Virus record (IMG/VR): IMGVR_UViG_2974586480_000001
DNA: 38,915 bases
Origin: a virus
Taxonomy: Duplodnaviria > Heunggongvirae > Uroviricota > Caudoviricetes
Direction: 5' to 3' (one strand)
The notes below the pieces were generated by a model. That model saw only the letters and a list, made by a program, of their open reading frames with translations, made no database searches and was not told the DNA's origin. Made by a program: the position numbers and the translations under genes. Shown here in pieces: positions 1 to 38,915 of this stretch (positions are counted from its first letter, which is position 1; the number at the start of each line of letters is the position of its first letter).

Positions 1-2
1 AT

Positions 3-1661
3 TATGAAAAAATTGATGATGGTAACAAATCTCATTATGATACTGTAAAACGTATCAGAAAAGAGTGGACTCCAGAAGAGCTTAAAGCTGTTTTGGAAGA
101 AATTCAAGATTGCCCAATCAAAGAGTTGACCTCTCGGGCAATTAAAAAGGCAACTGCTGAACGGTTTGGCATTAGAGCTGGACTTTCCGGTGAAGATGGT
201 ACAACTGTTATTTCCCATTTCTACCCCAAAACTCGGAGTGGTGAAACGGTTGCTTATAAGGTTAGAAACCTTGAGCATAAAGCTTTCTATTCAAAAGGTG
301 ACGGTACTGACACTGATCTTTTTGGTATTGAGCAAGCCCGTCAAGGGGATGTTTACACTGGTAAACTCTTCATCTTTGAAGATGAACTGTCTTGTGCATC
401 AGGTTTTCAAGTCCTTGTAGAGAATAGTAAATCAGCTTATAAACCTGCGTGTGTATCATTGCCAAATGGTGCATCTGCTGCAACCACTGCAATATCTCGT
501 AACCGTGAGTTTGTGGACTCTTTCCAAGAAGTTGTTGTCTGTATGGATAATGATGAAGCTGGGGAAGAGGCAGTAAAACGCATTCGAGCTCTCATTCCAA
601 ACATCAAGGTCGCTAAGATTCCTAAGGGTAAAACCAAGGAAGGCAAGTTGATCAAGGATGCTAACGACCTCCTGATGGAGGGTCGAGGTTTGGAGCTTAA
701 CAACATCCTCCGATTTAATGCAGCCAAAGAGTCTCCAGCAGGACATGCTACGGTAAGTGAATGCTTGGACGAAGCTCTGAAGAAGCCAGAGTGGGGTTTT
801 GAGTGGCCTTGGAAAGGGTTGACAGACCTAACTTATGGACTACGAATTGGCGAAGTTGTAGCAATCGGTGGTGGTGTTGGTGGTGGTAAAACTTTGATTG
901 GTCATGAGCTGACTTCTCACCTTATCATGAAGTATGGGATGAATGTCGGTACTTTCATGTTGGAAGAGACTGTAGGTTCTACGTTGAAGAACGTTGCTGG
1001 TAAATCAGCGAATGTCCCCTTCCACAGACCAGACATCGAGTACGATCAGAGTTTGCTTACCAACGAGATTATGAAGTATGATGGTAAACTCTTTCTCTAT
1101 AAGAATTTTGGTCAGAACGACTGGGAAGATATCAAACGTGTAATGCGTTTCTGGGTTGTGGAACATGATGTTAAGTTTGTAATGCTTGATAACGTAACAG
1201 CTCTGGTATCCCACCTATCCGCTACGGAAATCAACACTGAAGTTGCTCGAATTGCAGTAGAGCTTGCAGGTATGTGTAACGAACTCGGATTCACATGCTT
1301 TGTATTCAGTCACTTGAACCCTCCAAAAACAGGCGCTCCTCATGAAGAGGGTGGCCAAGTCCAAGAAGTGCAATTCACTGGTTCCCGTGCTTTAATGCGA
1401 TTCTCTCAACTCATCATGGGTTTTGAGCGCAACAAACAAGCAGAAGGGGATGCCAAAAACTACTCACAAATTCGTTTGCTGAAAGATAGAAACTTCGGTA
1501 GGTCTGGCATTGTTCCAACTAAGTACGACCCACTCACAGGTCGCTTAACAGAACGTGCAGACCATGAGTATGATCCTCATAATCCATTCTCAGTTGTTGG
1601 AGAGGATGGTATTGATGATGGTTATCAACCCAAGGTTGGTGATAACGAGAGAGTCTACTAA
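3..1661 (+). CDS. Primase-helicase, T7 gp4-like (5' partial)
   Basis: TOPRIM motifs (FEDE, CMDNDEAG, KDAND), Walker A GGGVGGGKT, DnaB-like MLDN and FTGSRA motifs. The frame is open from base 3 to the track start at 93, so the gene begins before the window. Confidence 0.92.
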   Translation, partial: YEKIDDGNKSHYDTVKRIRKEWTPEELKAVLEEIQDCPIKELTSRAIKKATAERFGIRAGLSGEDGTTVISHFYPKTRSGETVAYKVRNLEHKAFYSKGDGTDTDLFGIEQARQGDVYTGKLFIFEDELSCASGFQVLVENSKSAYKPACVSLPNGASAATTAISRNREFVDSFQEVVVCMDNDEAGEEAVKRIRALIPNIKVAKIPKGKTKEGKLIKDANDLLMEGRGLELNNILRFNAAKESPAGHATVSECLDEALKKPEWGFEWPWKGLTDLTYGLRIGEVVAIGGGVGGGKTLIGHELTSHLIMKYGMNVGTFMLEETVGSTLKNVAGKSANVPFHRPDIEYDQSLLTNEIMKYDGKLFLYKNFGQNDWEDIKRVMRFWVVEHDVKFVMLDNVTALVSHLSATEINTEVARIAVELAGMCNELGFTCFVFSHLNPPKTGAPHEEGGQVQEVQFTGSRALMRFSQLIMGFERNKQAEGDAKNYSQIRLLKDRNFGRSGIVPTKYDPLTGRLTERADHEYDPHNPFSVVGEDGIDDGYQPKVGDNERVY

Positions 1662-1891
1662 TGGTAATAAAAACACAAATTCGTATATATGACCCAGTAA
1701 CTGGGTCTTTCCAAGAGGTTATTCAAAGTTCTCACGGAAACATTAAGGACATGTGTAAATGGATGAACTTGGTCGAAGATGTTCATTCTCAAGTGACCAA
1801 TTGCAATATCCAAGTCCGAATGGGTAAGTCTGGAAAACTTGTACCTTTTAAATCTGTCAGAGCTCTTCACAATACATTTTGGGGGGTTTGA
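1661..1891 (+). CDS. Hypothetical protein (76 aa)
   Basis: ORF translationally coupled to both neighbours. Confidence 0.6.
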   Translation: MVIKTQIRIYDPVTGSFQEVIQSSHGNIKDMCKWMNLVEDVHSQVTNCNIQVRMGKSGKLVPFKSVRALHNTFWGV

Positions 1892-2442
1892 TGGCAAAAG
1901 TAGGTGTAACGGATATAGAAGCTAACAACCTTTGGTATGGTATTTCAAGGTTTCACTGTGCATGGGTTATTGACCCAAATGACAGGGAGAGCCGTGTTGG
2001 TTATCGACCAGATGAAGCACACGCTTATTTAGAACACCTTAAAAGTCTTGATGTTGTCGTATTTCACAACGGGGTCGATTTTGATGGCCCCGCTCTGTAT
2101 AAATTGTACCCAGAGTTTAAGGGTATAAAGATGTTCGACACAATAGTTCTATCTAGAATGCTTTTCCCAGAACGTAAATCTCACTCTTTGAAATCTTGGG
2201 GTATTGAACTTGGGGTTTTGAAAGGGGATTATGGATCTGCACAAACTGATGAAGAGGGTGTGGATGTTTGGGAGAAGTTCTCAGAAGAAATGTTTGAATA
2301 CTGTGAGCAGGACGTTGAGGTTACAGTTGCGCTGTACCTTTACCTCTGCGAAATTGCAGGGTTTGATCCAGAAGATCCCCCAGCAAAGTATTTAGATTTT
2401 ACAGAGATTGATAGAACTTTGAAAACTTTAGGAAAGAAGTAA
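1891..2442 (+). CDS. Stand-alone 3'-5' proofreading exonuclease domain of a family A DNA polymerase
   Basis: ExoI DIEAN, ExoII HNGVDFD, ExoIII YCEQDVEVT, and HSLKSWG as in the T7 gp5 N-terminus. ATG at 1891 overlaps the previous stop. Confidence 0.9.
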   Translation: MAKVGVTDIEANNLWYGISRFHCAWVIDPNDRESRVGYRPDEAHAYLEHLKSLDVVVFHNGVDFDGPALYKLYPEFKGIKMFDTIVLSRMLFPERKSHSLKSWGIELGVLKGDYGSAQTDEEGVDVWEKFSEEMFEYCEQDVEVTVALYLYLCEIAGFDPEDPPAKYLDFTEIDRTLKTLGKK

Positions 2443-2813
2443 TGACTTACGCAGATATTAAAAACAAAATGAAAACTCTTGGTTTCTCTGATGAAGAGTT
2501 TTTTAAAATGTGGTTGGAGGTGTACGTTCTATCAAGTAAGAAAGAAGATCTTCACTCTAACTTTGCAGAAAAATTAGGTTGTACTAGGGATGAAGCAAAA
2601 GGCGTTCACTGGGCGCTGATGTATAAAAGCCCATACCTTCAAGATCTTCTGAGACTTACTCGTATATGCTCTTTAGAGTCTGCCAAGGCAATGGTGGGCC
2701 GATCAAAAGATCTAAAAGAAGTAGACCAGCGTCTAATGGGATCACTTGATCACTTGGAGTCTCTCCACGATAAATATATTGAAAATTTCCGTGAAATTAA
2801 GGTGGTAAATTAA
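2442..2813 (+). CDS. Hypothetical protein (123 aa)
   Basis: ORF with TAATG overlap on both sides. Confidence 0.65.
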   Translation: MTYADIKNKMKTLGFSDEEFFKMWLEVYVLSSKKEDLHSNFAEKLGCTRDEAKGVHWALMYKSPYLQDLLRLTRICSLESAKAMVGRSKDLKEVDQRLMGSLDHLESLHDKYIENFREIKVVN

Positions 2814-3370
2814 TGAGTTTGATGGCCGGTACTGAACTTTTGGATTTGGTAAAAAGTGGTGTAATCACTGCACTAGAGAAGAACGTGAACGCTGCTTCTA
2901 TTGATATTCGTATTGGGGATGAAATCCTCATCGAAGATTCTAATGTCGATGGTGCTGTGGATATTGATGCCAAGAAATCACTGAAGTTCGAGAAAATTAA
3001 AATCCCTGAGGATGGAATTATCATCTATCCAGGTCAATTCTTTTTAGCACACTCTGTTGAGTTCTTTAACTTACCGGATGACATTAGTGCGGAGTTTGTA
3101 CTTCGGTCAACCCTTGCACGTAATGGTCTTAACCATATGTTGGCTGGATTCGCCGATGCTGGTTGGCACGGTGCACAACTCACTATGGAATTTAAAAACG
3201 AAACTTCATTCCACCCCCTTCTGATCAAACCTGGAATGCGTGTTGGTCAGATGAAATTCTATAAACACAAAGATGCTGGTGATTTGAGCTATGCCAAACT
3301 TGGCAGCTATAATGGCCAGACAGGTGCTACTGTAGCATTTGGTGGTGAAAACCATCGAGATATGCGTTAA
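2813..3370 (+). CDS. dcd: dCTP deaminase (trimeric dUTPase/Dcd family)
   Basis: NAASIDIRIG, RSTLARNGL, GFADAGWHG and PGMRVGQM motifs. Confidence 0.85.
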   Translation: MSLMAGTELLDLVKSGVITALEKNVNAASIDIRIGDEILIEDSNVDGAVDIDAKKSLKFEKIKIPEDGIIIYPGQFFLAHSVEFFNLPDDISAEFVLRSTLARNGLNHMLAGFADAGWHGAQLTMEFKNETSFHPLLIKPGMRVGQMKFYKHKDAGDLSYAKLGSYNGQTGATVAFGGENHRDMR

Positions 3371-3394
3371 CAGTACCTTAATTAAGGGTATTTT

Positions 3395-3589
3395 ATGAAA
3401 GCTGTTATTGTCACTGTTCCTGTTAAATCTTTCTTTAGCAAAGAGAAGGATGACAGTAAGGAAATTCAGGTAAAGGCAGATGAGATTCACATCAGCTCCA
3501 ACGGTGTTCTTGTTCTGCGTCGATATGGAAATGTAGTCGAATGTTTTGCAGCAGGAGAGTGGCTAAGAGCTAAAGAATCGAATCAGTAG
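3395..3589 (+). CDS. Hypothetical protein (64 aa)
   Basis: Small ORF filling the gap between dcd and nrdD. Confidence 0.55.
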   Translation: MKAVIVTVPVKSFFSKEKDDSKEIQVKADEIHISSNGVLVLRRYGNVVECFAAGEWLRAKESNQ

Positions 3590-3597
3590 GAGGTGTA

Positions 3598-5727
3598 ATG
3601 ACTCAAGTAGTTAAGCGTAATGGTTCCGTGGTGGATTTTGATATCCACCGCATCTCAGATGCAATTGAACGTGCAGTAGCCAGTATTGACGCTGTAATGA
3701 GTCAATCCCCAGAAGAAATCGCTAAAAAGTTAAGCGAAAAACTTTTACAGTATGATCAAATTACTGTAGATGAAATTCAAGTTTTAGTTGAAAATGAATT
3801 GATGTCGGTCAACAAAGAAGTTGCCCGTAAATACATCACTTACCGCTACGAAAGGGATAAATCTAGAATTGCCCATCAGGCATTTACTAGAGATATCAAT
3901 AACCTCGTTAGTCTAAAGGACAAATCAATAATCAATGAGAATGCAAACAAGGACGCCAAGGTGTTCCCTGTTCAGCGTGATCTTATGGCTGGTATTGTAT
4001 CAAAGCATTTTGCTAAGAATGGATACCTTCCAGAACATATTATTGAAGCTCATGAAAGTGGAGATATTCATTTCCATGATCTTGACTATAGTCCTTTCCT
4101 TCCGTTTACAAACTGTTGCCTAGTAGACTTAAAAGGTATGCTCAGTAATGGTTTCCGTCTTGGTAATGCAGAGATTGAATCTCCTCGATCTTTCGGTGTT
4201 GCATGTGCTGTAACTGCACAGATTGTTGCTCAAGTAGCTTCACACCAATATGGTGGGACTACTATTGCTAACATAGACCAAGTTCTTGAAGAGTACGTAG
4301 CTTCGTCTTGGACTAAACACTGGAACCGTGGAATGGAGTGGGAAGTTCCCGATGTTCAATCATATGCAGACTCTATGACTCAGAAAGAGATTTATGATGG
4401 TTGTCAGGCAATGGAGTATGAGATTAACACCCTCTTCACGACCAATGGACAACAACCTTTCGTAACATTCTCTTTCGGAATGGGTACTAGCAAATATTCT
4501 CGTTGGATTCAGGAAGCTATTCTGAAGGTTCGGATCAAGGGTCTTGGTAAAGAAGGTATCACACCTGTATTTCCAAAGCTAGTGATGTTCCTTGAAGAGG
4601 GTTTAAACCTCAAAGAGGGTGATCCAAATTATGACATTAAAAAGTTGGCACTTGAATGCTCAAGTAAACGACTCTATCCAGATATTATCTCAGCCAGAAT
4701 CAATCGCCAAATTACAGGAAGTCCTGTACCCGTATCTCCGATGGGATGCAGATCTTTTCTTGGGGGATGGCGAGATGCCGAGGGTTCTTATACCTTGGAT
4801 GGAAGAAACAACCTTGGGGTGGTATCAGTCAATTTACCTCGAATTGCCATTGAATCTGGTGGTAGTTTTGAGAAGTTCTGGAACATTCTCGACAGCAGGC
4901 TCGAACTGGTTAAAGATGCCTTGGAAGTCCGTATTGACAGACTTCGTGGAGTCAAAGCCTCGGTCGCACCCATTCTCTATACGGAAGGGGCTTTCGGTGT
5001 TAAACTCGACCCTGAAGATGAAATCATCAACCTGTTCAAATTTGGACGATCTTCAATCTCTCTTGGATACATTGGCCTTCACGAAGTAATGAAGGTTATG
5101 TTCCCAACAGTGGATCCAATATTTAATGAAGAGGCCCAAGATTTTTCACTAGCTGTCATCAGTTACATGAGAGAGCGTGTAAATCTCTGGAAAGAGAAAT
5201 CACCTGAGGGTTGGGGTTATAGTCTGTACTCAACACCATCCGAATCCCTCTGTGATCGATTCTGCCGGTTAGATGTTAAGAAGTTTGGTGAAATTAAAGG
5301 TGTTAATGACCGTGGTTGGTATACAAACTCCTTCCACTTAGATGTTAATTCCAAAGTTTCTCCTTTCGAAAAGATTGACTTCGAAGCACCATATCACTAT
5401 GTTGCAAGCGGTGGTCACATCTCCTATGTTGAATTCCCAGATATGAAGCACAATATAGAAGCTTTAGAAACTGTGTGGGATTATGCAATGAACAACCTTG
5501 CGTACTTCGGTACAAACCTCCCCAGTGATAAATGTTTTGAGTGTGGATTTGATGGAGAGTTTAGTGCAACCTCTAAAGGATTCGAATGCCCTAGTTGCGG
5601 TAATCACGATTCAAGTAAAATGAACACGATTCGTCGTGTATGTGGTTATCTTGGTGCCCCCTCGGCCCGAGGCTTCAATGAAGGAAAACAAGCTGAAGTC
5701 GTAAATAGGGTTAAGCATTTTAGCTAA
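3598..5727 (+). CDS. nrdD: Anaerobic class III ribonucleoside-triphosphate reductase with N-terminal ATP cone
   Basis: VVKRNG ATP cone, FTNCCLVD, PMGCRSFL, Zn-site CFECG/CPSCG, glycyl-radical RRVCGYLG. SD GGAGG upstream. Confidence 0.96.
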   Translation: MTQVVKRNGSVVDFDIHRISDAIERAVASIDAVMSQSPEEIAKKLSEKLLQYDQITVDEIQVLVENELMSVNKEVARKYITYRYERDKSRIAHQAFTRDINNLVSLKDKSIINENANKDAKVFPVQRDLMAGIVSKHFAKNGYLPEHIIEAHESGDIHFHDLDYSPFLPFTNCCLVDLKGMLSNGFRLGNAEIESPRSFGVACAVTAQIVAQVASHQYGGTTIANIDQVLEEYVASSWTKHWNRGMEWEVPDVQSYADSMTQKEIYDGCQAMEYEINTLFTTNGQQPFVTFSFGMGTSKYSRWIQEAILKVRIKGLGKEGITPVFPKLVMFLEEGLNLKEGDPNYDIKKLALECSSKRLYPDIISARINRQITGSPVPVSPMGCRSFLGGWRDAEGSYTLDGRNNLGVVSVNLPRIAIESGGSFEKFWNILDSRLELVKDALEVRIDRLRGVKASVAPILYTEGAFGVKLDPEDEIINLFKFGRSSISLGYIGLHEVMKVMFPTVDPIFNEEAQDFSLAVISYMRERVNLWKEKSPEGWGYSLYSTPSESLCDRFCRLDVKKFGEIKGVNDRGWYTNSFHLDVNSKVSPFEKIDFEAPYHYVASGGHISYVEFPDMKHNIEALETVWDYAMNNLAYFGTNLPSDKCFECGFDGEFSATSKGFECPSCGNHDSSKMNTIRRVCGYLGAPSARGFNEGKQAEVVNRVKHFS

Positions 5728-5741
5728 TAAAAGGAGTTTTC

Positions 5742-6509
5742 ATGAGAAAATCTCGAAAGAGTGCTCGTAATTTTCGCCCACAGGCTCGTCGACAAATGAT
5801 GGATGCTCCAGAAATGGAGCGTTTTGTTCAGAGTCAATCCGATGAACAGTTTGAAGAATTGAAAGTCAAACCGGATAAAAGTCGTATTGAGCCGAAGAAT
5901 ATTTCACAAGCTCGTTATATTCACGCCCTGCATCACAAACCACTGGTGTTTGCCACTGGTGAGGCGGGTTGTGGTAAGACTTTTCTAAGTACGGTTTATG
6001 CCTGTGAACGCCTTCTTGCAAAAGATGTTGAACGTATCATTGTGACTCGTCCAGTTCTATCAGCTGATGAAGACCTTGGATACCTGCCTGGAGATATGAG
6101 TGAGAAGTTTGCACCATACTTCAGACCTGTGTATGATGTGTTGCTGAAACGACTTGGATCAACCTACCTTGAGTATTGTTTGAAACCTCGGGTTGCAAAA
6201 GTGGAGATTGCCCCATTCGCCTATATGCGTGGTCGTACTTTTGAAAACGCAGTAATCATTTTGGATGAAGCTCAAAACGTAACGCCACAGCAAATGAAAA
6301 TGTTCCTCACACGTCTTGGTGAGAATGTTACTGTAATTGTGAATGGCGATATTACCCAGTGTGATTTGCCCAAAGAAGTTCCTTCTGGTCTTGAAGATGC
6401 ACTGGAACGTTTTCGGAATGACAAGTACACCTCTATTATTGAATTTGGGATAGAGGACTGTGTCCGATCTGAACTTTGTCAACACGCTCTCAGGGCTTAT
6501 AATGACTGA
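5742..6509 (+). CDS. phoH: PhoH-family ATPase
   Basis: GEAGCGKT, TRPV, LGYLPG, YMRGRTF, LDEAQN, GDITQCD motifs. Confidence 0.95.
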   Translation: MRKSRKSARNFRPQARRQMMDAPEMERFVQSQSDEQFEELKVKPDKSRIEPKNISQARYIHALHHKPLVFATGEAGCGKTFLSTVYACERLLAKDVERIIVTRPVLSADEDLGYLPGDMSEKFAPYFRPVYDVLLKRLGSTYLEYCLKPRVAKVEIAPFAYMRGRTFENAVIILDEAQNVTPQQMKMFLTRLGENVTVIVNGDITQCDLPKEVPSGLEDALERFRNDKYTSIIEFGIEDCVRSELCQHALRAYND

Positions 6510-7053
6510 TAAATTCTATACAGGAGTGGGGTCAAGGGAGACCCCTCTCGAAATAATGGAGTTTATGAAAGCTGTGGCCTTTAGAATGGCAGAACTTGGT
6601 TATATTGGAAGAAGCGGGGCAGCAGATGGAGCTGACTCCGCTTTTTACTTTGGATGGGGTGAGCATAAGTTTCAAACTGTTAAACCAACCCCTTTTGTCG
6701 AGTATCTTCCATGGAAAGGTTTTAATGAACGGGTGTTTTCTGAAAGTAATGTTATAGCTCCAAATTTTGATAACTACAAACAGGCTGAAGAGATTGCCTC
6801 AACAGTCCATCCAGTGTGGGATAAACTTAGCCGAGGTGCTAGAGCCCTTCATACACGGAATGTTTATCAGGTTTTAGGAGATGACCTTAACACCCCAAGT
6901 CGTGTGTTGTTTTGTTATGCACCTCCAACAAAAACTGGAGTAAAAGGCGGTACAAATACAGCATGGCAATTGGCTAAGAAACATGGTGTTAAGTGTTATA
7001 ACTTTTACATTAAAGAGGATATTGATGAAGTTAAGAGAAAACTGAAAATATGA
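6502..7053 (+). CDS. SLOG superfamily (DprA/YspA-like) protein
   Basis: YTGVGSRETP, RSGAADGAD and GGTNTA motifs. ATG at 6502 is the likely start. Confidence 0.7.
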   Translation: MTDKFYTGVGSRETPLEIMEFMKAVAFRMAELGYIGRSGAADGADSAFYFGWGEHKFQTVKPTPFVEYLPWKGFNERVFSESNVIAPNFDNYKQAEEIASTVHPVWDKLSRGARALHTRNVYQVLGDDLNTPSRVLFCYAPPTKTGVKGGTNTAWQLAKKHGVKCYNFYIKEDIDEVKRKLKI

Positions 7054-7541
7054 GATACAGTGCACTCTATAAAAACGACGTAGTCAATGGTGAGGGTGTT
7101 CGTGTAACACTCTTCGTATCAGGTTGTGATCACCAGTGTAGGGGTTGTTATAATAAATCCACATGGAACCCAGATAATGGGAATGATTTTACAATCGAAA
7201 CCATTGAGGAAATCTTAGAAAGTTTAAAACCGGATCATATTAGTGGTCTTACACTGACTGGTGGAGACCCATTATACACTGGAAACATCTCAGAAATATT
7301 GAGATTAACATCCCTTATCCGGTATGCCTTTGGTAACACTAAGAATATCTGGATGTGGACTGGGTATACTTTGGATGAATTGAACGATTTCGAAGATCGG
7401 AACAATTACCTAAGACGTCGAATCCTTCAAAACGTTGATGTTCTCATTGATGGTAAATTCGTAGAAGAGTTAAAAGATCCATCGCTTACTTGGCGGGGGT
7501 CTTCTAATCAGATTATTCACCGCCTGACAAATAAGGTGTAA
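7050..7541 (+). CDS. nrdG: Anaerobic RNR activating enzyme (radical SAM)
   Basis: DVVNGEGVRVTLFVSGCDHQCRGCYN (CxxxCxxC), GGDP, DVLIDGKF, WRGSSNQ. Confidence 0.96.
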   Translation: MRYSALYKNDVVNGEGVRVTLFVSGCDHQCRGCYNKSTWNPDNGNDFTIETIEEILESLKPDHISGLTLTGGDPLYTGNISEILRLTSLIRYAFGNTKNIWMWTGYTLDELNDFEDRNNYLRRRILQNVDVLIDGKFVEELKDPSLTWRGSSNQIIHRLTNKV

Positions 7542-7592
7542 GGGTTGCCTCTATACACCACTAATAGTATTACAAAGACAGGAGGTGCTCCT

Positions 7593-7778
7593 ATGAATGA
7601 GCTAATTTTTGATGATATTCTAGATTCAGCAGAGGAATCTATCCTCTTCGGGGATTACGAAGATGCAGAAGATATGTACCTTGATCCCGAATATTTCAGT
7701 AATCTAGATGATTGTGATAACCCAGCTGACGACTTGTTTGAGGACAATTTCCTTGATAGTCAAGAGGATCATCTGTGA
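7593..7778 (+). CDS. Very acidic small protein (61 aa)
   Basis: SD GGAGGT at 7581-7586, ATG at 7593. 23 of 61 residues are D/E, with no K or R. Confidence 0.7.
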   Translation: MNELIFDDILDSAEESILFGDYEDAEDMYLDPEYFSNLDDCDNPADDLFEDNFLDSQEDHL

Positions 7779-7779
7779 T

Positions 7780-8061
7780 ATGGCGTTAATGAAATATATT
7801 CACAGGGATAAGCTACAGCGTGTTATCCGAGTAGGTGACTACGTGGTGTGGGGTAATGGAAAGTATGGTAAAGGTTTGGAAATAGCTAAAGTTGTTGGAG
7901 CTACACCAATCCGTATTCAAATCTTCAATATGGAGAAGAATAAAACAACCTATGCATTCCCCGACAATCTAGTAGTTATTTCACAACAAGTTCAAGCTAA
8001 TATTGAAGGAAATGTTGGTGCGAACATGGATCTTGAAGAAATGAGACAAGGGGATAATTAA
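7780..8061 (+). CDS. Hypothetical protein (93 aa)
   Basis: SD GAGGA upstream of ATG 7780; coupled to dps. Confidence 0.6.
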   Translation: MALMKYIHRDKLQRVIRVGDYVVWGNGKYGKGLEIAKVVGATPIRIQIFNMEKNKTTYAFPDNLVVISQQVQANIEGNVGANMDLEEMRQGDN

Positions 8062-8531
8062 TGCTTGCTCCAAAAGATAAAAATAGTCGTATTGTTACGA
8101 TTGAGATGAAAAGCACAGAAGAGATTCTGGCTACAATTCTTTCTAATCTGTACATCATTGGTATAAAAGCTAAGAACTATCACTGGAATACTGAAGGCCC
8201 TAATTTCTATGGCGATCATAAAACATACGACACTATTTATGAAGGTGCCTATGACCATATTGATATTATTGGAGAGCGGATGCGAGCACTCCAATACAAA
8301 GTTCGGTCTGATCTACCATTCCTTATCAAAAACTCAACAGTGAGCAATGATTTTGAAGATGAATCTGAAGAAATGTGTTGTGATATGGTTGAAGTTCTTG
8401 AAGAGTTTAGCAGCAACATCCTTGAAAACATGATGTATGTTGACCGAACAACTGAAAACCTGCTTCAGGAAACCGATGCTTGGGCTGGTAAAATGGCGTA
8501 CTTTGTGCGTTCGACTAAGCCTGAGGAGTGA
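8061..8531 (+). CDS. dps: Dps-family ferritin-like protein
   Basis: KNYHWNTEGPNF..DHK..D..Y..DIIGER, the Dps ferroxidase H/H/D/E pattern. Confidence 0.85.
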   Translation: MLAPKDKNSRIVTIEMKSTEEILATILSNLYIIGIKAKNYHWNTEGPNFYGDHKTYDTIYEGAYDHIDIIGERMRALQYKVRSDLPFLIKNSTVSNDFEDESEEMCCDMVEVLEEFSSNILENMMYVDRTTENLLQETDAWAGKMAYFVRSTKPEE

Positions 8532-8533
8532 TT

Positions 8534-8800
8534 ATGGTAGAGGTTGTTAATAAAGGATTTCAAGAACCTTTTGATATAAACCGAATCATAGAATCTGTTC
8601 AAACTGCAATGGAAAATGCTGGGTATCAAGATTTACAAGATGCCCTTCAAATTGCATTGGAGGTTCAATCAAAGGTTTTAGACAAAGATGTTGTATCCAC
8701 AGAGGTTTTGCTAGATCTTGTTATGGAAAGATTGATGGACTTAGGTAATGTTTATATCTTGAAATCTTATCTGTTAAAAAGTCTGGGGGTGCCTGGATGA
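8534..8800 (+). CDS. Stand-alone, degenerate ATP-cone domain protein
   Basis: EPFDINRIIESVQTAM..AG and VSTEVLLDLVMERL..Y resemble the ATP-cone fold. The canonical KRDG is replaced by NKG. Confidence 0.65.
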   Translation: MVEVVNKGFQEPFDINRIIESVQTAMENAGYQDLQDALQIALEVQSKVLDKDVVSTEVLLDLVMERLMDLGNVYILKSYLLKSLGVPG

Positions 8801-8802
8801 GG

Positions 8803-8970
8803 ATGTTTTGTCAAAAATGCAATGAATTTACATCTCATTTTAAAGAAGTAAAAAATTCCGAGATTTGGGTATGTAGTTCTTGCAGTAATGAAGTAGAAAC
8901 ACCACCAGAGTTAATTGTAGAATCAACCACTCCTCTACAAGGATCTCCAGATGAAATGCCCCAAGTGTAA
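8803..8970 (+). CDS. Small Zn-ribbon protein (55 aa, not in ORF track)
   Basis: Manual translation MFCQKCNEF...WVCSSCSNE; two CxxC pairs. Confidence 0.6.
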   Translation: MFCQKCNEFTSHFKEVKNSEIWVCSSCSNEVETPPELIVESTTPLQGSPDEMPQV

Positions 8971-9118
8971 TAGTAAAAAGGTATTTCTATGTTCCGGTGG
9001 TTTTTACATCTGCAATGATTGTGAGTGGTATTCCAAAAAGGAATCTTTGGATGTCCGATCTATCAACAATAATAGCGATATTCTTAACACCGCTATTGAT
9101 AAGTCTAGTATTTCATAA
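8951..9118 (+). CDS. Small Zn-ribbon protein (55 aa, not in ORF track)
   Basis: Manual translation MKCPKCNSKKV..YICNDCEW; two CxxC pairs. Confidence 0.6.
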   Translation: MKCPKCNSKKVFLCSGGFYICNDCEWYSKKESLDVRSINNNSDILNTAIDKSSIS

Positions 9119-9281
9119 AGATATAGATTCCAGTTCATCTATTGTTATAGGAAGTTTTGTAATAAAAGGATTTTCCTTAACATATTTGATTTGGTTTGCT
9201 ATAAACTCTATAATTTATTGTCTTTATCACGGATTCAGTTCTATGATTTTCTTAGTCATACAACTGTTCATGGAGGTATGA
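9051..9281 (+). CDS. Small membrane protein
   Basis: Hydrophobic stretches after M at 9051; AAGGA upstream. Confidence 0.45.
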   Translation: MSDLSTIIAIFLTPLLISLVFHKDIDSSSSIVIGSFVIKGFSLTYLIWFAINSIIYCLYHGFSSMIFLVIQLFMEV

Positions 9282-9445
9282 TGTTAAAGAAAACTAAAAA
9301 AGGTTTTAAACTTGTTTCAAAAAAGAATCCTAAAAAGGTTCTAAAGAACTTTGGTAAAGATAAGCCTTCAAAAGAGGAAGTTGCAAAAGAGGAAGCTCGT
9401 GTAAATTTCTTTAAAGAAGGTGGTGTCCTAAACAAGAAGAAATAG
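9278..9445 (+). CDS. Small basic protein (55 aa)
   Basis: SD GGAGGT directly upstream; Lys-rich. Confidence 0.55.
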   Translation: MMLKKTKKGFKLVSKKNPKKVLKNFGKDKPSKEEVAKEEARVNFFKEGGVLNKKK

Positions 9446-9460
9446 TTTCAGTGGTTTTAT

Positions 9461-9778
9461 ATGTTTTCAGATGCATGGTTACAATGTGGTATCGACCCTT
9501 GGGATGATTATGAAGGTGAAGGTGGTGGAATCCCTCCAGACCCTCTTTATTACCACATACATTTAGAATTCAACTCCCTGAAAAGGGAAACTGAAAAAGC
9601 CTACCTTTTTGTGTATAAAGGTTTAGATGTGTGGATACCTAAAAGTTGGGTTAAAAAGCCTAACAATGATGGTAACATACTAGACTGCTATGTATGGAGG
9701 GAAGGTTTTCTCGCAAACATAGAAAGACTTAAAGGAGGTAATTTTGCCATCAAACGAAAACTATGTTCGAGATTATGA
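9461..9778 (+). CDS. Hypothetical protein (105 aa)
   Basis: ORF with ETEKAYLF..VWIPKS pattern. Confidence 0.6.
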   Translation: MFSDAWLQCGIDPWDDYEGEGGGIPPDPLYYHIHLEFNSLKRETEKAYLFVYKGLDVWIPKSWVKKPNNDGNILDCYVWREGFLANIERLKGGNFAIKRKLCSRL

Positions 9779-10082
9779 GCAGGAGCGGAAGACTGCAATT
9801 AAGCGTGGTGAAACTGGTGTAGGTAGTAAATCGAAAGATGCCAAACGCCACAGAGCCCGTAGAATTGTAGAAAAACGTCTTGGTCGTAAACTCCGACCTG
9901 ACGAGCATGTAGATCATAAGAAGCCTTTGAAAGAAGGTGGATCAAATCACAGTTCAAATCTAGCAGTAAGGCCTGCAAGTTCCAATACATCTGCCGGTGG
10001 TAAGATGGGGAGTAAAGCTGGTAAAGCTGCTGGTGCTCGTAAGGGCCACAAATCCAGACTACCTGTGAAGAAACCTTCATGA
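9744..10082 (+). CDS. HNH endonuclease-family protein
   Basis: HVDHKKPLKEGGSNHSSNL..SSN HNH motif. Strong SD AAAGGAGG before a TTG start. Confidence 0.75.
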   Translation: MPSNENYVRDYEQERKTAIKRGETGVGSKSKDAKRHRARRIVEKRLGRKLRPDEHVDHKKPLKEGGSNHSSNLAVRPASSNTSAGGKMGSKAGKAAGARKGHKSRLPVKKPS

Positions 10083-10108
10083 TCAGGGAAGAGGATTGGT
10101 TTTAATCT

Positions 10109-10137
10109 AAAGGGTGCCTAGTGCGCCCTTTCTTTTT
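10109..10137 (+). terminator. Probable intrinsic terminator
   Basis: AGGGTGC-CTAGT-GCGCCCT hairpin followed by TTCTTTTT. Confidence 0.7.
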
Positions 10138-10147
10138 AGGTGATGTT

Positions 10148-10321
10148 ATGGAATGGTTTGGTTTAATCTCTAATGGCAACCTCTTAATGACAGAGGATGA
10201 ATATGAGTGCATTCGAGCCTGCATCTATCCATCTTATGAAGATGCAGTTAATGGTTTAAACTCCTTGACTGAAAAACAAGGTGTTCGTGTTCTGCCAATG
10301 AGTGTTGGTATTCTCCACTGA
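10148..10321 (+). CDS. Hypothetical protein (57 aa)
   Basis: Small ORF in a tightly packed + strand run; AGGT upstream. Confidence 0.5.
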   Translation: MEWFGLISNGNLLMTEDEYECIRACIYPSYEDAVNGLNSLTEKQGVRVLPMSVGILH

Positions 10322-10330
10322 GGATTGAAA

Positions 10331-10519
10331 ATGGCATACGCTGAAGTTCGTGGTTGTATTGAAGTCATGATTGACGGTCAACCATGTGTTGAAGAAGCTC
10401 CTATGGAGTTTGCAGATTTTTACGGGCTTTATGTCCAAGATGACCGTGGGATTATGATCTGGCATTCAGATTACCCCACAGAAGAGAAAGCTTTGAAAGC
10501 TAAAGAGGATTTTGTATGA
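10331..10519 (+). CDS. Hypothetical protein
   Basis: SD GAGGA upstream; packed ORF. Confidence 0.55.
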   Translation: MAYAEVRGCIEVMIDGQPCVEEAPMEFADFYGLYVQDDRGIMIWHSDYPTEEKALKAKEDFV

Positions 10520-10743
10520 AGAAGCATTTTTGGAAAGTAAGAACATTTCATAAAGACAACCCTGATGTACCTATTGATCTTACAGCAGGTACTCGTAAAG
10601 AGGCACGACTTCTGAAATTTCATATGAAGTCCTTGATCTTTATGCAGAATGTGAAAATGTATAAAGTAATCCCTTTTATCTACCCAAACCCACTGTCTAA
10701 CCAACCACCGTTGCAATGTGAATATCTACAAGAGGTTCGATAA
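10516..10743 (+). CDS. Hypothetical protein (75 aa)
   Basis: ATGA overlap with the previous stop. Confidence 0.55.
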   Translation: MKKHFWKVRTFHKDNPDVPIDLTAGTRKEARLLKFHMKSLIFMQNVKMYKVIPFIYPNPLSNQPPLQCEYLQEVR

Positions 10744-10748
10744 TTAGT

Positions 10749-11036
10749 ATGCTTTCGATAGATCAATTTAAGAAGATAATGAAATCTTCTGACTACCTTG
10801 ATGAGGAGTTGATTGATGTTGATGACCACGGTTGGTCATTTATGAAATTTATCATTGAGATAGATCAATTCTGTATTGATAAGTTTGAAGTAGATAAAAA
10901 CCTATTGGGTACATTTTGGGCATGTGAAGTTTCAACAGAGCCAGAGTGGGGTATTCAATGGGAGACTTGCTATACAAAACCTTATCAAGTAGAAAAGAAA
11001 GAAGTTGTAAAAACTGAATGGAGGGCTGTGGTTTAA
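10749..11036 (+). CDS. Hypothetical protein (95 aa)
   Basis: Packed ORF coupled to thyX. Confidence 0.6.
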   Translation: MLSIDQFKKIMKSSDYLDEELIDVDDHGWSFMKFIIEIDQFCIDKFEVDKNLLGTFWACEVSTEPEWGIQWETCYTKPYQVEKKEVVKTEWRAVV

Positions 11037-11764
11037 TGAAAGGTATTTCTATCAAACTTGTTGATCAGATGGGGGATGACTTCCGAGTGTTTGAGGCCGC
11101 TAAGGCTACACTTGGTGGTGAAGGTGAGAGTCAGTTTTCACGAGAAGACACTAATCCGACTCGCCTGATACGATTCCTTGCAAAAGAGCGTCATGTGACT
11201 CCATTCCGTCACCCGCAAGTCACCTTTGAATGCGAAGCACCTATTGCTATTGCCCGTCAACTTGGTAAACATCAAGCTGGATTCTCTTGGAACGAACGGT
11301 CTATGCGCTATCGGGATAGTGTGATTGATGTGTTTACACCGGAGATGTTCCGTGGACGACCAGATAAGCTACATGATGGGTCTACGGACGAAGATGTAAA
11401 GAATGTGATGACTGACTACAAAGTAACATACTGGTCTTCTACGGATGGTCATTACGAAGAGTATCTAAAAATCTCTGATGTTTTTGATGACATCATTGAG
11501 AAGGCTTTGGATGCCTATGAGTGTATGGTAAAAGCTGGACTTGCACCTGAGCAGGCTAGATTTATCTTACCACAAGGGATGATTACTCGTTGGATGTGGA
11601 CTGGTTCATTGTGGGGCTGGTTTGAGGTGTATCGTCAACGCTCCAGTGAACATGCTCAATCTGAAGTTCGTGAATTTGCACGATTGCTGGATGAGCAGAT
11701 GAGTGTTTTGTTTCCTATAGCTTGGTCTGAGTTGAAGGGTACAATCAAACAAGAGGGTTCTTAA
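11036..11764 (+). CDS. thyX: FAD-dependent thymidylate synthase
   Basis: HVTPFRH, ARQLGKHQ..SWNERSMRY, APEQARFILP, HAQSEVR. Confidence 0.93.
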   Translation: MKGISIKLVDQMGDDFRVFEAAKATLGGEGESQFSREDTNPTRLIRFLAKERHVTPFRHPQVTFECEAPIAIARQLGKHQAGFSWNERSMRYRDSVIDVFTPEMFRGRPDKLHDGSTDEDVKNVMTDYKVTYWSSTDGHYEEYLKISDVFDDIIEKALDAYECMVKAGLAPEQARFILPQGMITRWMWTGSLWGWFEVYRQRSSEHAQSEVREFARLLDEQMSVLFPIAWSELKGTIKQEGS

Positions 11765-12021
11765 TGCAGGGTTTTCAAGTGATTAATGGTGAACATAAAG
11801 GAACCATTCTAATAAGTAAGGACTCTGATACCCTCTCGGTGTTTATGTCCGATCAACTTAGTGCTAGGACTACGTTTGGAACAGATTATTTAGCTATAAA
11901 TCAGTTTAAAACTGTACCAATTACCGGTAGTAATACCCACATTGTACTGAACCTAGTAGAGGTTTTGGAGTCAATGAAAAACCCTGACAAGTTCCCTATG
12001 TTAACTCTGAAATTAGGATAA
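11764..12021 (+). CDS. Hypothetical protein (85 aa)
   Basis: Coupled ORF between thyX and the polymerase. Confidence 0.55.
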   Translation: MQGFQVINGEHKGTILISKDSDTLSVFMSDQLSARTTFGTDYLAINQFKTVPITGSNTHIVLNLVEVLESMKNPDKFPMLTLKLG

Positions 12022-12024
12022 GCA

Positions 12025-13830
12025 ATGAAAGATTCCGTGTGGACTAACCCTTTTCTATTAGAGATGAGTATTGCTGATATCATCTCACAACAAGCCAAAC
12101 TTGGTGTAAATTTTAAGAAGCGTGATGCTGCATGGAACGTTTATCTGTTATCTGAGAAGATTGCAAAAATAGATAAAGTTCTTGTGCCTCTGCTTCCTAA
12201 AATGCTTAACACTGGGTCGGAGTACAAGAAACCTTTTCTAATAAGTGGTAAACTTGCCAAATATCCTGGAATTTACGCCGAAACTGTTGGACTGTCTCGT
12301 GAAGAAATAGGTGGCCCTTTTACAGCTGTGTGGTATACACCTTTTGACACGGGTAAATCAGCTCGTGTAAAATTGTACATGTTGGATAACGGATGGGTTC
12401 CAACTGAATGGAACACCAAAAAGATGCCTATGAAGATCTGGACGTACAGAAAACGTCTAGAAAGACAGGGTTTTAACAAGTTCATGGAAATGTGCCCTCC
12501 TGATGAACGTGAATATTACAACACGTTGCTGAATGGTTACATTGATACACATTTCCGTAACAAATCCGTAAACTACATGAGGGCCTACCTTTCAGGATTG
12601 GGGTTTCCTCGTGGAGGTAAACCACCTACCTTTGCACAAATAAAGAAAAAACTCCTGCTTAGTCAATTCTGGATCTCTTCTCCAAAGATTACAGAAGATT
12701 CTTTTGAATCAGTTGATGAAAATGCTGGTTTAGCTCTCCATCTTCTGAAAGAGCGTATGGTTTGGTCACACCGAAGATCACTGATTGAAGGTTTGATAAA
12801 GCAGATACGTGATGACGGACATTTGGAAGGTCAAGCTAACCCATGTGCAACACCAACAGCTCGTATGAGACACCGTGTTGTTGTTAACATACCAGCTTCA
12901 GGAGCACCTTTTGGTAAAGAATGTCGTTCAATGTTTGTTGGTTATGAGGATAAGACAGTCTTAAAACCAACTATAATTAAGAAAGCTATTGACAAAGAGT
13001 TCATAATCCCAGACAGGAATCTGTATTGGGAAATGGATGGTGATAAGAAGGTCTATCACACGTATCGGGATTACATACCAGCGGGCAGACAGGTATTTGT
13101 TGGTTATGATGGAGCAGGTCTGGAACTTCGGATGCTTTGTCATTTCATGATAAAAGAGTGTCAAGACATGCTGGAAGAGGCCAATGCTGTTTGTGATGCT
13201 GAAAAGGCGAAGCGAGCACAATCTGGTCTTGACTCTGCTTTGCTATACCGTCAAGTTTTGTTGGAGGGTGACATACACTCACACAACCAGAAACTCGCTG
13301 GTCTACCAACCCGAAAAGCAGCAAAGTCATTTATCTATGGGTTTAACTACGGTGCCGGTGATGCCAAACTTGGTGAACTGGTTAATGGTGGTAAAGAAGA
13401 AGGTGCTAAGATTCGAGAAACCTTCTTACGTGAAAACCCTTGTATAGCGATTTTGATTGAACGTATGCAAGCTAAGGGTAGAGCTGGATACCTGATTGGT
13501 CTTGATGGTCGTCATTTGTACCTACGTACTGATGAAGATGGAACACCACAGGTTCATAAAGCACTGAACTTACTTCTTCAATCTGCTGGTGCCATTGTTA
13601 TGAAATATGCAATGTGCTTCCTTCGTAATGATGTTAAACGTAGTGGTATTCGTGCCACGAAAGTTCTTGATATACATGATGAAGGTCAGTGGTCTTGCCA
13701 TCCAGATGATATGCAAGAGTTGATGGAGTATATGGGTAATTGTGTAAGACGTGCAGGTGAATACCTTAATATGAAATGTCCATTGGCCTCTGATGCAATG
13801 TCTGGAAGCTCTTGGTATGCCACGCACTAA
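12025..13830 (+). CDS. Family A DNA polymerase, polymerisation domain only (T7 gp5-like)
   Basis: Motif A GYDGAGLELR, motif B RKAAKSFIYGFNYG, motif C IHDE, LNLLLQSAGA. No N-terminal exonuclease motifs. Confidence 0.95.
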   Translation: MKDSVWTNPFLLEMSIADIISQQAKLGVNFKKRDAAWNVYLLSEKIAKIDKVLVPLLPKMLNTGSEYKKPFLISGKLAKYPGIYAETVGLSREEIGGPFTAVWYTPFDTGKSARVKLYMLDNGWVPTEWNTKKMPMKIWTYRKRLERQGFNKFMEMCPPDEREYYNTLLNGYIDTHFRNKSVNYMRAYLSGLGFPRGGKPPTFAQIKKKLLLSQFWISSPKITEDSFESVDENAGLALHLLKERMVWSHRRSLIEGLIKQIRDDGHLEGQANPCATPTARMRHRVVVNIPASGAPFGKECRSMFVGYEDKTVLKPTIIKKAIDKEFIIPDRNLYWEMDGDKKVYHTYRDYIPAGRQVFVGYDGAGLELRMLCHFMIKECQDMLEEANAVCDAEKAKRAQSGLDSALLYRQVLLEGDIHSHNQKLAGLPTRKAAKSFIYGFNYGAGDAKLGELVNGGKEEGAKIRETFLRENPCIAILIERMQAKGRAGYLIGLDGRHLYLRTDEDGTPQVHKALNLLLQSAGAIVMKYAMCFLRNDVKRSGIRATKVLDIHDEGQWSCHPDDMQELMEYMGNCVRRAGEYLNMKCPLASDAMSGSSWYATH

Positions 13831-13840
13831 TGAGGTTCGT

Positions 13841-14161
13841 ATGAGCTCGAATATCTTGATAAATAGTGGGTATCATTCTACTAACTATTCCTACAACACT
13901 TGGTCTTGTATTCAAGTAGGGGCTAAAATCCCTACTTCACATTGGGAGGGTCAGGCCTTTTTTAAGATACCTGATACCACCAATGAATATACCTATGGAC
14001 TTCGGATGGTAGAACTTTTCTCAGAAGCATCTATAAAGCTGAAGAATGAATATGGAAAAGATTTATCGTCTGGTAATAAGATCGTTACTTTTGACAGGCG
14101 AAGGATTGGCTCAGATTCATGGGCTATTACGATGACTGTAAAAGAATACGATTTATTGTGA
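13841..14161 (+). CDS. Hypothetical protein
   Basis: SD GAGGT before ATG 13841. Confidence 0.55.
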   Translation: MSSNILINSGYHSTNYSYNTWSCIQVGAKIPTSHWEGQAFFKIPDTTNEYTYGLRMVELFSEASIKLKNEYGKDLSSGNKIVTFDRRRIGSDSWAITMTVKEYDLL

Positions 14162-14188
14162 AACGTAAACCATTTATGAGAAGTTTAT

Positions 14189-14428
14189 ATGAATAAATAT
14201 CCCTATGTTATTTTTGATTGCGGTGATGGTTCTGCCGGTATTTTGTATTTTGAAACAGCAGAGCTGGCAGATCTATACTACGAACTAAACGATGAGTGCG
14301 ATTGTATGGATTATATTTTGGATGACGGTACACTTGAGGTGGAGGGTACATTACCAACCAAACGGTTGATGACGGAGTCTCAGATTCGAGAGCGTTTTGC
14401 CAATTATGAGGAAGATGAGTATGAGTAA
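14189..14428 (+). CDS. Hypothetical acidic protein (79 aa)
   Basis: Packed ORF. Confidence 0.55.
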   Translation: MNKYPYVIFDCGDGSAGILYFETAELADLYYELNDECDCMDYILDDGTLEVEGTLPTKRLMTESQIRERFANYEEDEYE

Positions 14429-14588
14429 TCATTATGATGACTATTACCCATCCGCAGATGATATTGCAAAAGCTCGTAAACAAGAGGATGAACGAAAGAT
14501 CTCCAATATAATGAACCATTTTAAGGTAACACGAGCTAAGGCTGTAAAGATGCAGAAGGATTTCAACGTTCTTTTCTACAACAGGTGA
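14421..14588 (+). CDS. Hypothetical protein
   Basis: Overlapping start with GAGGA upstream. Confidence 0.5.
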   Translation: MSNHYDDYYPSADDIAKARKQEDERKISNIMNHFKVTRAKAVKMQKDFNVLFYNR

Positions 14589-14700
14589 TTTATGTCAATG
14601 CTATTCAGTTCTCGTGATAAGTTTGAAGAACCATCAGATGAACCCATCAGTTTAGCGGAATCCATGAGGAGACGCTGGAAGGAGTACGAAGATGGGAGTG

Positions 14701-14835
14701 ATGAAGCAGATTTTTGAATGTCCTCAGTGTGAAGAAGTAATGAGGGTTAGGAGGGGTTACTTAGAGTGCCCCTATTGTTTAAAAAGAATATATCGTGAAG
14801 AGGATTTTGATGACTTCGATAGTGAATTTAATTGA
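14701..14835 (+). CDS. Small Zn-ribbon protein (44 aa, not in ORF track)
   Basis: Manual translation MKQIFECPQCEE..LECPYCLKR with an acidic tail; GGGAG upstream. Confidence 0.55.
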   Translation: MKQIFECPQCEEVMRVRRGYLECPYCLKRIYREEDFDDFDSEFN

Positions 14836-15271
14836 GCTTGAAGAAGGTTGGCGTGAAAAGCCATACTTCTGTACAGAGGGGTATCCTACAATTGGGTTTG
14901 GCTTTAAAATTGGGCCAAAGGGTGCACCGTTAAGTAATTATCAATTTAAAATATCAAAGGCTGTTGGTGCTGTATGGTTGAATGAACTTGTTGATGAGTT
15001 TGTTAAGGATATGGAAAAGTATCAACACATCGCCGATGCACTTAAAGCTTGTAATGATGCTCGTAAAGCAGTTCTTATATCTATGGCTTATCAAATGGGT
15101 GTTGATGGTCTCGCAGCTTTTAAGAATACTCTGAGAGCTGTATCTGAAAGCCGTTGGGCAGATGCTAAATCTGGTATGTTAAACAGCAAATGGGCGAAAC
15201 AGACACCTGAACGTGCTAATCGTCATGCCAATCAAATGCTTACTGGTGAATGGGATAAGGTATATCTATGA
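14810..15271 (+). CDS. Endolysin, T4-lysozyme-like muramidase
   Basis: E-X8-C-X5-T triad (EEGWREKPYFCTEGYPTIG), MAYQMG, SKWAKQTPERA. Confidence 0.88.
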   Translation: MTSIVNLIELEEGWREKPYFCTEGYPTIGFGFKIGPKGAPLSNYQFKISKAVGAVWLNELVDEFVKDMEKYQHIADALKACNDARKAVLISMAYQMGVDGLAAFKNTLRAVSESRWADAKSGMLNSKWAKQTPERANRHANQMLTGEWDKVYL

Positions 15272-15462
15272 TGGAAAAAGCTTCTAAATTGTTCTACTGG
15301 CTAGTTATGCTGATTAACGTCGCACTGGTAATTGCGGTGGTGTACAGTTTTTTCAACCCTACCCTGATACCTCAAACAGTCGTATTACTGATACTGTCGT
15401 TCACACTGAATGAGTTCTTAGTGGAACGTCGTCTTCAAAAACTTGAAGAAAAGTTGAAATAA
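15268..15462 (+). CDS. Two-TM membrane protein, possible holin
   Basis: Two hydrophobic helices and a charged C-tail, directly after the endolysin. Holin function is inferred from position only. Confidence 0.4.
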   Translation: MMEKASKLFYWLVMLINVALVIAVVYSFFNPTLIPQTVVLLILSFTLNEFLVERRLQKLEEKLK

Positions 15463-15492
15463 TATGTAAGGTATCCTGGGTATCCTGACTAT

Positions 15493-15503
15493 TATAATGT
15501 ACA
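15493..15503 (+). promoter_or_regulatory. Candidate promoter for the tRNA array
   Basis: TATAAT at 15493-15498 overlapping TAATGTACA at 15495-15503. No consensus -35; preceded by tandem GGTATCCTG x2. Confidence 0.4.
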
Positions 15504-15606
15504 AGCAGAAAACGTCGCGTTGCATCGACGAATAGCCCCGTAAGGGCGTAGTGACACATACTACAGTTGTGTGGCAGTAGGAGAGACTACACTAGATTTC
15601 TTAGGT

Positions 15607-16075
15607 GTGACAGTAACTCAGTTGGTAGAGTCCCAGATTGTGATTCTGGTTTGCGCGAGTTCAAGGATGAGTATGAATATTAATAAAATAAAAGAAGAGC
15701 AGTTAAGAATGAACCCTGGGACTGCAAGTTATAGATTAGTAAAAGATGTATTATTTAAGTTTATATGTGACACAGGTAATAACAAATGCTACCATTGTGG
15801 TGAAGAAATGTCTCGTGAAGATTATTCAATAGAGCACAAAACACCTTGGCTTCATAGTGAAAACCCTGTTGATTTATTCTTTGATTTAGATAATATTTCT
15901 TTTAGCCACATGGGGTGTAATAGGAAAGCTGCTAGGAAAGCAGAAAAGCCTATAATTCATGGAGGTGTAAGGGGTTGGAGAAGAGGTTGTCGTTGTGAAA
16001 AATGCTTAGAAGCAAAAGCTGCTGAAAAGAGAGCTTATTCACAAAAGAAAAAGGCAACCCTCGTCTGTCACCCCT
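15607..16075 (+). tRNA. tRNA-His(GTG) interrupted in the T-loop by a 393-nt HNH-encoding insert
   Basis: 5' part 15607-15664: GTGACAG, D-arm, CCAGA-TTGTGAT-TCTGG, GCGAG-TTCAA. 3' part 16058-16074: CC-CTCGT-CTGTCAC-C-CC. Acceptor and T stems pair across the insert. Confidence 0.85.
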
Positions 16076-16077
16076 AA
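15667..16077 (+). CDS. HNH endonuclease inserted in tRNA-His
   Basis: CYHCG..SIEHKTPW..NISFSHMGCN HNH/Zn motif and C-terminal HG..GCRCEKC. ATG at 15667 or 15673; the last codons read through the tRNA 3' half. Confidence 0.8.
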   Translation: MSMNINKIKEEQLRMNPGTASYRLVKDVLFKFICDTGNNKCYHCGEEMSREDYSIEHKTPWLHSENPVDLFFDLDNISFSHMGCNRKAARKAEKPIIHGGVRGWRRGCRCEKCLEAKAAEKRAYSQKKKATLVCHP

Positions 16078-16087
16078 GAAATTTAAT

Positions 16088-16120
16088 GATGATGTAGCTC
16101 AGTTGGTTAGAGCAAAGAAT
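16088..16120 (+). pseudogene. Orphan tRNA 5' half (acceptor strand plus D-arm)
   Basis: GATGATG-TA-GCTC-AGTTGGTTA-GAGC-A then breaks off; no matching 3' half in the array. Confidence 0.65.
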
Positions 16121-16125
16121 AATTT

Positions 16126-16201
16126 GGGTGAGAAGCACATATGGATGTGCGGCAGACTGTTAATCTGATGGTAGAGAGTTCGAGCCTCTCCTTGCCCGCC
16201 A
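16126..16201 (+). tRNA. tRNA-Asn(GTT)
   Basis: GGGTGAG/CTTGCCC acceptor, CT-GTT-AA loop, TTCGAGC T-loop, CCA. Confidence 0.9.
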
Positions 16202-16216
16202 ATTTGAAGGTAATGA

Positions 16217-16527
16217 ATGTTCTGTAATAAACATGGAAAGATTACCCCAACAAAATCTGGCCGTTGTGGATCTTGTATGGTAGAGGCTGTTAAAAGCGTA
16301 GATACAAAATAAAACAGATGGCTGTGGATTATAAAGGTGGTAAATGTGAAAAGTGCGGGTATGATAAGTTCATAGGAGCTTTAGAATTCCACCACTTAAA
16401 CCCTGAACAAAAAGACTTTAGTTTAGGCGATAAGGGTTATACTCGTTCTTGGGATAAAATTAAAGATGAATTGGACAAATGCATTATGGTTTGTTCGAAT
16501 TGTCATAAAGAAATACATTATAGTTAA
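16217..16527 (+). pseudogene. HNH endonuclease with a one-base frameshift near 16292-16295
   Basis: Frame 1 gives MFCNKHGK..RCGSCMVEAVK with stop at 16310-16312. The -1 frame continues KRRYKIKQMAVDYKGGKCEKCGY..LEFHH..VCSNCHKEIH. Confidence 0.7.
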
Positions 16528-16530
16528 AAT

Positions 16531-16604
16531 GCATCTATCGTATAATGGTATTATTGAGGTCTTCCAAACCTACGATGTCAGTTCGATTCTGACTAGATGC
16601 TCCA
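16531..16604 (+). tRNA. tRNA-Gly(TCC)
   Basis: GCATCTA/TAGATGC, CT-TCC-AA, TTCGATT, T73-CCA. Confidence 0.93.
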
Positions 16605-16611
16605 ATTTATT

Positions 16612-16686
16612 CTCAGTGTAGGCAAGTGGTATGTCGTCTGGTTTGGGGCCAGAAAGTCGAGTGTTCGATTCACTCCACTGAGACCA
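16612..16686 (+). tRNA. tRNA-Pro(TGG)
   Basis: CTCAGTG/CACTGAG, TCTGG-TTTGGGG-CCAGA, CCA. Confidence 0.92.
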
Positions 16687-16690
16687 ATTT

Positions 16691-16796
16691 CGAGTAGAGC
16701 GATTCTTATTAAGTGATGCAGTGTATCAGACCCAAGATTCCAATCTTACTGCGCTTGAATTTAATAAGGAAGGGGCTATCAACCCCCTACTCACCT
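16691..16796 (+). ncRNA. Structured non-tRNA element with tRNA-like acceptor/T-arm end
   Basis: GAGTAG/CTACTC terminal stem, 12-bp and 7-bp internal helices, GGGG-CTATCAA-CCCC arm, 3' ACC. Confidence 0.55.
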
Positions 16797-16801
16797 ATTT
16801 T

Positions 16802-16877
16802 GGTTCCATCGTTTATATGGATAAGATACCTCCCTGTCACGGAGGAGTACCGGGTTCGATGCCCGGTGGAACCGCCA
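16802..16877 (+). tRNA. tRNA-Asp(GTC)
   Basis: GGTTCCA/TGGAACC, CT-GTC-AC, G73-CCA. Confidence 0.93.
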
Positions 16878-16885
16878 ATTTAAAA

Positions 16886-16961
16886 TGCGAGTGGGAGGCA
16901 CAGAGCCCTCATGAGTCTCATAAGCTCACACAGACAGGTGCAATACCTGTACTCGCAACCA
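16886..16961 (+). tRNA. tRNA-CAT (Met/fMet/Ile2 unresolved), atypical D- and T-loops
   Basis: TGCGAGT/ACTCGCA, TGAGT-CTCATAA-GCTCA, T-loop TGCAATA, A73-CCA. Confidence 0.75.
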
Positions 16962-16966
16962 ATTAT

Positions 16967-17045
16967 GGGGGATGGGACTGCTTGGAGTGGTCACTACACT
17001 TGCAATGTAGTTAGCAGATGAGTTCGAATCTCATATCCTCCACCA
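16967..17045 (+). tRNA. tRNA-Ala(TGC)
   Basis: G3:U70 pair, CT-TGC-AA, CCA. Confidence 0.92.
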
Positions 17046-17051
17046 ATTTAA

Positions 17052-17143
17052 GGAAGCTTGGCAGAGTCCGGCTTATTGCAGTAGTCTTGAAAACTACCAA
17101 CCCCTAAAAAGGTTCATCCGTTCAAATCGGATAGCTTCCGCCA
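17052..17143 (+). tRNA. tRNA-Ser(TGA)
   Basis: GGAAGCT/AGCTTCC, CT-TGA-AA, long variable arm, G73-CCA. Confidence 0.92.
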
Positions 17144-17150
17144 ATTTAAT

Positions 17151-17221
17151 GCAGGTGAGTCTAGGCGACAAGCTGGCCTCCAAAACCAGTTAACAGGGTT
17201 CGAATCCTTGCATCTGTGCCA
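17151..17221 (+). tRNA. tRNA-Trp(CCA), short D-arm
   Basis: GCAGGTG/CATCTGT, CT-CCA-AA, TTCGAAT, G73-CCA; only 71 nt. Confidence 0.8.
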
Positions 17222-17259
17222 ATTTTGCAAAGCAAAATCAATTGCTTTCATCAATTAAT

Positions 17260-17334
17260 GCTTCGATAGCTCAGTGGTAGAGCAAACTCTTGATAAGGGT
17301 TAGGTCGATGGTTCAAGCCCATCTCGGAGTACCA
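17260..17334 (+). tRNA. tRNA-Ile(GAT)
   Basis: Canonical cloverleaf, TT-GAT-AA, CCA. Confidence 0.93.
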
Positions 17335-17340
17335 TTTTAT

Positions 17341-17420
17341 GCTTTAGTTTCTGGATAGCTACCAGTATGGAACATAGGGAGTCATGACTCTGGCAGGTTC
17401 GAATCCTGCACTAAGGCACT
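17341..17420 (+). ncRNA. tRNA-like RNA without a normal anticodon arm
   Basis: GCTTTAG/CTAAGGC acceptor and GCAGG-TTCGAAT-CCTGC T-arm, three short internal hairpins, no CCA. Confidence 0.6.
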
Positions 17421-17426
17421 TATTTA

Positions 17427-17501
17427 GGGAATGTAGCTGAAATGGATTAGTATCTGGTTGAAGCCCAGAAGATGTTGGATCGTTACCAACCATTCCCACC
17501 A
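17427..17501 (+). tRNA. tRNA-Phe(GAA)
   Basis: GGGAATG/CATTCCC, TCTGG-TTGAAGC-CCAGA, T-loop ATCGTTA, CCA. Confidence 0.88.
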
Positions 17502-17505
17502 ATTC

Positions 17506-17592
17506 GGATGTAATGAGCAATGTGGTTAGCTTCAGCGGTCTGTAAAACCGTGCTCTCAGGGCCTCTAGGTTCGATTCCTAGTACATCCACCA
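17506..17592 (+). tRNA. tRNA-Tyr(GTA)
   Basis: GGATGTA/TACATCC, CT-GTA-AA, long variable arm, CCA. Confidence 0.92.
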
Positions 17593-17599
17593 GTTTTAA

Positions 17600-17674
17600 G
17601 CTCCTATCGACTAATGGTTAGGTCATCAGACTTTCAATCTGAAAATACGAGTTCGAGCCTCGTTAGGAGTACCA
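17600..17674 (+). tRNA. tRNA-Glu(TTC)
   Basis: GCTCCTA/TAGGAGT, CT-TTC-AA, CCA. Confidence 0.92.
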
Positions 17675-17679
17675 AATAT

Positions 17680-17764
17680 GGAAGATTCGCATAATGGTAT
17701 TGCAGCAGATTGCTAATCTGTAGTCCGAAAGGTCTTAGGTGTTCGACCCACCTATCTTCCGCCA
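17680..17764 (+). tRNA. tRNA-Ser(GCT)
   Basis: GGAAGAT/ATCTTCC, TT-GCT-AA, variable arm, G73-CCA. Confidence 0.92.
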
Positions 17765-17779
17765 AATAAGAGAATAGTC

Positions 17780-17953
17780 ATGGAAAAATTGCTTCGTAAT
17801 AAAAAGAAGTTTGACAAGAAAACTTTTGAAGTCTGCCCTATCCATGGTCGTAAATGTGGAATAGTTAATGAGTTCCACCATGACTTCTTTTCTAGAGCTA
17901 GAGAAAAAACTCAGTACAAGAAAGAAATTGTAGACCAAATGGAGGCATCATGA
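17780..17953 (+). CDS. Small hypothetical protein inside the tRNA array (57 aa, not in ORF track)
   Basis: Manual translation MEKLLRNKKK..VCPIHGRKCG..HHDFF..; coupled by ATGA to the next ORF. Confidence 0.5.
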   Translation: MEKLLRNKKKFDKKTFEVCPIHGRKCGIVNEFHHDFFSRAREKTQYKKEIVDQMEAS

Positions 17954-18042
17954 AGATTGTCAGAGTAAAGAGATACCCTTACACTTGCAACGTATGTGGC
18001 AATGATTATGATGATTGCTACTGTGGTTTCTTGTGTAAATAA
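17950..18042 (+). CDS. Cys-rich micro-protein (30 aa, not in ORF track)
   Basis: SD GGAGG at 17941; MKIVRVKRYPYTCNVCGNDYDDCYCGFLCK. Confidence 0.45.
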   Translation: MKIVRVKRYPYTCNVCGNDYDDCYCGFLCK

Positions 18043-18051
18043 AAATTAAAT

Positions 18052-18135
18052 GCAGGTATGGTGAAATCGGTATACACAGAAGACTTAAAATCTTCCGCCT
18101 CTGGCATGTCGGTTCGAGTCCGACTACCTGTACCA
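18052..18135 (+). tRNA. tRNA-Leu(TAA)
   Basis: GCAGGTA/TACCTGT, CT-TAA-AA, variable arm, CCA. Confidence 0.92.
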
Positions 18136-18140
18136 GAATT

Positions 18141-18247
18141 AAGAATCCGTTCAGCAACACCCAAAATTACTCTTAAATAATGTATATAATAGGGCTCATC
18201 TGGTGATAGGTAAAATTATCATTGAAGGATGTTAAAAGGATTCTGTT
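18141..18247 (+). ncRNA. Candidate structured RNA between two tRNA-Leu genes
   Basis: AGAATCC/GGATTCT closing stem, AACACCC/GGATGTT second stem, GGTGATAG/TTATCATT hairpin. Confidence 0.45.
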
Positions 18248-18255
18248 TAAATTAT

Positions 18256-18332
18256 GCGATTGTGACGGAATAGGCATACGTACTTGCCTTAGAAGCAAGG
18301 TTCTGTGGGTTCGACTCCCACCTATCGCACCA
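18256..18332 (+). tRNA. tRNA-Leu(TAG), short variable region
   Basis: CTTGC-CTTAGAA-GCAAG, TTCGACT, CCA. Confidence 0.88.
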
Positions 18333-18372
18333 AATTTGTAAAGCAAATAACTATTGCTTTCAGCAATTCAAT

Positions 18373-18448
18373 TGGGGTATAGTGTAATTGGTTAGCACTA
18401 GAGACTTTGACTCTCTCAGTTCCAGTTCAAGTCTGGATACCCCTTCCA
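18373..18448 (+). tRNA. tRNA-Gln(TTG)
   Basis: TGGGGTA/TACCCCT, CT-TTG-AC, CCA. Confidence 0.9.
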
Positions 18449-18455
18449 TTTTTAA

Positions 18456-18531
18456 GCTCCCTTAGTCTAGTGGATCAGGCATCGGTCTTCTAAACCGATT
18501 AACGTAGGTTCGAATCCTACAGGGAGTGCCA
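18456..18531 (+). tRNA. tRNA-Arg(TCT)
   Basis: GCTCCCT/AGGGAGT, CT-TCT-AA, CCA. Confidence 0.92.
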
Positions 18532-18547
18532 ATTTATAGGTTCTTTT

Positions 18548-18667
18548 ATGTTAAAAGATCTTGCAATAACTTTATTAGTCGTAGTACCAGCAGCAATTGT
18601 TATAGGGGTTCCTTTAGTAAAAGGATATCTATGGTTGTTTGGTGTTATGATGAATTTTATGTATTAA
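18548..18667 (+). CDS. Hydrophobic micro-protein (39 aa, not in ORF track)
   Basis: MLKDLAITLLVVVPAAIVIGVPLVKGYLWLFGVMMNFMY; AGGT upstream. Confidence 0.45.
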   Translation: MLKDLAITLLVVVPAAIVIGVPLVKGYLWLFGVMMNFMY

Positions 18668-18668
18668 T

Positions 18669-18744
18669 GCGTCGTTAGCTTAGTTGGTAGAGCATCGGAC
18701 TTTTAATCCGAGGGTCACTGGTTCAAAACCAGTACGGCGTACCA
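18669..18744 (+). tRNA. tRNA-Lys(TTT)
   Basis: GCGTCGT/ACGGCGT, CT-TTT-AA, CCA. Confidence 0.93.
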
Positions 18745-18745
18745 A

Positions 18746-18821
18746 GCCTCAATAGCTCAGTTGGCAGAGCAGCTCACTTGTAATGAGCAGGTCGTGGGTT
18801 CGAAACCTACTTGGGGCACCA
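18746..18821 (+). tRNA. tRNA-Thr(TGT)
   Basis: GCCTCAA/TTGGGGC, CT-TGT-AA, CCA. Confidence 0.93.
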
Positions 18822-18827
18822 TTTCAT

Positions 18828-18860
18828 AAGGCTGTAGTAGCAATACTACGGCCTTTTTTA
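18828..18860 (+). terminator. Intrinsic terminator closing the tRNA array
   Basis: AGGCTGTAGTA-GCAA-TACTACGGCCT followed by a T-tract. Confidence 0.8.
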
Positions 18861-18871
18861 TTGGAGTTTGC

Positions 18872-19117
18872 ATGAGTAAACGTAGTGAAGTGATAAAATA
18901 CTTGATTGATTTGTTAGAGGATGCCAAACCGGAGTATCGGGAACATGATGAGACTTCTGATGAACATTTAAAATGGATGTTGCTTTCAGTTTTGTCAAAT
19001 GATTCAATCCCACAAATGAATCGTTGGTTGGGTTTTGTTCAAGGTGTACTTGTTACTAAGGATTATATTACCGTAGCAGAGCTTCGGGAAATATCTAGAG
19101 GTATTGATAATGGTTAA
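18872..19117 (+). CDS. Hypothetical protein (81 aa)
   Basis: SD GGAG; HLKWML..RWLGFVQG pattern. Confidence 0.65.
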   Translation: MSKRSEVIKYLIDLLEDAKPEYREHDETSDEHLKWMLLSVLSNDSIPQMNRWLGFVQGVLVTKDYITVAELREISRGIDNG

Positions 19118-19313
19118 ACATGAAAAACTGAGTGCCATGCAATGGTATGAATCTGAAAAGGTTGGAGAATTTAAATCCCCTATTCCAATAAGTGTTCTCC
19201 CTAATTATTTGGGGATTAACCCATGTGGAGTTGATTCAATTCAATGGGTTAAACAATCCGAAGATAACCAATTGATCAGTTTAACTATAAACTTTAAACC
19301 AAGTAAAGGTTAA
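19110..19313 (+). CDS. Hypothetical protein
   Basis: GAGG upstream; packed ORF. Confidence 0.5.
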   Translation: MVKHEKLSAMQWYESEKVGEFKSPIPISVLPNYLGINPCGVDSIQWVKQSEDNQLISLTINFKPSKG

Positions 19314-19317
19314 TTAT

Positions 19318-19755
19318 GTGATAAAAGCAATATCTAATTTCAGGGGTAAATTTGGGTTTCTTTCAAACTTCCATGATTGCAAAATCACAATGGATGAGCT
19401 TACTTTTGAATCCGCAGAAGCTGCATTTCAAGGATTAAAAGATCCTGAAAGACTTCATGAATTCCAGTTGGTATCAGCTAGTGAGTCTAAAAAGCTTGGA
19501 AGAAAGGTTTCTTTAAGAAGTGACTGGGATGAGGTAAAAGATGACATCATGCGCAAAGTTTTGCGTCTGAAGTTTTATCAAAACCCAGACCTTCTAAGAA
19601 AACTAAAAGGTACTGGTAGTTGTGTGCTCATTGAGGGAAATACTTGGCATGACAACTATTGGGGGATTTGCACTTGTGAAAAGTGTGAAAAAATACAAGG
19701 AAAGAATGTCCTTGGAAAACTTTTAATGGAGTTACGTAATGAAGTATCATGTTAG
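19318..19755 (+). CDS. NADAR (YbiA/DUF1768) family hydrolase
   Basis: FLSNF, SAEAAFQ, KKLGR, DWDEVK, KFYQNPDL, LIEGNTWHDNYWG. Confidence 0.88.
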   Translation: MIKAISNFRGKFGFLSNFHDCKITMDELTFESAEAAFQGLKDPERLHEFQLVSASESKKLGRKVSLRSDWDEVKDDIMRKVLRLKFYQNPDLLRKLKGTGSCVLIEGNTWHDNYWGICTCEKCEKIQGKNVLGKLLMELRNEVSC

Positions 19756-19908
19756 AACAAACATGGATAACACAATTTTAGAAGCACACAACTTTCAAAT
19801 AGAAGGTAACATGCTTGTGTTTCGAGATGTAAAAGGTATTGCAGTGGCAGCCGTTCCAGCTCAGACTGTACGAGATATAATGGCATTTAATGCAATAGTG
19901 ACACGATA

Positions 19909-20163
19909 ATGGCTAAAGTAAATCTTCAAGAAGAACTCCTAAGAGTTCAAGTAGAGCTTTTGAAAATTGAGCTAGAAGAACGAAAGTTCCGGTTGGATCA
20001 AGAAAAAAAGAAAGCTTCGAATAAATTATTTGATGAAATTATAAAACCATCAAATATATATCCAAGGGTTATGTTTCCTGGAACTGTGCAAGAACACACC
20101 TACCCAGATAAATGGCTACTAGATACTGGCCCAATTTCTATGATTAATTGTAAGGATTACTAA
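19909..20163 (+). CDS. Hypothetical protein with N-terminal coiled coil
   Basis: ORF track; heptad-like Leu/Glu/Lys N-terminus. Confidence 0.5.
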   Translation: MAKVNLQEELLRVQVELLKIELEERKFRLDQEKKKASNKLFDEIIKPSNIYPRVMFPGTVQEHTYPDKWLLDTGPISMINCKDY

Positions 20164-20165
20164 TT

Positions 20166-20336
20166 ATGAACGCTTATAATGAACGCAAGAGACGTGAAGA
20201 AGAGGAGCGACGTCGTCGTTCTAACTCCAGTTCCAGTTACACATCCTATTCCGATTCAAGTGGTTGGAGTTATGATTCTGGTTCTTCTTATGATTCTGGA
20301 TCATGTGATTCAGGTTCATCATCCTCTTGTGATTAA
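20166..20336 (+). CDS. Small R/E-rich plus Ser/Asp/Gly-rich protein (56 aa, not in ORF track)
   Basis: Manual translation MNAYNERKRREEEERRRRSNSSSS..YDSGSSYDSGSCDSGSSSSCD; AAGGA upstream. Confidence 0.55.
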   Translation: MNAYNERKRREEEERRRRSNSSSSYTSYSDSSGWSYDSGSSYDSGSCDSGSSSSCD

Positions 20337-20390
20337 TCACTGAGACTAAACTGAGTTATTTTTATTTTATTAAATTGAGGTATTATACAC

Positions 20391-21125
20391 ATGGCTAAAA
20401 TTCCAAGCGCACCGAAAGCATCTAAGTTCCCGAAAGTAATCTATGACGTACTTGAGGATGGCGATTACCCTGCTCGTATTGTTCGATACGTTGGACTGGG
20501 TACTCAAGACCAACCAGAATTCCAAGGTCAGAAGAAAGACCCTGCATTTAAATGCTCTTTCGCTTTCGAGTTGATTGATACAGATGCAACTGGTGTTGAT
20601 GAGGATGGAAACCGTATTGACCCGCGTCCAGCATGTCAGTTCGGAGACTTCTACCTGTTCCCAGGTGCTCAACGTGGTAAGGTTTACGAACTTTGCCGTG
20701 TACTTGACCCTACCATTGAGCGTGTACCGGATGACCAAAACTGGTTCATTGAGCGTCTAGGTTCAATTGTCAACGTAGAAGTAGGTCACTACAAGACCAA
20801 AGCAGGTGACATTCGTAATAAGATCACTAAGATCGGTTCAGTACCGACTCGATTCAAGAGTCAGGTTGGTGAAGCTCGACTGGATCTTGTAGGGTTTGAC
20901 CCGTACGAAGATACACCGGATATGTTCCAAGCTTACAGCAAGCTTTTCAAGTTTCAACGAGATATTCTCGCTGAAGCCTATGATGCTGAGAACATCCCAT
21001 TCGCAGGAAAAGAACCTGCAAAACAAGATGAACAAAAGGAGAATGCTTCTAATTCACCTTCTACTAATACCAGTCGTGCAACCACAACTGATTCAGTAGA
21101 AGAAGATGATGACGCACCCTTCTAA
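20391..21125 (+). CDS. Probable single-stranded DNA-binding protein
   Basis: Beta-rich core (GDYPARIV..GLGTQ), disordered linker, acidic aromatic tip EEDDDAPF; SD GAGGT. Confidence 0.65.
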   Translation: MAKIPSAPKASKFPKVIYDVLEDGDYPARIVRYVGLGTQDQPEFQGQKKDPAFKCSFAFELIDTDATGVDEDGNRIDPRPACQFGDFYLFPGAQRGKVYELCRVLDPTIERVPDDQNWFIERLGSIVNVEVGHYKTKAGDIRNKITKIGSVPTRFKSQVGEARLDLVGFDPYEDTPDMFQAYSKLFKFQRDILAEAYDAENIPFAGKEPAKQDEQKENASNSPSTNTSRATTTDSVEEDDDAPF

Positions 21126-21128
21126 TAT

Positions 21129-21152
21129 AAGGGGCCTAGTGCCCCTTTTCTT
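21129..21152 (+). terminator. Probable intrinsic terminator
   Basis: AAGGGGC-CTAGT-GCCCCTT followed by TTCTT. Confidence 0.7.
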
Positions 21153-21188
21153 GTCTATATAACAGTACACCAGCAGTAGGGAGTTTAA

Positions 21189-21761
21189 ATGGCAAGACGT
21201 GTATCACTAAGACCACCAAAGCGTCAAGAGTATACATTTGAAGAATTGTATGATGAATACTGGCAACAACTACACACTCAATTCTATTCACTGGAAAAAG
21301 ACTTCCAATTAGCAGAAGATTTGGCTCAAGAATCAATGCTAAGGGTGTGGCAGTATTGGGATCGTATTCAATGGGATAAGCTCTCAGGAGCTATAGGAAC
21401 GATTGCAAACAATGTCCGGTTCGGTTATATGCGTAAGTACCTGAATCGTGTTGATACGCAATCCTACGATGAAACAGATGGTATTTTTGAGTTTGAATGT
21501 CATGACAATGGCATTACAGACCCTATGAGACAGATGCTACAAAATGAAGCTTCTGACCATGTGGAAAAAGCTCTTAAAAGGTTGACTGACGAAGAGATGT
21601 CACTATTCAGTGATATGTATCTTCGTAACTTTGATATCAAAGACCTTACTATCAAATACAAGATGTCTAAAACAAACGTTTATGTGAGACTGCACAGAGT
21701 TCGTGTTAAGATGCTAAGTTACTTGCAAAATCGCGGTATTGACTATTGTTTTGAGGGGTAA
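21189..21761 (+). CDS. ECF-like RNA polymerase sigma factor
   Basis: Region 2-like AEDLAQESMLRVWQ and region 4 HTH-like LTDEE..IKDL..SKTNVYVRLHR; 190 aa. Confidence 0.75.
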   Translation: MARRVSLRPPKRQEYTFEELYDEYWQQLHTQFYSLEKDFQLAEDLAQESMLRVWQYWDRIQWDKLSGAIGTIANNVRFGYMRKYLNRVDTQSYDETDGIFEFECHDNGITDPMRQMLQNEASDHVEKALKRLTDEEMSLFSDMYLRNFDIKDLTIKYKMSKTNVYVRLHRVRVKMLSYLQNRGIDYCFEG

Positions 21762-21979
21762 TGATGCAAAGAGATTCAGAAACAAAATTGATTTACAATG
21801 GGCAGTATTATGACTGCCTTTTTAACGGTGTCATGTATGTCATACGAAATAAGTTACTAGAGCATGATGAAGTTTTCTCCGAAACGATGACAACCGCCAT
21901 TACTCAGTGTAAAGCGCTAAACCAAATCACTTCAGATTTACAGAATGCTGATGACCCAAGGTTGGTGCTATGGGATTAA
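21761..21979 (+). CDS. Hypothetical protein (72 aa)
   Basis: Coupled ORF. Confidence 0.55.
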   Translation: MMQRDSETKLIYNGQYYDCLFNGVMYVIRNKLLEHDEVFSETMTTAITQCKALNQITSDLQNADDPRLVLWD

Positions 21980-22866
21980 AAGCATTAATAGATTGTGACA
22001 TTTTTCGATACGAACAAGGTTCTGTTACCATGAACCATCCTCTAAAAATAACAGATGAAGATGGTTACATTGTAAAAGTTCCAGCAACAAAGCGGAAGAT
22101 AGAAAGCCTTGTAAAGGCTAAGATTGATGAGATTATCAGTGCCACAGGAGCAGAAGATTATATCTGTGTTCTTTCTGGAACTGGTAACTTTAGAAATGAC
22201 ATCGCCAAACAACAACCTTATAAAGGTAATCGTGACCCAAATCTAAGTCGACCTCATCACTATGAGACAGTTGGTAATTATATAGTGTCCACTTACAACA
22301 ACATAGTTGTAGATGGAATAGAGGCCGATGATTGGTTAGGTATTGAGCAGAGAAAAGATTTAACATCAACTATAATCTGTTCAAGGGATAAGGATTTAGG
22401 AACTGTTCCAGGTTGGCACTATCGTTGGCAATGCGGAACATCTCAACCTGAAAGACCAAACCATTACATATCCGACTTTGAAGCTGTAAAGTTCTTCATG
22501 TTTCAAATGTTAATAGGAGATCATACTGACAATATACCAGGTTGTGGTAAAAAACAACTTGTGAAATGGGGTAAAGAGCCTGACGGATCTCCAAGAATGG
22601 TAGAGCGTAGGAAAGGTGTTGGTGAGGGTGCTGCAAAAAAGATTCTGGATAAATGCAGCACTGTTCAAGAAATGTATGATGCCATTTTGGAAGAGTACAA
22701 AGTTGTTTTCCCTGACAATTATGAAGAAGTTATGCTGGAAAATGCTCGACTCCTCTATATAGGGCAAACACCTGATAATTTATTTGAATGGAATTGGTTA
22801 GATTTTTCATGTAAGTCAGAATGGTATTCTGAACTTAAAGAAGAACACCAAGAAAAAGAGGAGTAA
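21970..22866 (+). CDS. 5'-3' exonuclease (T7 gp6/FEN-like)
   Basis: LIDCD, NFR..YKGNR, EADD, SRDKDL, GDHTDNIPG. Confidence 0.92.
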   Translation: MGLKALIDCDIFRYEQGSVTMNHPLKITDEDGYIVKVPATKRKIESLVKAKIDEIISATGAEDYICVLSGTGNFRNDIAKQQPYKGNRDPNLSRPHHYETVGNYIVSTYNNIVVDGIEADDWLGIEQRKDLTSTIICSRDKDLGTVPGWHYRWQCGTSQPERPNHYISDFEAVKFFMFQMLIGDHTDNIPGCGKKQLVKWGKEPDGSPRMVERRKGVGEGAAKKILDKCSTVQEMYDAILEEYKVVFPDNYEEVMLENARLLYIGQTPDNLFEWNWLDFSCKSEWYSELKEEHQEKEE

Positions 22867-22869
22867 TTA

Positions 22870-23106
22870 ATGTCATCTTTTTATGAAGTACGTTTGTCTG
22901 ATTCACAGGATGCGATCTTTATTAATATAGACGCAGTACCTGAGTTTGCTGTATATGAAGACTTTATCGAATATAAGGGGTTGAAACTAAATCGTGGTGA
23001 TTTTGTAGATGCTCTTGTTAATAGTGAGTCGATTGTAAAATCACTGACCCCAGAGGCTCGTGGTCTGGTCGAAGAAAACTCTGAAGAAGTTTCTGAAAAA
23101 GAATAA
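22870..23106 (+). CDS. Hypothetical protein (78 aa)
   Basis: GAGGAG upstream. Confidence 0.55.
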   Translation: MSSFYEVRLSDSQDAIFINIDAVPEFAVYEDFIEYKGLKLNRGDFVDALVNSESIVKSLTPEARGLVEENSEEVSEKE

Positions 23107-23111
23107 AAAAT

Positions 23112-23138
23112 AGGCTGTGAGAAATCACGGCCTTTTCT
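23112..23138 (+). terminator. Probable intrinsic terminator
   Basis: AGGCTGTGA-GAAA-TCACGGCCT followed by TTTCT. Confidence 0.7.
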
Positions 23139-23153
23139 GTCTTTGAGGTTAAT

Positions 23154-23354
23154 ATGGAAATATTTGGATGGATTTGCCTAGTAATTCTTGCAACATTGTC
23201 AACCATAGGTCTTGTGGCAGGTTTTATAATCCAATCAGCCTTCTGTGGTATAAAATGTAGCGATGTTATCACTCTTTTTGTACTTTCAGCAATACCAGCA
23301 ATACTCTGGTATGTGGTAGTGGTAAATTTCCAATTTACAGTAATGGTTAAATAA
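23154..23354 (+). CDS. Small two-TM membrane protein
   Basis: Two hydrophobic segments; SD GAGGT. Confidence 0.55.
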   Translation: MEIFGWICLVILATLSTIGLVAGFIIQSAFCGIKCSDVITLFVLSAIPAILWYVVVVNFQFTVMVK

Positions 23355-23527
23355 AAGGGTATATAGTATGAGGTGTTTGAAATGATTTCTGACTTAGAAA
23401 AACAATACCTATTTCACAAACATGAAGCAAAACGTTTACGATTCTTTAACAAATCAGAGGAGTCTGAGCAACACTATAAAACCTCTAAATCAATCTTGTT
23501 TGAATTAAGATATGGTGGGAAACATAA

Positions 23528-24631
23528 GTGGAGTTAAAAACATTATACGGTAAGGCTAAATCTGGAAAGATAAAAGAGTGGAAAGTCTGGACAGATGGTG
23601 CAGATGTAGTTATAAGCCATGGTTATATTGATGGTAAAAAGACTATTAAGAAGATCGCATGTGAAGCTAAAAACGTTGGTCGATCTAATGAAACCTCACC
23701 ATGTGAACAGGCAATCTTTGAAGCTAAAGCCCGTTGGAAGAAGCAGGTTGATAAGTGCTATCGTGAAAGCTCGGAAGAGTGTGTAGATGTTGGGCAACTA
23801 TTACCAATGCTGGCTCATGATTATACAAAAGTTGGCCACAGAATGCCATATCCATGCCATGTTTCTCCTAAACTGGACGGAGTCCGTTGTCTATGCACTG
23901 TAACTCAAGATGATGTTGTGTTTACTTCTCGTGGGGGTAAAACTTACGCTGTCCCTACTCACCTGTGGAAATCTTTACAACAACTCAGAGACTCCCTTGG
24001 AGTGGAATCCCTTCTTCTAGATGGTGAGCTTTATATCCATGGAATGCCACTTCAAGACATTATTTCATGTGTGAAGAAACACAATGAAAACACCTTTAAA
24101 CTAGAGTATTGGGTATTTGACATTCCCAGTGAAGAGCCTTGGCATAATCGACAAATAGACCTTGAAGCATGGGTTGGCTCAGTAGCTTTAGATGGGTATC
24201 TTCCTGGCTTAGTTGTAGTTCCAAACCTTACAGCTAACTCTGAGGAAGGGGCTCGTAGTTATATGGACTCTTACCTAAAGGCAGGTTTTGAAGGAATGAT
24301 GCTCAGAAGTCCAGAGGGGATGTACGAGTATAACCACAGAAGCTCTGGTTTGATGAAATGGAAAGATTTCAAAGAGTGTGAAGCAGAAGTAGTTGATGCC
24401 TACGAAGATAGAATAGGCGAAGGTGTTCTGACTGTTAGGTTAAAAAATGGAATCCATTTTGAATGTAAGATGCGTGGCACACACGAATCAAGAATTACCT
24501 CTGAACAAATAAAACTTATCGGTAAATGGATTACAGTAAGATTTCAGCAATATACAAAAGATGGAGTCCCGCAATTCCCCGTTGGTATTTGTGTGAGGGC
24601 TGTTGATGAACAAGGAAACCCATTGGAGTAA
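23528..24631 (+). CDS. ATP-dependent DNA ligase
   Basis: Motif I PKLDGVR, III LDGELY, IIIa YWVFD, IV EGMMLR, V KWK. Confidence 0.94.
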   Translation: MELKTLYGKAKSGKIKEWKVWTDGADVVISHGYIDGKKTIKKIACEAKNVGRSNETSPCEQAIFEAKARWKKQVDKCYRESSEECVDVGQLLPMLAHDYTKVGHRMPYPCHVSPKLDGVRCLCTVTQDDVVFTSRGGKTYAVPTHLWKSLQQLRDSLGVESLLLDGELYIHGMPLQDIISCVKKHNENTFKLEYWVFDIPSEEPWHNRQIDLEAWVGSVALDGYLPGLVVVPNLTANSEEGARSYMDSYLKAGFEGMMLRSPEGMYEYNHRSSGLMKWKDFKECEAEVVDAYEDRIGEGVLTVRLKNGIHFECKMRGTHESRITSEQIKLIGKWITVRFQQYTKDGVPQFPVGICVRAVDEQGNPLE

Positions 24632-24809
24632 TATGCGAAGTGGTAGCTATACTATTTACATTTGCACTTCTGATAGCATTGGCTGTGGTAATTTACACTG
24701 ATTCAGTTATCGTGAAGGTAATGGAAAACTATGACGAAGGTGGTGATATCCACCAAGATTTGATAGATCATATAATTGATCACATGGCTAATAACGATTA
24801 AGAGGTAAC

Positions 24810-25832
24810 ATGGCTGAAATTACAAAACTTTATGAACAACTTCCTGTCTTTCAAAAACCGAAAGGTTGGGTTATTAAGTACCCCGAATTTGCTAAACTAG
24901 CTGATGAACAGATGCACAGTTTTTGGCCATGGGATGAACCTGTAGTTGATAATGATATCCAAGACCTAAGAACTAAACTCACACCAGCAGAGTTGAACGG
25001 AATTACTACGGTGCTGAAACTTTTCACGCTGTATGAAATGCACGTTGGTGAAGATTATTGGACTGGTCGTATCGGTCGCATCTTCCATAGACCAGAGATT
25101 ACGAGGATGGCAGCTCTCTTTAGTGCCGTGGAATCCAACTCCCATGCTCCATTCTATAATAAACTGAATGAAGTGCTTTACATGGATACTGAGGAGTTTT
25201 ACTCCGAATGGGAGCATGTGAAAGAACTTAGGGATAGAATTCATTTTATTGAAGATTGCGCAAAGAATGAAGATCATGGTCTGAGTATAGCATCATTCTC
25301 ATTCATAGAAGGCTCTGTACTCTATTCCAATTTTGCATACATCAAACATTTCCAATCCCAAGAATGTGGGAAGGATATGATTCGTAATGTGTGCCGTGGT
25401 GTTGATTTGTCTGTCGCAGATGAGAATACACACTCGGTTGGTGGTGCAATGCTTTATAACAAAATTGCATCTGAAATGAAACAAGTATTTAACATCGATC
25501 TTCGTGAAGTTCATCGAGAATCTATCGTCAATATGGCACACACAGTATACAATCACGAAGAAAAGATCATTGATTTAATCTTTGAACAAGACATTCAAGG
25601 TATAACTAAATACCAAATGACAGAGTTCGTGAAACATCGTATAAACCTATGCCTGAAACAACTAGGTTATGATGAGATTTTTAATGTAGAAGATACCTCC
25701 ATTGAAAAGTGGTTCTATCAGTCGATTAACAGCGTGAAGTTCCATGACTTCTTCACTGGAAACGGCTCTGAGTACAATATTCAATGGGATCGGTCTGGTT
25801 TTGGTAAAGTTTGGGGAGAAGTTAATGTCTAA
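24810..25832 (+). CDS. nrdB: Class Ia ribonucleotide reductase beta subunit
   Basis: Ferritin-like di-metal motifs ESNSH..Y, EG..LY..F, DENTH; C-terminal DFF..Y. Confidence 0.9.
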   Translation: MAEITKLYEQLPVFQKPKGWVIKYPEFAKLADEQMHSFWPWDEPVVDNDIQDLRTKLTPAELNGITTVLKLFTLYEMHVGEDYWTGRIGRIFHRPEITRMAALFSAVESNSHAPFYNKLNEVLYMDTEEFYSEWEHVKELRDRIHFIEDCAKNEDHGLSIASFSFIEGSVLYSNFAYIKHFQSQECGKDMIRNVCRGVDLSVADENTHSVGGAMLYNKIASEMKQVFNIDLREVHRESIVNMAHTVYNHEEKIIDLIFEQDIQGITKYQMTEFVKHRINLCLKQLGYDEIFNVEDTSIEKWFYQSINSVKFHDFFTGNGSEYNIQWDRSGFGKVWGEVNV

Positions 25833-27522
25833 TGGTTTTGAATCAATCTCAGCAGAGCGTAAACACCTTCAATCAATTGGAGAGGTTCCAAGTTGGTACA
25901 CAACCCAAGGATACGCATTATTCACACGAAAGTATTCTTATAACAATGAGACTGTAAAAGGTGCTTTTAATCGAATCGCATCTACATTGGCAAAATACTA
26001 CACACCAAACCCAGAAGAAGCTTTTGAAAAATTCTTTAACCTGATGTGGGATGGGAAACTATCCCCCTCAACCCCTGTTATGTCCAATACAGGAACTAAC
26101 CGTGGTATGAGTGTCTCTTGTGCTGGTAACTTTGTTGGTGACTCTGTAGAAGACTTCTACGATAGTAATGCTGAAATTGCAATACTATCAAAGCATGGTT
26201 TTGGTACTGCATCTTATTTGGGTGGGATTCGACCACGAGGCTCCTTGATTAACTCAACTGGAGCAAAAGCTGATGGTGTTGTTCCAGTGTTTGATACATA
26301 CGTAGACACTAAGAATAAAATCTCTCAAGGCTCTTCTCGTAGGGGTGAATGGGCTGGATACCTAGATGTATCTCACGGAGATTTCTGGGAACTTACTGGC
26401 TATCTACAAAAGAATCCAGCAAGTGCAAACATTGGTTGGGTTTTCGAACTGGATGATGTTGAGAAACTGATGGCTGGAGACCAAGAAGCTATTAACCGTT
26501 GGAATGAAATCATGTATATGCGTTGCCGAACAGGTAAGGGCTATATGTGGAAAAACTTCACGGCTAATGAACTTGCTCCGCAACCTGTAAAAAACAGTGG
26601 AATTAAAATCAGATCTTCTCAACTGTGCACAGAGATTGCACTTCCATCTGATGAGGATCATACTTTCACTTGTATCCTCAGTTCCTTGAACTTGGCTAAG
26701 TGGGATGAAATTACAGATGAGGACATCCAGTGGGCTCTTATTTTCCTTGATTGCGTATGTGAAGATTTCTTAGGAAAGGCTCGGAATATACGGTACATGG
26801 AGAAAGCTGTACGATTCACCGAGAAGGCTCGTGCCCTTGGTCTTGGTACTCTTGGCTTCCATACCTATCTCCAATCAAAGATGATTGCTTTTGAATCCTT
26901 TGATGCGCACATGGTAAACAATCAAATCTACAAACGTATATGGGATAATGCCCTGAAGGCCTCTCAGAAGCTCTCAGAGCTATTTGGTGAACCTGAGTGG
27001 TGTGTTGGTACAGGTCAACGAAACGCAACGTTAATAACGATTGCACCGAACATGAGCTCTGCACTTTTATGTGGATCTGTATCTCAAGGTGTTGAACCAT
27101 TGGTTAATAACGCCTACATCCAGCAATCTGCTGGTGGTGACTTTGTACGATATAACCCTCACTTTGTAGACCTTGCTAAAAAACGTGGTAAGTTTTCAGA
27201 TGAAATGATTCGCGAGATTGCGATTCACTATCGAGGTTCAGTACAACATCTTGATTGGCTAACTGATGAAGAGAAGCTAGTGTTCCGAACAGCTTATGAG
27301 ATTAATCAGCACTCAATCATCCGTCTTGCATCTTCACGCCAGCAATGGATTGACCAAGCCCAGTCTATTAACCTGTTCTTCAGTGCGGATGAAGATGAAG
27401 CTGTTATTGCAGATGTTCACAAAGAATTTCTGTTGGATCCTCGGTTGAAATCTTTATACTACCTTCGTTCAGAGCGTGGTGTAAAGGCTTCTACAGGTGA
27501 ATGTATTGCATGTGAAGGTTGA
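25825..27522 (+). CDS. nrdA: Class Ia ribonucleotide reductase alpha subunit, no ATP cone
   Basis: SPSTPV, SCAG, QLCTEI, RALGLG, APNMSSA, KSLYYLR, terminal CIACEG. ATG at 25825. Confidence 0.93.
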   Translation: MSNGFESISAERKHLQSIGEVPSWYTTQGYALFTRKYSYNNETVKGAFNRIASTLAKYYTPNPEEAFEKFFNLMWDGKLSPSTPVMSNTGTNRGMSVSCAGNFVGDSVEDFYDSNAEIAILSKHGFGTASYLGGIRPRGSLINSTGAKADGVVPVFDTYVDTKNKISQGSSRRGEWAGYLDVSHGDFWELTGYLQKNPASANIGWVFELDDVEKLMAGDQEAINRWNEIMYMRCRTGKGYMWKNFTANELAPQPVKNSGIKIRSSQLCTEIALPSDEDHTFTCILSSLNLAKWDEITDEDIQWALIFLDCVCEDFLGKARNIRYMEKAVRFTEKARALGLGTLGFHTYLQSKMIAFESFDAHMVNNQIYKRIWDNALKASQKLSELFGEPEWCVGTGQRNATLITIAPNMSSALLCGSVSQGVEPLVNNAYIQQSAGGDFVRYNPHFVDLAKKRGKFSDEMIREIAIHYRGSVQHLDWLTDEEKLVFRTAYEINQHSIIRLASSRQQWIDQAQSINLFFSADEDEAVIADVHKEFLLDPRLKSLYYLRSERGVKASTGECIACEG

Positions 27523-27523
27523 T

Positions 27524-28048
27524 ATGAAACAGGAATATACGTACGATTCAAATACTCCAGTTGATATAAGGGATTTGTGGCAAACGCCACAACCCTATTT
27601 CCAATACTGGAATGACATTTATGACTTTGAAATGGATGTGGCAGCAGCTGATTACAATCACCTTTGTCCTAGATATTTCACTGAAACAGATGATGCGTTG
27701 ACAAAGGATTGGGCAGAAACAAACTGGTGCAACCCGCCTTACAGTGACATAGGCCCTTGGGTAGAAAAGGCCATAGAACAGGTTGAGAGGGGTTGTGTGA
27801 CTGTCATGCTAGTACCATCCAACATTGACACTAAATGGTTCCAGAGAGCCTTGGAGAGCGAATATACCCGCATCCTGATTATCAGTGGTGGACGGATAAA
27901 GTTTATCAGGGCAGATACTCAAGAACCCGTTGGATCTAACCCCCGTGGTTCAATGTTTATCCTCTTTAATCCAAATACACCCAATTGGTCAACACCAAAA
28001 ATTGACACAATTTCAAATAATTTCCTAAAGGAGTTCTCTTATGACTAA
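27524..28048 (+). CDS. Phage N6-adenine DNA methyltransferase (phage Dam family)
   Basis: WQTP, DVAA, WCNPPYS, RIKF motifs. Target sequence cannot be read from the protein. Confidence 0.88.
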   Translation: MKQEYTYDSNTPVDIRDLWQTPQPYFQYWNDIYDFEMDVAAADYNHLCPRYFTETDDALTKDWAETNWCNPPYSDIGPWVEKAIEQVERGCVTVMLVPSNIDTKWFQRALESEYTRILIISGGRIKFIRADTQEPVGSNPRGSMFILFNPNTPNWSTPKIDTISNNFLKEFSYD

Positions 28049-28271
28049 TGTAAAATTCTTCACAGCGGCTTGGTGTGTAAATTGCAAAAATATTAAACCC
28101 GTAGTAGAGCAATATGCAAACGTTGAGTATGTAGATATTGATACAGAAGCTGGTATGGAAGCTGCATCTAAACTGGGGATTCGTGGAATTCCAACTCTAG
28201 TAAAAGAAGATGGTGAAAAAATCTCTGGTGCAAATATTCACAAGGTCAAGGAGTTTCTTGGGGTTATGTAA
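28041..28271 (+). CDS. Thioredoxin/glutaredoxin-like protein
   Basis: FTAAWCVNC and GIRGIPTL; follows nrdAB. Confidence 0.88.
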   Translation: MTNVKFFTAAWCVNCKNIKPVVEQYANVEYVDIDTEAGMEAASKLGIRGIPTLVKEDGEKISGANIHKVKEFLGVM

Positions 28272-28636
28272 TGGCTAAAGTTGTAAACTTATATAAAGAG
28301 CCCTACGATGTTTATATAGGAAGGTCTAAATGGGGTGAACCAAGGAATAAGTGGTGCAACCCTTTTAGATCTGAGAAAGGTGAACCCCCTTTTAGAGTTA
28401 TAAACATGTATAAAAAACACCTGTGGTCACAGATTAAGAAAGGTGAAATAACAATAGAAGATTTAATCTCATTAGATGGTAAGTCTTTGGGGTGTTTTTG
28501 TAAACCTAAACCGTGCCATGGTGATGTTATTCTGAAAGCTATAGAGTGGGCTAAAACTCAAAAAGGTAGTACCGATGGCGAGAAAGCCGAGAAAGAAACT
28601 CCCAAAGATTCTGATACTTTGGGAAATGGACTCTGA
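28271..28636 (+). CDS. DUF4326-like protein
   Basis: DVYIGR..WCNPF..LDGKSLGCFCKPKPCHGDV. Confidence 0.8.
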   Translation: MAKVVNLYKEPYDVYIGRSKWGEPRNKWCNPFRSEKGEPPFRVINMYKKHLWSQIKKGEITIEDLISLDGKSLGCFCKPKPCHGDVILKAIEWAKTQKGSTDGEKAEKETPKDSDTLGNGL

Positions 28637-28752
28637 AGAAATTGTGAAAATTGTGAACCACCTTCGGGAAAAGTTTCCAACATCTGGTCAACTGACTAGG
28701 TATGAAAAAGAACTAAACCGTAGGGCTAATAATGAATCAGTGGAGATTATGA

Positions 28753-29325
28753 ATGACTAGACTTTATGTAGCAGGCCATATGTTAACTCGTGGTGCACAG
28801 TTGCAACGAATGCATGAACGTTATGAACTGGAAGTGGCAAATCCAGAGTTACAATTTTATGTCCCTCAGGAAAATAAAGCAATAAATGATAAGAAAGCTA
28901 ATTCAAAGGATAACAAACTAGCAGAGAAGATTGTAAAACAGGATACAGATGCACTGTTCTGGGCTGATACTGTGGTAATTGAGCCACTACCGGAAGCTTG
29001 CGGTACAATGGTAGAGCTTGGTCAAATCAAGGGAATGAAGGATGTTGCAGAGCAGGTTTTAAGAATCTTGGATGACAATGACCTATCTCCCGCTGAGGCT
29101 GTAGAGGTTTTGTATGGAGAGATGTTACAACATCAAAATAGAAAAGTATACCCACACTTTGAGGATATTCGCAGGGTTGATGGGATCACTGAAACTGGTG
29201 ACCGTCGGAGCCTGGGTATTAATCAATATGTATATGGAGTATGCCTAGATTTAACAGATGGTGAAGGTTTTTACGAATGGGACAATATTGTCTCCACCCT
29301 ATCCACTAATAAGGATTCTAATTAA
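28753..29325 (+). CDS. Nucleoside 2-deoxyribosyltransferase-like protein
   Basis: LYVAG, YVPQEN, D..L..AD.VV, GT.VELG pattern of the NDT fold. Confidence 0.7.
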   Translation: MTRLYVAGHMLTRGAQLQRMHERYELEVANPELQFYVPQENKAINDKKANSKDNKLAEKIVKQDTDALFWADTVVIEPLPEACGTMVELGQIKGMKDVAEQVLRILDDNDLSPAEAVEVLYGEMLQHQNRKVYPHFEDIRRVDGITETGDRRSLGINQYVYGVCLDLTDGEGFYEWDNIVSTLSTNKDSN

Positions 29326-29903
29326 TGAACCCAGTTATTATTTTGAATGCCCCACCTCAGTCTGGTAAAGACACTCTTGCAAACGTTCTAAAGAAACGTT
29401 TTCCACTAATGCGTGAATCCTCTTTTAAACTTCCGCTGTATCATCTGTATTGCCAAACTGTAGGAATTGATTATTCAGATTTTATGGATTTATACAACAC
29501 TGTTGGCTGGAAAGACACACCAAATCCAGAGCTAAATGGTAAAACTCCGAGAGAGTTGATGATTCATATCAGTGAAAACTATATCAAACCGTTCTTTGGT
29601 GACACATATTTTGGGGAGCAAGTGTCTAAACAGATAGAGTTTTATGAGTATTCTAGAGAAGAAGAATTCTCTTGGGTGATACCGGATGGGGGGTTTGACA
29701 GCGAGACCGAACACATGCTAAAACTTCTTGGTGAAAGGTTGGTATGTATCCAGTTTACACGGGATAATAAAAATTTTGACAACGATTCCAGGAATTGGAT
29801 AAAAAACATTGACAATACTATTTGGATTGACCATCCTGGTGAACCTGAACAAATGGCAGATCTTGTTATTGAGGTGTTAACAAAACAAGGCTATGTGTTA
29901 TAA
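29325..29903 (+). CDS. Deoxynucleoside monophosphate kinase-like P-loop protein
   Basis: LNAPPQSGKDT, SFKLPL, TPRELM, IPDGGF..E. Confidence 0.75.
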   Translation: MNPVIILNAPPQSGKDTLANVLKKRFPLMRESSFKLPLYHLYCQTVGIDYSDFMDLYNTVGWKDTPNPELNGKTPRELMIHISENYIKPFFGDTYFGEQVSKQIEFYEYSREEEFSWVIPDGGFDSETEHMLKLLGERLVCIQFTRDNKNFDNDSRNWIKNIDNTIWIDHPGEPEQMADLVIEVLTKQGYVL

Positions 29904-30060
29904 CATGTGAGTACAGTCATTTTATCTCAAAATCTTACAAACTATATTTATCTTTATTTCTGTAAGGTCTTGTTTTCAAATAGACTACATAAGGAGTAGT
30001 CCTTAGAAATTCCTAAATTTTCTATTTTCTACTCCTTCTTCTTTTATATATGAGGTTTTT

Positions 30061-30234
30061 ATGAAAGTGAATATTAAAGATGTTATGAACATGAGTCCTG
30101 AAGAGTTTGACACTGTAGAAGAACTGAGTAGAACTCGAGTTTCAAGAAAAGAGATTAAGTCTAATTGGCAGTGTATTGAGGATGGTGTCAATACTCATAA
30201 TTCCAAATCTGTATCTAAATACCGTAAATGGTAA
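30061..30234 (+). CDS. Hypothetical protein (57 aa, not in ORF track)
   Basis: SD GAGGT at about 30053; manual translation MKVNIKDVMN..KYRKW. Confidence 0.5.
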   Translation: MKVNIKDVMNMSPEEFDTVEELSRTRVSRKEIKSNWQCIEDGVNTHNSKSVSKYRKW

Positions 30235-30237
30235 ATT

Positions 30238-30663
30238 ATGAGAAAAAGATATAGACCTAAAAAGGAAGATATATTAAAAGGCACTGGATATGATTCGTTA
30301 CTAGAAAAAACTTTACATGAGACCGTGCTTAAAGATGCAAGGTTCCATGAAAAAAGTGATAGAATAGGTTATACGGTGTCTCACACTTATGAGCCTGATT
30401 TTGTATATGAGAGTAATGGAAAGACATTTCTTATAGAAACAAAAGGAAGGTTTACAGATAACTCAGAGGCTAGAAAATACCTCTTTATCCGTGAAGTGCT
30501 AGACAGTGACACAGAACTTGTCTTTGTGTGGCAAAAGAGTGGAACAAAGTTCCCATTTGCTAAACGAAGGAAAGATGGTACTTATCAAACCCAAGAAGAA
30601 TGGGCTACCAAGAATGGGTTCCGTCACTGGGTTTCTGATAGTTTTACAATTGACTTACTATAA
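30238..30663 (+). CDS. Endonuclease I (T7 gp3-like resolvase)
   Basis: YDSLLE, YEPDFV, IETKGRF PD-(D/E)xK pattern. Confidence 0.85.
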   Translation: MRKRYRPKKEDILKGTGYDSLLEKTLHETVLKDARFHEKSDRIGYTVSHTYEPDFVYESNGKTFLIETKGRFTDNSEARKYLFIREVLDSDTELVFVWQKSGTKFPFAKRRKDGTYQTQEEWATKNGFRHWVSDSFTIDLL

Positions 30664-30664
30664 A

Positions 30665-30704
30665 TAAAAGAAGGGGCGGTTTTTACACCAGCCCCTTTTA
30701 TTTT
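30665..30704. terminator. Bidirectional terminator between convergent gene blocks
   Basis: A-tract, AAGGGGC...GCCCCTT hairpin, T-tract; lies between two converging stops. Confidence 0.75.
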
Positions 30705-33700
30705 ATCCAACAAATTCAATCAAGCGTCCTTTTTTCTTAGGTGCTTGACTAATGCCCTTCGCTCTAGCTTTCCCTGCAAGAGCACCACTAGCTTTGGTCT
30801 TCGACTTCAGACTAGCCTTCTCTTCTGGAGACATGTTCTCAAATCTCTCCTTATCTGCAATCAATTTCTTAACTTCAGATTCAGTCTTCAATTTGTTAGG
30901 TTGAACACCTTTCCCCATGATTGACTTAGTAAGATTCTGAGCTAAGGAACCTACCCAAGATTGATCTGCATCACCAAATCTCTCAGCTTTAACCCTATTA
31001 AACATGTCAGATGTTATCCAAGTTTCTGGATTATCTGGGAACTCAGCTTTTCTTATGGCAGCTTCTTCAAAGAGTTTTGACAACTCAGTTGTAACAGCTT
31101 TGACTTTATCATCAGATGTCTCTTTGGAGATACCTTTCATAATACCAGCTGTTTGAGCAAGGTCATCAGGTGACATGTCACTATCCAGATACTCAGATGA
31201 GTAGTGTTTAGCAACTTCTCTCAACTCTTCTTCTGTAGCCTTGTCAAATTCCTTCTGAGTGGCTTCCTCAGCACGTTTAACCTCTTCCTTGATATCTTCC
31301 TTAGGCTTAGATTCAGGTGCCTTCTGAGAAGGTTTAGCAGCCTCTGAGGTGATTCTGACTTTTTCAGATGCATTAGCTATTACGCGGTCAGTTTTATCAA
31401 CTTTCTCAGCGTACTTCTTATTAGCCTCAATCCGTTTGTCGTAATCTTGAAGCTTCTGTTTGATTTCAGCAGCCTTTTGTTTGAACTCTGCTTCTTGAAC
31501 AGTTCTATCAAGACTCCCTCTTTTAAGCCATTCGTCGAGACGCTTAACCTCTTTGTTATGTTCTTTTTGAATTCTTTCGATTTCTTTTTGAACAAGGGTT
31601 CTAGGCCCTTTGTCTCGTTTAGCTTGCTCCAAATTCTTCTTCAATCTTTGTTGAAGTTGATCTTTACGAGCTTTATAAGCAGCCTCATCAACTGTGAAAT
31701 CAGCTTGTCCTTTCTCTAGCCACTCTTCATAACGCTTCTTCTCAGCTTTAGCAAGGTCAATCTCAGCCTTCTTGGCTTTCTCAGTAAGTTCTATAATCTT
31801 GTTAATTGTAGATCTCATCTGAGCAACGGTGGGCCCTTTATCAGAACCAGTGACTTCTCTTGTGAAGTTATCAATAATCTTCTTGACATCTTCTGGAGCA
31901 TTTTTACCAGCCAAATCTGTTAAAGTTTCCTTAGCCTGTGCCATAGTTGAAAAACCTGTAGTAGCTTTAGCTTTCTCAAGATCTTTCTTGGCAGACTCTG
32001 CTTCAATTTCAGCCTTTTTACGAGCCTTCTCAGCTTCAACCTCGTTCTGAGCTTGAGCTTTTTTCTCCTCCCTACGAGCCCTAGATTCTTCAGCTAATTT
32101 CGCTTTAAGATCTTTAGCTTTTTGACGAGCTTCCTGAGTAATCCGAGATTTTTCAGCCTTGATCGAAGCTTTTAATTCAGCTTTGAATTTAGGCCCAAGT
32201 GATTCAAGACCACCTGCGTCATGTAGGTGACGAGCAACAACATCCTGACTAACCTTCTCCTCACGAGCAACATCTTCAAGAGTTCTGTTTATAGTTCTCT
32301 CTTTTTCACGGAGTGATCCAAGTTCTGTTGCTAATCTCCGGTCAAGTTTCCCTGATGGAGTCTTTTCAAGCTCTTCAATTCTTGCTCTCATTGGTTTAGT
32401 AACCAAATCAACGAATTTACGCTCTGGAGTAGCTTCTGGAGCTGTTTCTTCCTCAACCCTAGGTGTTGGCTCAGGTTCTACAACCTCTTCAGCCACAGGC
32501 TTTCTAGGAGCTCTGGAAACATCCTCAGCTTTTACTCGACTTTCAGTAACTGTCGGCTCTTCTACAGGTTCAACAACTTCTTCCTTAACTGGTGCAGTTT
32601 TCTTAGCCTTAGCCATCTCTAGGTCAACCTCACGACGAGGTGCAACTTCTGGAGTTGGTTCTGGTGTTACAACTGGTTCCTCTTTAATAATAGGAACTTC
32701 TTCAACAGGTGCAGGTTTGGTTGGTTTACGAGCAGCTCTTTGATCAGGGGCTTTCTTTGTCACCGTAGTAATTTCATCAACCACTTCAGTAGGGGCTTCA
32801 GAAACAGGTTTAGTTGGTTTTCTAGCAGCTGTTGTATCTACAGCTCGTTTTACTGGAGGAGTTTCAACTACAGCATCTGGAGCAGCTTGAACTTCACGTG
32901 CAGCCCTTCTTTCATAGCGTTCACGTTTACGTCTTTCCTTACCAGTTTCTTTACGAGGTTTAGCCATAACTTCTGGTGAAATTGTTGGAGCTTTAGTTGG
33001 CTCGGCAATTGGTTCTGGTGTAGGTTCAATTGTTGGTTCAATCCTTGCAGGTTGTCTTGCAATTCCTGCCTCTCTCCAAAGTCTTTCGTTTTCCTCAGGA
33101 GTAACCCTCTTAATAGAAGGTTCTGGAACAATTATCCCCTCATCCGCTAAGGCACTTTCAGAAGCTCTAGCAGCGACTTCTGGATCACCGCGTACAATAG
33201 CTTCATCAACAGCTGATTCCTTAACTGTGGGTTGTTTAGCCTGTATTTGTCTTGCAAATTCAGCAATTTCAGCACCACGTTTAGCAGTTGTTTCTTTAGC
33301 TTTTCTGATACGTCTTTGTGATTTAGTAGCTCCAGCGAGTTCTGCACCACGTCTTACAAGAGCGCGAGTTGCAACAAGTGGCATTGCTGCTGGGGCTAGA
33401 ATCATTGTACCAAGACCAAGAGCACCCTGAGCCCCAGAGGGTTGTACACCAGCCTTCTCACGAGATACTTGTGGAACACCATGGTGGAATGCAGGGTATT
33501 CAGACGTAAGCATTTTCTCTAAATGAGAAGCTGTCATAACATCCATAATTGGGTTGAATGAACCAGGTTTTCCATCAAAGCCTTTTAAATTATCAATTTC
33601 ACCAAGTTCAGTAGCCAACTCCATAGCGCGTCTAGATTGACGTTCAATTTTAGAAGATACATCTTTACCAGCCAGGTAGCTGTTAGAGAGTGTCGAAAGG

Positions 33701-35043
33701 TTGGATAACGTACTTGACAAATCTTCATATTTAGTAAGAGTGTCATCAGACACTGACCATGGATCCAATTTTTTCTGCCCAACAAGCTCATCTATGCGGT
33801 TGTCAATAGATGTTTGATTAGCATGAAAGTTACCAAGAACTTTATTTAGAGTCTCTGTACCTTTTTCTTGAACTTGTTTAAAATGGGATTCTCTAGTTTC
33901 ACCAGCAACTTTAGCTTTTTGATTACGTAATACAGATGGTCTGGCCTCTTCGTTCAGTGCAGCAGTTTTTCCAACAGCTTCTGGGGATAGGTTGAAATCC
34001 ATACCAGCAAATTTCTTAGCACCAGTTCTTCCCAAATCGCTTGTGTAATTGTAATTAAAAGCTGCATCTGTTAAACCAATGTTATTATCTGTTGCAAGAA
34101 TGTAAGCATTCATCTTAGCTGCTTCACCAGCATTCTTTGCAGACAGGTTTGTGAATGCAGAAATTGATTCTGCTCTTTCATCAGGGGTGACTGCTTCACG
34201 AGCCTTCTGTTTTAATGCTTCAGCAGCATTAGAGTATTCAGTAAAGTTATCAGCAAAAGTTGGATCTAAGTTTACTTTATGATCACTTTGGATCTTAACA
34301 GTATCCTTGATAGCTTTTTCACCAGCCTTGTTAACAACATACTGACCAGCCCTATTTAATCCGCGTAGACCTTGACCAAAAGCTGCACCACCAAGTAGGG
34401 CTTCTGCGTAACCTTCTTGCCAATCTTTACCAGCAGCTAAGTTAGTGGCCACCTGAGAACCAGCTGATGATGCAGCATCTTCCACAACTTCAGCAGCGAT
34501 TTTCTGAACCGGTCTTCTTGCGAGACCAGCAAATTTTGAACCTAACCCACCACTCGCTAAGTCAATAACACCGGTAGCAGCAGCTCCTAGTTTAGCGCTT
34601 TGGGGGTCATATTCACCACGCAGTCTATCTTGTTCTGACAGAATATCACCATAAGACATCCCAGATGCAATACCAGCACCAGCTATTGGGTTAACCATAC
34701 CAGCACCGATAGCAGGGGCGTACTGAGCACCAGCAGCAGCGAATCTACCAACTGTTCCCAGTTTAGACTCTTCTGCTAGGGCTTCTCTTGCGGCTTGTCT
34801 ACCAACTCTTTTAGAGTAGTTAGATGCATCTGGATCTGTTGTAGAAGTAGCCGCTATATGTGCCAGTCCAGATAAAACCCTCTGACCGGCAGCTCTTCCT
34901 ACTCCACTTAAACCACCTTCACCAAGGAACCAACCTGGGTCTTCCTCTCCAGCTGAATCAGTGGGATTAGCTGTAGGTGAAGCAGGGGGCTCATACCCCC
35001 TGTTCAATTCTTTCAGTAAGTCTGGATCTGTAATATAGTTCAT
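30703..35043 (-). CDS. Large probable internal virion (ejection) protein, 1446 aa
   Basis: Very long, Ala/Lys/Glu-rich helical protein with a Pro-rich linker, at the end of a tail/ejection gene block. Function is inferred from size and position. Confidence 0.6.
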   Translation of the reverse strand: MNYITDPDLLKELNRGYEPPASPTANPTDSAGEEDPGWFLGEGGLSGVGRAAGQRVLSGLAHIAATSTTDPDASNYSKRVGRQAAREALAEESKLGTVGRFAAAGAQYAPAIGAGMVNPIAGAGIASGMSYGDILSEQDRLRGEYDPQSAKLGAAATGVIDLASGGLGSKFAGLARRPVQKIAAEVVEDAASSAGSQVATNLAAGKDWQEGYAEALLGGAAFGQGLRGLNRAGQYVVNKAGEKAIKDTVKIQSDHKVNLDPTFADNFTEYSNAAEALKQKAREAVTPDERAESISAFTNLSAKNAGEAAKMNAYILATDNNIGLTDAAFNYNYTSDLGRTGAKKFAGMDFNLSPEAVGKTAALNEEARPSVLRNQKAKVAGETRESHFKQVQEKGTETLNKVLGNFHANQTSIDNRIDELVGQKKLDPWSVSDDTLTKYEDLSSTLSNLSTLSNSYLAGKDVSSKIERQSRRAMELATELGEIDNLKGFDGKPGSFNPIMDVMTASHLEKMLTSEYPAFHHGVPQVSREKAGVQPSGAQGALGLGTMILAPAAMPLVATRALVRRGAELAGATKSQRRIRKAKETTAKRGAEIAEFARQIQAKQPTVKESAVDEAIVRGDPEVAARASESALADEGIIVPEPSIKRVTPEENERLWREAGIARQPARIEPTIEPTPEPIAEPTKAPTISPEVMAKPRKETGKERRKRERYERRAAREVQAAPDAVVETPPVKRAVDTTAARKPTKPVSEAPTEVVDEITTVTKKAPDQRAARKPTKPAPVEEVPIIKEEPVVTPEPTPEVAPRREVDLEMAKAKKTAPVKEEVVEPVEEPTVTESRVKAEDVSRAPRKPVAEEVVEPEPTPRVEEETAPEATPERKFVDLVTKPMRARIEELEKTPSGKLDRRLATELGSLREKERTINRTLEDVAREEKVSQDVVARHLHDAGGLESLGPKFKAELKASIKAEKSRITQEARQKAKDLKAKLAEESRARREEKKAQAQNEVEAEKARKKAEIEAESAKKDLEKAKATTGFSTMAQAKETLTDLAGKNAPEDVKKIIDNFTREVTGSDKGPTVAQMRSTINKIIELTEKAKKAEIDLAKAEKKRYEEWLEKGQADFTVDEAAYKARKDQLQQRLKKNLEQAKRDKGPRTLVQKEIERIQKEHNKEVKRLDEWLKRGSLDRTVQEAEFKQKAAEIKQKLQDYDKRIEANKKYAEKVDKTDRVIANASEKVRITSEAAKPSQKAPESKPKEDIKEEVKRAEEATQKEFDKATEEELREVAKHYSSEYLDSDMSPDDLAQTAGIMKGISKETSDDKVKAVTTELSKLFEEAAIRKAEFPDNPETWITSDMFNRVKAERFGDADQSWVGSLAQNLTKSIMGKGVQPNKLKTESEVKKLIADKERFENMSPEEKASLKSKTKASGALAGKARAKGISQAPKKKGRLIEFVG

Positions 35044-35045
35044 AA

Positions 35046-36611
35046 TTACTCCTTAAACATTGGCACAGGGAACCAACCTGTTCCGTCGTTCGCATATGCC
35101 TGACCCTTAACCATTCTCAGACCCTTCAAAGCACCTGAAGAGTACATTTGTACAGCTTGTCTTATTTGATCTGATGAATCAGGGTTCATAGAAATAGTAA
35201 CAACTTCACGAGCTTGACGCTTCATATCTTGTTGTTGAGGTGTATCTGTTGGGCGTGGGAAGTAAATGTTACCCATATTTAGCCATTCACTATGGGATAC
35301 AGCAGCACCGGAATCCTTACGCATCACAGGGGCTAACCACTCTTTCTCATAAACTACGGCAGTTGTTAAATCTGGATCCATGGTTCTTGCCATTTCAATT
35401 TGCATTGGATCACCAGATGCAGCAAGTTTAGTAACAGCGGCGTTTTCAAATCTTGCAGCTGTCTCACCACCTGGAACCCATGTAGAGACACCTTTAGGTG
35501 CATACAAATTCTGTGGCATATCTTGCATAACTGTTTCGTAGTTTTTAAGACCTTGCTGTGCACGTAGATAGTGGTTTCTAGCCTTCTCCAACCCTTCTGT
35601 ATACTTCTGACCAGCAACAGCTCTTTTAGAGGCAAGTTCGCCTTTACGAAGTTCTAGCTCTTGCTGAGAGATACCCAACCTAGCCTTATCCAGCCCAAGT
35701 TGTTCCATCTTATAATCTCTTTCGAATCGACGATCATCCGATGCAATCTTGTCATCATAAGCTTGACGTTTACGTGCATATTCACGCATTTCAGGACTAG
35801 ACTCATACAATGCTTGATCAAGTTGAGCCTGAGCAAGGTTAAATTGCTGAAGCTTCATCTTCTTCTCCATTGGATCTGTCAAGTCTTTTGCATTACCGGT
35901 TTGAATCCATTGCTGAATTTCAGCATCACTATAACCCTGTTTTCGAAGATCTTCTGCCCACGCTTCTCTTTTCTCTTTGCCATACATATCTGTAAAAGTT
36001 CTTCCAGCTAAATTAAAAGATGTAGCTAGATCATTCCCAGAGAGAAGGTTTAATCCAAAGTTTATAAGAGAGTAGCTAAAAGCATCACTATCATGCCAAG
36101 TTGGGACTTTTGTTTGGTCAAAAGAAACCTGTGTACCCCAGTCGTCAAGTTGCTGTGCAAACTGTTGTGCAGGGGGTAATTCAGGTGGGGCTTCTTCTAG
36201 ACCTGTTACCCTGTCACCAGTACCAGACATTTTATTACTTGTTTTTTCCTTCAAGTAAGTAATTTGTGGATCTTCTTGTAAACCACTCTCCATTTGTTTA
36301 GGAGGCTTAGTGGCTTGGGAGACATTACTGGTTGGTGGTAAGTTCTGAGTAGGCATTGTTGGATTAGCTTTCACAGCCTGCTGAGGAGAAAGAACCCCAC
36401 TCTCAGGGGCTTGAACTTTATCAGGTGTAGGGAAAGATGTAGATGAAAACTCTTTCTGAATACCTACTGTTGGGGGTGTATCTGTTACAGCTTGATGTGC
36501 AGCTGCGAACCCCCTACCAAACATTTCCCCAGCTACGTCAGATAGGCCCATCCCAAGAGGGTAGGGCCCAGCATCTTTATTTACTTGAATTTTGTCATCA
36601 AAGTACCCCAT
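35046..36611 (-). CDS. Probable internal virion/DNA-injection protein, 521 aa
   Basis: Q/A-rich coiled-coil protein in the ejection-protein position. Confidence 0.55.
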   Translation of the reverse strand: MGYFDDKIQVNKDAGPYPLGMGLSDVAGEMFGRGFAAAHQAVTDTPPTVGIQKEFSSTSFPTPDKVQAPESGVLSPQQAVKANPTMPTQNLPPTSNVSQATKPPKQMESGLQEDPQITYLKEKTSNKMSGTGDRVTGLEEAPPELPPAQQFAQQLDDWGTQVSFDQTKVPTWHDSDAFSYSLINFGLNLLSGNDLATSFNLAGRTFTDMYGKEKREAWAEDLRKQGYSDAEIQQWIQTGNAKDLTDPMEKKMKLQQFNLAQAQLDQALYESSPEMREYARKRQAYDDKIASDDRRFERDYKMEQLGLDKARLGISQQELELRKGELASKRAVAGQKYTEGLEKARNHYLRAQQGLKNYETVMQDMPQNLYAPKGVSTWVPGGETAARFENAAVTKLAASGDPMQIEMARTMDPDLTTAVVYEKEWLAPVMRKDSGAAVSHSEWLNMGNIYFPRPTDTPQQQDMKRQAREVVTISMNPDSSDQIRQAVQMYSSGALKGLRMVKGQAYANDGTGWFPVPMFKE

Positions 36612-37041
36612 TAGTGGCCTCCTCTGTTACAGTCTCATCTTGGGCAGGAGGAAGAACCCCCTGTTCTCCCTGAGGCATCTGTTTAGAGTACCCCTGCCTG
36701 TGGTCATTAATATATTGTTCTAATCTTTGTTTAGCGATTGGTAAAGGCATCATACCTTTATCAACCATCTTCTTTAAACCCATGGCAAGCTTTGTGAAGT
36801 TTTCCATCATTGGTGTGAAGTTTGGATCTTCAGCACGGAATCTTTCAGAGTTCATAAAGAAATCTGACTTCATATAATCTGGAGTTTCTTCTGGTGCTTC
36901 TTGAGGCATTGGACTTGGCCCCGCTAAGGTTTCAGCTTGTCTCTGAGGTCTTTGAAGGAGCGGGTTTGATTGAGCAGTAGTTTCAATCTTTGCCTGCTGA
37001 AGCTCCTTCATACGTTGTTCATAAAAAGTTTCAGTGGCCAT
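36598..37041 (-). CDS. Probable virion-associated protein, 147 aa
   Basis: ORF in the - strand structural operon; SD GAGGT. Confidence 0.55.
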   Translation of the reverse strand: MATETFYEQRMKELQQAKIETTAQSNPLLQRPQRQAETLAGPSPMPQEAPEETPDYMKSDFFMNSERFRAEDPNFTPMMENFTKLAMGLKKMVDKGMMPLPIAKQRLEQYINDHRQGYSKQMPQGEQGVLPPAQDETVTEEATNGVL

Positions 37042-37052
37042 ATCAATACCTC

Positions 37053-37817
37053 TTATTTAACGCCCTTATATGTGGGCTCTGTGTAAACACGCATGTACTC
37101 TTTCTCAAGTAGCGGATTTCGATAAAGCTTACTATCAAAACCACTCCATCTACCACCTTGTGGTGCACCCATTGAAACAGGTTGTTGTTGTTGTTGTTTC
37201 TCTGGAGTTTGTAAGTTCTGAGCCATTTGTGCAAATTTACCCCAATCAAAAGTCTTTGCAGCAGTTGTAGCACCACCACCAAGTTGACCACCACCAGCGG
37301 CAGCGGCTTGACCAAAAGCTGTTGTTGGTGTATAAGCAGTTGCACCAAATGCTCCTGGTGCAGAAACTGATGGGGCAGCCGCAGCGGCACTTTGACCGAA
37401 AGCAGTGGAAGGGGCATAAGCGGAACTTCCCAAGCTTAATTGGGCCCCTCCACCCCATCCACCAGTAGCAGTGGCTGGTGCTCCACTAAATCCAGCAAAA
37501 CCACCACCTGCACCACCACCCGCAGCACTTCCACCCCCGGCAGCCATAGCAGGGGCTGCTAAAATCCCACCAATAATAGCTCCAGCAACAGCATCACTGT
37601 TCTCGGTAAGTTTGTTATGACCGCCCAATGGAGTGGTTATTGTATCCGACATCATATCTTGGTGTCTTCCGAAAGAACCTGTGAACTGATCCCAAGACTC
37701 CCCGATATCACCCTTCAAAAGTGGTTTACCCACGTTCTTAGTTTCATCCCACATCCACTTAGCTTCGTTGATTGGATGTTTTAGGATCCCCTCTAACCCT
37801 TTAAAAAAATTAGCCAT
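37053..37817 (-). CDS. Gly/Ala-rich probable pilot/ejection protein, 254 aa
   Basis: Hydrophobic GAIIGGILAAPA segment followed by a long G/A-rich tract, typical of small podovirus ejection proteins. Confidence 0.55.
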   Translation of the reverse strand: MANFFKGLEGILKHPINEAKWMWDETKNVGKPLLKGDIGESWDQFTGSFGRHQDMMSDTITTPLGGHNKLTENSDAVAGAIIGGILAAPAMAAGGGSAAGGGAGGGFAGFSGAPATATGGWGGGAQLSLGSSAYAPSTAFGQSAAAAAPSVSAPGAFGATAYTPTTAFGQAAAAGGGQLGGGATTAAKTFDWGKFAQMAQNLQTPEKQQQQQPVSMGAPQGGRWSGFDSKLYRNPLLEKEYMRVYTEPTYKGVK

Positions 37818-37826
37818 ACTATCTCC

Positions 37827-38915
37827 TTAAACTGCTCTATAAACAGTCCAATCACCATTAGAACCACCATCAGCCTGCCAAGCACCACTTCCTAGGCCAT
37901 GACTGTTGTCCATATAACCTTCTAACTCCAATTGTCCAGAGTACCCAGCGGGCAACGTTCCAGATAATGAAATGGTAACAGATACTCCATCATTTATGTT
38001 CGATAGATAGTTCATACCATAACCTGATGCTACAATGGCATTAGTATCTTTTCTTCTGAGTCTAAGAAACACTCTACCAAAGCCAAACAAAACAACCATC
38101 GGCCTATTGACTAAGATGAAAGAATTTTGCTGTAAGGCTTGGCTTATTGAAAAAGTCTCCAGTGTTATAACCTGCCCTGTGGTAACTTTAGATCTAGAAA
38201 CACATGGGAATGTATTACCACTACCACCAACACCAGTAAAAGTGTCTGCACTCAAGTTGCCCCTTACAATAACATTCTGGAAATTGGCATAACCATCTTT
38301 TGTGATAGCCCAACCAACATTAGAACCGTTCCAGTTATCAGAGGCAATAGTACCTACAGCTGCATTTTTTATCTTAGTAATACCACCAACAACTTCAAAA
38401 GGTGCACCATTATTGTTTGTACCATCACTGATTATAAACTGATCTGCCTGAACAGCAAAGGATGTTTGATTTCCATTATTGTTTAATTGAATACCAGTAA
38501 TTTTATTATTAACGTTTACCCTCACACCCCACTTAGCTTCCACTGCATTAACTTCATTATCTATTCGGTTGATATTAGTTGTAGCATAAGTTTGAACAGC
38601 AGCTATATCACCTTCTAACTCACTCTTAACAGTTGTTATTTGTGATGCCAGGGCAGAGTCTCCGTTGGCTCTAGCCGTAGCTTCAGAAGTTATTGATGCG
38701 TTTATCACAACATCAGCAGCTTTATAATTAGCATCAACAGTTGAGATCTGTGTAGCTAAAGCAGAATCAGCAGTAGATCTTGCAGTTGCCTCATTCTGAA
38801 TAGAAGATGTAAGTGTGGCATCTGCTGCCTTATATTCCGTCTCAACAGTTGTAACCTTGTTTGCCAAAGCACTTGTAGCATTTGACTGTACAGTATTGTA
38901 GTCCTCTATTTTTGC
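37827..38915 (-). CDS. Tail fibre/host-specificity protein, C-terminal part (begins beyond the window)
   Basis: Frame open to base 38915. Coiled-coil repeats (EATAR..DSALA.QI.TV) followed by a KWGVRV..ITGIQL..FAVQADQF lambda J/DUF1983-like segment. Confidence 0.75.
   Translation of the reverse strand, partial: AKIEDYNTVQSNATSALANKVTTVETEYKAADATLTSSIQNEATARSTADSALATQISTVDANYKAADVVINASITSEATARANGDSALASQITTVKSELEGDIAAVQTYATTNINRIDNEVNAVEAKWGVRVNVNNKITGIQLNNNGNQTSFAVQADQFIISDGTNNNGAPFEVVGGITKIKNAAVGTIASDNWNGSNVGWAITKDGYANFQNVIVRGNLSADTFTGVGGSGNTFPCVSRSKVTTGQVITLETFSISQALQQNSFILVNRPMVVLFGFGRVFLRLRRKDTNAIVASGYGMNYLSNINDGVSVTISLSGTLPAGYSGQLELEGYMDNSHGLGSGAWQADGGSNGDWTVYRAV

Follow-up and report, generated by a model that had tools for sequence, protein, structure and literature searches.

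The window, a stretch of 38,915 nt of viral DNA from an Aeromonas phage, very probably carries an intron-less HNH homing endonuclease gene within a dispensable tRNA gene, in the T-arm region recognised by SegB of phage T4. Endonuclease genes of phage tRNA clusters are known as neighbours of the tRNA genes, but the one in the window is inside an RNA gene and has no protective intron. Located at the T-arm region that SegB recognises, it also takes the end of its reading frame from the 3' end of the tRNA itself. The original prediction for this locus had left two readings open: a homing-endonuclease insertion that killed the tRNA recently, or else a tRNA intron that codes for protein, or a split tRNA, of a type not described before. 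Disruption of the tRNA by a homing endonuclease is the reading favoured by the existence of empty alleles, a family of free-standing HNH endonucleases in tRNA arrays, signs of purifying selection and more than one flank haplotype.

The two parts of the tRNA-His gene

The 5' fragment of the tRNA-His(GUG) gene is located at 15607-15664 (+ strand, as all the features described here) and covers tRNA positions 1-53 plus the T-loop residues TTCAA. It is composed, in this order, of the acceptor 5' strand (GTGACAG), U8 and A9, the D-arm, the anticodon arm (CCAGA-TTGTGAT-TCTGG), the variable loop (TTTGC), the T-stem 5' strand (GCGAG) and TTCAA, and it was assigned by its sequence, a partial Rfam match and its identity to the intact gene. 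The 3' fragment (16058-16074; CC-CTCGT-CTGTCAC-C-CC) consists of T-loop positions 59-60 (CC), the T-stem 3' strand (CTCGT), the acceptor 3' strand (CTGTCAC), the discriminator C73 and CC. From CTCGT on, this sequence is identical to that of Aeromonas phages LAh_6, LAh_8 and APT65, and it is directly followed by TAA.

The tRNA-His gene of the window as it stands is not called by ARAGORN, and Rfam only gives a partial match of 18.6 bits (gathering score 29) in which model positions 10-42 align to 15616-15649; neither program finds at this locus a contiguous cloverleaf matching tRNA models. When the insert is deleted in silico, ARAGORN calls a canonical tRNA-His(gtg) at 15607-16074, with a 7-nt T-loop, in 41 neighbouring deletion registers, as had been anticipated for the removal of 393 nt. 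Each part shows 100% identity with the unbroken tRNA-His gene of LAh_6 and LAh_8, which scores 57.9 bits with the Rfam tRNA model (gathering score 29), and for this reason their resemblance to tRNA-His is, on sequence grounds, a matter of homology and not of chance. The sequence, ARAGORN and the identity to LAh_6 and LAh_8 thus bear out every statement that the original prediction made about the sequence of the split gene. A second tRNA-His gene, whose absence had also been claimed, was not found by ARAGORN anywhere in the window.

The inserted segment and its empty alleles

Two-piece BLAST and MAFFT alignments against LAh_6 and LAh_8 place the inserted segment at 15663-16056, where 394 nt stand in place of G57. 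The sequence TTC-G-ACC of the empty allele becomes TTC-AAGG...GGCA-ACC in the window, which means a net gain of 393 nt and an A at position 57 of the interrupted allele. The boundary of the insert can be moved by up to 3 nt because of a local CAA repeat. The presence of CAA at both junctions, reported in the original prediction, is true of the window allele only; at the right junction, the LAh_9-type allele has GAGATC and the related contig L017 has GACAAG. Since the right junction differs in other alleles, the repeat was rejected as a target-site duplication.

An uninterrupted tRNA-His gene is present at the same place in the sister Aeromonas phages LAh_6, LAh_8 and APT65, so that the alignment with related phages proposed as a check did reveal the empty allele. 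The fourth empty genome is a 104-kb contig (depth 95) of run X2, in which 15662 is joined to 16057 with a G between them. Filled alleles are those of the window, L009 (an independent 104.7-kb Logan contig), LAh_9 and runs X1 and X5; the LAh_9 allele is known here from its GenBank protein P0122 and from a LAh_9-like contig of run X5. The window and LAh_6 differ at 3 of 1863 nt upstream and at 3 of 1843 nt downstream of the insert, a backbone identity above 99.8%. The HNH cassette is therefore a presence/absence polymorphism at one site of otherwise near-identical genomes. The unbroken state of the gene in the sister phages indicates an insertion and not a new kind of intron.

None of the sequencing runs listed as containing the sequence is recorded as RNA, and the four that were aligned to the locus gave contigs throughout that probably represent DNA. 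Protein-pattern scans of IMG/VR and the JGI metagenomes gave no relatives of the cassette, and an exact 35-nt word of the cassette gave zero matches in the same collections. Matches to a left-junction word in four unrelated GC-rich contigs (L013-L016) were discarded as chance. With respect to existing annotations, the LAh_9 protein in GenBank has been given a GTG start whose frame runs through the tRNA 5' half, and the LAh_6 "hypothetical protein 39" overlaps the tRNA-His gene.

The HNH endonuclease gene

The HNH homing-endonuclease gene (15673-16077; 134 aa) is assigned by its membership of PHROG 23251, its HNH residues, its predicted fold and its dN/dS, and its ORF occupies about 384 of the 394 nt of the insert. 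An alternative start, ATG 15667, would give a protein of 136 aa. The sequence AAGGA (15663-15667), placed 5 nt before ATG 15673, is by its spacing the likely Shine-Dalgarno of the gene; the corresponding sequence of L017 is AAGGTG. The tRNA-His 3' part is read in frame as the last five codons (LVCHP) and the stop TAA (16075-16077). All these elements, from the start codons after AAGGA to the read-through and the stop, agree with the first description of the locus. The native C-terminal tail of the ORF has been replaced by the tRNA-derived LVCHP, and relatives end otherwise, for instance in ...YERTGK. A scan for promoters and terminators around the locus, on the + strand, gave nothing that exceeded the shuffled expectation.

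The window protein matches PHROG 23251 ("HNH endonuclease") with an E-value of 7e-48 and has 126 homologues. The Pfam HNH family (PF01844) is matched by 29 of 40 sampled family members, the window protein alone being below the Pfam threshold. The residues that are invariant in a 40-member alignment (C39, C42, H55, N74, H79, C82 and N83) are all present in the window protein, which by this alignment has the catalytic HNH motif and the zinc-binding Cys/His residues. Its AlphaFold2 model has a pLDDT of 93, and the best PDB folds for this predicted model are HNH nucleases, although the match is weak (E 6e-3); a sequence-profile search of the PDB with the window protein gave nothing meaningful.

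The comparison of the window cassette with that of L017 gives a dN/dS of 0.14 and a dS of about 0.5. The LAh_9-like contig of run X5 differs from the window cassette at 29 positions, of which 21 are third codon positions. Judged by these substitution patterns, the HNH ORF is maintained by purifying selection. By its dS, the cassette lineage is old, although the window copy sits on a fresh backbone. In contrast to the recent killing of the tRNA supposed in the original prediction, the origin of the interruption need not be recent.

Intron tests and the possible function of a split tRNA

One alternative, which we regard as improbable, is that the interrupted gene is still functional. Either the insert would be excised and the ends sealed, for example by a phage Rnl2-like ligase, or a 58-nt and a 17-nt piece would form a two-piece tRNA held together by the acceptor and T stems. 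Both parts are indeed complete and able to pair, their joining in silico gives a canonical tRNA-His, and the window, L009, LAh_9 and runs X1 and X5 all retain the interrupted allele. The phage group, as seen in LAh_6, possesses a T4 Rnl2-type RNA ligase (PF09414 and PF18043), which makes RNA joining mechanistically conceivable; however, LAh_6 carries the empty allele, so the ligase is not tied to the split gene. There is also a precedent for function being kept in an endonuclease-split gene: in Aeromonas phage Aeh1, the intron-less HNH gene mobE splits nrdA in two, as the cassette does with its own host gene, and the protein fragments reassemble and are functional (PMC3045599). The split gene of the window, in contrast, is an RNA gene, and a two-piece tRNA-His would be the RNA counterpart of the mobE-split nrdA, the Aeh1 "genes in pieces" reductase. 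If a functional split tRNA were real, it would represent the first case of a bacterial-virus tRNA interrupted outside the anticodon loop by a sequence that codes for protein and is not a ribozyme.

The content of the insert argues against this possibility. An Rfam scan of 15300-16500 at E-values up to 10 found no group I or group II intron family, in agreement with the original prediction, in which no group I core had been seen. The group I catalytic core (P3-P8) is not detected by the covariance model, and the ORF is so extensive that a ribozyme core would not fit. Among the four equivalent registers of the junction, one (TT/CAAGG...AAGG/CAACC) does have a U before the 5' splice site and a G as the last intron base, but no core accompanies them and they may be due to chance. 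The group II domain V/VI has no match in Rfam, and the ORF encodes a 134-aa HNH nuclease and not a protein of the reverse-transcriptase type. No tRNA-like RNA was matched inside 15665-16057 at E-values up to 10. The insert opens with a Shine-Dalgarno and an ATG, ends inside the ORF and is located in the T-loop.

Structure prediction points in the same direction. The two tRNA halves are not paired in the predicted fold, whose z-score (-1.68) is unremarkable, and neither the MFE nor the centroid fold contains the helix between the two junctions that a bulge-helix-bulge would require. To our knowledge, Aeromonas, the host genus of the sister phages, does not possess the splicing endonuclease EndA. 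The T-loop belongs to the architectural core of the tRNA, and we know of no bacterial or phage example of a T-loop intron.

Both halves are intact in three alleles, those of the window and L009 at the DNA level and that of LAh_9 in protein translation only. A functional split tRNA would look the same, but homing into a target that does not vary explains these intact halves. Even the empty alleles of distant relatives show almost no variation in the tRNA-His gene, and the flanks would be reset by homing, so that testing the halves for conservation is without power. L017, a single 982-nt contig from one run, shows the order tRNA-Thr, HNH gene, 15 nt of the tRNA-His 3' part and tRNA-Asn. It lacks tRNA-His positions 1-53 and conserves 18 nt (CTC...TAA) identical to those of the window. 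Since the 3' fragment remains unchanged in L017 without a 5' part, its conservation needs no tRNA function, and intact halves are not evidence of such a function. T-loop positions 59-60, moreover, vary between alleles (CC, TC or AG). Decay of the halves in relatives had been named beforehand as the sign of a mere disrupted pseudogene; L017 comes close to it, the 5' part being lost, but its 3' part has not decayed.

Relatives of the cassette and flank haplotypes

Fifteen other copies of homologues were located in 14 other loci of Felixounavirus, Pectobacterium, Pseudomonas and Vibrio phages, APT65 and metagenomes. Most of them are within tRNA arrays, and in all those cases they lie between complete tRNA genes. 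When splices were tried by brute force with ARAGORN, a split tRNA came out for none of these 15 copies, but solely for the window and for L009, its near-twin. The tRNA-Trp matches that this test gave in L018 and L020 were rejected as artefacts, caused by an odd contiguous tRNA-like gene wholly on one side of the endonuclease. An undescribed protein-coding intron or split tRNA, the second reading of the original prediction, thus finds no support: neither a ribozyme nor a tRNA-like RNA was detected in the insert, the halves are unpaired in the predicted fold, the other copies split no tRNA and L017 has lost the 5' part.

It could also be thought that the endonuclease gene is old and immobile, either domesticated or decaying, and is vertically inherited inside a dead tRNA gene, which we consider about as improbable. 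The loss of its native C-terminal tail is compatible with this idea, and the frameshift found in a neighbouring HNH gene of the window indicates that such genes decay here. However, the low dN/dS and the preservation of every catalytic and zinc-binding residue speak for a maintained enzyme, and presence/absence on so similar a backbone speaks against an immobile one. The distribution of cassettes among flanks is also adverse. The window-type cassette is found on a LAh_6-like flank (window and L009) and, in a low-depth metagenome contig of run X1 with LAh_8-type SNPs at 16107-16125, on a LAh_8-like right flank. The LAh_9-type cassette, 7% diverged, lies on a LAh_8-like flank in another low-depth metagenome contig (run X5), LAh_8 itself being empty. 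One cassette on two kinds of flank, and two cassette types on one kind of flank, make vertical descent alone insufficient, and these diverged cassettes on differing flank haplotypes fit repeated homing.

An artefact of assembly, or a chimera, as the cause of the interruption in this sequence can practically be discarded, given that L009 has the same junctions with 1 nt of difference, LAh_9 P0122 reads across both junctions, and the right junction is covered by contigs of runs X1 and X5.

Proposed mechanism and comparison with known systems

In the homing-endonuclease reading, a mobile HNH gene sits directly in the T-loop of tRNA-His, without a surrounding intron. When a relative co-infects, the enzyme would cut its uninterrupted tRNA-His DNA in the T-arm or close to it, and repair templated by the endonuclease-bearing genome would copy the cassette in. 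The interrupted allele would be immune to cutting because the target sequence is gone. The interrupted gene would no longer yield a normal tRNA-His, the insertion having most likely inactivated it, as far as can be told from sequence, and the phage would tolerate this loss thanks to the host's own supply of that tRNA. The tRNA 3' part has been taken over by the endonuclease ORF as its final five codons and stop. The halves would look pristine because the target from which each copy recently descends was intact and is highly conserved. Different stages of invasion and decay may thus be represented among these genomes: empty (LAh_6, LAh_8 and APT65), filled with both halves (window, L009 and LAh_9) and without the 5' part (L017). 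Cultured pairs, such as LAh_6 or LAh_8 versus LAh_9, are suitable for tests of homing and of the dispensability of phage tRNAs.

Group I introns of bacterial and phage tRNA genes occupy the anticodon loop, possess a ribozyme core and in some cases carry endonuclease ORFs. The window likewise presents a tRNA gene interrupted by an endonuclease-carrying element, but the interruption lies in the T-loop, without a detectable core, and the insert is filled by the ORF. Archaeal non-canonical tRNA introns and split tRNAs do interrupt regions outside the anticodon loop, including the T-arm (PMC4090602). However, they need a bulge-helix-bulge and a splicing endonuclease of archaeal or eukaryal kind (PMC4090602), whereas the host in the present case is a gamma-proteobacterium and the fold lacks this motif.

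A close parallel is found among free-standing nucleases of phage tRNA clusters, such as SegB and the T5 enzymes F-TflI, -II and -IV. SegB is a homing endonuclease of the T4 tRNA cluster that recognises a T-psi-C stem-loop motif and cuts the 3' ends of tRNA genes (PMC2330249). Its recognition region is where the present cassette sits, and it shares with the proposed mechanism the repair of a double-strand break from the endonuclease-bearing genome. However, the SegB and T5 genes lie between tRNA genes and leave them intact, while the cassette of the window is within a tRNA gene whose 3' end it uses as the end of its ORF. Besides, SegB is a GIY-YIG enzyme and that of the window is an HNH enzyme.

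The enzymes of PHROG 23251 from Felixounavirus, Pectobacterium, Pseudomonas and other phages, such as the "HNH homing endonuclease" of Salmonella phage BPS17W1 and Escherichia phage Andreotti, share with the window protein 50-65% amino acid identity, the same length, and the HNH and G-CRC-x2-C motifs. Their genes are usually in a tRNA array, on the same strand as the tRNAs. In contrast to the window gene, the members examined are free-standing, have their own C-terminal tails, and end a few nucleotides before the next tRNA or overlap its first bases. Within this family, the fusion to a tRNA-His fragment is restricted to the LVCHP lineage (window, L009, LAh_9 and L017).

The neighbouring tRNA array

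Downstream of the split gene, a remnant 5' end of another tRNA (16087-16113; acceptor GATGATG and D-arm) is fused upstream of the working tRNA-Asn. It aligns with the start of the complete tRNA-Asn of L017 and is present in LAh_6 and LAh_8 but not in APT65; this alignment shows an earlier loss of a tRNA in the array. The next intact gene of the array is tRNA-Asn(GUU) (16126-16201), called by ARAGORN and scoring 47.3 bits in Rfam. It is followed by the second HNH gene (16217-16527; Pfam HNH, E 2.8e-6), which is free-standing and unrelated to the cassette. This gene is present in LAh_6 and L009 and absent from LAh_8, and in the window it is broken by a 1-nt deletion within an A-run.

Phages LAh6 and LAh8 have been reported to possess 21 tRNAs each and LAh9, a carrier of the cassette, 18, a lower count for which no explanation was given (PMC7033617). 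The split tRNA-His gene accounts for one of the three tRNAs that are missing in LAh9.

Structure of the interrupted tRNA-His gene

The tRNA-His(GUG) gene of the window lies in two parts. The first 58 nt (15607-15664) comprise the acceptor strand GTGACAG, U8 and A9, the D-arm, the GTG anticodon arm, the variable loop, the T-stem strand GCGAG and TTCAA, and the 3' part (16058-16074) consists of CC, CTCGT (T-stem), CTGTCAC (acceptor), the discriminator C, and CC. No tRNA-His is found among the 18 tRNAs called by ARAGORN in the window, and the Rfam tRNA match to the 5' part is partial (18.6 bits, model positions 10-42). The original prediction, a tRNA-His gene split in its T-loop by a 393-nt insert carrying an HNH gene, was confirmed by a splice test in which all deletions with 92 starts and 150 ends around the open reading frame (ORF) were each passed through ARAGORN: a tRNA-His(gtg) spanning 15607-16074 was recovered in 41 neighbouring deletion registers.

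On either side of the insert, the window shares 99.9% identity with Aeromonas phage LAh_6 and about 98% with LAh_8 (genus Lahexavirus), and the match of each phage to the window consists of two abutting pieces. The empty allele sought in related phages does exist, since LAh_6, LAh_8 and the more distant APT65 carry an uninterrupted tRNA-His gene at the corresponding place (57.9 bits against the Rfam tRNA model, gathering score 29). The joined form, with G, is also present in a 104-kb contig of depth 95 from the public sequencing run X2. In the alignment, the T-loop TTC-G-ACC of the empty allele corresponds to TTC-AAGG...GGCA-ACC in the window. Thus, the single base G57 is replaced by 394 nt (15663-16056), a net gain of 393 nt, and an A stands in place of G57 in all filled alleles. 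Outside the insert, the window differs from LAh_6 at 3 of 1863 nt upstream and 3 of 1843 nt downstream; between these two genomes the insert is a clean presence/absence polymorphism. The CAA repeat described at the two junctions is present in the window allele but specific to it, as other alleles differ at the junction.

Immediately before position 1 (15606), the tRNA-His gene has T instead of G, likewise in empty alleles (1807 in the LAh_6 record L001 and 1507 in another record, L003). The gene therefore has C73 but does not encode the G-1:C73 pair, which is the chief determinant of HisRS identity in bacteria.

The HNH protein and its family

The insert is almost throughout one ORF, with an ATG at 15673 behind AAGGA (ATG 15667 being an alternative start) and a TAA stop at 16075-16077. 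The window protein alone has no match in Pfam, but it matches PHROG 23251 'HNH endonuclease' (E 7e-48) and has 126 homologues at E < 1e-5. In an alignment of 40 members, 29 of which match Pfam HNH (PF01844), the invariant columns are C39, C42, H55, N74, H79, C82 and N83, alongside a nearly invariant G-CRC-x2-C motif; all these residues and the motif are retained in the window protein. The best PDB matches of its AlphaFold2 model (mean pLDDT 93) are HNH nucleases, namely the Gme HNH nicking endonuclease 4h9d, Cas9 HNH domains and GVE2 HNH, although they are weak (E 6e-3 at best).

Homologues of 50-65% identity are present in Felixounavirus, in phages of Pectobacterium (Arno18, DU_PP_I) and Pseudomonas (KoPa-4, ventosus), in Vibrio PJN101, Escherichia SD2 and APT65, and in metagenomic contigs. 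Most of them lie within tRNA arrays, on the same strand as the tRNAs and flanked by complete tRNA genes, and their ends often lie a few nt ahead of the following tRNA or within its first bases. Applied to 15 further copies of the gene, in 14 other loci, the splice test yielded nothing beyond sporadic chimeras and two artefacts; the family is thus one of free-standing endonucleases of tRNA arrays. The location inside a tRNA gene is limited to the lineage studied here, the rest of the family being free-standing. Family members have their own, differing C-terminal tails, and the LVCHP tail is a replacement created by insertion into tRNA-His.

The two artefacts, apparent split tRNA-Trp genes, were odd but contiguous tRNA-Trp-like genes. 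A contiguous tRNA-Trp(CCA)-like gene lies beside the HNH homologue in Pectobacterium phage DU_PP_I (L018, 703-781) and in Escherichia phage SD2 (L020, 1211-1286); both have an unusual D region and are not called by ARAGORN in the native sequence.

Distribution and evolution of the cassette

The nearest filled allele, in the 104.7-kb Logan contig L009, covers both junctions and differs from the window by 1 nt over 570 nt. LAh_9 encodes a 168-aa protein (P0122, GenBank) annotated as 'putative HNH homing endonuclease', which has an upstream GTG start, reads through the tRNA 5' part, shares the left junction of the window (…SSRM…) and ends in …KKREILVCHP. Two low-depth metagenome contigs also carry the cassette. 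The one from run X5 (93% identity over 15678-16205) has a right junction encoding the exact LAh_9 tail; that from run X1 has a window-type cassette, differing once in the HNH gene over 15817-16057, and four LAh_8-type SNPs in its right flank (16107-16125). Therefore, the LAh_8-type right flank occurs in three states, empty (LAh_8), with a window-type cassette (X1) and with an LAh_9-type cassette (X5), and the window-type cassette is also found on an LAh_6-type backbone. Between the window cassette and the diverged Logan contig L017, dN/dS is 0.14 (dS about 0.5), and 21 of the 29 differences of X5 are at third codon positions. Judged from these codon comparisons, the cassette is under purifying selection; this and the cassette/flank combinations form the picture expected of a homing endonuclease gene that is active and moves among co-infecting relatives.

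Published tRNA counts are 21 for LAh6, 21 for LAh8 and 18 for LAh9, the lower LAh9 count being left without explanation (PMC7033617). They agree with LAh9 no longer having a recognisable tRNA-His.

The first 32 residues of P0122 are the translated upstream spacer and tRNA-His 5' part, an annotation issue, and LAh_6 gp061 'hypothetical protein 39' (L001 1768-1905) is an ORF atop the tRNA-His gene in a record lacking tRNA annotation. In the X1 contig (15817-16141, depth 4.1), the CCCC run after 16070 is one C longer. A genuine insertion would place the endonuclease stop seven codons further downstream and change the tRNA 3' end, but this may be a sequencing error.

Fate of the tRNA halves

The 982-nt contig L017, whose HNH protein (P0123) is 89% identical, contains in order a complete tRNA-Thr with CCA end, ATTTCAAAGGTGTGT, the HNH ATG and gene, CTCGTCTGTCACCCC, the TAA and a complete tRNA-Asn. 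The tRNA order at the corresponding place in APT65 is Thr-His-Asn. In L017, tRNA-His positions 1-53 are lost and only the T-loop TTCAA and the 3' 15 nt are left; nevertheless, the final 18 nt, stop included, match the window exactly despite 50 differences in 405 nt between the cassettes. Since the 3' fragment is unchanged where the 5' part is missing, its conservation needs no functional tRNA; the fragment now terminates the endonuclease ORF and borders the repair homology. The two T-loop bases before CTCGT are CC in the window, TC in LAh_9 and X5, and AG in L017.

Among empty alleles the tRNA-His gene hardly varies, even when Lahexavirus is compared with APT65, and the backbone around the window copy is practically that of LAh_6. 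A cassette that repeatedly moves into intact targets would always have fresh, perfect halves on its two sides; intact halves are thus expected and uninformative about tRNA function, and L017 is the outcome when a cassette copy stays put.

It is very improbable that the tRNA-His still functions as a split or spliced tRNA, the second alternative of the original prediction. The interrupted allele persists in several phages, and this phage group has a T4 Rnl2-type RNA ligase (PF09414 and PF18043 in LAh_6), but this ligase is present in empty-allele phages too. Moreover, no Rfam family, group I and group II introns included, matches the insert at E up to 10, so that neither ribozyme nor tRNA-shaped shell was found; the two tRNA parts are unpaired in the predicted fold of 15607-16077, which is unremarkable (z -1.68); the interruption lies in the T-loop; and L017 has lost the 5' part. 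On present evidence, this is not a new intron class. The first alternative, a homing-endonuclease insertion disrupting the tRNA, most probably explains the finding: empty alleles exist, the protein belongs to an HNH family, its ORF is under selection, and the cassette occurs in several combinations with flanks. The locus, a natural and experimentally tractable example, is a tRNA-array homing endonuclease gene inside the T-loop of tRNA-His, with the tRNA 3' end serving as ORF end.

The LAh_6 ligase lies at 24348-25271 of L028 (74348-75271 of the LAh_6 record, outside the window; PF09414 E 1.5e-19, PF18043 E 1e-7), and LAh_6 also encodes a calcineurin-like phosphoesterase. Together they may represent an RNA-repair capacity of the phage group.

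Proposed mechanism and precedents

The HNH enzyme would cut uninterrupted tRNA-His DNA at or near the T-arm, and repair using the filled genome as template would bring the cassette in. The filled allele would be immune because its target site is split; in addition, every filled allele has A at position 57 in place of G. The closest precedent of such putative T-arm cutting is T4 SegB, whose 27-bp recognition site includes the conserved T-psi-C stem-loop motif GGTTCRANTCC and which cuts the 3' ends of tRNA genes (PMC2330249). However, the genes of T4 SegB and T5 F-Tfl lie between tRNA genes, whereas the window HNH gene lies inside one. In this respect it resembles mobE of Aeromonas phage Aeh1, an intron-less HNH gene within another gene, which splits nrdA into fragments that reassemble (PMC3045599).

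Other changes in the tRNA array

Directly upstream of a working tRNA-Asn (16126-16201) there is a 27-nt tRNA 5'-end remnant (16087-16113; acceptor GATGATG and D-arm), which aligns to the start of a complete, different tRNA-Asn in L017. LAh_6 and LAh_8 share this remnant, which APT65 lacks; it resembles the relic of an earlier tRNA truncation or replacement in the array.

A second, unrelated HNH gene (16217-16527; Pfam HNH, PHROG 2255) reads as one uninterrupted ORF of 103 aa in both LAh_6 and L009. The window version lacks 1 nt of an A-run near 16292, which divides it into 31 and 69 aa, and a G-to-A change converts HHLD to HHLN; the break reflects either decay of the endonuclease gene or a sequencing error in the homopolymer. 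LAh_8 lacks this gene and has tRNA-Gly directly after tRNA-Asn.

In L009, the tRNA-Phe/tRNA-Tyr stretch (4169-4747; window 17427-17565) is 77% similar, with no tRNA-Phe called by ARAGORN, and a 129-aa PD-(D/E)XK_5 (PF11645) nuclease gene lies between tRNA-Tyr and tRNA-Glu. This stretch is another nuclease-associated rearrangement of the array.

What the first reader, a model, noticed from the sequence alone, without database searches (positions are those of the whole stretch)
17341..17420. tRNA mimic with perfect acceptor and T-arm but an anticodon arm shrunk to a 3-nt-loop hairpin
Seen: acceptor GCTTTAG(T)/(A)CTAAGGC, T-arm GCAGG-TTCGAAT-CCTGC, then three internal hairpins: CTGG-ATAGCTA-CCAG (D-like), TATG-GAA-CATA (anticodon position, only a 3-nt loop) and GAGT-CATG-ACTC (variable-like). 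It ends ACT, not ACCA. It is spaced like its neighbouring tRNAs (Ile and Phe). Reading CAT as an anticodon gives a poor stem and no variable region. Known: T4 and T5 tRNA clusters yield stable non-tRNA RNAs of unknown function, and bacterial YrlA Y RNAs mimic tRNA. Inference: a non-decoding tRNA mimic, possibly a decoy for tRNA-binding defence nucleases or sensors.
Basis: partly seen in the sequence, partly recalled or inferred. Interest (0 to 1): 0.7.

Follow-up and report, generated by a model that had tools for sequence, protein, structure and literature searches.

The report
Anticodon-less pseudo-tRNA in phage tRNA cluster
A tRNA-shaped sequence with no usable anticodon loop really does sit between two tRNA genes of this Aeromonas phage, but it occurs only in three near-identical phages, is cleanly missing from their closest relatives and changes as fast as unconstrained DNA, so it is most likely a young broken tRNA gene rather than a purpose-built tRNA mimic.

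Summary
Window 17341-17418 (+) folds into an 8-bp acceptor stem, a D arm, a canonical T arm and a class-II-like extra hairpin. A 4-bp/3-nt-loop hairpin stands where the anticodon arm should be. No CCA is encoded, although every neighbouring tRNA encodes one. No stem closing a 7-nt loop can be drawn, so the RNA cannot decode.

The "functional decoy" reading gets no comparative support:
- The window is a Lahexavirus (Aeromonas phage LAh_6/LAh_8 type). The element exists only in the window, LAh_6 and LAh_8.
- One relative has flanks 99% identical to the window, yet tRNA-Ile abuts tRNA-Phe directly.
- Four further relatives whose DNA polymerase falls in the same 90%-identity cluster also lack it, as do more distant relatives and three public collections.
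- Among the close genomes, 3 of its 78 positions vary against 4 of 1482 in the neighbouring tRNAs (p = 0.004). That is the background rate of the flanking genes.
- No compensatory change is seen, and the three variants have three different predicted core folds.

It lies inside a polycistronic tRNA unit, so it is probably transcribed and excised.

Best reading: a young, lineage-restricted pseudo-tRNA (about 0.6). A functional non-decoding mimic remains possible (about 0.2). Interest is low to moderate.

The parts
17341..17418 (+). The whole tRNA-shaped element, 78 nt including the unpaired A after the acceptor stem
   Evidence: Sequence; MFE cloverleaf; end-to-end alignment to Rfam tRNA-Sec at 31.2 bits; own covariance model R1 scores 110 bits here and finds nothing else above 21 bits
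17341..17348 (+). Acceptor stem, 5' strand (GCUUUAGU); pairs with 17410-17417
   Evidence: 8 bp, invariant in the three carriers
17351..17365 (+). D arm CUGG-AUAGCUA-CCAG; the loop lacks the usual GG; 17360 is U>C in LAh_8
17366..17376 (+). 4-bp hairpin with 3-nt loop (UAUG-GAA-CAUA) in the anticodon-arm position; 17367 is A>G in LAh_8 (gives G.U)
17378..17391 (+). Variable-arm-like hairpin GGAGU-CAUG-ACUCU; 17389 is U>C in LAh_6, which breaks A-U here but turns G.U into G-C in the alternative helix 17375-17379/17388-17392
17393..17409 (+). T arm GCAGG-UUCGAAU-CCUGC with canonical T loop, stacked directly on the acceptor stem (8+5 = 13 bp)
17410..17417 (+). Acceptor stem, 3' strand (ACUAAGGC)
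17419..17421 (+). CTT where the neighbouring tRNA genes encode CCA
17260..17334 (+). tRNA-Ile(GAT), upstream neighbour; its end is the left boundary of the cassette swap in relative L058
17427..17501 (+). tRNA-Phe(GAA), downstream neighbour
18828..18855 (+). Strong intrinsic terminator just after the last tRNA. It is the only +-strand terminator-like site in the array, so the element lies inside the polycistronic tRNA transcript.

Best explanation
The element is a young, lineage-restricted pseudo-tRNA. It derives from a tRNA gene shaped like a class-II tRNA, with a long extra arm and an 8+5 acceptor/T stack. It has lost its anticodon loop and has no encoded CCA.

It lies inside the phage's polycistronic tRNA transcription unit. 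It is therefore probably transcribed, and it is set free when the flanking tRNA-Ile and tRNA-Phe are matured (inferred). Its intact acceptor/T-arm 'top half' should still be a substrate for RNase P (inferred).

With only a 3-nt loop, or in an alternative fold an 8-nt loop with no variable region, it cannot pair with a codon in the ribosome. That follows from the sequence.

It is dispensable and evolves without tRNA-like constraint. That follows from the comparisons.

I read it as a neutral passenger of a very plastic tRNA array that is riddled with homing endonuclease genes.
For: (1) No decoding anatomy.
- No stem closes a 7-nt loop.
- ARAGORN is silent at default settings and self-contradictory at low thresholds.
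- The Rfam tRNA model does not report it. The tRNA-Sec model gives 31.2 bits, below its gathering score of 47. The same model gives 28.9 bits to the ordinary class-II tRNA-Tyr next door, so the hit reflects overall shape, not Sec identity.

(2) Narrow distribution.
- Full-length matches occur only in LAh_6 and LAh_8.
- It is a single copy in each genome.

(3) Clean absence in the nearest relative.
- Contig L058 is 99.0-99.6% identical on both sides.
- It reads tRNA-Ile-CCA, then AATAC, then tRNA-Phe.
- Window 17335-17564 is replaced there by a diverged Phe-Tyr pair plus a PDDEXK_5 endonuclease gene.

(4) Absence from other relatives.
- L070, L071, L073 and L074/L075 belong to the same 90%-identity DNA-polymerase cluster. 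They carry syntenic clusters in which ARAGORN tRNAs, and they lack the element.
- APT65 and phage 7-11 lack it.
- Pattern scans of IMG/VR, the metagenome collection and the GTDB genomes found no copy and no tRNA with the same acceptor stem.

(5) Relaxed constraint. Variable sites among the window, LAh_6, LAh_8 and L058:
- element 3/78
- neighbouring tRNAs 4/1482 (Fisher p = 0.0036)
- spacers 13/1234
- flanking coding DNA 127/4983 (p = 0.45 against the element)

(6) No compensatory change. The three variants have three different predicted core folds, and only the acceptor/T stack is constant.

(7) The array demonstrably produces tRNA debris.
- A tRNA-His is split by an HNH gene, and a stray tRNA 5' half lies at 16086-16122.
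- The gene order is shuffled among relatives.
Against: - All 26 base pairs of the cloverleaf are intact in the window copy and the T loop is canonical. That is tidier than an old pseudogene should be, so the element must be either young or selected.
- No parental tRNA could be identified. Only T-arm matches to assorted tRNAs were found. The 'broken tRNA' origin is therefore inferred from shape and position, not demonstrated.
- All three substitutions fall in the core and none in the 33-nt acceptor/T module. By chance this has p of about 0.18, so it is not significant.
- In the alternative fold, none of the three substitutions disrupts a pair.
- Absence from relatives shows dispensability, not lack of function in the carriers.
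- No expression data could be obtained.
Confidence: 0.6

Rival explanations
1. It is a functional non-decoding tRNA mimic. The conserved acceptor/T-arm 'top half' would act as a decoy or sponge for a host factor that recognises that part of tRNA. Candidates are a defence toxin acting on the tRNA 3' end or acceptor, or a tRNA-sensing protein. The core would be free, or even pushed, to vary.
For: - The 13-bp acceptor/T stack and the T loop are perfect and invariant.
- The element is inside a transcription unit, so it should be made.
- Substitutions cluster in the core and are all tolerated by at least one alternative fold.
- Other non-tRNA structured stretches fill gaps in the same array.
- From the literature: phage tRNAs are proposed to counter tRNA-targeting defences (PMC10264068), and a pseudo-tRNA has been recruited to a regulatory role in Bacillus cereus (PMC3399842).
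Against: - It is confined to three near-identical genomes.
- It is lost without trace from a 99%-identical relative and absent from all other relatives.
- Its substitution rate equals the genome background.
- There is no covariation.
- It has no encoded CCA, so a decoy for enzymes that act on the 3' end would first need CCA addition.
Confidence: 0.2
2. It is a chargeable special-purpose tRNA. After CCA addition it would be aminoacylated by a synthetase that ignores the anticodon. LeuRS and SerRS read class-II shape and the discriminator base. HisRS reads an extra G-1:C73 pair, and the 8-bp stem can be numbered that way. The charged RNA would act off the ribosome.
For: - Class-II-like extra arm and an unpaired A after the stem.
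- The 8-bp stem can be numbered G-1:C73, as seen from the sequence.
- The anticodon independence of these synthetases is textbook knowledge recalled from memory, not tested here.
Against: - CCA is absent, while all neighbouring tRNAs encode it.
- The D loop lacks the GG that supports the tRNA elbow.
- The distribution and rate arguments against the mimic reading apply here too.
Confidence: 0.05
3. It is a processing spacer, kept because its tRNA-like shape guides RNase P and 3' processing of the precursor and so helps tRNA-Ile and tRNA-Phe mature.
For: It sits in register, with spacers like those between true tRNAs, inside a single transcription unit.
Against: L058 joins Ile and Phe through a 5-nt spacer without it. 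Most tRNAs of the array are separated by only 5-10 nt.
Confidence: 0.05
4. It is an unusual but decoding tRNA. It would use the alternative fold: a 5-bp stem (17375-17379/17388-17392) with an 8-nt loop AGUCAUGA, read as a CAU or quadruplet anticodon.
For: The alternative helix is the predicted MFE in LAh_6, and its G.U becomes G-C there.
Against: - This fold leaves no variable region at all and a 9-nt D/anticodon connector, an unknown geometry for a working tRNA.
- No CCA is encoded.
- The array already has a CAU tRNA.
- The rate is unconstrained.
Confidence: 0.03

Closest known systems
Pseudo-tRNAs in phage tRNA arrays (for example the three 'tRNA-Pseudo' genes annotated in Aeromonas phage Akh-2)
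   Same: A tRNA-derived sequence sitting in register within a phage tRNA cluster that fails standard tRNA criteria.
   Different: The Akh-2 pseudogenes still have a nameable anticodon (GTG, CAT, CAA). This element has lost the anticodon loop altogether, yet keeps every helix perfectly paired.
Bacillus cereus tRNA-Other, a pseudo-tRNA recruited to a regulatory role (PMC3399842)
   Same: A tRNA-like element that does not function in translation. It is a precedent that such relics can acquire another job.
   Different: tRNA-Other is chromosomal and part of a larger regulatory RNA, and its deletion has a phenotype. Here nothing indicates function, and a close relative lacks the element.
Selenocysteine tRNA (Rfam RF01852)
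   Same: A 13-bp acceptor/T coaxial stack (8+5, as in bacterial tRNA-Sec) and a long extra arm. It is the best-scoring Rfam model.
   Different: - The score is below the gathering threshold (31.2 against 47).
- There is no UCA anticodon loop.
- The D stem has 4 bp and a 7-nt loop instead of 6 bp and 4 nt.
- An A follows the stem, not G.
- The ordinary tRNA-Tyr next door scores 28.9 with the same model.
Stable non-tRNA RNAs of the phage T4 tRNA region (species 1 and 2) and bacterial YrlA Y-RNA-like RNAs (recalled from memory; YrlA is Rfam RF02553)
   Same: Small structured RNAs co-transcribed with, or resembling, tRNAs, with no decoding role.
   Different: No YrlA match overlaps the element. 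No model of the T4 RNAs was available to test. Those RNAs are longer and are not cloverleaves.
Phage tRNAs altered in the anticodon arm to escape host tRNases (PMC10264068; PMC12445682)
   Same: Phage-encoded tRNA genes whose anticodon stem or loop departs from the host's form.
   Different: Those tRNAs still decode. Their changes are point mutations or a shortened stem, not removal of the loop.

Membership tests
Canonical decoding tRNA (Rfam RF00005) | Anticodon arm: a stem closing a 7-nt loop with U33 and a purine at position 37 | tested here: not met
   No stem of 3 bp or more closes a 7-nt loop between the D and T arms. ARAGORN gives three different forced anticodons at low thresholds.
Canonical decoding tRNA (Rfam RF00005) | Reaches the family's gathering score or is called by a tRNA finder | tested here: not met
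   No RF00005 match overlaps the element at E up to 10; where related models overlap the tool lists only the best-scoring one, here tRNA-Sec. Not called by ARAGORN at default settings.
Canonical decoding tRNA (Rfam RF00005) | T arm with UUCRANY loop stacked on the acceptor stem | tested here: met
   GCAGG-UUCGAAU-CCUGC lies directly next to the acceptor 3' strand.
Canonical decoding tRNA (Rfam RF00005) | Purifying selection comparable to the tRNAs in the same array | tested here: not met
   3/78 variable sites against 4/1482, Fisher p = 0.0036.
Selenocysteine tRNA (RF01852) | 13-bp acceptor/T stack and a long extra arm | tested here: met
   8+5 bp stack and a 5-bp extra hairpin.
Selenocysteine tRNA (RF01852) | UCA anticodon in a 7-nt loop; 6-bp D stem with 4-nt loop; gathering score of 47 bits | tested here: not met
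   3-nt loop; D stem of 4 bp with a 7-nt loop; 31.2 bits. tRNA-Tyr scores 28.9 with the same model.
YrlA / Y-RNA-like (RF02553) | Match to the family model | tested here: not met
   No YrlA hit overlaps 17341-17418 at E up to 10.
Pseudo-tRNA (decayed tRNA gene) | tRNA-derived sequence, in a tRNA array, lacking features needed for decoding | tested here: met
Pseudo-tRNA (decayed tRNA gene) | Relaxed constraint and patchy presence among close relatives | tested here: met
Pseudo-tRNA (decayed tRNA gene) | An identifiable functional parent or orthologue | tested here: not met
   Only T-arm-length matches to assorted tRNAs were found. No tRNA with the same acceptor stem exists in IMG/VR or the GTDB genomes. 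The resemblance to the Akh-2 tRNA-Thr(GGT) that also follows tRNA-Ile is limited to the T arm and a few acceptor bases.
Functional tRNA mimic or decoy | Conservation of the structure through compensatory changes across diverged relatives | tested here: not met
   No diverged relatives exist in the data searched. Among the three carriers there are 0 double-sided changes.
Functional tRNA mimic or decoy | A stable, processed transcript and a phenotype on deletion | not testable with these tools
No wet-lab data.

The most novel reading that the evidence does not exclude
This would be a recently evolved, lineage-specific 'top-half' tRNA mimic. The invariant acceptor/T-arm module would be processed by RNase P and given CCA. 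It would then soak up a host tRNA-binding defence factor or enzyme. The core, freed from decoding, would be diversifying quickly under that conflict, which would also explain why all three substitutions lie there.
Probability: 0.15. Interest if true: 0.65.

Novelty: new member of a known kind. Interest (0 to 1): 0.25.

Why it matters
If it is a relic, it is a neat snapshot of how phage tRNA arrays turn over. Genes are shuffled, split by homing endonucleases and disabled on a time scale at which the rest of the genome is still 99% identical. It is also a warning that tidy cloverleaves in such arrays need comparative support before they are called mimics.

If it were functional, it would be a minimal natural example of a phage tRNA decoy that works without an anticodon. 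That would point to host factors that read the acceptor/T-arm half of tRNA. The natural variant that lacks it (the L058 type) makes this cheap to test.

Tried and rejected
- Decoding tRNA with an intron or a stretched loop: rejected. ARAGORN intron mode gives only a forced 4-nt 'intron', and no stem closes a 7-nt loop.
- True tRNA-Sec: rejected (see the membership test).
- Decayed tRNA-His, suggested by the possible G-1:C73 reading: rejected. The phage has its own tRNA-His upstream, split by an HNH gene in the window. The element does not resemble the APT65 tRNA-His.
- Orthologue of the tRNA-Thr(GGT) that follows tRNA-Ile in T5-like Aeromonas phage Akh-2: not established. The similarity is mostly in the T arm, and equally good T-arm matches hit Asn, Ser, Pro and Ile tRNAs.
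- Gene on the minus strand: only a mechanical 53-codon TTG ORF (17359-17520) was found. It runs against the direction of all neighbouring genes and is not annotated in LAh_6.
- Source of the central 20-mer in bacterial genomes: one hit in an Atribacteria MAG, not tRNA-like. About one chance hit is expected (my estimate).
- Exact-pattern scans of IMG/VR for the element, for tRNA-Ile and for tRNA-Phe: no hits.
- Metagenome scan with the tRNA-Phe T arm: two contigs. L061 carries a related tRNA-Phe and L060 carries no tRNA; neither carries the element.
- NADAR-based locus fishing in IMG/VR returned unrelated large phages.
- LAh_9 could not be fetched.

Full report
**What is there**

The acceptor stem has 8 bp and stacks directly on a 5-bp T stem, giving a 13-bp stack where ordinary tRNAs have 12. 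The T loop is canonical. The D loop (AUAGCUA) lacks the usual GG. After the unpaired A comes CTT, whereas every neighbouring tRNA gene that I read encodes CCA.

ARAGORN finds 18 tRNAs in the window but not this element. The Rfam tRNA model does not report it. The tRNA-Sec model aligns end to end at 31.2 bits, below its gathering score of 47. That alignment puts the 3-nt-loop hairpin in the anticodon position and the second hairpin in the extra-arm position. The same model gives 28.9 bits to the ordinary class-II tRNA-Tyr at 17506-17588, so the hit reports a class-II shape, not selenocysteine identity.

At lowered thresholds ARAGORN proposes Leu(tag), Pro(ggg) with a 4-nt intron, or mt-Ser(gga). 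These calls are mutually inconsistent. An enumeration finds no stem of 3 bp or more closing a 7-nt loop in the core.

**Context**

The window is a Lahexavirus. Aeromonas phages LAh_6 and LAh_8 are 99.7% identical over the region. The element lies in a 2.7-kb array of about 20 tRNA genes, all on the + strand. The only +-strand intrinsic terminator-like site follows the last tRNA, at 18828-18855. The element is therefore almost certainly co-transcribed. It must be released when tRNA-Ile (6 nt upstream) and tRNA-Phe (8 nt downstream) are processed. This step is inferred.

The array is visibly unstable:
- A tRNA-His is split by an HNH gene, and a stray tRNA 5' half lies at 16086-16122.
- A second HNH-motif ORF lies between tRNA-Asn and tRNA-Gly.
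- tRNA order differs among relatives.

**Distribution**

| Genome or collection | Relation to the window | Element |
|---|---|---|
| LAh_6, LAh_8 | 99.7% identical over the region | present, one copy each |
| L058 (104.7-kb assembly contig) | flanks 99.0-99.6% identical | absent |
| L070, L071, L073, L074/L075 | same 90%-identity DNA-polymerase cluster; syntenic clusters in which ARAGORN tRNAs | absent |
| APT65, Salmonella phage 7-11 | about 52-54% identical polymerase | absent |
| IMG/VR, metagenome and GTDB pattern scans | public collections | no copy |

In L058, tRNA-Ile (100% identical to the window's copy) is followed by AATAC and then tRNA-Phe. Window 17335-17564 is replaced there by a diverged Phe-Tyr pair (77% identical) plus a PDDEXK_5 endonuclease gene. 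This looks like an endonuclease-driven cassette swap from a donor in which Ile abuts Phe.

The pattern scans also found no tRNA sharing the element's acceptor stem. The single GTDB hit to the central 20-mer is a chance match in an Atribacteria MAG.

**Constraint**

I counted variable sites among the window, LAh_6, LAh_8 and L058:

| Region | Variable sites | Fisher test against the element |
|---|---|---|
| Element | 3 of 78 | n/a |
| 19 neighbouring tRNAs | 4 of 1482 | p = 0.0036 |
| Spacers in the array | 13 of 1234 | p = 0.065 |
| Flanking coding DNA | 127 of 4983 | p = 0.45 |

The element thus changes at the genome's background rate, not at the rate of a working tRNA.

The three substitutions are:
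- 17360 U>C, in the D loop.
- 17367 A>G, which turns A-U into G.U.
- 17389 U>C, which breaks A-U in the extra hairpin.

No pair changes on both sides.

An alternative helix, 17375-17379 with 17388-17392, closes an 8-nt loop. It tolerates all three changes, and 17389 U>C improves it from G.U to G-C. However, that fold leaves no variable region and a 9-nt connector between the D arm and the anticodon-like arm. The predicted MFE of the core differs in each of the three variants. In LAh_8 the two substitutions together create yet another helix. Only the acceptor/T module is constant.

**Interpretation**

The data fit a young pseudo-tRNA best. It is tRNA-derived by shape and position, disabled for decoding, dispensable and unconstrained. 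It is still tidy because it is recent.

Points against a simple relic:
- The perfection of all 26 pairs.
- The failure to find a parent tRNA. The nearest, the Akh-2 tRNA-Thr(GGT) that also follows tRNA-Ile, shares little beyond the T arm.
- The fact that all three changes avoid the top half. This is not significant (p about 0.18).

A functional top-half mimic therefore remains possible, and I give it about 0.2. Published cases concern phage tRNAs that still decode (PMC10264068, PMC12445682). The best precedent for a re-used pseudo-tRNA is B. cereus tRNA-Other (PMC3399842).

**Verdict**

- Observation: confirmed.
Non-decoding: yes. Maintained mimic: not supported.
- Novelty: a new member of a known kind (pseudo-tRNA in a phage tRNA array).
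- Interest: 0.25.

Earlier notes of this scan on the same window (a split tRNA-His and other structured fillers) agree with the picture of a plastic array. I re-saw the split tRNA-His in the sequence.

Noticed in passing
window 17151-17222 (+): A tRNA-Trp(CCA)-like gene missed by ARAGORN. Rfam tRNA gives 26.7 bits, just under the gathering score. It has an acceptor stem with two G.U pairs, a C.A mismatch in the anticodon stem, and an encoded CCA.
   Followed up: partly
window 16086-16122 (+): A stray 5' half of a tRNA (GATGATG-TA-GCTC-AGTTGGTTA-GAGC...) with no 3' half, just upstream of tRNA-Asn. The LAh_8 differences cluster here (16107-16125). This is tRNA debris in the same array.
   Followed up: no
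L058 2202-2785 (equivalent to window 17335-17564): A close relative carries a cassette of diverged tRNA-Phe and tRNA-Tyr (77% identical) plus a 129-aa PDDEXK_5 endonuclease gene. The boundaries fall exactly at the end of tRNA-Ile and inside tRNA-Tyr. It looks like homing-endonuclease co-conversion.
   Followed up: partly
window 16692-16792 (+): A roughly 100-nt structured filler between tRNA-Pro and tRNA-Asp. It has a 6-bp closing stem, a T-arm-like GGGG-CUAUCAA-CCCC hairpin and a long rod (z = -2.5).
   Followed up: partly
window 18256-18332 (+); also L070 15457-15533, L073 13044-13120: The tRNA called Leu(tag) is only 77 nt and has no long extra arm (class-I shape). It is conserved in relatives, where the anticodon-arm sequence differs. 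This is unusual for a bacterial-type tRNA-Leu.
   Followed up: no
L056 152-233: In a more distant relative (homologue of the 57-aa ORF at 17780-17953 is 84% identical), a tRNA-sized structured stretch ending in CCA lies between tRNA-Tyr and tRNA-Ser(gct). ARAGORN does not call it (z = -3.0).
   Followed up: no
window 16217-16528 and 17780-17953 (+): Small ORFs embedded in the tRNA array. The first carries HNH-like motifs (CxxC ... HH ... CxxCH). The second (57 aa) has only two homologue clusters among 5.8 billion proteins.
   Followed up: partly
L002 (LAh_8) 3025 and 3032, equivalent to window 17360 and 17367: The two LAh_8 substitutions together turn CUAC/AUGG into CCAC/GUGG. This creates a new 4-bp helix that competes with the D arm in the predicted fold.
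   Followed up: partly
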